A DNA stretch of 64,000 nucleotides from Spizellomyces punctatus DAOM BR117 (Eukaryota): assembly GCA_000182565.2 (NCBI GenBank), contig KQ257452.1, one strand, 5' to 3'. Under the pieces are notes generated by a model. The model ran no database searches. It worked only from the letters and a program-made list of their open reading frames with translations, and was not told the origin of the DNA. The position numbers and the translations under genes were made by a program. Within the stretch, counting starts at the first letter, position 1. Each line of letters opens with the position of its first letter. Positions 1 through 64,000 of the stretch are shown one piece after another.

Positions 1-1841
1 TGGGGCTCCTGTTCCTGAGATAAACTGCTGTCATGATTGCCTCACCCCAGAACTTGGAGCTGAGTCCACTGTGGTGCAGCATGCACCTTCCCATTTCCAC
101 CAGCGTCCTGTTCATCCTCTCAGCAACACCATTCTGCTCTGGTGTGTAGGGGGTGCTGAATTGCTGCTGAATTCCCTTCTGCTTGCAGAATTTCTTGAAT
201 TCTTCGCCCACATACTTTCCCCCATTGTCTGATCTGAGAGTTTTGATCTTCTGTCCCATGAAGTTGGTTGCCCAGGCCTCAAACTCCTTGAATTTGCTGA
301 GAACCTCACTCTTCTCCTTCAGAAGATAAACTGCCATCATCCTTGACTTGTCATCAATGAATGTGACAAAGTACTTTGCCCCACCATGACTTGGTGTCTT
401 CATGGGCCCACACACATCACTGTGAACCACCCCCAGCAGTAGAGCAGCTCTAGCTGCTTCTCCCTTTGGAAAAGGGACGCCTGGTGATCTTTCCAATGGC
501 ACAGGCTTCACATGGTGATGTTTCTGTGTGACTCTTGACCTCCAGACCGCTTCCCAGCTGGTTCCTAGCCAAGATTTTGATGCTGTTGACGTTCAGGTGT
601 CCTAACCTGCGATGCCAGAGGTCCAAACTCATTCCAGAGGCTATGTTTGCATGTTCTCTTGCATGAAACATGTATAGACCGCCACCTAGAGTTCCCTGGA
701 TTGCTTCCTGGCCATCTGAAGTCTTGATACAGCATCCCTTGCTGCCAAACTCAACTTTGGCACCATTTTCAGTGGCTCTTCTTACTGAAAACAAGTTCTT
801 TTCAAGCTTGGGAACAAACCACATGTCTCTGAGGGTACAGAATCGGTTTCTGCCTGTCTCAAGTGTGATCTGGCCCTTCCCTATTGCCTGAACTGTTCTG
901 TTGTCTGCCAGATGGACTTGAATTGGTGACATCTCCATGTAATTGGTCATCCAATCCTTCCTGTGTGACATGTGCTGTGAGGCACCCGAGTCCACAATCC
1001 ACCAGACTGCTCCCTGAGAGGTTTTGGTGTCATCTCCCAACTGAGTAAAGAATAGGAACTCATTCTGAGTTGCCTGACTGGTGCTGGCTTGATTGGCTTG
1101 TTGTTTGGTGTCTGCCAGAAACTTCCTGCAGTCCTTCTTGAAGTGACCCTTCTTGTTGCAATAGAAGCACTTCCCTGCTATCTTCTTGGTCCCACCATGC
1201 TTGCCAACCTTCCGCCTGCCATCCCTGCTGAAAAAGGCCTTCCCTTTGCTATCTCCTTCACCCCCAGCTTCCTTCCTGCGTGTTTCTTCATGTAAAAGCT
1301 GTGATGTGAGGAATTCCAGAGTCAGAGAATCACTCCTGGCCTCCAAAGACACCACCAGCTGTTCATAACTCTCTGGTAGGCTGTAGAGTAGGGTGATGAC
1401 TTGGTCTTCTTCACTGACTGGCACCCCAATGGCCTCCAACTGCTGAGCCATTGTCCTGACCGTGTTTATGTGTCCCAACATGCCCCCAGTGCCATCTTCC
1501 ATCTTCAGAGTGAGAAATTTCCTCCTTAGATAGAGCCTACTGGCAATTCCCTTCCTTTGGTGGATGTCACTGAGCTTTAACCAGGCCTCTTTTGCAGTTA
1601 CAGTGGTCTGTACATGCATGAGTTGGGCATCACTCAGTGACAGAGCAATTACAGCCATTGCCTGCTCATCCCTTCTCCTCCAATCCTTCTCAGAGGTTCC
1701 CTCCATGCTCTCATCCCCCTCAATCACACCCCACAGTCCCTTTTCCTTTAGCAACATCGTTATTTTGAACTTCCAGAGGTGGTAGTTCTCGCCATTGAAC
1801 TCTTCCAGTGTGAGTTTGGTGTCCAAGTCCATGTTTGACAT
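1..1841 (-). pseudogene. copia gag-pol of family 1, frameshifted near 473
   Basis: ORF 450-1841 stops after RRPF. Removing one T at ~473 restores PKGEAARAALLLGVVHSDVCGPMKTPSHGGAKYFVTFIDD, which stays open to the window edge. Confidence 0.9.
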
Positions 1842-2008
1842 GTCTGAGCTGATTTGGTGAGTGGATTTGCTGTTGGGGAAGAGGTGAAATCATGCTGGTG
1901 TGGTAGGTGGTCCAAATATGAGGTTGGGAAGGAGATAGGTCCATCAGGAAGATGGTGTGGCCATCAGAAAAGAGATTTGAAGCAGGAAAATATCAGTGAT
2001 AGCTATCA

Positions 2009-2020
2009 GGGCTCATAACC
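2009..2020 (-). promoter_or_regulatory. Primer binding site GGTTATGAGCCC directly after the LTR
   Basis: Minus strand reads ...TTCAATA|GGTTATGAGCCC, closely resembling the PBS of Drosophila copia-type elements primed by an internal fragment of initiator tRNA-Met. Confidence 0.8.
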
Positions 2021-2532
2021 TATTGAACTTAGCGCTTGGAACACTGATTTCCCATGTAGAAATCACTTCTGAAAGGCCTAGTAATGCCTGTGGCCGCTAG
2101 TAAGACTTCTGGGTGCAGTAACTTGTGGGATAACACGCTTGTATTAATCCAGAGACGTGCAAAAGTCCCCTTTATATAACCCAGTACATTCTCCAGCCTC
2201 CCTCCGCCTTTGTTTACTGTTTACATGCTTCAGCCCACTTGTTTACATGCTCAGCCGTGCTCAGCAATGCTCAGCAGCTTCAGCCATGCCTTGGCAAACA
2301 TTACCTGAAGATCTAGATCATCACAAACCTTCCAGACCTTCTAAGAGCGCTTACATGATGATTTACCCCTTTAAATCATTCCCACACGCGTCTGTGATCA
2401 TTCTGATTACTCTATGTCCAATTCGCCACGTTGTAACTTAGCCAAATCAGATGTGAACTGTCTAATGACATCCCAGCATGATCTCACATGATTTATAGAT
2501 CATACAGCGTGGTTTAAGCCTGAATCTCAACA
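2021..2532 (-). repeat. 5' LTR of copia family 1 (512 bp, TGTTGAG...TTCAATA)
   Basis: Near-identical inverted copy at 4476-4988; contains a TATATAAAGG box; abuts the PBS. Confidence 0.93.
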
Positions 2533-4404
2533 GTAGGCATGCAGGGTATGGTTCCATAGCCTTCCAGCTTGCTTCAAACCATAGAGACCTTTCTTCAACA
2601 AGCAAACAAACTTGTCTGGTGGGTGCTCTGTTGAAATTCCTAGGGGTTGCTCCACATACCACTCTGAATTGACCTTGCCATTCAGAAATGCTATTGCAAC
2701 ATCCATTTGATCCAATAAAAGCCCATGCTTTGCTGCCAGGGCAAAGATCAGTTGCAGAGCAGGGAAGGAGATGATGGGTGAAAAGGTCTCATCATAGTCC
2801 AATCCATGGATTTGACTGTACCCTTTGGCTACAAATCTTGCTTTATGCCTTTCTACAGTGCCATCAGTCTTCCACTTTATTTTATAGACCCATTTGTGGC
2901 CAATTACAGGCCTTCCAGAGGGTCTGGGGATGATTTCCCATGTCCCATTTTTGACCAGTGATGCATATTCAGCCTCCATGGCTTGCATCCAGGCTTCTTT
3001 CTGGGGTGATTGCAGCGTGCCATTAAGTGTTTTTGGGTCTTCATGGCTGAAACCTTCTTGCTGCATCTCCAGATCTGTGGTGGTGGTGGTGGGGGGTCCT
3101 GAGGGCATTCCTAGGTGTGCATGGAAGGCCTCAACATCATTGTTTTCTCCTTCCAAATCACTGGGGAAATGCTGCTGTTCCCAGAGGTCAAGTGCAACAG
3201 TGTCCTTGACATGCTCCAATGGCTCCCAAGTACTCTCAGTTCTGGGGTAACCCTTCCATTTGACAAGGTAGTATGTCTTGTCACCTTGTTTATCCTCAGC
3301 AAGGATCTCCTCCACAGGGAACTCCTGCTCTTCTTCTTCCAGAAGTGAACCCATCAGTTCAGAGCATGCATCAGATTGCCCTTTAACTGCCTCATCAAAT
3401 GCCACATCCCTAGACTCCAACATAGTGTCATTCTGGGGATTCCACAGTCAATAACATCATGAATTTTGCCCATAACCAACCAGAATCAACTTTGCTGATG
3501 TGGGATCCAGTTTCCCTCGTAGTGGCTTCAGTATTTGCATGTAGGCAATGCATCCAATTGCTCTCAGATGGTCTACATTAGGGTGTGCCCCTGTCAAGGC
3601 CTCAGAGGGGGTAATCTTCCTCTCCAGCAGCACCTTGGTCGGGCTCAAATTCCTCAAATAATTGGCAGATTCCCAGACTTCTGCCCACAGCTTCTGGGGG
3701 AGGTTATTCTCGTGCAGAATAGACCGAACCTTATCCTCCAGAGTCCTGTTCAATCTCTCAGCAGCTCCATTCTGCTGGGGAGTATAGTGCATCATAGTTT
3801 GGTGGGTGATGCCCTCAGATTTGAGGTAGGCATCAAACTGGTGGTTCACAAACTCACTGCTGCCATCAGTTCTGAATGCCTTGATCATCCTTTCAGTCAG
3901 ATTCTTGATCCAGGCCTTAAATTCCTTGAACTTTTCTAGGCACAATGTCACTGATTTCAAGTCAAGATAGAAGCATTTGCTGTATCTGCTTCCAAGATCC
4001 AAGAATGTGAGCACATATCTGGCTCCACCAAGTGATTTGGTGCATATTGGTTGACATATGTTGCTACATATGACCTCCAAAAGCTGGTAACTCTTCTTGG
4101 GTAATTCAGGAAAGGGCAATTGCATTTGTTTACCCTTCTGACATCCATCACAAAGCTGGTCTTCAACCACTGCTTTGCCATCAAAATTAAGACTATCAAC
4201 CATACTGGTGAGCATCTTCAAATTGCCATAACTTAAATGGCCTAACTGCCGATGCCACAGCTTCAGTTTCCCACTGTCCTGCTTCTCAGGGCGACCCAAA
4301 GCTTGGTCTTCATGCTGTACTTCAGCTCCCATTACTTGGGAGTCACAGCTCATGCTGCCAGGGTAAGCAGCAAACTTGTAAAGCTCCCCTTCTCTGTTTC
4401 CTGC
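2533..4404 (-). mobile_element. Ty1/copia family 2, inverted internal segment: GAG-pre-integrase, integrase, chromodomain, N-terminal half of RT (degenerate)
   Basis: LWHRQLGH...CDGC, RTDGSSEF, QQNGAAER, KLDP...LVGY, SRDVAFDE; then chromodomain FPVEEIL...YLVKWKGYPRTESTWEP; then copia RT (WMQAMEAEY...KARFVAKGYSQIHGLDYDETFSP...LYGLKQAGRLW). In-frame stops near 3450-3460. Confidence 0.93.
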
Positions 4405-4475
4405 TGTTGAGATTCAGGCTTAAACCATGCTGTATGATCTATAAATCATGTGAGATCATGCTCGGATGTCATTAG
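4405..4475 (+). repeat. 71-bp partial copy of the family-1 LTR 5' end, in tandem with a full LTR
   Basis: TGTTGAGATTCAGGC...GTCATTAG is repeated immediately from 4476. Confidence 0.9.
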
Positions 4476-4988
4476 TGTTGAGATTCAGGCTTAAACCACA
4501 CTGTATGATCTATAAATCATGTGAGATCATGCTGAAATGTCATTAGACAGTTCACATCTGATCTGGCTAAGTTACAACGTGGGGAATTGGACTTAGAGTA
4601 ATCAGAATGATCACAGACACGTGTGGGAATGATTTAAAGGGGTAAATCATCATGTAAGCACTCATAGAAGGTCTGGAAGGTTTGTGATGATCTAGATCTT
4701 CAGGTAATGTTTGCCAAGGCATGGCTGAAGCTGCTGAGCATTGCTGAGCACGGCTGAGCATGTAAACAAGTGGACTGAAGCATGTAAACAGTAAACAAAG
4801 GCGGAGGGAGGCTGGAGAATGTACTGGGTTATATAAAGGGGACTTTTGCACGTCTCTGGATTAATACAAGCATGTTATCCCACAAGTTACTGCACCCAGA
4901 AGTCTTACTAGTGGCCACAGGCATTACTAGGCCTTTCAGAAGTGATTTCTACACGGGAAATCAGTGTTCCAAGCGCTAAGTTTCAATA
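4476..4988 (+). repeat. Solo LTR of copia family 1
   Basis: Reverse complement of 2021-2532 with about a dozen differences seen by eye; no PBS follows; followed by CCTAC. Confidence 0.93.
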
Positions 4989-6134
4989 CCTACCTCCTCG
5001 AAAACAGCTTTAAACAGCTGGCACATGAGCCTTGTGTTTATATTTGGCAAGGGGAAGAGTTCCAGAAAGCCAAACCACATGAGAAAGATGAGTGCACAAA
5101 CATAAACAAATGGCTCATCATACTGGCAGTTTATGTCAATGATCTGGTTATTGCAACCAAGTCAAAAGAGGACATGAATTGGGTCAAAACAACATTATCA
5201 GCACAATTTAAGATGCAGGATCTTGGCCCTACCCACCATATCTTGGGTTTAAGGGTAATCAGAGATGAACTGTGCAGCACTCTTTCCCTGGATCAAGCAC
5301 ATTAGATTGGTGAAGTGCTCAGAAGATTCAAGATGGAAAACTCAAACCCAGTGTCAACCCCACTGGATACCTCTGTTCAATTTGAGGCTCTTGGGTCAAG
5401 GCAACCCATGGTAGATAAATTGAAGTACCACAGTGCAATAGGTGGCTTGATGTTTGCTGCAATTGCCTCTAGGCCTGACATCAGTACAGCAGTTGGGATA
5501 CTTGCTAGGCACTGTGAGGCACCTGGAAACATGCACTGGACAGGCATAAAGAGGATATTTTGGTACCTGCAAAAGACAGCAAGCTACGGGCTTGTTTATC
5601 AGCAAAACAGTGACCTATTCTGATGCAGATTGGGGTGGAGACCTCTCAGATAGGAAGTCAACCTCAGGATGGCTTCTCAAGCTATCAGGTCATGCTATTG
5701 CTTGGAAATCTTCAAAGCAGAGATGCATAGCACTCTCCACAGTTGAGACAGAGTATATTGCAGCATCAGATTGTGCACAAGAGGTTATTTGGATGAGAAA
5801 CCTCTTAGCAGAGCTCAGGTTTTTGGAAGTCAAACAAGGCCCTACTGTGCTCAAAATGGATAACAATGGTGTGATGGAACTGGCAAAGAACACCCTGATT
5901 TCACAATGGATGAAGCATATTGATATACACTATCATTTCCTCAGGGAACACATCCAGAGTGGTGAGATTTCAGTTTGAAGATGCCCCACTCAACAGATGA
6001 CTGCAGATGTTCTTACCAAGGCCATTCCTGCACCGAGGTTCACCCAGTGTTGTGCAGAACTTGGCATTCAATCACTGGACAACGTGACAAACAAAAGAGC
6101 CTAAGAATAGAATGGAATTTTGGGCAAGGGGAAG
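4989..6134 (+). mobile_element. Ty1/copia family 2, C-terminal RT + RNase H + polypurine tract (degenerate)
   Basis: EPCVY...LAVYVNDL (YVDDL motif), MQDLG, SRPDI, YSDADWGGD...RKSTSG, ALSTVETEY, KHIDIHYHF. Stops and frameshifts present. Purine tract GGGCAAGGGGAAG at 6122-6134. Confidence 0.93.
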
Positions 6135-6312
6135 TGTTGGAATTCATCAAAACACTTTCTTAGTTAGTTGCTTTATGCACCCAAAATTAGAGGTTGAAGT
6201 CAGGTTGTCATCATGTGATCTGTACTATACTTAGGACCCCATTTTTTCTCCACCTCTCAGGTGCACCCAGTCTAGTTGTAGGATAACACCTATTTCTCAA
6301 CTTTCCCCAACA
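6135..6312 (+). repeat. 3' LTR of copia family 2 (178 bp)
   Basis: Starts TGTTGG right after the PPT and ends CCAACA (6-bp terminal inverted repeat). No second copy in the window. Confidence 0.75.
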
Positions 6313-6862
6313 GAAAATAGTATAGTAGGTGGTTGTACAAGATACTGGCAAAACTGGGTTATCTATTGTAATAATAGGCAACCTAATGGGGCCAACTTCT
6401 AAAGGGCTTAAAACTTAAAGTCCAGGTGTTTTAGGTTTTAAGTATAGAATATTATATAGGAAAATAGGGTTACTTAGTTGCAAACAGAGCCTCCAACTAC
6501 TACTGGTAAGGTTTAACTATAGGTCTTCTGGCTTCAAATTTGGACTATACTGAAAAAGTGATACTCAGTATTTAACTAATTAGAGGCTACAATTAATTTA
6601 GTATTATTTATAATCTGCCCTGTATTTTTCTTTCAGTAATACAGCTCCTTTAAGCTACCTAGAGATAGTCTGCATGCTGGATCACACTGTAGCATGCCTC
6701 CTAGCTGGCTGGCTACCCAGCTCAAGTGTGCAGTATTATTATAATACAATATAATTACCCAGGAGCTGTTACCAGGTAGGCTGAGTTACTTTAGTGGTAT
6801 TTATATGAATGTCCATATCTCCTATTGCCCTACCAATTCATATACCACATGTGGTGACCACT
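6313..6862. other. AT/TpA-rich, CpG-free degenerate sequence (old repeat relic or eroded gene 3' region)
   Basis: No CG dinucleotide seen, many TA steps, no ORF. Confidence 0.55.
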
Positions 6863-9398
6863 TTATTTTGCCATGTCAGTTACCAAGGGGTCATAATAGG
6901 CAGGCATTCCCATATGCATATTTTCAATCTTCTGGTTCAGAGTAAGATTAGATGTTGTCCTAGACTTTAGTGGAGAGACCTCTTCTTGTGATGAGTGATC
7001 TGTGGCTGTCTCGGGAACAGGGTCGGGGTATGGTAGGTGCTTGTCTTCAACAGGCATATTTTCGACAGGCACATCAAATACAGCCGGTGGCAGTGGTGAC
7101 GGTGGTAGCGGAATCCCCACTATCGAAAAAAATTTGTGTAAGGCCCGCATGACCTAACCGATATACTGTCTGATGTACCTGCAAGTGATAAGGCTGATTC
7201 CACAGGGGGCACAATGAGTGGGCCGTCATGTTTATCTTCATCTGATCCGCCTGGATGCCATGTGAGGGTGACTCTCGAGAAAAATCACAATGCTTTACAA
7301 CTAACCAATAACAACTGGAGCGCTGGGCTCGCTATTTCTCGACCATCCAGTTTCGTTGGCGGCCTGCACCTGGAATATGTATATGCAATTCGTGTCGGCT
7401 TTGTTATACGTGTACGAGACGACATCATCTGGCCCATCATCACATGGTATCTCTAGACGACTTAAGATCGGAGCCGAGCTGTCTCCCACCTTGCGAAGAG
7501 GTGTTTTGATGATCGTAATCCCGTATGTGTGTATTTTTAAATTTTTCCCTCGCGGACACGTAAATGATACCAGAAGCGCCGAGGTTCCAAGTATCTGGAC
7601 TCGCAGATTGAATGGTACTGGGGGTGTGGAGCTCCCTGGGCTTGCAGGCAAACTTTCCTTTTGAGGGATTTCAGGTCTCTCTACGGAGGTAGTGGTATCA
7701 GCATCAGCCAGCATTTCTAACGGTAAGATCATTTTGATTGATCACACTCACTCAGTACAGCATAGGTTGGCGGAGTTGGTACCCCCTCCACATCCTGGTG
7801 TCCCGCAGCCAGTTGGAAGAAGTATATGGTTCCACTTAATAACCCCTCTAGCCGGAATGTTCGCACAGCAGATGGCAAGCAGTCACGAGAGGCCGTCGCA
7901 TCATCTGCAAAGACACATGTGGTCTCTGTTGGATTAAGCTCCGAATGCATGGCCTTGCTATAACCGTCCTGCGGGTGCATGATATCCACAGTACAAACGC
8001 CATTGATCATGGCAGAATCCGTTGAATACCGTAGCACGAGCCTAGAGAATACAGGGTCTCCATCGCCCCCCGCTGCCTCTTCAGGAATAGAGTAGGATAT
8101 ATCGACTGATGTTGCAGATACTGGCACTACCTTAGGTGGTTGCAGTTTTGGTAGCTTTGCTATTATGTTACCGTCAACGTTCCAAATACGTGAAATAATA
8201 AACAATCTGAGCTTCCTTACTGGCTATGAGTGCCTTTCGCTGAGAGTCTTGTACCTCCTTTTCTCGATGTTGACAAGCCTTACAGACGTTACTTTCAGGC
8301 TTCCTATGAACAGCGTTGTACCGGTAAATATAAAGAGACGAGATCTCTTTTTCCTTGTCCTGAAATTGAACGTCACAATGTGAGAAAATTACTACAAAGC
8401 CGTTCTACACCCGCACACATATACCTTGACAGCTTCTTCAAGGTGATGGTTCCTTTCCCCGTATTCTGAGTTGTCTTTCTCAAGAGAGTACACCCGAGAC
8501 CGTAGATGGCGATTGTCTATTGTCAGGTTTTTTTCAATCAGCTCAGCTCTCTTCACTGCATCCTGGAGAGAGCCATCAGACGGTGTAAAATACTGGTTTT
8601 CCAATGGAAACTTACCGCGGCAATCCTTTCCTGTTCAACTAATCTCCGATTCAATGAGTCTACTTCTCTGCTTAATTTCTCGCGTTCCCCAAGATTTCTA
8701 TCGGCAATAAGCGCTTCAAGACGGATGTTTTGATCTCTAAGGCGTCGCCTATCCTCGCTGATATGCCGAATTTCACGCGCATTTGCAGAGAGCTGAGTAA
8801 AGTAGATCTTCAGCTTGTGCTGCACAACGGAGATGCATTTAAGACGTTATGAATTGGTTCGTGAGTGCAAAGTTGGTCATATGGTGCTCGGGAACATACT
8901 CTCAGTCCAGCAAGCTCCTCACGCAGTGCTCTAATAACTCGCTCCTCACTCTGCCATTCCAGCTGTTCAATCTCCTTCTGCTGTCGACGTTCTATCTTTC
9001 CATCCATGGGCACTTTGCATTAGCGTGCATGCTAGTAAGCACAAATGACCTAGAGTTACCAGGTTCACCACCATCTTTACCTGTTTCAGTAGGGCATTTT
9101 CATGCTTGAGCCTTACTACTTCAGCGTCCTTCTCACGAAGCAAAGTCTGGACAGCTGCCAGATTTGAGGGCACAAAGCCGTGCTGTGGCTTGACAATTGA
9201 ACGGATAGTAGCAGGGGATTCATCACTGGAAGCTCGACACTTGAAGGAGGGTGGGGCTTTGTGATGGTGCGTTTCGACTCTCCGAGCAGATGCTTCATGG
9301 GATGTATTCAGCACGCGGGGAAGGAAGTAGGTGTTATGGTTGGGGTGTTGATTTTGCGGCGTTATTTGATTCTCAGAGAGGATCTCTACTGGTTCCAT
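6863..9398 (-). CDS. Lebercilin (LCA5)-like coiled-coil protein with two C-terminal fibronectin type III domains; multi-exon, start and end uncertain
   Basis: Exons give LKHENALLKQ/IERRQQKEIEQLE...RALREEL...LEALIADRNLGEREKL (lebercilin pattern), then PPKVVPVSATSVDISY...LEGLLSGTIYFFQLAA and PPVPFNLRVQ...YIFQVQAANETGWSRNSEPS (FN3). Confidence 0.7.
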
Positions 9399-9617
9399 CT
9401 TGCGCTCTTGTGGTGGAGTGGGAGACCGAGAGACATGGTCCCAATCGGAGCCTAGATTATGTAATGCTGGTCTTGTAGTCACGTGAGATTGAAGAATATG
9501 AGGTTCTCCTACCGACGTGTTGCCGCGATCTGCCTGCCATTGGAAGAGGATCAGTTGCAGTCCTGACACCTTCAGTTCAATATCAGTGCCGAGTATAATC
9601 CTTTAAGAGTACCCACC

Positions 9618-12274
9618 ATGCCAGACGGTGAAGGTATACAGCGCAAATCTCTACCGCTCATGTAACGCAGAGCACTAGTTTTATCAGTTCACATTCGATG
9701 TATGCCAGTGATATTCAATTTCCGGCTTTCTCTGTTTTTTTCATCAATAGGTGCGCTACAGGAGCTTCGTCAATACTGGGAATTTGCGGCAGTCTGTCAA
9801 TTTTTGCACTTGTTTCACCACGCGCTGCGTCTGTCGGAATTTAGCAGCGATGTATGGAGGGAGCTTGCCTCAGCTAAAATGGCACTGGAAGAATCACTAA
9901 CCAATTGTATAGGAGCTTGAAATTCATCTGACTACATGTCCAGTCGAGGAAAAACTCATCGATTTGCACGTCAGGCTACTGAAATCCTTAGTCGGTCCAT
10001 TGGCAGCACGGCAAATCAGGTAGTGTGTACACCATTCGAGTTTCGACAAGAAGGTATCTCACCCTTTTATAGTACTGAGAATTGGCAGACATATTTACAA
10101 AAGGAATTTGCAAAGACCCACGCTCACAGCGACATCTTTGCCCAGGGGGTCGACTATGTTGACCTTCCGTTGCGTAGCAAGGTCTGTTTACATGTGGCAT
10201 CACGGAGATGGATTTCGGTAATCAACATACGCTCGAAATTCATCCAGGTTCTCGTTCTCCACTCTTTGTGCGAGCGACAGTTCGATAACGCCGAGAGATT
10301 CCGAGCATCGCTTAATACTGAAGAAGAGACGGAATGGGTATGTTGCAGTTGATATCAAGTCATCTGAATGTATTCTCACACCGGCATATTACAGCGCGTA
10401 GAGCATGTTGGCTCTGACGCGAAAGGGAACGTGTACTGGCTTTTTGATGGTAGCTGCTCTTTCAGGATGTGCCATTGGCTACGCTGCGTATTCTTCATAT
10501 TGACGCTTATTTTAACAGACAATAGGCTTTATAAGGAAGCACCAGCACCCACTATTGGTAAATCTCGTAATCAAAAGAAAGGGAAATTGAAATCGGGTAA
10601 TAAGAATGACTTACCTTGGGAGTTGGTAATATTTCACGATGTTGTTTAGGTCTTCGCAAATCTAAAACTAAAATCCAGCTGCCCGTTTGAATAGATATGT
10701 TCAAGCATGGAGGAGTGGCAATCATTCCCAGAAAGATTCAAGAAGTCTAGAAGCGCCGTGGAAAAAGAGTTCTATCTGTTCCTAATAGAAGATGCGCTTC
10801 CGAAAGTGCTTGCGGATCTCGAGGTATACAGTTTTGCTCGTTTGTGTCACATTTTGTGGAGGCTCATTGATTGGAATTAGAATAAGGAAAAGCAGAGACG
10901 TGTACAGGAAGCAATGAACAATCGCAAAAGATCATCACGATTACAAGTCAGAGAGTTAGAGAAAATGGAACAAGAAAGGCAGGAGCAGCTTATACGGGAG
11001 CAACGGGAGCAAGAAAGATCGCGAAGGAGCCAGCTAGACAGAAAGCAGCGAGAAGAACTAGTATGTTCGAAGCTAATTGCGCATTCCAAATGAGCCAACC
11101 TTAGGATGGGAAATCTGATCATTTGCTTGGGTAGGAGAGGCAACGAAGAATTGAAGCACGCGAGCAACGTATTATGGAGCGAGAGGCACGCTTGCATGGA
11201 TTGCGTGAAGACAAAGGCCATGTTATAAATCCGTCGGACGAGGACGCGTGTGCGCGAGAGCAAACCACGTCTCAACCAGCAACCCGCCGCAAGAGGAAAA
11301 GGCACGATGAATTCGAAGAGCGATGGTATTTTGATTGTGTCTGCGGCGTTCATGGAGACAATCTTGACGGTTGGTGCTGCACTTTCGATGTTGTACGACA
11401 CCGTTCACTTACGCTGAAGTGCCGTTTAGATGGAACTCCGATGATTGCCTGTGGAAAATGTGGCGTTTGGCAGCACATTGGATGTCTTGCGCAAGCCCCT
11501 GGTGCCAAAGCAGATGATGTAGACATTCAGAAGTGGGAAGCACTGGACTATGTCTGCAATAGATGTGCGCGCCACGGAAACCAAGAGAGAGCGCGAGTTG
11601 TATCGCACAACGCAGGAATTTCGAGCCGAGGAAGCGATATTCATGAGGTTGGTCCACAAGCCGGTCGAGGCAATCCAATTGGGTCTATAGGCAATGGTGT
11701 GGCGAGTTCGGTGGGACACAACCGTGCAAAAACGTCGGCAATGGCAGGTCATCCAAATTGGATATCAAACTACGTGCATTCTCCAAAAGGGGTTGTTGCA
11801 CGGACGGCCGCGGGACCTGGTCCCGACGAAGCACCTTCCTCTGTGACACCATTCGTCAACACTGCCCTTCACCCCTCACTAGAGTCAATGGCCCTCCCGC
11901 ATCCCGCATCACCAGCTTACTATCAACCCTATTCTGCTACCGCGGTGCTCCCATCTGGTGTAGCCCCTCCCGCGCACAAGGCCATTACTGCTAGTGTTGC
12001 AACGTCCGGGACAGATACCGCGTCCGCCGCTGCATTTCTAGCGAGTCTAGCTGCTGGATATAAGCCGCGACCAGGGCCGGCAGCCGTTGAAAGCTTTCCA
12101 GCGCCTGTATCGCTTGTGCCCGCCCAGCAACCGGGACCCCCTCTTTCTTCGAATCTAATAGGGTCAACAGAGTGTGCGACCCCCTTCTTGCGACCCGGAG
12201 GCGTGTCATCCGATTCTGAAATGAAACAAAACGGTCTACCTGTGAGCACAACAGAACAAGGGAAGCCGTTGTAA
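9618..12274 (+). CDS. RSF1/CECR2-like ISWI partner (DDT/WHIM-type N-terminus, PHD finger); multi-exon
   Basis: CACCATG start, intron 9634-9750, ELRQYWEFAAVCQFLHLF, YVDLPLRSK/VLVLHSLCE, VGSDAKGNVYWLF, RKRSSRLQ, PHD CVCG...MIACGKCGVWQHIGC...CNRC. Confidence 0.8.
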
Positions 12275-12446
12275 ATAATATATAACTTCTGAATAAAGTA
12301 CTTATAAAAGGGCCAAAGCCAATGACACGTGACTTGGAAACAATTTGTTGGGGGTGCAACTTGTACCACTTTGGACAAATACGTTTCTCACATCGCCTGG
12401 CATCTGTCCCATAGCAGCTGATCTACAGACCCATATTCTAAGCCCA

Positions 12447-15400
12447 ATGGCGGCCCCGGCTGCCGCCATGTCCGCAACTCAAAAGCTAACCCAGCTGAAC
12501 GAGTCAACCTGGCTCCAAGTAGGTATGTAGCGAGATCGATCCTTCTCAGCTGATCGCGACCCCGAGGCGCTAGGTTGAAGAACTAGGCCGCTTATGCCTA
12601 GACTGACCGAGCTGTATTTATATGATTCCGCTCATCGCGCATAGGAACGCTGGCAGAAAGTATGAATGAGCCAGAACGCGCGATGAACGCTTATGAATCA
12701 GCCCTTCGTCACAACCCTCATTCTGTGCAAGCTTTGACACAAGCCGCTGCTCTTTGCAGAGCGCGTGAGCAATATTCAAAGGTGGAGTACGAAGTACTGC
12801 TATGTAATGCAAATGTATCTACGCATAACCAAGTCTAATTTCTCTTCCAGGCGGTTGACTATTTTCAACGAATACTGAACATCGATCAAACGAACGGCGA
12901 GATATGGGGAGCTCTAGGCCACTGCTTTTTGATGATGGACGACTTGCAGCGGGCCTACACGGCTTATCAGCAGGCACTGTATCATCTCCCAAATCCCAAG
13001 GTGGGACGACATACGGCATTCGATTGTTTCCAGCAGCTTAACTAGACTGTTGACTTTAGGAACCGAAGTTGTGGTACGGAATTGGGATTCTTTACGATCG
13101 ATACGGATCTTATGAACATGCGGAGGAAGCGTTTTCTGCTGTAATAAGAATGGAACCTAAATTTGAAAAGGCAAACGAAATCTATTTTCGATTGGGTATA
13201 ATTTATAAGCAGCAAGGCAAATATGAGACAAGTTTAAGTGTGAGTGGCAGCTTCGAGGGTAAAGTCTTCAGGAAAGTGGTCTTGACAGTGTATTGGCAGT
13301 GCTTTCGCTATATTTTGGCCTGCCCTCCGAAGCCGCTGACCGAAATTGACATCTGGTTCCAAATCGGCCACGTGTACGAGCAGCAGAAAGAGGTAGCTAA
13401 ATCGACGTCATTTCGATCCTGACTCTTCGAAAGGCATGGCTTAAGTATGGAATGGTCCTTGTTTCATAGTATCAACTTGCTCGGGATGCCTACGAACGTG
13501 TTCTATCAGAGAATCCTAACCATGCCAAGGTTTTACAGCAGCTGGGATGGCTCTATCATCAGCAGAATTCGAGCTTTTCCAACCAGGAGCTTGCAATACA
13601 GTACCTTACTCGTTCCCTCGAAGCTGGTATAGTTCTAGCCTTACGAATTTGTTGCGGTACTCCTTTATCAATCTTGGAATTCTAGATATGAACGACGCGC
13701 AGACATGGTATCTTCTGGGACGCTGTTATATGGCGCAACAGAAATACAACAAGGCTTATGAAGCGTATCAGCAAGCTGTGTACGTATGATGTATTGCGCG
13801 TATCTTGTGACCAAACTAAAAATCGTCTATAGGTACCGGGATGGGCGCAATCCTACATTCTGGTGCTCCATTGGAGTCTTGTATTATCAGATAAATCAGG
13901 TTGGTTCATTGATCACGTAGCCTGTATAGTCCTGAGGCTCATCTTGTTAACTGGGTGATGTAGTATCGCGATGCCTTGGACGCATATAGTCGCGCCATTC
14001 GACTTAACCCATATATCAGTGAAGTCTGGTAATGTCGCAAGTAAGACATACTGTACAAGATAACGAGATCATCTTACCTTCCTTACTAAGGTATGACCTC
14101 GGAACCCTATACGAATCTTGCAACAATCAGATCAATGATGCGTTGGACGCATATACGCGAGCACTCGAGTTGGATCCGACCAACCCCCACATTAAACAAA
14201 GGCTTCAAATGCTCCGCAATGCACAGGCGGGTGGCGGGTGAGCAACAGCACCTCATATGCATAGGTTGCGCCATGCATTGATTGAATCCAAAAATAGTCA
14301 AGTGCAAGCAGGTGCTGCGCAACCCCAACAACCTGCACCGCAGGATATCAACGCAACAGGGTACCCAGGCGGAAATGCGATACACCCGAATGCACCCAGT
14401 CATTTCTATCAGGTAACTACTCCTGTTACGGTATATGATTGATCTATGCGGCAAGACGTGATGCACACTTCTCACGTAGGGACCACAACCACCGACTCAA
14501 ATGGGCTACCCCCGAAGCTCCCAGCAAGACCAGAGATCTACGCACACCTCTGTGCCACTTCAAACGGTGTGATCAAGTGCTTTCTGTGGTTGACGTACGT
14601 ATGCTAATTATGATTTAAAATGAAGGAACACGACCGAAGGGATCTGCCGTCTTTGCAGATGAATCCACCCGCATCATACCCCGCTCAGCCCATGTCCCAG
14701 AGGGATGAAGGCCGTAATGGACTTGTTGCTGATCGCCAGCTTCCTCCAGCATCGGCCGATCACCCATCTCGAGCAGGTCGCAACAAGCAATCTCGTCCGG
14801 ACAGGACAACGTCCCCTAAGCCGCAGACCGACCGAAGGGGTCCGTCTCATCCGCGTCAGGGTTCCCGTACGCTCGCACATGACGCCTTACAATCTTCGTC
14901 CGTCCCATATCCTTCCAGTGACGGTAAGTGGCCGTGATTGCGAAAGGCCGGATTGACTTGGAATGGCCAGCACGTAATCTGGGTACAAACCGTCTCACTG
15001 TTCCCATCTGCCTCCAGACGCACTCCAGAGATCCGGTAGGCCATCCGAGCCACTTGGTAGACCACCTGAGCTCCCATCACGCCACATGGATACTTCTCCC
15101 AGGCCCAGCGATATTCCGGGCAGATTGGCCGATCAGTCAACAAATAGGCATTTTGAATCACCATCTGCAAGCCACTCTGATAACGCCCGTCACATAGCGG
15201 ATCCGCCACGATTACCGGATATAGGTTCGAGAAATGTCGAGTCACTCTCACGTCTACCGGAAATGCAAATAAGACCATCAGATCATACGCATCTTTTGCG
15301 CCCAATGGAGTTATCCCCTCACGCAAAGCTGGATGATACATCACGTCAGCAAGATGTACCAATTAACCCTCTGGAGTCTGAAGCAATCAGAAACCGCACT

Positions 15401-16393
15401 GATCGCAGATCGTACTCGGTGGAGCGACCATCTGGCTTCACAGAACCTACAACAGAAATTCGCGCCTCTGAGACCGCTCTCAAGCAGCCACAGGAAAAGC
15501 TCGTCCAATCGAATTTCTCATCGGAATCGTCCACATGGCAACGGACGTGTCATGCCAAAAGCCGAAGTCCTCCTGTAGGAGATGAGCAAAGTAGAAGCGC
15601 GTATCAACGGGACATGAACACGGAGAGCAAAGTCCGATTGCGGGATTCTGAGCCAGTCACTCGTGGTTTGCATGGGTTTGAATCATCAAAGGACGTACCT
15701 ACGAAAGCGTCTAGTCCAACCGTCGATTTAGAGGTTTCCAAGCAGGCCGAAAGGGTCAACATGACAAATACAAGTGACGCGACCCGACCATCACAGGATC
15801 GCGTAGCAAATCGAGAGACGCCGACGGAGAGGATTTTGGCAGCACCAATGAAGGCGGACAAAGCCGGAGGAGAAAACCGCAGAATGCAACCCGATCGAAT
15901 GTCGGTTAGTCAATTGAATGAACGAGGGGAGGACCGCAGAGAACGCGATGCTCAAATCCAAGTGAGGAGAGATGACAATAGCAAAGATGGTAGTAGAGAT
16001 CGAGCGTCCATGGTACCATTGGAGACCGAGAAAGACTATGTTGTGAAAGGGATCGAAGCCACACGTGAGGTCACAATTGACAATGATGGTACTGAGCATG
16101 GAAGGAGTCAGAGTCACCATGGAAGTCCAAGCAGTGCCGTACCACCGCCTGATGGTCTAGCCGCGCTAGCGTCGTATGGGAACACTGATAGTGCCGTGGA
16201 CCATGAGTCACCGGACAACCCTGCATCACCACATTATGGCTCTTCCTTAGTTGAACGTTCAGAGCCGGGTGATATGGCAAAAGGCACGGAGCAGGTATCT
16301 GGGAAACGACCGTATGAGAAGGATCATAGCGATCCTAGGTACTCGCCAGAAGCTAAGCGGCCAAAGGCGGTAGATGGGGAGGAGGACTCTTGA
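12447..16393 (+). CDS. CYC8: General transcriptional corepressor Cyc8/Ssn6 (TPR repeats + disordered C-terminus); multi-exon
   Basis: QKLTQLNESTWLQVG, LWYGIGILYDRYGSYEHAEEAF, WYLLGRCYMAQQKYNKAYEAYQQAVYRDGRNPTFWCSIG, YDLGTLYESCNNQ. Confidence 0.95.
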
Positions 16394-17303
16394 TCGCATG
16401 GCAGTGACCGGCTGGGCATGTGGATCTGGCGATTTTGTCTTTAAGAAGGGCCGTTCTTTCTGTATTCCGCATTTACGCTCTAAGCGTTGCGAATCGTATT
16501 TCCCTGGGGCTCTTCCAGATCATACTTTGCCTTCACCATTATACTTTTGGATTAAACATTCATTTGATCATTCAACTTCTGAGGGCATACTTTAAGCAAC
16601 ATTGGGACTGTTGACGTGACATTTGAATGTTGGATGTGTGGCAATGCGTGGTGTCTAGCTTTAACCATAAATGTCGTCGCATCATGTAACTTTAAGTGTA
16701 GAGACCACTTTTACCAGCTAATCGCCGTAATTAACACAATCTATTTTCGCAAAAAGGGGGGATGACTCATGTAAGGTATGTTGCCTTCGAGCAGTCAAAT
16801 GAATAAGGAGAAATATAAAAAGAAGAGATTTCCTACATCTGAATGAAGTGATAGGGATACACTACAAGGAAACGAGAGCAGACCGGAATAAACCAATAGC
16901 TAAACAGACTACTGTAGTATCAGCCACAACTCCTCCCCGCCGATACTATGTTCAAACAAGACCAATCACGTCGTTTTGTGGGGGAGCAAACCTGTTAGTA
17001 ATTATGGGGGTCGGCTGGAACGCTGTAAAATTGGGGCCCGTTTGCGTATTGTCGCGTAATGAAGGCGGTGACTATCTCGAGGGAAAAACAGATGCAGCCA
17101 AATGGACCCGAGGTGGCTTAGGGATGGTTGTAACACGTGATGGTAACAAGTTGTGGCATTCATTCGGCTGACACCCGACCTGTACGCGCGGAGATCTCCA
17201 TCCGTCCCATATCCAGCACGGAACACATCAGTAGTCGAGTCAGAGTGCGATATTTACGTCGGCTACCCGAATCCTTTCCCACAGCATTCAACCGCGTGTC
17301 TTT

Positions 17304-18848
17304 ATGATGGGTGACTCTGAGGAGAACGTTGCTGTGGGGTCGGATGTCGAACAGGAGGTTCTTGAAGACGAACCAAAAAGCATACTATTGGGAATCATTG
17401 GTCAACTACGCAAGGGAATGGATCTGTCCCGAGTTACTCTGCCAACTTTTGTGCTGGAGCCACGAAGTATGTGCGAGCGGATAACGGACTTCATGAGCCA
17501 TCCGGAGCTCATTCTTAAGTAAGGACGCTCCAACCGAACAACCAAGTGTTGGGAAAGAGGAAGCAGAAAGAGCTAATGACAACCCTTAGCACTCCTCAAA
17601 AAATGGATCCTACGGACCGATTTCTTGATGTCGTGACATATTTTCTATCTGGTTGGCATATAAAACCGAAGGTGCAACAAGTCCCAGAGATTGCAGCTTT
17701 CAATTTAACCAAGCTGACAGTGCCGGAAATCATAGGGTGTAAAGAAACCATACAATCCTGTTTTGGGTGAAATATTTCGGTGTCGCTGGAAGTTCGACGA
17801 TGACTCAGAATCTTTCTACGTGTGCGAACAAGTTTCACACCATCCTCCAATTTCTGCCTATTTCTATGCAAATCCCCAAAAGGACGTTTGGATTTTGGGT
17901 GATATACGACCGAAGTCGAAGTTCCTCGGAAATTCTGCTGCCACTATTATGCAAGGAACTTCTACGATTACTTTTCCAAAGAGGTGGCCTGGTGAAGAGT
18001 ATATGGTGACTCTCCCTAATATATATGCCAGAGGCATACTGTTCGGCACCATGTACCTTGAGCTGGGAGATACGGTGACCATCAAATGCCCAAAAAATGA
18101 TCTAATCGCGGAAATCGAGTTTCAAACGAAGGTATGACCAATGCCCATGGAAAGTATGGCTGCGACTGCGCTAACTGTCAGCCATAATAGGGGTTCTTCA
18201 CGGGCACTTATAATGGCATAAAAGGCAAGGTGAAGCGTGAATCCTCTGGAGAAGTCCTATATACTCTGGGTGGGAAGTGGACGGACGTCATGTACCTATC
18301 CAAAGGAACCACTTCCGACAAAATACCAATTTTCGATGCCCACAGTGCAAAGATATACCCAAAAGTTGTTGCAGCGGAAGCCGAGCAGGAGGAATTCGAG
18401 TCTCGAAGGTGAGCTAGCGTTCCTATTGGAGATCCTTCCACTGTGAGCCAGGTTGACACTCATAGATATATTCGGAAGACTTTGGTCAAAAGTCACCAAG
18501 GGCTTGGTAACGAAAAACCTGGATTATGCCACCACTGAGAAAAGCGCGATCGAGGACAATCAGCGCACTATCGTCAAGGATAGGGCAACCAAAAATATCA
18601 CATGGGAACCTAGATTTTTCCGCCGAAACGGTGACATGTGGGAGTTCCGGTCTTCTGAGTGAGCAATCTCCTTTGCAAATTGCTTTTCCCGCTTTTTCCC
18701 ATTCGTGACTCACAGTGCCTCTGCTAGCTTACCAACTGATCCGCTCGAGGCAAACAAAGCTCTGGAAGGAATTATCTTTGGTTCCGCGACAAACCCTATG
18801 CATGCCAGATTTTGGGTGCGTCCTGATCAGATTAACGGGGTAGAATAA
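17304..18848 (+). CDS. OSH6: Oxysterol-binding protein family, short ORD-only Osh6/Osh7 type; multi-exon
   Basis: GQLRKGMDLSRVTLPTFVLEPRS, KKPYNPVLGE, signature EQVSHHPP, ARGILFG. Confidence 0.9.
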
Positions 18849-18911
18849 CGAGGGTGCAGGCGGGTATAGACAGCTCAATGGATATGGAAAGATGTACGTA
18901 ATTTAGTTCTG

Positions 18912-21190
18912 CTATACAATTTGAGGTAAATGGAGAATCGCGACCTGCATGATAATGTTAGGCCTTGCCGTAACTGCTGAGGCATGTGCCACAAAGGCTC
19001 AGTTACCGCACGATTTCCGCAGATCAGCGCTAGTTTATTTCCCAAGGTATTCCATTTTGCTTGAACATCCACATCTTCGCCCTTGTCCCCATGATATTGC
19101 TTGACCAAAGACCAATCCTGCGTTGAAGGCACACAAAGGTGGCGTGTGAGTCTCAGTATCTATTGACAAGCGCTTTGCGGCGATTCTTACCTGTAGCGAC
19201 CATATATTTACTACACCATCACTGGAGGCACTGGCAAGTAATGAGGCATCAGGATTGAAGTCAGCGGATAAGATCTCAGAGTTGTGGTTACGGAAAGTGT
19301 GCAGGCACTCTTGCTTAGCAACATCCCACAATCGAACTGTTCGGTCAAAACCAGCTCTATAGATTCGTGAGTCAGAGAGTCTCACCCAGGGGCGATTCAT
19401 GTCCAGTTGCGTACTCACGTTGCCAACACTAATTGGTCAGAATTGGGACACCACTGGCAAGTCACGATTTCCTTCTCATGGCCCTTTGCGACCCAGAGAG
19501 CTTCATTAGAGTCCATCGTCCAGATTTTGGCGGTACCGTCGTCAGAGCAAGAGGCAAGATACTTTCTTGAAGGATCCCATAGAACTTTATTCACATCGCT
19601 CTAAGGAACATCTAAAATTCAAGGGCCCGAAAATCCGACATGGGACTATATCACCAGCATACCTTATGGGAAAATTGCTTCAACGGTTCTATATCTCCCA
19701 AGCGGCATACATATATCTGACTGTCTGACGACGATGTCGCGAAAGTGACATCATCTACCCAGTCCGCAGAGAGGACAGGTCCTGAGAGCAGCAGTTCGTC
19801 ATTCGTCGTCGGTTGCAAGAATGTGCATCAGCAATGATACCTTCATGGAAATCAAATCTCTGCCGGACTTGGCCACTAGCGACGTCCCATATTACGCTGG
19901 TCTTATCGAGACTACCGGTCGCAATGAGACTTCCACATGTATTCCAAGCTAAAGAGAAGACCGCCCCTTCGTGCTGCTTCTCAGAGAATTTAAGCTCTCC
20001 TGGCAAAGTTTCGAAGACGTTGACAAGCGTCCTTCATTATCATTATCAGAATATCCAAAGATGATACCTGACCGAGTCCAAACTAATGTGCGACCATCGA
20101 CGGTCCCAGCCGCCAACATAGCACCCGACGGCTGCAGATGAGGTTAGATTAGAGAACCAAAGGTAAAAAATGGCTCCTATCACCCATGATCTGTGCCTTA
20201 CCGCCCACTCAAGCGCCGATATGCCGATACTGATGCCAACAACAGCGGTGCCCATGGGCAAATCCATCACTCGATCACTCTGGGTAGCATCTTGTGTCGC
20301 ATTAGACGGTACCTGCCAGAGTCGCACTACTCCATCCTTGCTCCTGATCAAAAGGTCAGCAAACCCCCTTTATGGGAGAGCGAAGAAGGTACAAACCCAG
20401 ATGCTATTAATGATGGCTTGCCGGGATTCCAGGAGCATCGAACAACCTACAGGTGGCTTGCTCCATAAATGGTACGCTCTCATGCCTCTAGTTTCCCAAA
20501 AATGGACATACAGTTTCTGAACTTGACAGCATCGACACAGGCAATTCGTCGGCGTTCGTGTTGTCGTCTTCAATAACGTCCATTGCATCTAATGGCAATC
20601 TGTTGGATGAGTCCTGAATATGAGTCCCTACGTATTCCACTACTCACCGGATGTCTCCAAAGTGGTCGATGCAACAAGTGACTCTCTGCGAGATTTCTTT
20701 TCGCGCTCGGGCTTTGATTGCTTTCGCTCGTCCTTTCGATCCTTTTTGTTGGTCAGGGCTTCCTCCTTTCTAGCTCTTTTCGAGGGACGTCCTTCTTGCT
20801 TGTCGCTGACTTCGAAGGCGCATTCATGTTGCTCAAGCAGTGTAAATGGGGCGATACACTTCCGTTCTGTACCGTCCTGCATAATGTTCGGCTGAGGGAT
20901 TCAAAGACAGGGTATACATGATGAAAGGCTACCTCATTGACGTGGCACTCGATCTCAGCATACTGTAGGCCCTTCTGCAATAAGTTGACCAGTGAACCCG
21001 GGCGAACATGGGAACCTTTTACAGTTCGCTTGTACAGAGCGCTTTCATGTTGAAATGCGAAGGCTGAGTGTGTAAAACCTGGAAAGCATTCATCAATAAT
21101 GGGCAGACATGGAAGTAGAAGGTCCCAGTGCTCACCCGACTCAGCCAGGTATCTATAGACAAGATAATTGACCTCGTCACTTGTGATCAT
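18912..21190 (-). CDS. SIF2: LisH + WD40 protein Sif2/TBL1 (Set3C/NCoR HDAC complex); multi-exon
   Basis: [41 protein letters not shown], several WD repeats (HEGAVFSLAWN, ATGSLDKTSVIWD). Confidence 0.9.
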
Positions 21191-21309
21191 TACGACGATC
21201 TCTGAGTAGGAAACCACGGCAAAGGAACTGCCTGTAAGGGCATTGCAAGTGCCTGGCTAACACGTGGTACCGACGTGTCACCGCATCTGCATTGTCGGTA
21301 AGGTCCTAA

Positions 21310-21986
21310 ATGCTTTTCCGTCATCTTGCAGTCGTCTGGAGTCTTGTTGCACATCCCGTGTGCAAAAGGCAGTCACTTTCGATGTCTACTAGTTCAACAC
21401 ACCCTGTGATATTACTCTCTACAGTCCCCAATGAGGAGGTCGCAAAGAGCATAAGCAGAGGTACCCGTAACGATGCCTTAACGGATGCTGTGATCTGGTT
21501 GACTCCAGGTCTTATCTCTTGACGTAACAGGTCTTGTGGAGCGAAAGCTCATAGCATGTGCAAATATCGTTCCAAAAGTGACTTCAGTGTGAGACTTAGG
21601 ATTTAGCCAGTGATAAAATACGCCGGTTAACTTGGATACCACAAGTAGTTATTGGTGGGATGGCGGTGTTCAAGAAGACAGTGAACTTCTAATGATTATG
21701 AAGACTCAGGCAAGTCTGGTACCGCAGGTTACCGAGTATGTGAAGGCAGAGCATCCAGTAAGCAGGTGTTTTTGCGATTTCTGGACTGTTCCATTACTGT
21801 CCTGAATCATTGTTATTCTATAAAAGTATGAGATACCTGAACTCATAGCCACCAAGGTTTGAAATGAAATGTTTCTTTTGACCTTCTCATAAGTTCAGAT
21901 ACTCACTAAATGCGAAACTTTAGATTGAGGGTGGCAATGACGCATACATCCAGTGGATTAGCCAAAATACAATTGGGCGAACGTAG
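21310..21986 (+). CDS. CUTA: CutA divalent-cation tolerance protein; 5 exons; alternative start at 21382
   Basis: Spliced: ILLSTVPNEEVAKSISRGLVERKLIACANIVPKVTSVYWWDGGVQEDSELLMIMKT...HPYEIPELIA...GNDAYIQWI. Confidence 0.92.
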
Positions 21987-22123
21987 TGTACTGGTTAATC
22001 TTGCATTGAACTCGGGTGCTTCAGGCTACGCCTCTCTGTCTTTTCACATTCATCTGCCCAAGCACCGCACAACCATACTTCCCGATAACGGTTAATGACC
22101 AGCGGCACGGCACGTCGGGAGTG

Positions 22124-23532
22124 TCAGAGAAAGCCCTCTTCTTCAACCTCCTCCTGCAACTGCTTAACCGCCTCCGATGCGGGCTTGTCGTGAAGCGATA
22201 TTCCTTTGGCCCCTCCTGGCACCCGCAGCTCGCGTCCAATGCGTGTAACCTAAAATGGGAAATTGGATCATGTTCAAGTATAGTATAGGTGATCTTCCAA
22301 CCATACCTCATTGTCCAAGAATTGCACAGGCGTCTTCTTCATAGCAGCTGACAGCGAATCCTCATCTCCCGTTTGCATGGCTTCCAATATCCCTTGTGCT
22401 ATAACCCCCTCTTCAGCTTGAGCGAAGCCATTTATGCTAAACGATAGTGAATACCAAATCTGTATCGCAGTTTTTAATTTATGCTCACCTTCCATACATC
22501 TCCAATTGTTTTGTGGCGCCCACTTCGTCCCCCATGGCCAGCAAGATAATGACTGTGCTGAGAGCTTGTTTACAGAAGTTTGGCCGCTGTTCGAGGTGTG
22601 TGAATGCGTCGCAGAGCCGTCGTGACAGTTCAAGGGCTTTGTCATATCTGGAACATGTGTGAACCGATGCACAGAACGATGCATTGAGAGGGTACACACC
22701 TTCTGTGTCTCAGAGAAACAGCAATCGCCCTTTTGAAGGTCTCGACACCAAACCGTAATTTATTCTCCTCTTCGAAGATTTTGCAAGACTCATCATACAA
22801 CTCTATACACTTTCCGATATCTGTTGCTTCAACAGCCCTAAAAGCCTGGAATCAATATCGCGACGTGACTCGTGGCTAAAGAAGGTACACACTTGGCAGC
22901 TTTCTCCAGCGCCTCCCCGGCACGATCAGGCGATCCCTGAGCAAGGAAGTACTGACTAGTTTGGCGATATAGATCAGACGCTTCATCCGGTTTCTTGAGT
23001 TGCTGCACCAGAATGGCGGCAGCCAACTCTAGGGATTTTGCGGCTAGAAATAGTCTAATTCAGTATAACCGGTTAATTGGCAGCTGCCGTATTTGCGCTG
23101 GCGGCTTGACTCGCACGTACGAGTCTAAGTTCCTGTGGGCTTCAGCTGCCTACGCCGCAAAAAGCCCGGAGAGTCTGCACGTAAGGTGGATGAAGTCTTG
23201 AAGACCCAGGAAATTGAACATACCTTCATATATGCCTCAACAGTGTAATCCCAGCATTTCGCGTTTCTGAAGCAGTTCGCTACAATCTTGCAAGATATAG
23301 CCGATCGTTTGTACTAGATGGTCAAACTCTTACGTACCATACCTGCAGCTTCATAATTCTGGACAGCAACATCCCAATCGGGTTTTGGTTTGCCAAAAAG
23401 ACTCTTCTTACTGCGAGCTTTCTCTCCGTCGGCCAGATAAGCCAGACCTGGGACACAACTGTATAAAACGAGCGTTCACGGCATATGTTTGTGAAAGTAA
23501 AGCGAACCTTCTTTAACCTTTGCGTCAGACAT
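22124..23532 (-). CDS. NAPG: Gamma-soluble NSF attachment protein (gamma-SNAP); multi-exon
   Basis: LFGKPKPDWDVAVQNYEAAANCFRNAK, LFLAAKSLELAA, GSPDRAGEALEKAAK, FLDNEVTRI, acidic end EEEGFL*. Confidence 0.85.
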
Positions 23533-23676
23533 CGTATGCCTTTTTGTGTAGTGAACAATCGCCGAGTGAATCTGAGCATGCTGGTACTGAGTATGGCGGA
23601 ATTGTTGGTTGGAATGTGGCACGGTACCCGCGTCAGACTGAACAACTGCCCATTTCAGCACGCTTCGCACTCGACC

Positions 23677-24777
23677 ATGCACACAGATGCCCATCACCGT
23701 CCGTCCGGAGCAGCCAGCATACTGGCGTCTGCATTTGCAGGCTTCGCAGAACTTGTAGTGTTCCATCCCATTGATACCATAAGTAAGCGCTTGATGAATA
23801 ACCGAGATGTCGTGACACCGGAGGGTGACAAGTTGCGGACTGTGATCTATGGCGAGGCCGCAAAACGAGGTGCTCTTGCGCAGTACAAGTCCTTATTTCC
23901 GGGTTTTCAATATGCGGTTACTTATAAGGTCTTGCAGAGGAGCTATCAGTTTGGAGGCCAACCGTTTGTAGTCAACTGGTTGGAAAGGAGATGGGGAAGT
24001 TGGTTCAAAGCCAAATTTCGCAAGAGAGCCCAAACGGCGGTTCAAGGTGAGCAGGTAGAAAGGAGTGTCGTGGTCGCGTAGACTTGTCATTACGTCTTTG
24101 GATTAGTCTTTTTGCGCCGCTTGCACATCAGCTATAGGCTTATAGATTATTATTTCCAGCCACCGCGGGCCTCGTTATTGGCATGGGCGAGGTGGTTCTG
24201 TTGCCACTCGACGCACTGAAGGTTAAAGGTCAGACCAATCCATCTCTTCTTCACGGTACGTCCCCCTGGGCCCTTCTCGTGCGACCATCTTCTCTCCGCA
24301 AATTGTATAGTGGGGCAGGGTGGACCGCTGCACGCAATATGGTTGGCTGCTTCGCGCTCTTCGGTGCCTCCGCTGCTGCAAAAGACATCATATATGATTT
24401 GAATGAAGGGAAAGAGAAGGCAACACTCATGCAAACGCTGGTGGCGTCGTTTTGCGGAGCCATAGCAAGTATAGCTCTCGCATCACCATTTGACGTGATC
24501 AAGGTATAAGTCGTTTACCTCCTATTGAAAAAATATGAAACCGACAATCTATTAGGTTAGGGTTCAAGCAGCGCCGGCAGAGGCTCGCGTATCCGGATTT
24601 GCGATTGCAAGAAATATCATTCGCTTAGAAGGGATGCGAGCATTCGGAAAGGGCCTGGTGCCGAAGCTACTAGCCGCTGGGCCGAAAATCACTTTTTCGT
24701 TCACAATTGCACAGCAACTCTCGTCGTTCTTTTCAGCGCATATAAACAGCCAACCACCGGCGCTACGCGCACTTTGA
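23677..24777 (+). CDS. GGC1: Mitochondrial GTP/GDP carrier; 3 exons
   Basis: AGFAELVVFHPIDTISKRLM, YKSLFPG...YKVLQRSYQFGGQP, GEVVLLPLDALKVKGQTNP, GWTAARN. Confidence 0.93.
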
Positions 24778-24827
24778 TGAGTTTACGATGATCTCATAGA
24801 GGAATAGACTGGCTTCTATTCGTAAGT

Positions 24828-26696
24828 CTATATATTTGATAATATGTTCCAGTCAACATTTCTATTCTCTACAAAATGCTTCCAATGGTCCATCCAATCC
24901 TTGGAATCAAGGGGCAAACTTGCCCAGCGGACTCCATGACAGCCGACCGAGGTTTCGAAGCAACGGAAGCTCTCTGCACGCAATTCAGATTTGACCTTCT
25001 CAATGAGATCAACTCCGGTGTCTAAATGATCAGCGTCAGAACGCCAATGTTGCTTTGTCAACCATCCAAACTATGTGAAAACATATGGTACTTGCCATCC
25101 CTCAGAAGTGTTAACGCACAGCCACCCCCTCCAGCCCCAGTTAATTTAGAGCGTAGCCCATATCTGGCAGTTAATTGGCGAATTCTCTCCAAACTAGGAT
25201 GGCTTACTCCGCATGCCGCCAGAATGCAGTGGTTCATATCGACGAGTTCCTAGAAGAGACACGATTTAATCAACAGTTGTCGTAGCACATTCTCAACAAA
25301 GTCGCACCTCCATTCCGGTGAGCACGTCCGAAAGCGTTATATCAGACTGCTCTGCCCATCGCAAATGCCACATAAGGAAATTGACAGCCGCATTGCACGT
25401 ATAGAAAGAAACTGAGCACACACCTAGAGCGCCAAAGAGATCCTTGCATGTATTACTGATTCCCTGCATTGAATCCATGAGAGGATCTAATATTGGACCA
25501 AACTATACGTGCACGTCAGTTAGAGTTGCCATAAATGAAATTGATGACAGTCGTGCACGCACCTGGACTCTCCGGATTCGTACATTCTCCACTTGCGCTT
25601 TGGTGTTTTTCGGAACGCACGTGTCCGTTAAGATGAACTGGATAGACTTAAAGCTAAGGGAGAAACAGAATGTATTCAACGAATTGATGCAACACAGTAG
25701 CAGAGATTCTGCGGGCAATACCCACCCGTTGAGTGGCTCCATTTTCCCGTTCGTATAAAGCATGGCACCACCTGCCGCAGTAAGATTAGATGGAGATAGA
25801 GATGACGGTAGTCCACGTATTCTGCACTTGTCGGTTTTTCATTACCGTAGGTGGAAACCGCATTATCCACGCCAGAGGGGTTGCCGTGAATGACCTTCTC
25901 GGAGACAAAGGCCCAGTCATTGACCAATTTCAATTCAGTAGCATCGTATGCTGTATTTGACATCTTTGGCATTTTTACATATCCGTTTAGCGCCAGCAGA
26001 CCCGCGGCAATGCATACGCTGTAGGACGCCGAGGAGCCAAGCCCGGCACCGACGGGTAGCGCAGAGCGGACGCAGACTTCGATACCCTGCGGCCTATAAA
26101 ATAGGATACTTCAGCGTCAATAGGCTTATGAAGCCATGCAATATTGATGACAGGTCTACTCACTCCTTGAAAAGGGATGTATATAGATGCAAGAACGCTA
26201 GGGAGGCTTGGCGAGCCCCCGGTACCATGGCAATACTCTTCAGTAGAGGTTGAGCAGCCGCTTCCTTGTTATCAGTGAGCGATGTAGGTTCACAGGACGA
26301 TACGACTATGATAAGGTGTCAGCTGCACCTTCGCCTGCAAGCGAGGCGTATTCAGAATTTGTCGGTCGTCATACCCAGTTCCCAGCATACCATTGTGCGA
26401 CGTAACAAAGTCAGACAAAGCAGTCAAATCCCACTGGATTGCAGAGGAACAGATATCTGGAAGTCGTAGGGTGACAGTCTGGTCCCCAGTTGGGCGCATC
26501 CACGCATACGTCCTCAGCCCCAAGCTTGCAGCTACCGCAGACTGATGTTCTGATGAGCATGCGCCGCCCTTTGTCTACCAAAGGAAGCCCAATGTCAAAC
26601 CTTTCCATAGACCACGGCATGCTCTCCAAAGAGGATAACTTTGCCCGGTGCCGATATGAGTATCGAGTCAACGTCAGGAAGAGCGACCTCCTGCAT
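24828..26696 (-). CDS. ERG12: Mevalonate kinase; multi-exon
   Basis: [59 protein letters not shown]. Confidence 0.95.
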
Positions 26697-26848
26697 CTTG
26701 GCCCTTTGGGTCAGCCGGAGATGACCTTTGCCATCATGACGGATGGCTCAAAGTCATTTGTTGCTGTGCCATGCAACTATGGCAACTAGCCAAGCAAAGG
26801 AGCCGGCTAGCATCGACGACGTGGTTTCGACCAGCATAGATCGCAGAT

Positions 26849-28258
26849 ATGAGCATCCCACAGTCGTGCGGCCGCCTTTTGCGGAACGTAGAGCGCACTT
26901 TTTTGACTTTTCCTTCGGCCTCTACCGCTCACTCAGCTGTATGCGCAAGTCGCGCATCTAGAATCTTACCCTTCCCCCCCGGACCCACACTGGTCAGCAC
27001 CGTCCGCCATTATGACCGGAAACGATACTTGAGAGAAAAGAAGCGACTGAAAGCACAGCAGAATCAAGAAGATGTTTCTTTTGAGGAAGCTTTTTCAGTA
27101 TTTCGTGTATGTGGGTGCTTTTGAATTTCGGCCAATGACAAACTGACAGGTCCCATGTTGTGCAGACCTATTGCCTTGGCGAGGATAGAGTTGTTTCTGC
27201 GCATATACAGGTCCATAGACAGGAAGGAACAAGGACCGTGCGAGGGGAGGTGAATTTGCCTACACAAGTGTCTGCGGATGACAAGTCTGTCATTTTGGTG
27301 TTTGCAAAAGTTTGTACACGTTTTTGCCACGTATGCTCTCTTGGCAACCTTTTTGCTCATGCTGATATAGGGGGAGCAAGCGGAGGAAGCCAAAAAGTTA
27401 GGGGCGCATATAGTTGGTGCGGAAGAGCTCATTGAGGAGGTGGGACCTGAACCGGACGCCTTTCCTCCAAGTGCTGTTGTTGACCATGTCAGTCTGTTCC
27501 CGGTTGTCATAGATCCTAGCGGACAAAGTTGCGTTTGATAAGGTCCTCTCTACCAAAGCCATGTTTCCTGAAGTCGTTAAGATTGCGAGGGTATTGGGTC
27601 CTAAGGGCCTGATGCCAAGTCCGGCAAAGGGTATTCTCGTTGATGGTAACTGCAAGCATTCCGTAGCACTGTGCTCATAGCCAGTTGCCCCTCTCAGGGA
27701 CTGTATCGGATGACATTCCGAAAATGATGAGTGCTTTGCGCGCCTCGTCGAAATTTGAGGTGGATGCTGACGGATTTGTTCATTTGGGTACGGTGAACGT
27801 AAATGTGCTTTCACGAGAGATACGTGGCAACCATGATTTATGAGTTCTTTTCTCCTTAATGTTCTCCCCAGAAATTGGCAAGGTATATCGGCATTGAACG
27901 CGTTTTGGCTGCATAAGATGAAAACTGATCGTGTATTCTCCCCTGAAGACGGCATGGCGAGATGAAGACGTTTTTGGTAGGCCCATCTTACTAGAATGGT
28001 ACAATTGGAACCAGATGGCTTACCTATTTGGCAGAAAATATTCGAGCATTGCTTACCGCGATTCTCAGCGTACGACCACCGAAAACCGATGGTAAGCACT
28101 ACTGAGCACGCCATCGCTATCGCTAGACGCACTATCTGACAATAGATGGCCGTGTAGCGAACAAGTTCATTGAAAGTGTCAACATCTCTGCCAAATACAC
28201 ACCGGGACTGAAATTACCACTGAAGCCTTTCAAAGCCATGAAACCTGTCTCTGCGTAA
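26849..28258 (+). CDS. MRPL1: Mitochondrial ribosomal protein uL1m; multi-exon with an 11-nt micro-exon
   Basis: Arg/Ser-rich presequence, VRGEVNLP, ILVFAK, GAHIVGAEELIEE, IARVLGPKGLMPSPAKGTV. Confidence 0.9.
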
Positions 28259-28542
28259 GACCGGCATCCGTAGCCAATTCGATGGATCGCAACTTCTACA
28301 TTGTATGCAGCGGATATCTCGCATCCACTACTGGTCCTTTAACTCATCAGCTGAAGGGCTGGAGGGGGATACAGTCCCCCATCACTGTAATTTAGCGCAC
28401 ACCGTATGATTGTCCCTGGTTATACGCTACATCGTACAGCCTACTTGATCATTAAAATATCATGGAAAAATTACGATTCCACGTGAGGGCTGCCATTCTA
28501 TTCTATAATAACAATTGATACGTATTAATATAAATACGAATG

Positions 28543-30058
28543 TCAATGTCGTCCGGGTATTACAACTAAGAGCGGCTCCGCGACGTCCGCCAACTCGGTG
28601 GCCTTAATGTTGGCACTTGACGACACTATACCAGCTTTCACGCCCTCAACCAAACCTTCCTTCACTACTGACGCCTTTCCCATCCACTTTCCAACGACGG
28701 CCCCTGGCCACCATCTTTCTAAAAAACGCCGACAATACCTAACGCGACTGCCTTGACATGCAGGTGCAACGGTACCATCCGTGTTCAACCAGAATAGCTT
28801 TCCCCTCCATTCGACTGTACTTCCTGCCATAGCAGAGATCCATAATGGTAACGCAGCAAGCTCCCGTATACACCACGCTCTTAAAAACTTCTTGGCTTCT
28901 CTTCGGGTCGCAGTATCAAGTGTCGTTGCAATGATCCAGTCGCTACTTATCCATATCGTAAAATGCGCCAGTAAGAACAGTGAAGCAGACACATGCAACA
29001 TCCGATGGAATGCCCATGCCGCCAGGAATCCATTTAGAATCGATTCTGTAAAAGGCTCCAGAAGCGTCGCCGTCAAAACGGTGTATTTTCGAATTCGGAT
29101 CCAGCGTGCTCTCCGTTTAAAATAATCCGGCACTGATAGACCTCCCAACGTTTGATAAGCGACATCCGTAGTCATCCGATGTCGTAGTCCCAGCTTCCAT
29201 ATCGCTTCTCCAATGATATTGTCTTCGGACATGTATTTACCGTAATTCTCCAGGCCTCCCAATTGTGCCAAAACTGACTTTCTGAACATATTCGATTTTC
29301 CAATGACGCAACTCGCAAGGGCCACTTTGTTTATTGTAATGTACATCTTAGCGTGGGCGGTATTGAGGAAGGCTTGCTCCAAGTAAGAGCCGTAGGTTTG
29401 AGGACTAACGCCACAGGGTAAGTGATGAACTAACCCGATTCCAGGGTGCATGAGCTCCGATACCGAACGACCCATGCAACCCGGGTTTATGTGCACGTTG
29501 CTGTCGAGAATCCAGATGATATCATATTTTGCATTTTGATATCCCCGCAGCATGTTATTGACTTTTGGATTAACGCCAACATCCACATCACCTGATCAGA
29601 AAACAGTTAGGTTAAAATCACTTGGATCAAAATATATTGTTGTACCTATTATCAGCTTTGCATCCACTTCTGGATATTGTCTCATCAACTCCTTAACAAT
29701 TTCAATCGCTGGATCGTTTTGGTCAGCAACGGAGAAGATGAGTTCATAAAGTGGATAATCTTGGCGAAACGAGGACGAGAGATTGTCCAGGAGGTTGCAA
29801 TCCACTCCTTTCAAAGGCCGAAGAATAGTGACACCAGGGGTAGTGGATGGCGTGAGAGGTGATGAAGCTGGCGATCTCGAATGTCGTACTCGACTAGATA
29901 GGTGCTATTAGTAAAGATGGACATGAATGGCATATTTCGGTCTGACGAGGTACGTACATCAAGTATGTGCCCACCCCACAAAAAACCATCATCAAGCACC
30001 AAAGTGCAATGAAAGCCAGCGCCGCGACATTGCTCACGCCCTCGGAGAGTGTGCTCAT
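28543..30058 (-). CDS. UGCG: Ceramide glucosyltransferase (GT21); 3 exons
   Basis: N-terminal TM, PGVTILRPLKGVD, VGVNPKVNN, WILDSN, GKSNMFRK, SEDN, RRARWIRIRKY, EPFTES. Confidence 0.95.
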
Positions 30059-30446
30059 GTATACAAGGCGCGGTTATTGAAATAAGATTGTATGAAGACA
30101 AGGAGTTTCGCGTGTTAAATGGGGGTTCGCGGGCCGATCTGCGTTATGGGGAACCTTTGGTGCCTTTCCCACCACCTCTCGTGGCCGGTTGTGACAGAGC
30201 TCGGAAGCTGATGTAATCATGGCGTGACTAACGGTCGAAACTTTGCGTATTTTTAACTTTTAAAAGTGCTTACAAGTATATTTACAAAAACGAAAATATC
30301 TAACCATCAAGTTCCCCAACGGTAGGATACCTCCCTTACTAGGTTATCCACTCCACAACCACGGACTACGTCTACATGGATTGTATATACTAACGTTTAC
30401 CGCGGTTATCGCACTATTATGTACAAAAAAACCATATGCCATTATG

Positions 30447-33400
30447 TTAATACGATCCCTGTCGGGTCTGAGCAGGTGAAGGAACGGTAGGTAATTGGGG
30501 TCCATTGTACGGAGTGGGATCCACCCATGTGGTCCCCCCCGCAGGCATCTGTTGTTGCAGTTGTGGCGGCTGTCTCGAGCGACCTGACGATCGGGATCGG
30601 GACGATCGGGTGATGGGTGATTTTATCTTCCGATTCGGGCAGCACAGACATCTCAATATCGAAAATAGGATGAATAGGACTAGAAGACCTCCAAATACAA
30701 GGAGAGGTATGGCGATCTGCGGATGGGCACTGATCCAGTCAACTGCACGTTGCACTGCGGCACCCAAATTTCCTTGTGAGCATGATGACCGCTGTTTCTG
30801 TGGTCCTCATTAACAAACATACCAAAATTTCCAGCTTCACAGTTGCCTTGTTTGCAGACGCCTCCTCCGGAAAAACCACAAGGTGTTCCATCAATGAAGT
30901 AACTATTGAGTTGAAGACATAATCCTTGTCGTGTTTGACAGAACATTTGGCACTCGGAGCCACGCCCTGGACAGACGGATGTGGTTCCCAACGAAGACGC
31001 TTGGTTTTGACATTGCAAGTCCCTGTTAGGCAAGGGCATTTTCAGATCTTGAGATATGTAATAACGCCTAGGCCAAGTGAAGTCATACCTGCTCGTACAC
31101 TGCCCTGATGCACAGGTAGCAGACACGCCCGATACGGTACAAGGGCTTCCGTTCGGTGCAAAGACATCACTGGGGCACGTTGGGCTTACACCATTGCAAA
31201 CCTCAGCGAAGTCACAGACGCCGGTTGATGGTCGGCACGCAGTGCCATTAGTCTTCAATTGACATTGAGAGCAGCATTCATCGTTCTTATCCGAACAACG
31301 CATCCCGGGCTTCAACTTGCAACCAGTTCCGCAACAAGGGTCCCGCGCACAGTCATCTGGAGAACCGCAGTCACACTCTTCGCTGCCTATAATGCATGAT
31401 TCGCGTTACGGAAGTCGGAAAGAATGTGCGATGAATACCACAATTACCTTCTCTTATCCCGTTTCCACATATACCACTAGTAATTGTCTGTAAAGCTCCG
31501 GGTTCTGTAATATCGCATGAATACCGGGAGGGATGCACAATCACCAGAAAATCATGCTCCAACCTTTCAAGCAAGTTCCCAATTTCGGAAAAGCGCCGCA
31601 TATTTGACCAACGCTGCATGGAGAAAATTTGTCTGTAGTCGCACTGTCTGTAGGATGCATAATGAATTGTCCATTGCAATTGCAGCTCGGTGTACATGGA
31701 CAGCAACCGCAGACTTCCGGATCTGTGCATGGACATTGTCCAGCGGCTACATAGGTGATCGAACGTCTAAATGAGTTGCCTTGCGGTGAGATGGTATTTA
31801 GCGGATAACAACATACATGAACAGTCGTGACTCGCTCCGAAGTTGTGGCCAATCTCGTGAGCCACCACTTTCCATTCCAAATTGACTGCAGCTGATACCC
31901 CGGTCCCGGATACAAACTGCGTGCCGGTGTTTGACTGCTGAGTAAAGGATTTTTGCGAGCAGAGCATTGCTAGAAAAAATGGTCGTTAAGAGAATGCTCG
32001 TCAACGGCATTCAAAGTGCCCACTTGCGTACCTAGCCACGCAACTCCTACCGATGGCTCTAAAATAGACACATGAATTCGTTTCTTGGAGCAGCTAGTGG
32101 ATACGATAATGGCTTACCGGTAGGGCAATTTGTCATCAGATGCCATAGTCCAGCCTGGTCTGGATCTTTTTTTCCCCTCCATTCGGAAAAATCGCTCAAT
32201 CTTTGATTGATTGAGTATAAATCGCTACACTCTGTTCAACTATAGTCAACCATGTGCCCTGACTGATTGAAAGAAATGATACAAACCCCGATTCCATTTC
32301 AGCAGATCGTCGTTTGGAGTACAGGTTTCTTGGAGCATCACTTGTATCAAGCCCAGGGAGATGTTAAAGGTGTTCTCATAGAGGCTATTACGGAAGGTAA
32401 AAGCTCAGGGTTCCTTCTCTCAGCGACGTATCAAGTTAATGTGAGACGGTACCTTGATGCCGTGTTCCAGTTCAGCAGTATCTGCGTTAATGCTTTTTCC
32501 TTCCCGCCATGCAATTTCACGTAGGTGCAATCACCCGCGGCCGCCATAAACAGCACTCTCCGAGAGGAAGGGCATCCAGAAGGCGCTCGCTTCACCAATC
32601 CAGCAGCTCTTCTCTCCAGCGAATCGCTATATGCTCGCCGCGCTACTGCATTTGCGGATGGATCGAATGCACATGTGCTAGCCGCTTGAACATCCCGTTT
32701 GCTCAACCATGACGACGCATCGAGGGGATTGAGCCCCCACTGGTCAGGTACAAATTGTAGCGATCGCGTCTCATCATGGTCTTTGAATAAAATCAGACGT
32801 GAAGCTTGATGTCGCAGTGACCGCGAATCGGGGGGTAGAATGTTCACATCAACCTATCCAGAGCGCTACTATCAGACCACTACAGCAGTTACGTTGCGCC
32901 TTTGTGTACATACAGATCGTCTCGTTTTCTTGTATACTTCTATCTCTTTGATATGATACATTTCCCCCCTAGAAACCGGGTCAGTTGAAGTCAGTAAAAT
33001 GTACTGGAATAAATCTCCCTACCATATGGAGAAGCTGCCTTCAAAGACATTTTGCGAGCTGAGCCAGAAAAGTACACCAAAAGACACGACAGAGTCCAGT
33101 GAGAAGCGCCGTCAGAATACGTCAGTGCAGACACATGCAAAAACTTACGTGTCTTTATGAAACATAATTCTTGCCCATCCAACGGACCTTTTCATACCAT
33201 TGACATCAACTCCAAGGACATCCCCCTTATAAGCATTGGCGGCCAGTGCGTGTATGTCTGGACTACTTTGTATTGCACCCTCATTCCTTTGCTCGCCTTG
33301 GACTTGCAAGACGGCTGAGGGATGGAGAAGTGCGTCGTTTGGTATCAAGTCCAATTCAAACGTCTGGTTAATCGCCTGCAGATGCGAACCAGTCATGATC

Positions 33401-33715
33401 TCTATGAGGAGTGAATTTAACGAAAAGCGCGAGGCTTACTCTAAATGAAAGGCTGACACTTCCCACAGAGTGTCGTATTATTGTAATGTTATCAACAAAG
33501 TCATAGAAGCGTATAGGGCGCAAAGGCGGAAGTCGGTGNNNNNNNNNNNNNNNNNNNNNNNNNNNNNNNNNNNNNNNNNNNNNNNNNNNNNNNNNNNNNN
33601 NNNNNNNNNNNNNNNNNNNNNNNNNNNNNNNNNNNNNNCCGAATACTACTGTCAGACGAATAAGGAGGGTGATGACAAGCAGTCCCACTTGGCGTGGGAC
33701 ATTCATCCTTGTCAT
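30447..33715 (-). CDS. ADAM-family (M12B) zinc metalloprotease with disintegrin/Cys-rich region and C-terminal TM; multi-exon, spans the N gap
   Basis: Signal peptide, prodomain, [22 protein letters not shown], Met-turn FIMHP, CGNGIRE, disintegrin CSDKNDECC...[36 protein letters not shown]. Confidence 0.92.
33539..33638. other. Assembly gap (100 N)
   Basis: Run of N. Confidence 1.
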
Positions 33716-34035
33716 CGGCAGGCGATTTGCGGAATAAGTTGACCGCGTTGGTTCTGCCAAAAACGCTGCTTGCTTGCCCGAAATATTTGGGGAAACCGCA
33801 ACTTTTGAGAAATGTCGCAGCTGAGGCAGTGCTGCGAACCAATATCTGAAACGGAGGGCGATGACCCCATCATGGCCGGCGGCAAATTGTTTCCGATTGG
33901 ATCCAACCGCTGAACACTTTATGCATTGGAATCACGCAATTCAAACCTTGGAATCTGCTTCCCAATCGTCAACCTACGTTTTTGGGTGCTGGATTTTGGG
34001 GGGTGGACACGCACTGACTGAAAGAGTTTCACACC

Positions 34036-36637
34036 ATGGCCGGTCGCTATCAGCATAGCAAGACCACTATTGGCGTGGACCTTTTCCAAAAAGTTTCCGA
34101 AGCACGCGTGCTGATGGTCGGTGCGGGCGGGATTGGATGTGAACTTTTGAAGAACCTTGTCATGTCCGGCTTTAGCTACGTGGAAGTGGTATGTTCTGGC
34201 CAGTGTGATTTTGGAAGCAAGCAACAATATGGAAAATAGAATGCTGAGAACCCTCACCGTTCTCAAAGGTAGATCTAGATACAATTGACATGTCCAACTT
34301 GAACAGGCAGTTCTTGTTTCAGCGACATCATATCGGCAAAGCAAAGGCCTCCGTAAGTGTGCATGTCATTATTCTTTTCAATGTATCGAAGTCATTTTCC
34401 ATTCTACGAAACATCAGCTGAAGTGTCTCAATAACTTCAGGTCGCGCGAGAATCCGCCCTTCACTTCAACCCAGATGCGAAGATTGTGGCACACCATGCC
34501 AGTATCTACGAACCGCAGTTTGACATCTCTTGGTTCAAGTCATTTGATATAGTCTTAAATGCTCTCGATAATTTAGGTATCCTTGAATCAACCTCTATAC
34601 TGTAGTATAACCTCAGGAAACTAACTTTAATGGAATCTCAGCCGCACGTCGTCATGTGAACGGAATGTGCTTGGCAGCAGGTGTGCCTTTGATCGAATCT
34701 GGAACAGAAGGGTTCAGGGGTCAAGTAACACTCCACATGAAGGTAGGACTTTGTATGGAAATATACCTGCTTTTAGGATGCCAACCTTAGTTTTGATCTT
34801 AGCGTTTGACGCGCTGTTATGACTGCGATGCGAAACCGACGAAGAAGACCTATCCAGTATGTACCATTCGAAGCACGCCAAGTGCACCTATACACTGTAT
34901 TGTATGGGCGAAAAGCTACCTCTTCAAGTAAGCATGTTCGTAGTTAACGGTTAGTCGGGCGCTATTGTCTCAGGCTCGAATGGAGTCAGCTGTTTGGTAA
35001 CACAGAAGAGGAAGAGCCAACCATAAACCTCGAAGAGACATCTCAGAACGGTATATCTTCATATATGTGTACGCTTTTACATCCAAATTTCACACCTGTC
35101 TGCGTTCTAGCCGAGGAAATGGCCCATCTCCGCCATGAAAATGAGGCATTGAAACGTTTGAGGGATGCCATTGGGTCAGATGCATACGGAAAGCTGGTGT
35201 TTGAGAAGGTATCGCGCCCTTGGAGACATAAACGGACCTCCAAGAACTCAACGCCAACTCCCTTTAGGTATTCACAGATGATATCAAGGGTTTACTTCTA
35301 ATGGAGGAGCTGTGGAAGAACCGTCGACCGCCCACTCCACTAAATTTTGAAGAAATAGCGGGTAACCGAAAGAGCACAAAACCAATGAGAGACAGTGTGG
35401 AGTGGAATCAATGGGACCACAAAGTTTGGACTTTGGAAGAGAATGCCGAAGTATTTCTCGAGAGGTTTGTAGTTTCTTATTCTGCCTGTCATTATTCCTA
35501 GATTTTTGGTTGATTACATACCGCAGCGTGCCTGAGCTTGCCAAACGGCTCCTGGAACAGCGGAGGACCGATCCAAACTACAGTTTGAGTTTCGACAAGG
35601 ACGATGACGATGCCCTGAACTTCGTCACCGCGACCGCCAACTTGCGGGCATACATATATGGATTGGAGCAGAAAAGCAGATTTGCGGTGAAAGGTGGTAT
35701 TCGTATTCTATTTGGCAACTTTAATGACTCGTTCTAGGAAACGTTCCAACTCTAACGTTTCCCTAAAAGAAATGGCAGGAAACATCATTCCAGCCGTTGC
35801 AACAACAAATGCAATCATTGCCGGACTCATTGTTCTTACGGCGATGAAAGTGCTTGGAGGAAATTGGTCTGACTGCAAAAACGTACGAACCATAGATCCA
35901 TTCCTCTCCTGTATTCGCATATTGAATTCCTTGTACCAGACATGGGTTGCCAGCACTATCAACCCTGAACGACTGGATAAACCCAACTCAAACTGTGCTG
36001 TATGCACAACAGGCTCCTTTATCCTGACAATCAACACGCGCACGGCGACATTACGGGACTTAGTGGAGCGCGTCATTCAGCAACATCCCGAGGGCGAGGA
36101 CGAAAGTCAAGGATTGGGTATATCCGGAGAAATAACAGTTCAGGAAGGGGATAGGTCGGTATCTACGTGATGCCACAAAATACTTGCTGATCTCTCATCA
36201 TTGATTGTGAGATAGGTTGCTATATGATCCGGATTTCGAAGACAATATGGATGTGACATTGAAAGATTTGGGAATTTTGCATGCATCCCGAGTGATGATA
36301 ACAAACGATGACGATGACGAAGAGACCAAAAACGTCACTGTGGTCTTACATATTGTCCATAGGTGCGATCACAGAGTGGGATTCTGGTACTGCCTGACTA
36401 CTGAAAGGTTCTTTATTTTACAGTGACAGTCTTGGTGAATCGGAAACTCTCTTTATACTTGATGGGGATAGAGATATTCCTCCTCGTCCTCGGAAGCCTG
36501 AGCCTGAAACTAACGAGACCAAACGCTCTGCAAACGACCTGACGGAGATAAACGGCGAATCCAGCTTGACCAAAAGAAGGAAAATGGACCCAGAAGTTAC
36601 GGCGGTTGATGACGATGTGGTCGTTGTTGGCGATTGA
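34036..36637 (+). CDS. UBA2: SUMO-activating enzyme E1 subunit 2; multi-exon
   Basis: [77 protein letters not shown]. Confidence 0.96.
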
Positions 36638-36793
36638 AGTTAACTAAGGTAATGAAGGAGGGTGACCTCGAAGCTGTGATTATATAGACAGCAATGTAGG
36701 GGGCAATATAGGCAAGTTGCTTATCAGCTTAGTGGGATGTCCACTCCGCGTGGTATAATATAATTGTATATATACGAAGTTTCACAATGTATC

Positions 36794-39226
36794 TCAAGCG
36801 CTGCCTACTATCGGAATTGTGGAAGGGCTGGTTATGCCATTCACGGATGAAGCGTTTGGTGCTGATGACGGTAGCGGCGGTTGAGATACTGGTCCCGACC
36901 CGTTCACAGGCTTACTGTCTGCGTTAGCTGCGGTGAGATCGACAATAGTTGCTTCATTACTCGCCCTCCCTTCTAATTTCTGAGTGCCCACATTGGCACT
37001 GCTCTGCTTCTGCTCGAGTGCACGTCGTTTAATATTGTCTAAATGTCTTTGTTTATGCAGCAACGTTAAGCGAGATAGGTGCGCATTATTGACGACCGGA
37101 CGACGGTTTGGTCGAACTTCATTTGCAAATCCGGGTATTCTGAGATTCCAATTACGCTCTGCCAAGGAGCACATTCAATTAGAACGTTAAGATTCCCACG
37201 ATGTGCTAGCTGGTCGCAGCATACCGAGTTCTAGCTGCAAATCCTTGATGCCAAGCGCAGTGGCGCCCCGGTGTTTGGCGGCTTTACATGCCCTCTTGGT
37301 GACTTCCAAAATAAAATCATCGGCAAGATGCAGGAGAAACTGAAGTTCTGATCAATCCAAGAGGAACGGAGCCACAACTTGAAATCGACAAGTCAGAACA
37401 AGTGCACCCACCTCCTCAGTTTCAGGTTCCAGCCTTTCACTGGGATCAATCTGCTCGACAAGCTCGCTCAGTTTTCTCTTCCCAAGCACCGAATCCAGTG
37501 TCAACATGGGACTACTGGTCCCTACGTCCGGGTTTTCTTGAGGTAGCTCTTCCCCGATGGGAGGTGGTGTTGCCTTACGAGGGATAAAAGCGGATCCGGT
37601 TCCTGTGAAAGGAAGATACACCGAGAATGGGACGATCTTAGAATTGGTCACCCTTAGATGAAAGAACCATTTAATCCGTGGCTGCAATACAACCTGGCGC
37701 CGGTGCTACAAATATTGGTGGTGCTGGTGCTGGATGCATCATGGGATCAGCTTCAAGTGGTGTATTATGTCCAAGTAAATCGCTCTATGAAAATTCTGCC
37801 TACCTTGCTGTTGAGGACTCATTGCCGCTGGACCCCCTACCGTAGGGGATTTTCCTACTAATTGCGCGTTCGCTGGCTGAACTTGTGAGGACGCAATGCT
37901 AATTGCGGGTTGACCTGCCTGTGCCGAAACTAGTGGGGCTGTCGAGACCTGAACCGCCAGGGGCCGTTGGACAGCTGTCGGCCGTTGTGCTTGTTGTTGC
38001 TGTTGCTGTTGTTGCAATTGTGGATGTGTGGGTGCATGGGGTTGGGGTATTGGCTGCATGGGTCGCTGTTGAGAGACTGGTTGTGCTTGTGGTGGCTGTG
38101 GTCGTAGGGCTGATATGTTTTGGGCTACTGCTGACCCAGGAAGTGGCTGTTGAGGACGTGGCCCGCTCGCTTGAGCCCTTAGAAGCTGCTGCCGCTGGAG
38201 CTCCTGCCGGCGCGTCATTGCCCCATACCAGTTTCTCATAGGCGCCGTCATGTGCTGCCAGACGGCCTGTGCTTGTTGCTGTGCCTGTCTGCATTGTTCG
38301 GTGAGTCTTCGTTTCTCGTCTTCCGTCGTGGCTTGATCCGCGGCCTGTTTCAAGTCGACAGATGCTTTTCTGAATTGATGGAACCTTGATATAATTTGTT
38401 TTTCCTGTGCTGATATATTTGGCATCTGATTTGGTATAATATTTGCTCCGCCTGTAGTCGGTGTTGCAGCGGTGGGTGCACTGTTTGGCCGAGGAGCACC
38501 AGGCATCGCACCTGCAGCTACCCCAGCGGCACTTAAGGCAGGCAGAGGAACAGAACCGGTCCCTTGAATATTTTGAGGGCGCTGTATTTGCTGTTGAGGT
38601 CTCTGCTGCATTTGTGGGTTCATCGCGTTCGTGGCTTGCGCTGGTGGATGTTGGATTGGGGGGCTCGGAAGCGCCGCCTGCTGCTGAAGGAGATGGTTAC
38701 GGATAGCAAATTGTCGCAGCTGCTGTAGCTGTTGCTGTTGTTGTGTAAGGAGCTGTTGTTGTTGTTGTTGTGGCAAGCTTGCGGCAGGTACCGTTCGAGG
38801 TGAAAACTGTCCTGGAATTGTCATTCCAGGAAGAGCATTTTGTGGGAAGCCCTGTAAAGCCATTTGGCCAGCAGCAAACCCTAGCTGCCCGACAACCCCA
38901 CCGGGTAAGGACCCCATCATACCAGCTTGCTGTTGTATTACAGCACCACGACCTCGGCCTCTTCCTCGTCCCCGGTTTGCGACATTCTGAATAAATCCAG
39001 GTCGACCTACTAACGTTGCTGACGCATTCAGTTGCGGAGACGCAGTTCCTTGAGGTATTAGCGGCGTGGCCTGCGACATGAGCGGCGGGTTTGGAGACAT
39101 GATAGGGTTGACAGGTAAGAGTTGAGGTGAAGCTCTGGCGCCTATTTGCTGCTGCTGTTGCAAGAGGTTTTGTTGCTGTGCTCCAACCACCGACGCAGTC
39201 GGCATCGTATAAAGGGAATCAGACAT
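36794..39226 (-). CDS. TAF12: TFIID/SAGA subunit Taf12 with long Q/P-rich N-terminus; multi-exon
   Basis: Histone fold LGKRKLSELVEQIDPSERLEPETEE/FLLHLADDFI...AKHRGA...KDLQLEL/ERNWNLRIPGF. Confidence 0.9.
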
Positions 39227-39420
39227 TGGCTGCGGTGACGCTCTGCAGCATGTGTGGATGCAAAGGCGTACGCACAATCCGTTGCAAAAGAGCTGGGATC
39301 TCAGCTGTTGAGCTCTGCGCATCCCGACACGTGACCTGGTACAATTATCGTAAGCCCAAGTCCGCCAGTGTGATATTGGTTGAAGTTGAAAAGCACTATG
39401 TACAGAATGCATGAGTTACA

Positions 39421-42400
39421 TCATGCCATGCTAGAGGATGAGTACACCATAATGTTTTTGTTGCCGGGATCCACCTGATGTGTAGAGAGATATGTAAGGT
39501 AGGAATTTAAGCGTGATTCCTGCGGACCCGACGAACCTGTGCAAGTTGCAACCGCTTTTTAACAAGGAAGAATCCTCCAGCTCCAACAATAGCGCTGCCA
39601 ATTACACATCCAGTAGCAATAAATGTTGGACGGATCCACGTAGGCAGTCCGTCGGTCTTGACATCATTTCCTCCCGTTGATGAAGGGGTAGAAACTGTTT
39701 CCATGTGTTGCGTCCCATCTTACATGCCCATAGCAATTAGCTGTAAAGTTTAGTTACATATTATATTGCTGTCAATCGTACCTGGCTCTACCCAGTCCGC
39801 CCAATTAAGCTTCGTCAAATTCGCAGCAGCCGACGAGTTCCTTGAGAGGCACTGACCCTCGAACGCATGGTCCCCGCATACGCCGCAGCCGACGTCGTCA
39901 GCAGGCCCGCATTTACGGTGCTGAAGAGAGCAAGGTGTTCCAGGCCGCTTGGGGGTGACTGTGGCTGGACACTCTTCACTTGCAGAATCGCAAAAGTACC
40001 CTTTGAGGCATGTGCCGCTATCTTCCGCTTTCCGGCATAGATGTGTTGAGTTTCTCAGAATTCCGTATGCATTGCAACAGGGCTTTCTCCTGGGTTGGCT
40101 TCTACTATTAATGTGAGCTGATACCTGCTATCAACTGAACTGAGATATCACCTGTCACAAACATTCGGGCGATCGTCTCGCCGGCACATGCCGCCCAAAC
40201 ACACCATTGTCTGATCATGAAAACTGCCACAAAGCGTTCCATCCGTCTTATTTCGAATCCTGCCGGATCCGTCTCGAAACATCAGACATCGATCAGGGTT
40301 TTCAGGATCCTGGCAGCCGACAATTAGATGTCGTGGCCAAGCATCTACTCACAGCAGTTACGAACCAGACATGCTAGCGTGCAACTGTATTGCGTAGGTA
40401 ACATATACGGACAGTCTTCGTAAGCTCCAGATGGTGGCGCTTTCGGTAAATTCGGCGCCGCTTTACATTGGTCCTCAGCTGAAGCTCTTGCCTTAAGATT
40501 GGGACGTCCCAACTAACTTTCAATTATGAGGATACCTTCAATAACTGCAGTATACCATAGGTCCGGGGTGGCATTTTCTTCCAACCCCTAGTTTTGAGGA
40601 TTCGTTACAAAGTTGGATTGAATCCTGATAAGAAAGAATGGGCCTACCGTCAGCGCATTTCTTGCGACGAAGCAACTTGCGATCTGGTTGAGTGCTCTGT
40701 TGATCGAATATTGAGAGCAGCTAGAGAACTTTCGAGAATTGCTTGAAGTAGAAGCTGATGGATACATTATATAGGGCTTGACGAGTTTGAGTTCAGACAG
40801 TAGGGTCCGTGCGAGAAAGCGCGTAAGTGTGTACCTGAGGTGGCAGGCATTCTGGGGGATTACCAGGAGGATCTTCATGCTGACCATCTTGCAGATTCGC
40901 AATGTTTAGTGCTTTGCCTACTCTCAGACACAAGCCTTCATGTTGTTTACCATGAAATCTGCGTGCAACGGAATGAACAATCTGGCTTAAGCTGAACATA
41001 ACACACATTTCCTACTTACGATCCCATCCCGTGGCCCAGCTCATGAGCCAAAGTTACAACCGCCGTCGACTAAAGTCAATAGACAAAGTAGATGACTGAG
41101 TAACTTTGCTTATAGCAGCGGTAAAATCATACATACTCTAGCCACAAGCATGCTTCCATATATCGGGGTGGAAATGCCGGTGTTATAGCCACCACCTGAA
41201 CATATTCCCCCCGCATATCCTTTCCTTCCGACCTGTGTGGATCCTTAGTGCATGCTACGTTGAATCGCTTTGCCGCATGACTCACATAAGCTAACCCAAG
41301 AGTCGGATTGAAATCTTGGAAGGTCATGAGATGGACCAAGCACGCACCGTTGAACGACGGAAGCCGCTTGTTGAGTACAGCTACCTGCAGTTGTGAAAGA
41401 AGGTCTGATGCTGATGTCGCGGGTTTTCCAAAGCCGCTGGGATCATCGACATTGCGCACCACATACAGATAACTGTGACATGCCGGTAAGTACGCCAGCT
41501 CAATATCGCCAGGACCTTGCTCTAACCTGATGGGAGTACCAACGTTGAACTCCTCCAGATAAATGCTGTCCACATCGTTAAAGAGTGACAGTATAGTCCT
41601 CTCAGAATCGTTGCCAAACATTTTACTGAAGGTGATGTCCGCGACGACAGCGACTGGGCAATCCCGACCATATCCCACGGTAGCGGGTTGAGCCATTTGG
41701 AAAATAGACATGCGAGGAATATTGGAGAGCATCAGAGGGCAAATAGTTTCTCCTGGCCGACATTCTACTTCTATCGCACTCTGATCAATCGCAATGTTGT
41801 TAACGGCGCGCTCTGCAAGTGACGGAAGTCCCGAGTGCCACAACTCCTCTGTTATGCCACCAGGAGCAGGGACTTCAAAACAAGTTGGCCGTTCTCGAAA
41901 CTTATCCAACAAATCATGATCCTCGTACATAATCATGCTCATTTGCGGAGCGCTTAGGTCCGTGCCTGAGCGAACCAATTCAATGTGTAATGTTTTCCGT
42001 TGTCCCTCGTCATCGTCATATGTGATTCTGCCTTCAAAGAGATCATTTCCCATTGCAGTTAACCGAACACTTGAATCCGGCTGTCCACTAACCCTTCCCT
42101 TGAGCACCGAGCTAGCGTCAAATGTGGACGAGAAGCTGGCGGGATTTGCGTAGTGCAACTTCCGGAGAAGGCCGACATTCACCTCAACATCAACTGTCAG
42201 CGACCGCCTTGGGGTCGTAAGCTTAAGTTCCCAAGAATCGGCCTCCCCTACAAGAGAGCGTTTGTGCCGTCCCACTGATTTCACCTCCTCATATCTTTTG
42301 AATAAAGTCTGCAAATCTGAATGTTGGTAGCTTCGGTCAATTCGGTTGTATGATGACATATATCGGTCCTGAATACCTTGGCCATAGCTACTGAGTGCTC

Positions 42401-42458
42401 GCGCATATGTTACAAGTAATACTAAGTATATCAGTGCTTCATATACAGGTACATACAT
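39421..42458 (-). CDS. Second ADAM-family metalloprotease (ADAM10/17-like features); multi-exon
   Basis: Signal peptide, prodomain, CLVHLMTFQDFNPTLGLAYV, LAHELGHGMGS/FH/DG, YIMYPSASTSSNSRKFSSCS, Cys-rich exons, TM FIATGCVIGSAIVGAGGFFLV. Confidence 0.85.
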
Positions 42459-42666
42459 TGCTTCCTCTAGCTCTGTTTTTTATGTGTATATCGCATGCCC
42501 ACGACCAGCTATCCAATGCGGAGATGCTTATATAAGCAATGGTTGGAATCGGAGACATCCAGCATTAGCGGTTGATCGGCCAACAAATTGGTCAGACAGC
42601 TTTCAGGATCGAGCAGCCCGAAACTTGGCCGCGTCTGATCTGCAACAGATCTTTCTACATACGATA

Positions 42667-44571
42667 ATGTCTGACCAAAAAACAACCCTCAATACTGGAA
42701 ATGGAGTGGCCGAGGCTGGTCCAACTGCGCCGACAACAGATGGAGGCTGGGGTAAAAGCGGGACAGCCTCATCGGATAGTACTCCGTTGACGTCCGGTGA
42801 TGTTGGAGGCTGGGGACCTGCACCAGCTGCATACAAGTCTACTGGATGGGGTGAAAACCCGAAGTTTGACATGGGAAAACCTAAACCCGACAGTCCCGCT
42901 ACTACCACGACATTCAGCGGCTGGGGCCAGAGTCCAACCGCATCGATTGGCAACGGCAACGATACCAAAGTGAAGTCTAACAGCTCACCCGCCTCAGCAC
43001 TTTCGCCAGACTCTAAGAGTACGTCGGCTTTCACCCTTGTATTAGCTGTTTGCACTTGGCCGAGCGGGCGCTCATTCTCAAATGTTTGTCGTCAACTTCA
43101 TTAGGCGAAGATGTTGAGGAAATTGTGGAACGGGTAGACAAGCTCTCGACTGATGATGTTGAAGATGATGTGGGGCCCATGAGGAGGCCTGGACTAGTGG
43201 AGTCCGATGAAGTTGTCGAAGTGAAACTGGCAGATCTTGAAGCCGATGTGAACAACACACTATATTCGGGAGTTTCTACATTTGAGGATCTTGGATTACA
43301 TCCAGATCTTCTAAAGGGACTCTACGCTATGGGATTTCAACGTCCTTCCAAAATTCAAGAGAAAGCGCTTCCTTTGCTATTAGCCAACCCCCCAAAGAAC
43401 ATGATAGGACAATCACAATCCGGCACTGGAAAAACCGCGGCATTTGTACTCACTATGCTTAGTCGTGTTAACTTCGCTTTGAATGCCCCTCAAGCGATCT
43501 GTCTGGCTCCGGCCCGTGAGTTAGCTCGACAGATCATGGATGCTGTAAAAGAAATGGGAAAATATACACCTGTCACGACAGCGTTTGCCATCAAAGAGTC
43601 AGTTTCACGCGGGGATAAAATCAATGCACACATCGTGGTTGGTACTACGGGCACAGTGAATGACCTAGTCAGGCGGAGAGCGTTAGATGTTACGAATGTG
43701 AGGATTTTCGTTCTCGATGAAGCAGACAATATGTTGGACCAGAGTGGACTTGGCGATCAAAGTATTCGCGTGAAGAAGTGAGTATGGATCAGATATGAGA
43801 AAGTCAAGCAGAAATCTGATTCCTACATTTATCACAGTCAAATGCCTCGTAACTGTCAAATCGTATTGTTCTCCGCAACATTCCCAGAGAACGTTCGGAA
43901 TTTCGCGGTAAAATTTGCCAAGAACGCTAATATGATCTCACTGCGACAAGAGGAATTGTCTGTAGAAGGAATTAAGCAATTCTACATGGATTGCCGTAAT
44001 GAGGAGCACAAGGTGGAGGTTCTGTGTGCTCTCTACGGGTTACTCACTATTGGCCAGAGTATTATTTTCGTGCGGGTGAGTCGCTGTTTTCATAAGGCCT
44101 CATCGGCATTGAATTGAACACCTCTCTTTATGTGTGAACCAGCGAAGGGAAGTCGCTGAAAAGCTGGGTAAAGCACTGAGCTCGCAAGGGCATGTATGCC
44201 TGGTCCTACACGGTGGTTTCGGACCTGAAGAGCGTGATAAGGCAATAGACGACTTCCGTGACGGGCGCTGCAAGGTCCTGATCAGCACCAATGTGATAGC
44301 GCGGGGTATCGATATTTTGCAAGTCAATCTGGTAGTAAATTACGATATGCCATTGGACGCAAATCGCCGCCCAGATCCCGAGACCTACCTTCATCGTATC
44401 GGCCGTACTGGACGATTTGGACGCAAGGGTGTGAGCATTAACTTTGTGCATAATGAAGAGAGCTACAGGGAGATGAAAGCAATTGAGGCGCACTTCGGGC
44501 GAGAGATTGTACGTGTACCAACGGAAAATTACATGGAAGTGGAAAAGATCTTGAAGAAAGCAGTCAAATGA
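42667..44571 (+). CDS. DBP5: DEAD-box mRNA export helicase Dbp5/DDX19; multi-exon
   Basis: [63 protein letters not shown]. Confidence 0.96.
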
Positions 44572-44815
44572 ACTGGCCGATGTTTGAGCTACTGCGGGAT
44601 GATGTATTTGCCATGTGTGGGGATGTTGTTAATGCTTCATAGTCGTTGTCTGTACAAAAATTGATATAATGACTGGCGTCAATGAAGGGCGAGTCTCATG
44701 CATTGCTGTCATCTGTGATGAGGTCCTGCTCCCATGCGCAGATCACCGGCGGTCCTTACTCTACTACACAAGACGCCGTCATATACAGTATGTAACCTGT
44801 GAACAATGCTCAACC

Positions 44816-46914
44816 ATGAAAGCCAAGAGTCGATACAGTATGACCAGAACCTGGAACAGATCAGAATCAGCCTTACACCACAAGCAGCAACTCATGGACC
44901 CCAACGCGAACGACTCCTCCGATGATGGAGGAGATTTTCCAGCCGCGGAGGATGCGTTGCTAGAGCTTTTTGATACGAGTAGTCCCAGGGACCGATGCGC
45001 GGGACCGTCATCCGATGAAGTTTCAAGTGTGGTTAAAAAGGAGTCCAAGATCTCTATGGCACATGCTCTGGAAAGTCGAGAAGGTTGCAATACATCTATC
45101 TTTCCCAGTCCTGGGCGGCACTTGAAGGTTGTGGCCGGGGTTGCCACTGGAACAGGTACCTGCAAACTTTCAAAAAGCCCTTCTCTATCAACCGCCAGGC
45201 GCACTCGGCAGACTACAGAATGCGAACGGTCTTCTCCGAGCATAACGGAGGGCGAACAATATTTTCGTCGCAAGGGTACCCTTGAGTCGACTAGCTCCGC
45301 TTCTGCACATGTGAGAGCCAAAGAGCGTGGATATTTAGAAAGGGCACCGTGTAGTGGGAATACGACTGGCAACAACTCTGAGGCCAGTTTGGGGTCTTCT
45401 CTTGTGCATAACTATGAAATCTCAGTCCCGAGAACAGGGAGAGTATCTGAATTTTATGAACCGATACCGCACGTAATGAGCAACCAGAGTGCTCCTGCTT
45501 GCACCACCGTGGGGAGCGTGCAGGAAGGAGGGCTCCAACATCGAAACACTTCACTATCATTGGATATGTCACGGGTAAACAGGGTTTACCGGGGAAGTTC
45601 GAGAACTAGAGTACATCGAAGAGAATCGCCAGTGAAGAACATATCCTCTGCATCGGATGCGCAGGGTTCTGAGATCGCAGCTGCTATTGAGAAGGTGGCA
45701 AATATCCGATCGAATCCACCATGGAAGATCAGCTACACAGCGAAAATCGCAGGTCGCGTCAAAACGATCGAGACGTCAGCGTCAACTGGTAAAGCGGGGA
45801 AATCAGTACAGAATCAAACAGGTTGCTTTCTGAAACTTTTCGAAGCGCGCATAAGGCTTCCGTCTCCAATCAAAGAGAGACGAAGAGCATCTGGTGACTG
45901 GGATATCGAAGATTCTGGAGATGAAAGAAAGGAAGAGGAGGGACTAAGATGTCCGCAGTGTCTGCGAGTGTTGAGCCTGCCGTTGTCGCTTTCTGTGGGT
46001 CGTCAGTTTTATAAGCTACGCGAAAGTGAGGTTGTGAGAGACGATGAAATTGTTATCCGAGATCCAATCGCGTTGTATGAATTCTGTCGTACGCATACTG
46101 CGGAAGATGATATAATACCGGCTGGTTTAGCCATGGGATATCCTCGAGAGATAGACTTCAAAAATACGCGGCGCCGTGTACGGCAGATGTTTGCCGATCT
46201 ACTAAGGATTATTGAAGGAAGGGAAGAATCCTACTATAGGCAATTGGCATTAGCCCTGTACAAAGAGTTGGGGACGCGGAAAGCTCAAGGTGACTAAGCG
46301 AGCAGGATGTGGACGTGCTCTTGTAGTGTCGCTGAGTGGCTGATGTTCCAGGTGTAAGATATAAGATGAATACAATGAAGGGAATATCGTGTGGGTATTA
46401 TGGGAAGGTAAGCTTTTCCTACCGAGAATGAAATATGACTTGTTTACGAACATTTCCGTGCATTCTGTAGACTGGAGCTAGGGTCATCATGAAAACTATC
46501 TATGATATGTTTGTAGGCACCGCTGGAAAAACGCCCTATCTGACTGCAAGGATGACCGCACCGCAACCCATCATCGAATATATTCAAGACGTCCTTGTCC
46601 CAGAAGCAGCGATTCGGCTCATTATGGACGATTGCACCATTCATGATAAGCGCCAAGCTCGGGACATCCTGACGGCCAGCTCGGACTTCGGATCCGTCAT
46701 GTTCCCAGATAGTGACGATGAGCACAGTGATGCAGATGAGGAGCCCGACTTGCTGCATTCACCCAGAGTGGCGTCTGGTATTACAAATTCAGATACCCTA
46801 TTCGTTTCGTCTCCGGAGATGACGGAGGAAGAAAGGCTGACACCGGATGGCACGTCGCAGGATCTTACGGGCGAATGGTCGACAGATTATGATTCAATCA
46901 TATGGGTTGTTTGA
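44816..46914 (+). CDS. RTC4-like domain protein; start uncertain, introns near 46290-46470
   Basis: FCRTHTAE...GLAMGYPREIDF, GYYG, YIQDVLVPEAAIRLIMDD...ARDILTASSDFG. Confidence 0.8.
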
Positions 46915-47821
46915 TGTACGTTGTTTGCGCAAAATACATCAAAAGCGAATAATACCACCCTTGTCCATTTCCAAGATTTGGAAGCAAATTGGCATAATGT
47001 AGACGTGAAGAGTGGTAATAGCAAGCGGCACCAAAGTTAAAGGGAGCTTCTTTCTTTTATACATCCTGATAAATGCTTCTTGGAGCATCACTGGTGATGT
47101 GCCGGTCTTTCGGTGTGCTTACGTGTGCGATCGATGAGTCATACCCCGCTAACTCAAAATGCATAGTGTGGAGGTGATTGAAAATGGCACTAGAACTCAT
47201 TATTATCCGGATTAATCCGGTTAGTCATATCGCATAATCAGCATCCCCTCTATCACTCAGATTGGTGTGGCATGCATGCTAATGTTTTTTTTTTAAACTG
47301 CGGTGAGGCGCATGTCAAAGGTCTATAAAAGGGGGGCCTTTTGCTGTCTCTTTCCTCTTTACCCATCCTCAACTCTCAAAGCATCTGCCAAACACTCAAG
47401 CAACTCTCAAGTCCATCATGAGAGTACTGCTCTGGTGTTGAGGACCTCACCCTCCCAACTACAACAACAACATAACCCCTTGCAAATACTATTATTACTA
47501 TGCTGCAACAATCACAGGTATTTCTTGCTGATTTTCCCACGCGGATTATCCAGTCTAATTCTGATCTACCTTAGTATCTGAACATCCTCCAACTAAAGAA
47601 TTTCGGAAGGATTTCTCTCGTGTGGTGGGCTTAGTTACCCGGTTAGAAACAACCATAATGTATTGCATGTGTAATTGGGCCTAGTGGTAGTTGGTTGGTT
47701 GTAAGGAGGGAATTACTTGGCTTTTCCGAACCGGTTGTCGCCGGTTTATTCCCTGGTGTATTGTGTTGTGATATTTGTTATTGCCAATACACTACCTACT
47801 GACTTTCGCTCCATCGTACGC

Positions 47822-50800
47822 ATGTCCAATCCACTCGAACGGTTAAAGCAAAAGTTTAAGGCCCGTGTAGAAAAGGAGGAAGTCTCTGCCACCGCAAGCA
47901 TTGATCTCCAGCCGGCTGACTCTTCTATCCTCCCCGACCTCAGTATCATAGTCGAGAAACTCGATCCGTCCAAACCCATTGACCAGTCGCAACGTGCGCA
48001 GAGTATCACTGAGCTTGCCGATGCAGTGCAAAAATTTAATCTGTCCTCAGAAATTGAAGACTTGTGGCAGCTTGTTGTACCATTCACCAAAATTTCAAAC
48101 TCGGAGGCAGTCCGACATGGGGCTTTAGGTTTTGCACGCGCCTGCGTCTTGTCGAACACGAGTTACAGTGACCTCTTCCGTGCATCGCTTTTCAAAACGG
48201 TGGTGAGTGAGGAATGGGGCAGTGAACATCTTGGAGTACGAATTCAGACGTTGCGCGACTTGGCAAAAGATGGTCGCGATTTGCGGGAACTGGAGCTGGA
48301 CGTAGGACAAAAGTTATGCGAATGGACCACGCAGTTTGCGGATTTTAACTTGGAGGCCAAGGTAGGAGCATCTGTGCCAACTACAGTTGCGTCCGCACCC
48401 GCTAGTGATCATATGACGCCAGACATTGCTTCAACGCGACAACTGCTTGCCCTTATCACCAATGTGATGAAGTTCTCCTTCTTATCTCTTCGCGAATCGC
48501 ATGTCGCGCATTTGGTGGTAACCGCATGCTCTATGGCGTCCCGCACTACAGCGATTGAGCTCGTTCACGACGTGCTACTGTTATTGGACGGCGTAGTGCG
48601 ATATGGCTCTGTTCCCATGGCCGCCTTGCGGCCAGTGATTGAGATGCTGTCATATACAGTCAACCTGGCTGCATACACGCAAGAAAGCTGGCAAGTAATG
48701 CGAAATCTGCTTAAATCACATAGAGCGCGACACGCGATGGATCACCTTTGCCGCATCATTGACGGAATCTCATCAAGTGAGCAAGCTCTCCAACTCCGGG
48801 GAGCCGTCTTTATGGTCGCCATGGCTAGCTGGGGTGCACAGCGAGTGAAAAATCTCTCATACCCATACATGTACCTGTTGCCGTACTTGCGACGAGCGAC
48901 ACGCTTAGGTGATAAGGACGTTAATACTGAAGTGCTCCTATCAATTCAGCGACTGATATCAGAGAACGGTGAAGAACTTTCAAGGGTTGAGTGGGAGTTG
49001 CTGTTGGATATTTTGCGAGAGATGAGCAAACATTTTGTGGTGGACGCACCAGGCAGACCTTGCCAAATCAGTGGCACGAACGCCAAATCTTGGAGCGAAT
49101 TCGCCGCTCCATCTCCTTTGTTTTTCGACTTATTCAATGAAGTATTGATCTCATTGAAAGATGTGTGCCTGGAGCAAGCAGGGCCGATGTCTTTGGCGTT
49201 CCTGGAATTGTTGTTGTCCTTTGGACCTTACCTAACTGAGACGACAGTACTGTCACTTCTGGAACATGCCTTCGGTGTCTCATCGTATGCGGCTTTTTCT
49301 GAAAGGGTCGCTATTATTTCGCGTATTCAGTCGGTTTTCTTCTTTCGTGAGCACCGCCAGTCAATCCGCATGCGTATGCTACAGCTGTTGATTGATGCAT
49401 TTGTCATGTCCTCGCAGGAAGAGCAGGAGGAGATTTTCGAGGTCCTGTTGCAGCCCATTATGCGGCACCTGCCTCGCGAAGAAGCGCAGTCGCCTGTTTA
49501 TTACGAGATGATATCGTGTCTGGCCCGCGTCGCACCAGGATCTGCAGAGAAGCATGTTGTTTCAGTCGTAGAAGCTCTCGTACAGTGTGCTTTAAACACC
49601 GAGTCGGATGCCATCGCAAGTGTACTAATGCTGGCCGAATTGCTCTCTGCCATGGCCACGCAGTCGACCGTTGCCGTAAACCCAGGCACTGGTACCTTGA
49701 CCGCCGACATGTCATTACGCGCTTTGCATGCGACCCTGGAGATCTTTGAGCGTTGCGCAATGGAGCACGGCGGAAAAGGCTGTCTCCTTATTTTTAAGTA
49801 CCTTGTCCGGATACCGACATTCCATGCAGCCCCACATTTCGTTCGGCTGGCATGCCTCCAGTATTTGCTAAAAATGCGTGCCGACGCGCTCTACAGGATC
49901 TTACTTCGACCAACCTCGCGTACTGTTCAAAAGGGTGAGCAGGAGATGCGGGCGACCAAAGGCTCATCAGACGATAGTTCCGGAGAGACATTCTCCAACA
50001 CCGACGACCTTGAAATATGTTCCTCATTATTCTGTTCTGGGAAGCCAAACAATGAGATTACCGATATGCACGAAAAGTCAGCAGACCCTCAGTCGGCAGA
50101 ACGAAGCGAGTCAGATATATGCATTTTGCCGATTGCCCAGCACACCGCTGCATTGCTCCTGATCCTAACAAGGGAGAAGAACTGGGAAATTTACTCGTTT
50201 GTTTTACAGAACCTGGCTACCCAACTGCTGAACCTTCACTTCTTCCAGAACGCTGGACCACAGCTCAGTGTTCTTCGCGCGTTCTTGTGCGAGTTGATTA
50301 TAAATGAGCGGGCTGCTGCGACAGTCTTGGATCTACCGCCATCTGTGCGGAAGTCTGACGTGTATCTATCTGCACTGAAGATGTTGAATATCCTTCTAGC
50401 CTATCGACACTTTTTCACGAAACAAGACGAAGATGAAATTCTAGCCGCTTTTCAAACCGGCCTGTATCGATGGCCGAATGCGGCAAAAACCTGTATCCAC
50501 GCATTTACATTGACTCTGCTTGAACTTCCGCATAGCATGATGAAGCTTCTCCCGGGAACTCTTTTGAAAGTGTCCCAGATGATGTCGTCTGCTATGGCGG
50601 TCCACAACCTTGAATTTCTGGCTACGCTAGCCGGGCTACCAAAGCTGCGAGTTAACTTCACCGACGTGGATATGAAGAGAGTTTTCGTCATCGCTCTCCA
50701 ATACATTAACACAACCAATTCAGCATCTCCGGCAGCCACAACATCTGCATTATCATCTTACGTAGTCCAACTGGCCTATCAGGTTCTGCTTGCATGGTTC

Positions 50801-52648
50801 GTCAGTCTGAAGCTTCCAGAGCGGAAGAAGTACGTGCCCTTCATCATTCATTATCTGTTACTGGGGAATGACCGCCGGGCATCCCTTGATGAGAATATCG
50901 AGCTGGTTCTCGACATGCTCATTCATCACTCTTTCGCTGACTGCTGGCCAAAACCGGACGATACGATGTACCAAGGCAGTAAAATCAATAAACAACCATC
51001 GCGCACCTGGGCTCAAGGAAATTCGCTTTTAACTGTTCAAGTTTCGAATCAGCCCGGATGGGCGAATGTCATCATTCGGCGTCCCTCAGGTGTAATATCA
51101 TTTTCGGTACGATTAGACAATCGGCTCAAGTCTGTTACCACTCCGTTAGTGCCACTTTTGGCGCCAGTAGCCTTTGAAAAGATTTCTCGTGGGCTTCGCG
51201 CGTCCCAAAGCAAGCGGGCCGTTGCAAGTGACGATGGTGCCGGAGCCCAATCTCTACGGAGGAGCGATTCCGATGGTAGCTCGCACCAGCATGTTCGGAG
51301 ACATATGCGGTCAGTTTCTGTCGCTTCCTTGTCTTCAATTCCGAACACTAGCGAATTTCCAATGGCTATTGAAACACCTCGAATGCGCTCAGAAACCGGA
51401 CTGAGTGCGTCTCCAGCGGATAGCACCTCTAGTGAATTCTTCGTGGAAGAAGTTTCTGGTGGACTCCGTAGGGCAAGGTCAACATCGATGTCTTCTGTTG
51501 TCATACCTGACGGAATTGATATGAAGACATCAGTGCCAAGTCCACGATACGAACGTAACGAAGAAGGTCTCTTAAGTACATCGCCGTCAGCGCGCGACCT
51601 TAAATCGTCTGCATTGTCTGCCATTCGCAACCGAGAGGACCACCATTTGGTAGATCCCAGCTTCATCTTGGCACAGTTTGTAGCCTACCCGAACCTAGCG
51701 GCGCGAGAAAATCTGTATCTCCTACCAAATGATGAAAGCACAAGACGTGCCCTATCTGTGCTGGATCGAACGCCCGTCGTTGATTTACATAAGATTGGTG
51801 TCGTATATGTTGGGCCGGGGCAACAAACTGAGGCGGAGATACTGGCCAATGGCCACGGATCACGCGCATACGGCTTGTTCCTTCAGTCTCTTGGCCGATT
51901 AGTTCGGCTGAAGGGATGTCGAGACGTCTATACTGGAGGGTTAGATACTTCTGAGGATCTGGACGGTCGACACGCAATATATGCGCACGACGACCTTTCT
52001 CAAATTATCTTCCACTGCACGACGCTCATGCCAACATCGCCGTACGACCCATTATGTACGTCTAAGAAGCGACACATCGGCAACGATTTCGTGACAATCG
52101 TGTGGAACGAAAGCGGAAAAGAATACGCCTTCGACACGATTCCCGCGCAGTTTAATTTTGTAAATATCATTATTGAGCCTGCTGGCAGGCACAAAGAAGA
52201 CGGAATTACTACACCGAGCAACATGCATGGTGGGCAAGGGCACCATATTTCTGATCGATGTAAAACATATCAAAGGGAATTCTTTAAAGTAGTTGCCAAG
52301 CTACGACCAGATATGCCGGAGATTGGTCCCCTGTCGGAACCGAAACTCGTCACTGGGGCGTCTTTGGCACCGTTTGTCCGTCAGTCAGCTGTACACACCA
52401 ACATATTTTCACAGATCTTTCTGCAAAGCGGAAACGCAAATCACCACACATCAAATGCTCGAGAAAGACTTCGCCAAATCAAGAGGATCAAAGAACGGGC
52501 AGAGGGGAGTGCCTCGGCTGCGCCTGCTGCTGGCGGGGCTGACGGGGGAGAAAAAGGAGGAGGTTCCGGTGGGGATTTTAATGTTGGAGGAAGGAACGTG
52601 ACAACCGGAGGTTGGGAGAGCCTGCTAGATTTCACACGGTTTATATAG
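47822..52648 (+). CDS. TSC2: Tuberin (TSC2, Rheb GAP); apparently a single exon
   Basis: LRGAVF...WG, LTREKNWEIYSFVL, LEFLATLAGLP, IIRRPSG, RapGAP LDRTPVVDLHKIGVVYV...KKRHIGNDFVTIVWN. Confidence 0.96.
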   Translation: MSNPLERLKQKFKARVEKEEVSATASIDLQPADSSILPDLSIIVEKLDPSKPIDQSQRAQSITELADAVQKFNLSSEIEDLWQLVVPFTKISNSEAVRHGALGFARACVLSNTSYSDLFRASLFKTVVSEEWGSEHLGVRIQTLRDLAKDGRDLRELELDVGQKLCEWTTQFADFNLEAKVGASVPTTVASAPASDHMTPDIASTRQLLALITNVMKFSFLSLRESHVAHLVVTACSMASRTTAIELVHDVLLLLDGVVRYGSVPMAALRPVIEMLSYTVNLAAYTQESWQVMRNLLKSHRARHAMDHLCRIIDGISSSEQALQLRGAVFMVAMASWGAQRVKNLSYPYMYLLPYLRRATRLGDKDVNTEVLLSIQRLISENGEELSRVEWELLLDILREMSKHFVVDAPGRPCQISGTNAKSWSEFAAPSPLFFDLFNEVLISLKDVCLEQAGPMSLAFLELLLSFGPYLTETTVLSLLEHAFGVSSYAAFSERVAIISRIQSVFFFREHRQSIRMRMLQLLIDAFVMSSQEEQEEIFEVLLQPIMRHLPREEAQSPVYYEMISCLARVAPGSAEKHVVSVVEALVQCALNTESDAIASVLMLAELLSAMATQSTVAVNPGTGTLTADMSLRALHATLEIFERCAMEHGGKGCLLIFKYLVRIPTFHAAPHFVRLACLQYLLKMRADALYRILLRPTSRTVQKGEQEMRATKGSSDDSSGETFSNTDDLEICSSLFCSGKPNNEITDMHEKSADPQSAERSESDICILPIAQHTAALLLILTREKNWEIYSFVLQNLATQLLNLHFFQNAGPQLSVLRAFLCELIINERAAATVLDLPPSVRKSDVYLSALKMLNILLAYRHFFTKQDEDEILAAFQTGLYRWPNAAKTCIHAFTLTLLELPHSMMKLLPGTLLKVSQMMSSAMAVHNLEFLATLAGLPKLRVNFTDVDMKRVFVIALQYINTTNSASPAATTSALSSYVVQLAYQVLLAWFVSLKLPERKKYVPFIIHYLLLGNDRRASLDENIELVLDMLIHHSFADCWPKPDDTMYQGSKINKQPSRTWAQGNSLLTVQVSNQPGWANVIIRRPSGVISFSVRLDNRLKSVTTPLVPLLAPVAFEKISRGLRASQSKRAVASDDGAGAQSLRRSDSDGSSHQHVRRHMRSVSVASLSSIPNTSEFPMAIETPRMRSETGLSASPADSTSSEFFVEEVSGGLRRARSTSMSSVVIPDGIDMKTSVPSPRYERNEEGLLSTSPSARDLKSSALSAIRNREDHHLVDPSFILAQFVAYPNLAARENLYLLPNDESTRRALSVLDRTPVVDLHKIGVVYVGPGQQTEAEILANGHGSRAYGLFLQSLGRLVRLKGCRDVYTGGLDTSEDLDGRHAIYAHDDLSQIIFHCTTLMPTSPYDPLCTSKKRHIGNDFVTIVWNESGKEYAFDTIPAQFNFVNIIIEPAGRHKEDGITTPSNMHGGQGHHISDRCKTYQREFFKVVAKLRPDMPEIGPLSEPKLVTGASLAPFVRQSAVHTNIFSQIFLQSGNANHHTSNARERLRQIKRIKERAEGSASAAPAAGGADGGEKGGGSGGDFNVGGRNVTTGGWESLLDFTRFI

Positions 52649-52913
52649 CAGTTTCTGTGACTAAAGTTAGCTAGGTAGTCTTAAATGGTTGTATAGGTGT
52701 AAATTTGTGGCTGCATTCTTGGTTAATATGATGGCATCCTCTCATGCTGACTGAGACACCAGTAGGAGAGCAAAGTGCGCCTCGATGTGCATGAGCGCAT
52801 CGGGCTTTGCTAGTGCTTAAAAGCACTCTTGAGATAATTTAATAATGATAATCCACGATAGGCTGTATGTACAAATCGTATTTATTCGGGAGATTAACCA
52901 TCAGTAACTGATT

Positions 52914-54065
52914 TCATAGTTCCAGTCCAAGATACTCTGCTACGAATACGCGAAAAATCAGCGCAAAGTCGTGTACTGTTTGTGGCTCTATTGCAGCAGC
53001 GTTGTCCGTAGCCCTATGCCACACCGCCGGAAATATTTGCGGGATGACATGAACGATGGGTACACCCCTTTGCATAAACGGTTTATGGTCATCTTCGATC
53101 TGGTAAGCGGAGTACCCTGATTCGCCCTTCATAAAGTATCCGCCTTCACCAGTTTCATCGATGCGGGCTGTTACCTGTTTCGACAGAAGATTGGAGGTTG
53201 ATAGTCGGTGTTGAATGACGACAAGGCGGCTCCAGTGAGAGGCTGTGTCCTTGTGAGAGTTCCATATCCGAACGTCGGGGGTACCCAGCAAGTCAAGTAG
53301 AATAAAAACGTCAATCTGCTCGAGAATTGTTCTAGCATTGTTTTGGGGATCCGCCCGTGGTTCCATGCCCGATGATTGAGGATTGTTCGTCCCCATTACA
53401 TACGTGCTTTCCCATTTTGCGGCCAAATGTCGCGAGCCATACAAAGAGTCTGTCTCCGACCAGGATACAAAGGCTTCCTCTCCATCAAAGAAGATGAGTT
53501 GTAAAGTAGTTGAAGAAAACAGTTCCCTCTCTAGATAAGGGTTTAGAGTCTTTGCAACATCCACGAGGACGGCACAGGGAACCGCAGAGTCCGTTGCTCC
53601 AATAAAATCAAAGTCTGCAAAGTATTTAGAGTCGAAATGTGCAGCCAAGACGAGCTTGCGTGGGGCATTCGGATTCTTTGTCACAATGATGTTGTTGAAA
53701 GGTTTGACACCGAACGGGGTGGTATCGGTAAACTTGTCCTGTTCCACATGCCACTTTAATGCCTCAAAGGTCGAGATCAAATGGTTTTGAACCTTGACGT
53801 TCCCTTCTGTCCCCGAGACGCGAGGTATAAGGAAAGGGGCAAGGGTCGAGCCTGTTGTTGTGAGATTCTCTGGTGCAGAAAGAGAGGCAAGGGTTGCAAC
53901 GTCGGTTGGAGAGCAACACAGTGGGTGAAGTTGACGAGCAGATGCGCAGGAAACGTCGAGCACCGATAAGAAGGATAAGGTCAGAAGGACAGTAAGGAGG
54001 CAGTTTGAGCGGGTTACAAGGAGGTGGGAATGGACAGAGGGTGATGACAATAGTAGCCCTCTCAT
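52914..54065 (-). CDS. QPCT: Glutaminyl-peptide cyclotransferase (M28); single exon
   Basis: LAAHFDSK, GATDSAVPCA, FFDGEEAF, LYGSRHLA, LLDLLG, IEDDHKPF, FPAVWH. Confidence 0.95.
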   Translation of the reverse strand: MRGLLLSSPSVHSHLLVTRSNCLLTVLLTLSFLSVLDVSCASARQLHPLCCSPTDVATLASLSAPENLTTTGSTLAPFLIPRVSGTEGNVKVQNHLISTFEALKWHVEQDKFTDTTPFGVKPFNNIIVTKNPNAPRKLVLAAHFDSKYFADFDFIGATDSAVPCAVLVDVAKTLNPYLERELFSSTTLQLIFFDGEEAFVSWSETDSLYGSRHLAAKWESTYVMGTNNPQSSGMEPRADPQNNARTILEQIDVFILLDLLGTPDVRIWNSHKDTASHWSRLVVIQHRLSTSNLLSKQVTARIDETGEGGYFMKGESGYSAYQIEDDHKPFMQRGVPIVHVIPQIFPAVWHRATDNAAAIEPQTVHDFALIFRVFVAEYLGLEL

Positions 54066-54218
54066 CGCAGGCAGATCTCGTTGGCGAGTAGAAACGGCAT
54101 GTAGCTCCGTTTCGAGCCAAGCACTGGGTTTCAAGTGAAGCGCGTCTTTTCCAAAGTTGAAATTGTGGCGACGGGTTGGAAAAGAAACGCTCATCCATTT
54201 TACATTTGCTCTCTTATA

Positions 54219-55112
54219 ATGTCATACCGCAACAGACCACGGGAAGACTATCCAGCTTCGTCAATGTACCCTGAGGAGGAACCTGTCAACCGGTGGGCAG
54301 CTGCCGCGCAAGCTGCTGAAAGTGCTTATAATGGTGGCACCTCAACTGGCTACCGCTCTTGGGAGACTGTTGAAGAGGAGCCAGAGGACTACGACAACAG
54401 CGACTGGCTTGAGCGCAAGACAAAGAAAGTGCAGAATGATTCTCTGTTGAGCACTCGACGAGCTTTAGAGCGTCTGAATGAGACCGATTCCTTGGCTCAA
54501 CAGAACATGGAGAAACTTGCTCAACAGTCTGGTGTGTAGCTATTTGCAGAGGAGCCTCGTCATTCATACTCTTTTCTAAGTGATGTTGTGTCGCATGATT
54601 TTATAGAGCAACTGTCCAAAATGGACGGCCGCCTCGAAAGCGCTCATAGCCATGTTAAGGTATCCGACGCCAAAGCTGACCACCTCAAGTCGCTGAATCG
54701 CTTCTTCATGCTTCCATCCTTTGGGTCCAAGAAGGCAAAGAAGAAGGAAGCAGCGGCCAAGCGTGAGGCCGAGGAACGTGCAGCTCGAGAGGACGAGCGG
54801 CGACTGGAAGAAAAGGAGCGAGCAACTCGAGTGGAAAGAATGCAACAAGTTCAAGGGGCACAATACACTTCTGTAGGACGAATGTATACTACTCCGGATG
54901 GCATTGAAAGAGATGATACAGAAGAGGAGATTGACAGGAATTTGGATCAAATATCGTCAGGACTTTCGAAATTGAAGATGATGGGACAGATCATGAACTC
55001 AGAGTTGGATGCACAAAACGTTCAAGTGAATCGTCTTGCAGATCGGTCTGAGTCGACCAATGAGCGCTTGAAAGTTACAACACACAAAGTGCAAAGAATT
55101 ATTGGCAAATAG
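54219..55112 (+). CDS. Qbc t-SNARE of the SNAP-25/SNAP-29/Sec9 family; 2 exons
   Basis: Two SNARE motifs: SLLSTRRAL...LAQQS/EQL...LKSLNR and EEEIDRNLDQISSGLSKLKMMG...ELDAQN. Confidence 0.88.
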
Positions 55113-55256
55113 TTTCCCATATATATTGTATTGTAGTTCTGCAGCTGTTTTTATAAATAGAGTTCGTTTTTTTTATTGCCCAGCAGATCACGGCGAGACG
55201 TGACGCGGCCTACAAAAAGAATTCAATGTGAAGATCAAAGTGCAACTTTTGAACGC

Positions 55257-56168
55257 ATGGGCCTCCAAACTCCTTCGCAGATCGTCCGTCGGTACTTACC
55301 ACAACTTGCTCGCCGTGTCCATCCTGACCTCTTTGCGCAGAACCCCACAGCCCAGTCCACCAACCTCACCAGCTTGCAAAACTTAAATGCCCTTGTTTCG
55401 CAAGTCTTTCCTGCCAATTCGACAAACAACCAAACACCAACAAAACACTATCCCGACCAAGATCAGGGAAATGACCTTCAGCTTGTGTTCTACTGTCGTA
55501 CTCTAGGATCCCCTGCCTCAGAGTCACCTCCACTGTTGATAAAACATACGTTGACCGGACGAAAAATAGATTCCACCACCACATGTATTTCACCCGTCCT
55601 CCTTAGGACACTCTCCCCGACCGCCAAGTCCAACATTTCAGCACCTCTCCTAGCTGCATCGTTTCTGGCATTATGTCAGAAGGCTGGAATTCAGGTCTCG
55701 TCGGAAGATTTAGACCTTTTGCGAGGTTGCGTGGAGACAGCATTAGGGGGGAAAATGAGAGGGAGCATAAAGCGTGCAACCAAGAATGCTGAAGATACGA
55801 ATCGCACAGAACTGAGACAAGAGTTTTCACAAGCGGTTAGAGAGGGCATTGGAGGTGTGGACACCACTCGTGACAAAATGAAGCATCGGTCGGCTCCGTC
55901 CAAATCCCCACCTATGCCACGCTTTATCTTCTATCACTCTTCCCTGTCTTCCGACGAACGTGCAACCGCCGGTTCCGCCCTCATGTCACTACCGTCAGCC
56001 ACGCTGGCTGGCATTCGAGACATACCGGTTCTAATTGCAAGACGATATGCGGTTCATAAGGACGGGGTGTTGATTATACCTTGGGACTTCAGCGTCGAGA
56101 CTTTGGACGCATTCTTGGAAGTCGAAGGCGCTGAAGTGAGGAGAAAGTTCTCAAGGAGGGCAGCATGA
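55257..56168 (+). CDS. TCAIM/DUF4460-like protein with an HPD motif; single exon
   Basis: RRVHPDLFAQNPTAQSTNLTSLQNLN and C-terminal GVLIIPWDF. Confidence 0.75.
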   Translation: MGLQTPSQIVRRYLPQLARRVHPDLFAQNPTAQSTNLTSLQNLNALVSQVFPANSTNNQTPTKHYPDQDQGNDLQLVFYCRTLGSPASESPPLLIKHTLTGRKIDSTTTCISPVLLRTLSPTAKSNISAPLLAASFLALCQKAGIQVSSEDLDLLRGCVETALGGKMRGSIKRATKNAEDTNRTELRQEFSQAVREGIGGVDTTRDKMKHRSAPSKSPPMPRFIFYHSSLSSDERATAGSALMSLPSATLAGIRDIPVLIARRYAVHKDGVLIIPWDFSVETLDAFLEVEGAEVRRKFSRRAA

Positions 56169-56353
56169 AGAAAGAAGGATGGATCTGTGTTGGACCATGG
56201 AAAGCTTGTAAAAAGTCCTTAGAGCAAAAGTCATATGTATAGAGTTCGTAGTCGGGATCCATGCATTTTGTATATATTAAATTATCTAATTCCAATGGCA
56301 GCATGCGACAGGTCTTTTTCTTGCTGCAGAGTATCCGTAGCAATTCCACCGCG

Positions 56354-57457
56354 TCAGCCCTCAGATTCAATCCTCTCCAATGTGAGGCTCCAGAGCTCTA
56401 ATTCTTTTGTCCTCTCATATTGCAATATGTGAGGAATCCTATCAATGTCCATCATTTTCGCAACAATTCTCTCCGGGACATTTGCTTCTCCGCGATCAGC
56501 GTTGGAAGCTTTCAACGTCTCCAGGAAGTAATCGCGCGCGGGAGCCGTGACCTCCTGTTCATCGAGCGAAAACTGGACACGCTTTTCAAGGGCGAGATAG
56601 AGAATGCGAGGTTGATTGTTGGTTGTCGGAGAGAGAAGTGTCCACAATCGTTGAACAAGAGCAAACGTGACTGTGTCTTCGTAAATTATGTCGGCAGCCA
56701 ATAGAATTGTGCAATTTGCCATAAAGTCTTGAACATCAGCACTCGTCCAACAATATGGTCCAGAGTCTACGGCATTCAAAATTGGCGCTCGGTCAATATC
56801 GTTCGAGGTATCAAACTCCTTGAACAAAGGACATTGATTATCCAATAAATCCAATTGCTTCACTTTCACCCTATCCTTGACATCATTCAGCTCCAGGTTC
56901 CTACAGCAAAGGTCCAAAACACCCAAGCTGTCCAAATCCGTGGCATAGACTCTTCCACACGCTCTCCCGGCTACGGCGGCAACCAACCCAGTCCCACATC
57001 CAAGTTCCAAAACAATAGTTTCCGGAGTAAAAATATTGTCGGACTGAGACAAGATATAGTCACACAATAGGAGAGCGCCAGACCATACTTGAAGGCCAAC
57101 GCGCGAGAGTGGGGTCGCCATCTCGTGCTCTATAATGAGAGGCGATGTGCCAGACATGCGAGATTCCGGCTTCAGCCTAAATACGGTCCGTCGCCGGTTT
57201 TGGCCGTCGTTTTGCGCGGGACCATTCAAGGGGTTGATGTGAACTTCAGAGAGGACAAGGTCAACGAGTTCGTCGTCTGCCGGAGGATCAACGGTATTTA
57301 CTCCATCGCATGGAATACCCGTGCCCCCCTGTTTTTCGTCCTGCAAACTCGATAAACGCCGCTGTCGCTTGCCCTGCAGCTTATCCTCTCGGTCAGTACC
57401 AGGATCTGACACGTTTTCAAAAACATGATTCTGTTCATGTGCATGCGATCGTTTCAT
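56354..57457 (-). CDS. METTL22: Family-16 protein lysine methyltransferase, METTL22-like; single exon
   Basis: IEHEMATPLSRVGLQVWSGALLLCDYI, VLELGCGTGL, LAADIIYED, LALEKRVQF. Confidence 0.85.
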   Translation of the reverse strand: MKRSHAHEQNHVFENVSDPGTDREDKLQGKRQRRLSSLQDEKQGGTGIPCDGVNTVDPPADDELVDLVLSEVHINPLNGPAQNDGQNRRRTVFRLKPESRMSGTSPLIIEHEMATPLSRVGLQVWSGALLLCDYILSQSDNIFTPETIVLELGCGTGLVAAVAGRACGRVYATDLDSLGVLDLCCRNLELNDVKDRVKVKQLDLLDNQCPLFKEFDTSNDIDRAPILNAVDSGPYCWTSADVQDFMANCTILLAADIIYEDTVTFALVQRLWTLLSPTTNNQPRILYLALEKRVQFSLDEQEVTAPARDYFLETLKASNADRGEANVPERIVAKMMDIDRIPHILQYERTKELELWSLTLERIESEG

Positions 57458-57679
57458 GGCGGTTTCTTCAGAAAGGCTTGTGCGGGTCCATTACGTGAGG
57501 ATGTCTATAAAAGGCAAATTACGACACGCCCAGATTGAATCAAATGACACTTCACACGCAACATGAGTCCATTGCCTTTTATGGTTATATTAGTTACACA
57601 TGTGGATGCGCACTCTCGCCCCCGTCTTCTTTGCCTCGAGTTGAGCAAAACCCCCCCCTCCTTCCCGTCGCAGGCCCTC

Positions 57680-57709
57680 GTCGTCGTTGTCGTTGTTGTC
57701 GTCGTCGTG
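57680..57709 (+). repeat. (GTC/GTT)n microsatellite upstream of the PSP1-like gene
   Basis: gtcgtcgttgtcgttgttgtcgtcgtcgtg. Confidence 0.8.
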
Positions 57710-57916
57710 AGTGTTGGTTGCTGTCGACCTTGCACGCAGACAGACAGTGCGCCTTTGGTACTCTACGTAGGAGCAACAAGGAACAAATTGTACGCTGGAT
57801 CCCTTTCCCGCGGGGCCTCGGTTCTCTGTCTCAAATTCTTGAACAATAGCAAAAAGCCCAACCGAACCACATCTCGCACACCTCTTCCGCTTTTGCACGA
57901 CTGGTAACCATTCACA

Positions 57917-60217
57917 ATGGCCAGCGGCGGTCCTCCGCATGATATTATGCACAGAAGAAATGTCTCTACCGGGTCTAGTGTGTTGAAGCCGACCATTGCA
58001 CAGGTCGCGGCAGCTGCTGCAGCGCGATCTGCTGGGAAAAAGCCCGAGTCGCCACAACAGCAAACACAGAGGTCTGGTCAAACGGCATGGGGACGTTCAG
58101 TGGAAGGTATATTCTGTTGGTTTGAGGCATGTGGTAATCATTCCTGTGCAATGTCTCATGGCCATGCTCTCTCACTTTTCCGATAGACACAGCGCCTCCT
58201 TCCTCTTCAGAAATTTTACGTGCCCGAAAGCACTCTCTTCCGGCTACTTCAGCGGCCCTGGCTATCGCAGCTGCCAATATGTCTCCGGAAGACACGTGGA
58301 AGATTGTCGGCAGTCCTCCCCGCCGCTTTTCACTCTCTGTGCCTCCTACGCCCGACAGATTCCCTCCCGAGCACAATGGCGTTTCTGTTCAGCATTTGGA
58401 GCGGGAAGAGACGGACGAATTGATTTTATCACGCCAGCGGGCCATTCGCACGAGAGCTGCCAGTACACCAAATCCCCTCATGGCGGCAGAACCGAGTACT
58501 CCTGATTATCCTCCTGGATTGGGTCCAAAGGACAATGACACAAGTGCAAATACTCCCAACTCTGCTGCCTGGAGCGGACCGAGCGTATCCTGGGCCGGCT
58601 CGTCATCGTCAATCTGGCAGGATGGCGCCGCAACGACTGGTCAACCTTCAGTATCAGTTCCAGCTGAAAAGGCATCTGGCTACTTACCACCGGACATTGC
58701 AGTGACAACTGCCCCGTTCCCTTCGCGTCAATTCCGTAGCTTCTCGTTCTCACTTGGTTCTATGCGTGGACTTGATGGATACGAGGAAGAGGAAAAGTTT
58801 GACAGAGACCGAGTAACAACAATGCCACTCCGTGGAGGCGATGACAATGAGGATGATGACTACGATGCCAATTTAACACTTCCGAAAGTGCGATCGCGAT
58901 CAAAGTCGTCGTCCGAAATCTACGGTCTCTTGGCCGGCCAGGAACCCAACTACAGTTACCCTGTGGACAATGCAACGAGTCCGGTATCTCCCACAGTAGA
59001 CTATGGTGACCTAAATTCAATTTGGGCCGCTACACAGGGCACCTCTGCTCGCGATGCTGGCTTGCTCAAACGCCGGGGATCAACGCAGTCGGGCATTCAC
59101 TGGGAATCACTTCGTCCCGGGCAGGCAGATCCTGACGAAATTCCTTCAGCACCATCTCCCGATCGTTTGGAACGATACCGGCAACAGCGACGGTTTTCTC
59201 ATGCGCCAGGCTTATATAATGACTACGCCCAACAAATGATGACCAGGTTTGTCATCGTGCATTTGTATGCCGTCGTGGCTCTGTCTAAATGCATTTGCTT
59301 GCCAGACCGACTGGGGGAGAACCTGATGTCTCGGCTTATGATTTGGCCCGTCGACGACATTCTTTGGCTGGTCCACTGTACAGCACATCGGCTTCAAAGT
59401 TTTTATCAGAAGGTCTCGAAGGACTTAGCCTAGATGATCACTCTGATACTCCATTCTTGGATGAGATTGATGATTACTTTGAGAACACTAAGCGGAGAAC
59501 AAGGGCATGGGTGGAAGCGGGCAAGAACTTGCAGATGCAGTCGTACACTCATCAATGGCCTCTGTTCGTGGTCGAATTCAAAGCCGGTCGGACCGATTTC
59601 TTCTTCGTTGCTGAACCTTCAGCGCTTCCGGTCAAGAAGGGAGATTTGGTCATTGTGGAAGCGGACCGCGGGAAAGATCTTGGGAAAGTTATTGAAGACA
59701 GTATCCAAAACATTCAGCAGCTGCAAATCTACCAAGCCCAGCACGCAGAATCAATCATTGACGCTCACAGCATGAACAAAGAAGTCCATCCGAAACGAAT
59801 CTTTCGAACGGCACAACCCGCCGAGGTTACTATGCTCGTCTCTAAGAGCCAAGACGAAGCCAAAGCTATGGCGGTTTGCCAGACAAAAATACGCCAGAAG
59901 AAACTTCCAATGGAGATTGTCGACGCAGAATACCAATGGTGAGGGTCAGAGAAGGATATGATGATGTCTTAAGCATGTAATTACTCAATCATCGAATATC
60001 TGCTTTCAGGGACCGGCGGAAGCTCACCTTTTATTTTGTCGCCGATCGTCGTATCGATTTCCGGGAACTTGTCAGAGAGCTTTTCAAAATATACAAGACT
60101 CGTATTTGGATGTGAGTTTGCCTGATAATATGGGTCCCAGTCCGACCGTACTTTTAACCAGCAATAAACCATAGGTGTGCCGTCAACCCCATGAAGCCCA
60201 TCCTTAAAAAACAGTGA
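57917..60217 (+). CDS. PSP1 C-terminal domain protein; multi-exon
   Basis: [46 protein letters not shown]...[20 protein letters not shown]. Confidence 0.92.
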
Positions 60218-60696
60218 AGCGGTTTTAGAGGTCCCAGAATGTGGGTTGCGGCGATATCACCGGTTACACACTGGCTTCGTCGATCTGTACCATAATTGTG
60301 TGAACGATTGTCTTGACTTCCCCGTCTGCAATGCTCAGACGTAGAATTGCATATAGGCTGATGGATTAGTTTGCTAGAAAGAAGAGTGGACGTGCGCGTC
60401 CAATGAAACAAAGGTAGAGGAGCGCGAGGAGCAATGCATGCTTTTTGTGATAGGAATTGTACAGTTGGAGCTAGAAGTATAGGGCATTATCTCGTTGTTT
60501 CTCCCTTTGTTGTGTATAGTTGCTAGAGCATTTGTCTTTTCGTTCCTTGATTTGCTGTGTGTGCTGGGTTTCTTGTTTGCATTGTTAGGATGGTTCTTGT
60601 TCTTTTCTTTCCATTTGTCGCGTAAAATACAGTAGAAATGCTCAGTAGACTTCCATTATTTCCGGCCAAAAAAAAAGAGACATTGAGAATGGTGAA

Positions 60697-62690
<1,994 letters not shown>

Positions 62691-62931
62691 CGCCTCGGTG
62701 GAAGGCAGGTCAAAATCCAACTCGAACGCGCTTCTGTTGACGTGACTCACCATGACGCATTACCAGATATCACGGGATACTCACGTGAGCACCTTCTTGG
62801 GCTTTCAAACTGACAGCCGAGCTGCTCGGATTTCTTCCCTCTTCAGATCGCGGCTACGGCACATCGAAATGGTAAGTAGGACGATTATTGATAGTTGGCC
62901 GAGAGGAGTCTTGAAGCAGAACCGCACGGAA

Positions 62932-62999
62932 GGGATGGATGGAGGGGCAGATGGATGGATGGACGAATGGAGCGATGGATGGATGGATATGCAATGGAT
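62932..62999 (+). repeat. Degenerate (GGAT)n microsatellite within a fold-back region
   Basis: Multiple ggat units. Confidence 0.8.
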
Positions 63000-63236
63000 A
63001 GTCTGTTGCTTGTCGACCATGGCGATTCGTCCAGAGACATCTCTGAAGGTGCCCCTCCACCTTGTTCAGGTTCCCGCGTATGAGACTCTGGCCTCTCGTT
63101 GATGTCGATGCATACGCGGCAACCGTAGGGACTACGTATCCCTAGTGCGCCCGCAAAGTGCAGATACATAACGAACTAGAGATCTCATGCTTCTGTTCTC
63201 TTTGAATACGCATTATTTACAAGAAAGTGTCAAAGT

Positions 63237-64000
63237 CTAAATAAGATCAATATCCCTGGTGTCCATATCTTCCGGCACATCTGTCGCATCCCGCTGTTTG
63301 GGTGCTTTGGCCGTTGTCAAGAATGGCAGTATATGATGGTTGAAATAATCCGCCAGTGCGTTCGCGAGGGTGCAGATTCCGCTGTGCGGTTGATTATACG
63401 TGAAGCAATTCGAGATAATGTTTCGGAAATCTTTGATGAAGCCGTCCAAATTATACTCGCCCGCTTGCACCTTCGTGCGCATTGTAAGAAGGTCCATCGG
63501 CTCCCGTATAAGTTCATAATACCCTGGCGCCACCAATGGATTCACAGGCGCTACGAAGGGGGCTGAAGACTTGTGATTGATCAGCATTACTAGCGCTTCC
63601 TTCATTGAAAGAGTCGTAGTCTCAGGGACTTCTGAGACAATATCCTACAAGGGTACAACTTTAGTACAGTTCCAGTATGCAAGACGATATGAAAGGTACT
63701 CCCTCATGCAATGTCATCTCACTCGCGTCCATATTGGTATCACGGGAACCCCATATGTAGATATCATGGTTTGCTTAGTGCGCAACCAGTCACTTTGTAA
63801 TGAAGGCCAGATAACCCATTGATGCACCAGTTAGCTCATAGAGCGTATGCAAGGATGTACCTCCTAAGGCTGATTGCACGCAAATGATAACTACGGGCGT
63901 GATACCGGACAGGAGAAGACACTCGCGAAGTTTCCTAGAACTATAACAATCAGAGTACGCAGTAAACAAAAACAATTACGCACCTTTGCCACAGTTTTCC
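63237..64000 (-). CDS. 3' end of a bromodomain protein; 5' part outside the window
   Basis: HKSSAPFVAPVNPLVAPGYYELIREPMDL...DFRNIISNCFTYN; upstream exon frames unresolved. Confidence 0.85.

What the first reader, a model, noticed from the sequence alone, without database searches (positions are those of the whole stretch)
3172..3324. Ty1/copia retrotransposon with an in-frame chromodomain at the integrase C-terminus
Seen: EFPVEEILAEDKQGDKTYYLVKWKGYPRTESTWEPLEHVKDTVALDLWEQ lies in one open frame between the copia integrase tail (SRDVAFDE) and the copia RT. Domain order is integrase->RT->RNase H, which is copia and not gypsy. The three aromatic-cage positions of HP1-type chromodomains are intact (F, W, Y), and no insertion boundaries are visible. 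Established: integrase-fused chromodomains define the Ty3/gypsy chromoviruses and are linked to heterochromatin targeting; they are not a standard copia feature. Inference: an independently acquired methyl-histone-reading targeting module in a fungal copia lineage. I cannot verify from here whether it has been described.
Basis: partly seen in the sequence, partly recalled or inferred. Interest (0 to 1): 0.85.

Follow-up and report, generated by a model that had tools for sequence, protein, structure and literature searches.

The report
Copia retrotransposon carrying a chromodomain
A decayed copy of a copia-type jumping gene in a chytrid fungus carries a histone-mark-reading chromodomain fused behind its integrase, a trait shared by its whole small family and otherwise typical of the unrelated gypsy 'chromoviruses'.

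Summary
Window 3172-3324, on the minus strand, encodes the quoted peptide exactly. It scores as Pfam Chromo (48.1 bits against a cutoff of 25.1). It lies in one frame between a copia-type integrase tail and RVT_2, its aromatic cage (F/W/Y) aligns with that of HP1, and it models as a chromodomain fold. It is not a one-off. All 12 relatives aligned (38-60% identical) and 8 of 80 metagenome loci carry the domain at the same position. A single origin in the lineage is not rejected (p-AU 0.67). The host is a chytrid of the Spizellomycetales, and one relative comes from Powellomyces hirtus. The window copy is dead: it lacks gag and protease, has in-frame TGA stops, and its RT is split by another copia's LTR and partly inverted. 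Reads from another strain show an uninterrupted RT and a sense codon at one stop. There is precedent: diatom CoDi copia elements with an integrase chromodomain (Llorens 2009; Ustyantsev 2017). My searches found no fungal case. Heterochromatin-targeted integration is inferred, not shown. The donor of the domain is unresolved. The lineage's gag is unexpectedly of the Ty3/gypsy sequence type.

The parts
3457..4413 (-). Element B integrase: end of the pre-integrase region, zinc-binding HHCC region, catalytic core, and first part of the SH3-like C-terminal domain. It is 5'-truncated, with no gag or protease upstream.
   Evidence: Pfam gag_pre-integrs 44 bits, rve 25.2 bits (below cutoff 32.6), rve_3, SH3_retrovirus profile 1-45. 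tblastn P0003 residues 555-1112 match window 4266-2509 at 46%.
3448..3459 (-). Two in-frame TGA stops (3457-3459 and 3448-3450) inside the SH3-like domain ('GYGQNS*CY*LWNP').
   Evidence: Both align with Arg in relative P0002 ('NSRCYRLWDP'). At 3450 the X18 reads show G, giving CGA (Arg), in 38 of 39 and 30 of 31 reads.
3325..3447 (-). Integrase tail (end of the SH3-like domain, SRDVAFDE) and an acidic linker.
   Evidence: Alignment A1: R13, D14, V15, F17, E19 are invariant or nearly so in 13 sequences. The AF2 model has low pLDDT (block means 49-55) here.
3172..3324 (-). Chromodomain (Pfam envelope 3175-3315), with cage residues F, W, Y.
2950..3171 (-). Variable, partly low-complexity linker followed by the conserved pre-RT motif (DPKT...W.QAMEAE..SL..NGTWE). 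The presumed IN/RT protease cleavage region (inferred).
   Evidence: Alignment A1: the linker varies in length; P138, W153, A156, E160, N167, T169 are invariant.
2538..2949 (-). RT N-terminal half (RVT_2 profile 1-135).
   Evidence: Ends '...GLKQAGRLWNHTLHAY'.
2533..2537 (-). Target-site duplication CCTAC, left copy (last RT codons before the LTR).
   Evidence: Sequence read. The same 5 bases recur at 4989-4993. Read joints 2533<->4994, 2536<->4991 and 2538<->4989 share 3-5 letters.
2021..2532 (-). 5' LTR of element A (a different, multi-copy copia), starting TGTTGAG.
   Evidence: Inverted repeat, 97%; blastn. Loose read ends at 2021 and 2532 and about 10-fold depth.
2..1889 (-). Element A gag-protease-integrase (runs off the window start).
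   Evidence: Pfam Retrotran_gag_2 165 bits, Pol_BBD, gag_pre-integrs, zf-CCHC, rve 54.5 bits.
4405..4475 (+). 71-nt tandem partial duplicate of the A-LTR start, abutting the truncated 5' end of B's integrase.
   Evidence: 93% identity.
4476..4988 (+). Second copy of the A LTR, inverted relative to the first.
   Evidence: Loose read ends at 4988.
4989..4993 (+). Target-site duplication CCTAC, right copy.
4994..5302 (+). Element B RT C-terminal half (contains the YVNDL motif; RVT_2 profile 161-218).
   Evidence: 38.4 bits. tblastn P0003 1100-1290 matches 4979-5608. In the RT tree the two halves together sit next to P0002.
5303..6103 (+). Element B RNase H region and pol C-terminus, decayed: in-frame stops at 5303-5305 and 5976-5978 and a frame change near 5550-5620.
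   Evidence: ORF list, three-frame translation, tblastn P0003 1297-1448 matching 5616-6071 at 58%.
6121..6420 (+). Purine-rich tract (6121-6134) and probable start of B's 3' LTR (TGTTGG at 6135). The end is not defined. Inferred.
   Evidence: Sequence. Raised ChIP depth and RNA reads with fixed variants in bin 6001-6400, and loose RNA read ends at 6147.

Best explanation
Window 2533-4413(-) plus 4994-~6420(+) is a dead, rearranged copy ('B') of a small Ty1/copia lineage. In this lineage the integrase is followed, after its SH3-like domain and a short acidic linker, by an HP1-type chromodomain that sits upstream of the RT in the polyprotein. The domain was most likely present in the common ancestor of the lineage, which is found in spizellomycete chytrids and in environmental contigs. 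Most likely mechanism (inferred): the protease cuts between the chromodomain and the RT, so mature integrase ends in a chromodomain. The domain's aromatic cage then binds methylated H3 tails (K9me2/3, possibly K27me3) and tethers the integration complex to heterochromatin. That steers new copies into repeat-rich, gene-poor DNA, as in gypsy chromoviruses. Shown: the domain's identity, fold, cage, position and conservation across the family, and the copia backbone. Inferred: the cleavage site, the histone mark, and the effect on targeting.
For: Domain identity: Pfam Chromo 48.1 bits. Best solved relatives by sequence are HP1, CBX7, CDY, MPP8 and SUV39H1 (E down to 3.6e-10). The AF2 model has three strands and a C-terminal helix, with block-mean pLDDT 78-90 over residues 41-90. 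Foldseek hits are all methyl-lysine-reading chromodomains; the crystal structures give target TM 0.70-0.84 and rmsd 1.4-2.5 A. Cage: W and Y are invariant and the first position is Y/F/W (10/2/1) in 13 of 13 family sequences. Copia backbone: RVT_2, gag_pre-integrs, SH3_retrovirus and Pol_BBD. Family feature: 7 of 7 database relatives have rve -> SH3_retrovirus -> Chromo -> RVT_2. 5 of the 150 best representatives are of this type. 8 of 80 metagenome loci have IN-CHR (6 of them also RT) on one strand. Two relatives are uninterrupted gag-pol ORFs of 1457 and 1418 aa. Phylogeny: B sits next to P0002 inside a 9-row all-chromodomain clade (SH-aLRT 99). On IN+RT+RNase H, holding all 8 chromodomain elements together gives a log-likelihood 21.85 higher than the free short search, p-AU 0.67. 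A better copy exists: reads from another strain join the two RT halves directly across the TSD and read CGA where the window has a TGA stop. Analogy: chromodomains of gypsy chromoviruses direct integration to H3K9me chromatin (Gao et al. 2008, as cited in passages read).
Against: No binding, cleavage or insertion-site data exist for this lineage. Only one copy lies in the window, so its position in a transposon nest says nothing statistically. The window copy cannot function: it is 5'-truncated, has stops and a frameshift, and its RT is split. On trees from free searches the chromodomain elements fall into 2-3 groups on an unresolved backbone (3 changes, 2), so one origin is allowed but not demonstrated. 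HP1-type versus Polycomb-type specificity cannot be read from the sequence (HP1 43 bits against CBX7 40 bits). RNA reads over B are near zero (at most 0.56 mean depth per bin, against 21 in the neighbouring gene's bin, with 6% of run X16 read). If the protease cut upstream of the domain, the chromodomain would instead sit on the RT.
Confidence: 0.7

Rival explanations
1. The chromodomain is functional and conserved, but it serves something other than choosing the integration site. Examples: it could be an N-terminal appendage of the RT, retain particles in the nucleus, bind a methylated non-histone partner, or interfere with host silencing.
For: The domain lies between IN and RT, and the cleavage site is unknown. 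Solved chromodomains close in fold also bind non-histone methyl-lysine peptides: CBX7 with SETDB1-K1170me3 and MPP8 with DNMT3A-K47me2 (entry titles).
Against: In every other retrotransposon group where it is reported, the domain is fused to integrase and is linked to targeting. In Ty1 and Ty5 the integrase C-terminal region is where the copia targeting determinants lie (recalled, not tested here).
Confidence: 0.15
2. The domain is a neutral relic in this lineage. It was captured once and is no longer used.
For: The window copy is decayed, and expression over it is near zero in the one RNA run laid.
Against: Cage and core residues (V-K-W-.-G-Y, T-W-E) are invariant across members that are only 38-60% identical overall, while the flanking linkers vary freely in sequence and length. 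Intact full-length ORFs exist.
Confidence: 0.06
3. One-off artefact: a host chromodomain exon inserted into, or misassembled with, a single dead copia copy.
For: The locus is rearranged (inverted LTRs, 71-nt duplication) and the window has a 100-N gap elsewhere.
Against: The same domain sits at the same position in 12 other sequences from independent sources and in 8 metagenome loci. ChIP reads from another strain cover 2801-3600 continuously, with only point differences.
Confidence: 0.01
4. The element is really a Ty3/gypsy chromovirus with a copia-like gene order (as in Gmr1-type elements).
For: It has a chromodomain after integrase, and the lineage's gag scores as Retrotrans_gag/Ty3_capsid.
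Against: The RT is RVT_2 (E 1.5e-40) and not RVT_1. The integrase modules are gag_pre-integrs and SH3_retrovirus, not Integrase_H2C2 and SH3_Tf2-1. The protease is Pol_BBD, not RVP_2. The 21 gypsy chromovirus loci scanned and L011 carry the gypsy-type domains instead. Its nearest RT relatives are ordinary copia elements.
Confidence: 0.01

Closest known systems
CoDi-A / CoDi-I Ty1/copia elements of the diatom Phaeodactylum tricornutum (Llorens et al. 2009, PMC2774666; Ustyantsev et al. 2017, PMC5348765; passages read)
   Same: A Ty1/copia backbone with a (putative) chromodomain at the integrase C-terminus. This is the only copia group reported to have one in the papers I read.
   Different: The host is a stramenopile alga, not a chytrid fungus. 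The window element's nearest RT relatives in my searches are ordinary copia elements of plants, fungi, arthropods and environmental contigs.
Chromoviruses (Ty3/gypsy, e.g. MAGGY, Tf1-type)
   Same: An integrase-fused HP1-like chromodomain with an aromatic cage. Some chromovirus chromodomains are very close in sequence: L019 shares the 14-residue string TWEPLEHVKDTVAL with the window copy. The lineage's gag type also resembles theirs.
   Different: Chromoviruses have RVT_1 RT, RVP-type protease, Integrase_H2C2 and SH3_Tf2-1, the order PR-RT-RNH-IN-CHR, and the chromodomain at the end of the polyprotein. Here the element has RVT_2, Pol_BBD, gag_pre-integrs and SH3_retrovirus, the order PR-IN-CHR-RT-RNH, and an internal chromodomain.
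Chronos Ty3/gypsy elements of oomycetes (Ustyantsev et al. 2017)
   Same: Another case in which an integrase chromodomain is proposed to have been acquired separately from chromoviruses.
   Different: Gypsy superfamily, with dual RNase H.
Ty5 and Ty1 of budding yeast (copia; integrase C-terminal targeting determinants binding Sir4 or Pol III subunit AC40). Recalled, not from a call.
   Same: In copia elements the region just after the integrase core and SH3-like domain is where host-tethering determinants sit. Ty5 also aims at heterochromatin.
   Different: Those are short peptide motifs that bind host proteins, not a folded histone-mark reader.
CopiaMBD of arthropods (de Mendoza et al. 2019, PMC6673714; passages read)
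   Same: A copia lineage that captured a host-type chromatin or DNA-mark reader domain into pol. The authors proposed that it guides insertion into already silenced DNA.

Membership tests
Ty1/copia (Pseudoviridae) LTR retrotransposon | Copia-type reverse transcriptase (Pfam RVT_2) | tested here: met
   RVT_2 E 1.5e-40 (N half) and 1.4e-09 (C half) in the window; 182-252 bits in 7 relatives.
Ty1/copia (Pseudoviridae) LTR retrotransposon | Gene order gag-PR-IN-RT-RNase H (integrase upstream of RT) | tested here: met
   Relatives and loci L001, L002, L005, L006, L008, L009 have GAG/PR-IN-CHR-RT(-RNH) on one strand. In the window the order holds only after undoing the inversion. Reads joining the RT halves support that reconstruction.
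Ty1/copia (Pseudoviridae) LTR retrotransposon | Copia-type integrase and protease modules (gag_pre-integrs, SH3_retrovirus, Pol_BBD) | tested here: met
   B's protease is not in the window; Pol_BBD is seen in P0003, P0005, P0020 and P0088.
Ty1/copia (Pseudoviridae) LTR retrotransposon | Copia-type gag (Pfam Retrotran_gag_2/UBN2). Usual, but not strictly defining. | tested here: not met
   Lineage members with a gag region score as PF03732 and/or PF19259 and not PF14223. Element A in the same window scores PF14223 at 165 bits.
Ty1/copia (Pseudoviridae) LTR retrotransposon | Paired LTRs with a 5-bp target duplication for element B itself | not testable with these tools
   B's 5' end is not in the window and no host genome is held. 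Only a probable PPT and the start of the 3' LTR can be seen.
Chromodomain (Pfam PF00385, HP1/Polycomb type) | Profile match above the curated threshold | tested here: met
   48.1 bits against 25.1; 35.9-54.7 bits in 7 relatives.
Chromodomain (Pfam PF00385, HP1/Polycomb type) | Three-stranded sheet packed against a C-terminal helix | tested here: met
   AF2: E45-54, E57-64, E73-76, H84-93. Foldseek target TM 0.70-0.84 to CBX, HP1, Rhino, MPP8 and Pc crystal structures.
Chromodomain (Pfam PF00385, HP1/Polycomb type) | Three aromatic cage residues | tested here: met
   F/W/Y align with the HP1 cage columns and are conserved as Y/F/W, W, Y in 13 of 13 sequences.
Chromodomain (Pfam PF00385, HP1/Polycomb type) | Binding of methylated lysine on the histone H3 tail | not testable with these tools
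   Needs peptide binding assays.
Chromovirus (Ty3/gypsy) | RVT_1 reverse transcriptase, integrase downstream of RNase H, chromodomain at the polyprotein C-terminus | tested here: not met
   Contrast the 21 gypsy chromovirus loci.
CoDi-A/CoDi-I copia lineage (diatoms) | RT/IN phylogenetic grouping with CoDi elements | not tested

The most novel reading that the evidence does not exclude
This chytrid and soil-fungal lineage is an inter-superfamily mosaic. It has a Ty1/copia PR-IN-RT-RNase H backbone that acquired both a Ty3/gypsy-type capsid (gag) and a chromovirus-type chromodomain by recombination with a co-resident chromovirus. The event was independent of the diatom CoDi elements. The lineage is still active and uses the domain to aim at H3K9me heterochromatin.
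Probability: 0.2. Interest if true: 0.7.

Novelty: new variant of a known kind. Interest (0 to 1): 0.5.

Why it matters
Integrase-fused chromodomains are the textbook example of a transposon borrowing a chromatin reader to choose safe landing sites. They are regarded as the hallmark of one gypsy branch. A second copia lineage with the same solution, in early-diverging fungi and possibly independent of the diatom case, would add a replicate of this convergent 'invention'. Chytrids such as Spizellomyces can now be handled in the laboratory (recalled, not from a call), and ChIP and RNA data under the same species label already exist. So an insertion-site versus histone-mark test is within reach. 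The gypsy-like gag raises the further question of module exchange between the two superfamilies.

Tried and rejected
- I translated the plus strand and got nothing; the feature is on the minus strand.
- no host genome is held, so genomic copies could not be counted directly.
- the exhaustive phmmer search with IN tail + chromodomain + linker was swamped by cellular multi-chromodomain proteins. It yielded only 5 copia-type hits among the 150 best, after local sorting.
- the region-restricted word search with P0002 found 7 proteins, and only the query itself has the domain. This was my last search of that kind.
- ESM Atlas scores were all below 0.9. Two low-scoring diatom clusters are leads only.
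- this tree used a wrong frame for B's RT C-half. I discarded it and repeated the tree.
- AU tests under the mixture model never finished. Only the LG+G4 test did, and that model rejects true clades somewhat more often.
- the chromodomain tree (51 columns) is unresolved, so the donor cannot be named.
- no RNA holder is listed for the stretch.
- the ChIP targets of runs X17-X19 are unknown, so I make no chromatin-state claim for the locus. Copy number from ChIP depth is rough.
- the gag has only a weak match to Drosophila Arc2 (E 0.027).
- L022 is too degraded for ORF-level typing.
- Literature searches and passages read found no report of a fungal copia with a chromodomain. Supplementary tables, for example those of Grau-Bove et al., whose data set mentions Spizellomyces, are closed and might list such a fusion.
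Full report
**1. Observation**

The quoted peptide is encoded on the minus strand. In that frame Pfam finds Chromo (E 1.1e-12, 48.1 bits, cutoff 25.1, residues 45-91) followed by the first 135 profile positions of RVT_2 (E 1.5e-40). The ORF just upstream in the same frame, 3457..4413(-), carries gag_pre-integrs, a weak rve core (25.2 bits, below its cutoff) and the first part of SH3_retrovirus.

**2. The domain is a real chromodomain**

- By sequence, the best solved relatives are Drosophila HP1 (E 3.6e-10 and 1.2e-09), CBX7, CDY1, MPP8 and SUV39H1.
- In the HP1 alignment the window's F, W and Y fall on the three cage columns. Entry 6asz, the HP1 Y24F mutant, has F at the same first position, and CBX7 also has F there. 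The W45/Y48 numbering is recalled.
- An AlphaFold2 model built on a 12-sequence family alignment gives three strands (45-54, 57-64, 73-76) and a C-terminal helix (84-93). Block-mean pLDDT is 78-90 over residues 41-90. The integrase tail and acidic linker in front are poorly defined.
- The best Foldseek matches listed (13 at E <= 0.001) are all methyl-lysine-reading chromodomains. Target-normalised TM-scores run from 0.58 to 0.84; the crystal structures give 0.70-0.84 with rmsd 1.4-2.5 A over 47-56 columns.

**3. State of the window copy**

The copy, which I call B, is dead and rearranged.

- Two in-frame TGA codons (3457-3459 and 3448-3450) interrupt the SH3-like domain.
- The RT stops after '...LHAY' at 2533, where the LTR of a different copia element, A, begins (TGTTGAG...). 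Element A runs leftward as LTR, gag, protease and integrase, with a normal copia gag (Retrotran_gag_2, 165 bits).
- B's RT C-half and RNase H lie on the opposite strand from 4994. They follow an inverted second copy of the A LTR (97% identical) and carry further stops and a frame change.
- Both LTR junctions carry the same 5 bases, CCTAC (2533-2537 and 4989-4993). So the two LTRs look like the ends of a single A insertion into B's RT, followed by an inversion or a misassembly. A 71-nt partial LTR duplicate marks the other breakpoint at 4405-4475.
- B's gag and protease are not in the window.

**4. Read evidence from another strain**

Raw reads of three ChIP runs and one RNA run filed under the same species label were laid on window 1-12000.

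- Reads join 2533, 2536 or 2538 directly to 4994, 4991 or 4989 on opposite strands, with 3-5 shared letters (X18: 25 reads; X19: 2). So in that strain B's RT runs uninterrupted across the target site. This confirms that the two halves belong together and that the A insertion and inversion are particular to the window's copy or strain.
- Twelve near-fixed differences from the window are listed within B. One of them (3450 A>G; 38 of 39 and 30 of 31 X18 reads) turns the second stop into CGA (Arg), the residue that relative P0002 has there.
- Within the chromodomain, one difference is synonymous and one is K57E in a loop.
- X18 depth per orientation over B is 35-61, against 21-34 and 69-88 in the flanking genes and about 400 over element A. 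So B is low-copy and A is multi-copy. This is rough, because the data are ChIP and not input.
- RNA depth over B is at most 0.56 per bin, against 21 in the neighbouring gene's bin, with about 6% of the run read.

**5. Host**

A neighbouring ceramide glucosyltransferase ORF is 92% identical to a protein of Spizellomyces sp. 'palustris' and 67-75% identical to those of other Spizellomycetales.

**6. Lineage feature or one-off**

- Among the 120 hits listed for the 306-aa ORF, 7 carry Chromo together with copia domains. Re-scanned, all 7 show rve -> SH3_retrovirus -> Chromo -> RVT_2. Two are uninterrupted gag-pol proteins of 1457 and 1418 aa, and one is from the chytrid Powellomyces hirtus.
- The exhaustive representative search added P0301, P0309, P0342 and P0388.
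- In a 13-sequence alignment the domain sits at exactly the same place in every member: after SRDVxFDE and a variable acidic linker, and before the conserved pre-RT motif. V-K-W-x-G-Y and T-W-E are invariant, and the first cage position is Y (10), F (2) or W (1).
- A DNA-level scan of metagenome contigs returned 80 loci. Eight of them are chromodomain-copia, with IN and CHR, plus GAG/PR and/or RT-RNH as far as each contig reaches, on one strand. One contig is circularly permuted through its LTR.

**7. Phylogeny**

- On the RT (124 rows, 275 columns), B is sister to P0002 (SH-aLRT 99) inside a 9-row clade made only of chromodomain elements (99). A second chromodomain clade of 4 rows (93) and P0088 lie elsewhere on an unresolved backbone. 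The label needs 3 changes, but well-supported branches force only 1.
- On IN+RT+RNase H with the chromodomain stretch left out (62 rows, 786 columns), there are two chromodomain clades.
- AU tests under the mixture model did not finish. Under LG+G4, the tree with all 8 chromodomain elements held together has a log-likelihood 21.85 higher than the free short search found, with p-AU 0.67.
- A single acquisition in the lineage's ancestor is therefore allowed. It also fits the identical insertion point and the shared unusual gag, but it is not proven.

**8. Source of the domain**

- Of 42 non-copia ORFs around chromodomain matches, 21 are gypsy chromoviruses, 3 are HP1-like, 17 are chromo-only or other cellular proteins, and 1 has only an integrase core.
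- A 54-row chromodomain tree on 51 columns is unresolved. Nine of the 13 copia domains group together (82/86), mixing members of both RT clades. The window copy with P0002, and P0020 and P0088, fall in a polytomy with gypsy, HP1-like and other cellular domains.
- One gypsy chromovirus (L019) shares the string TWEPLEHVKDTVAL with the window copy.
- The comparator loci were picked with a pattern derived from the copia domains, which biases them towards similarity. The donor remains open.

**9. An unexpected extra: the gag**

Every lineage member with a gag region scores as Retrotrans_gag and/or Ty3_capsid and not as copia-type Retrotran_gag_2. These are P0003, P0005, P0020 and P0088 (the last sub-threshold), and L001, L006, L008 and L009. 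A profile built from these gags hits the gag of L011 (E 2.3e-12) and of L022 (E 1.5e-14), but not element A's gag in the window. L011 is a gypsy chromovirus locus whose gag ORF is followed by an RVP_2 protease. Two non-chromodomain copia hits also list PF03732, so the trait is not unique to this lineage. It prompts the mosaic-origin idea given as the novel case.

**10. Mechanism**

Shown: a conserved HP1-type reader fused behind a copia integrase. Inferred: the protease cuts in the variable linker between the domain and the conserved pre-RT motif, so integrase ends in the chromodomain. The cage then binds H3K9me2/3 (or K27me3) and tethers integration to heterochromatin, as reported for gypsy chromoviruses (Gao et al. 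2008, as cited in the passages). In yeast Ty1 and Ty5 the same integrase C-terminal region carries the targeting determinants (recalled). None of this was tested, and B's own position in a transposon nest is a single anecdote.

**11. What is known**

Llorens et al. 2009 reported a putative integrase chromodomain in diatom CoDi-A copia elements and stated that none had been seen in other copia elements. Ustyantsev et al. 2017 still listed only chromoviruses and CoDi-I, and added their Chronos elements. Muszewska et al. 2011 on fungal LTR elements, Grau-Bove et al. on reader-transposon fusions and the other papers checked do not mention a fungal copia with a chromodomain in the passages I read. 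Five full-text searches found none. Supplements could not be seen.

**12. Verdict**

This is a second copia lineage with an integrase chromodomain, in chytrid fungi. Its function is inferred, its donor is unresolved, and its relation to the diatom elements is untested. The window holds only a wreck of it.

Noticed in passing
window 2-2532 (-), 4405-4988 (+): Element A is an ordinary copia (Retrotran_gag_2 gag) at roughly ten-fold read depth. It inserted into B's RT with a perfect 5-bp duplication, CCTAC. Its two LTRs now face each other in inverted orientation, with a 71-nt partial LTR duplicate at the other breakpoint. This is either an inversion or an assembly error.
   Followed up: partly
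P0003, P0005, P0020, P0088; L001:3350-4480, L006:301-1002, L008:600-1472, L009:300-1100; L011:3498-4805: The gag of the chromodomain-copia lineage is of the Ty3/gypsy sequence type (PF03732/PF19259). It matches the gag of a gypsy chromovirus (E 2e-12) but not the copia gag next door in the window.
   Followed up: partly
window 3448-3459 and the whole of 1-12000: Both in-frame stops in B are TGA where relatives have Arg, which fits CGA>TGA. Across the 12 kb, the window has A or T where the other strain's reads have G or C more often than the reverse (X18: A>G 95 and T>C 88, against C>T 57 and G>A 54 places). This hints at C-to-T decay in the window's repeats.
   Followed up: partly
window 6001-6400: RNA reads here (mean depth 9.6) all carry variants that only part of the ChIP reads show, and many have loose ends at 6147. 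So a related copy of what is probably B's 3' LTR is transcribed somewhere else in that strain.
   Followed up: no
window 9201-10400: Two of the three ChIP runs (X17, X19) show a sharp peak at 9601-10000, about 50-fold over the gene bodies. The third (X18) dips just upstream, in bin 9201-9600. The site looks like a promoter between host genes. The ChIP targets are unknown.
   Followed up: no
P0243 (protein): A 1503-aa predicted protein made of 12 tandem repeats, about 121 aa apart, of the short pre-RT segment of this copia lineage. It may be a satellite derived from an element fragment.
   Followed up: no
L001 (4914 nt): The contig is circularly permuted: PR-IN-CHR-RT-RNH, then about 630 nt, then GAG-PR. 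This is as expected if an element was assembled through its LTR or from tandem or circular forms.
   Followed up: no
L019:6133-6264: A gypsy chromovirus chromodomain that shares 14 consecutive residues (TWEPLEHVKDTVAL) with the window's copia chromodomain.
   Followed up: partly
window, inside ORF 33368-33931 (-): The window's 100 N bases (an assembly gap) appear to fall in this stretch, where the translation shows a run of X.
   Followed up: no
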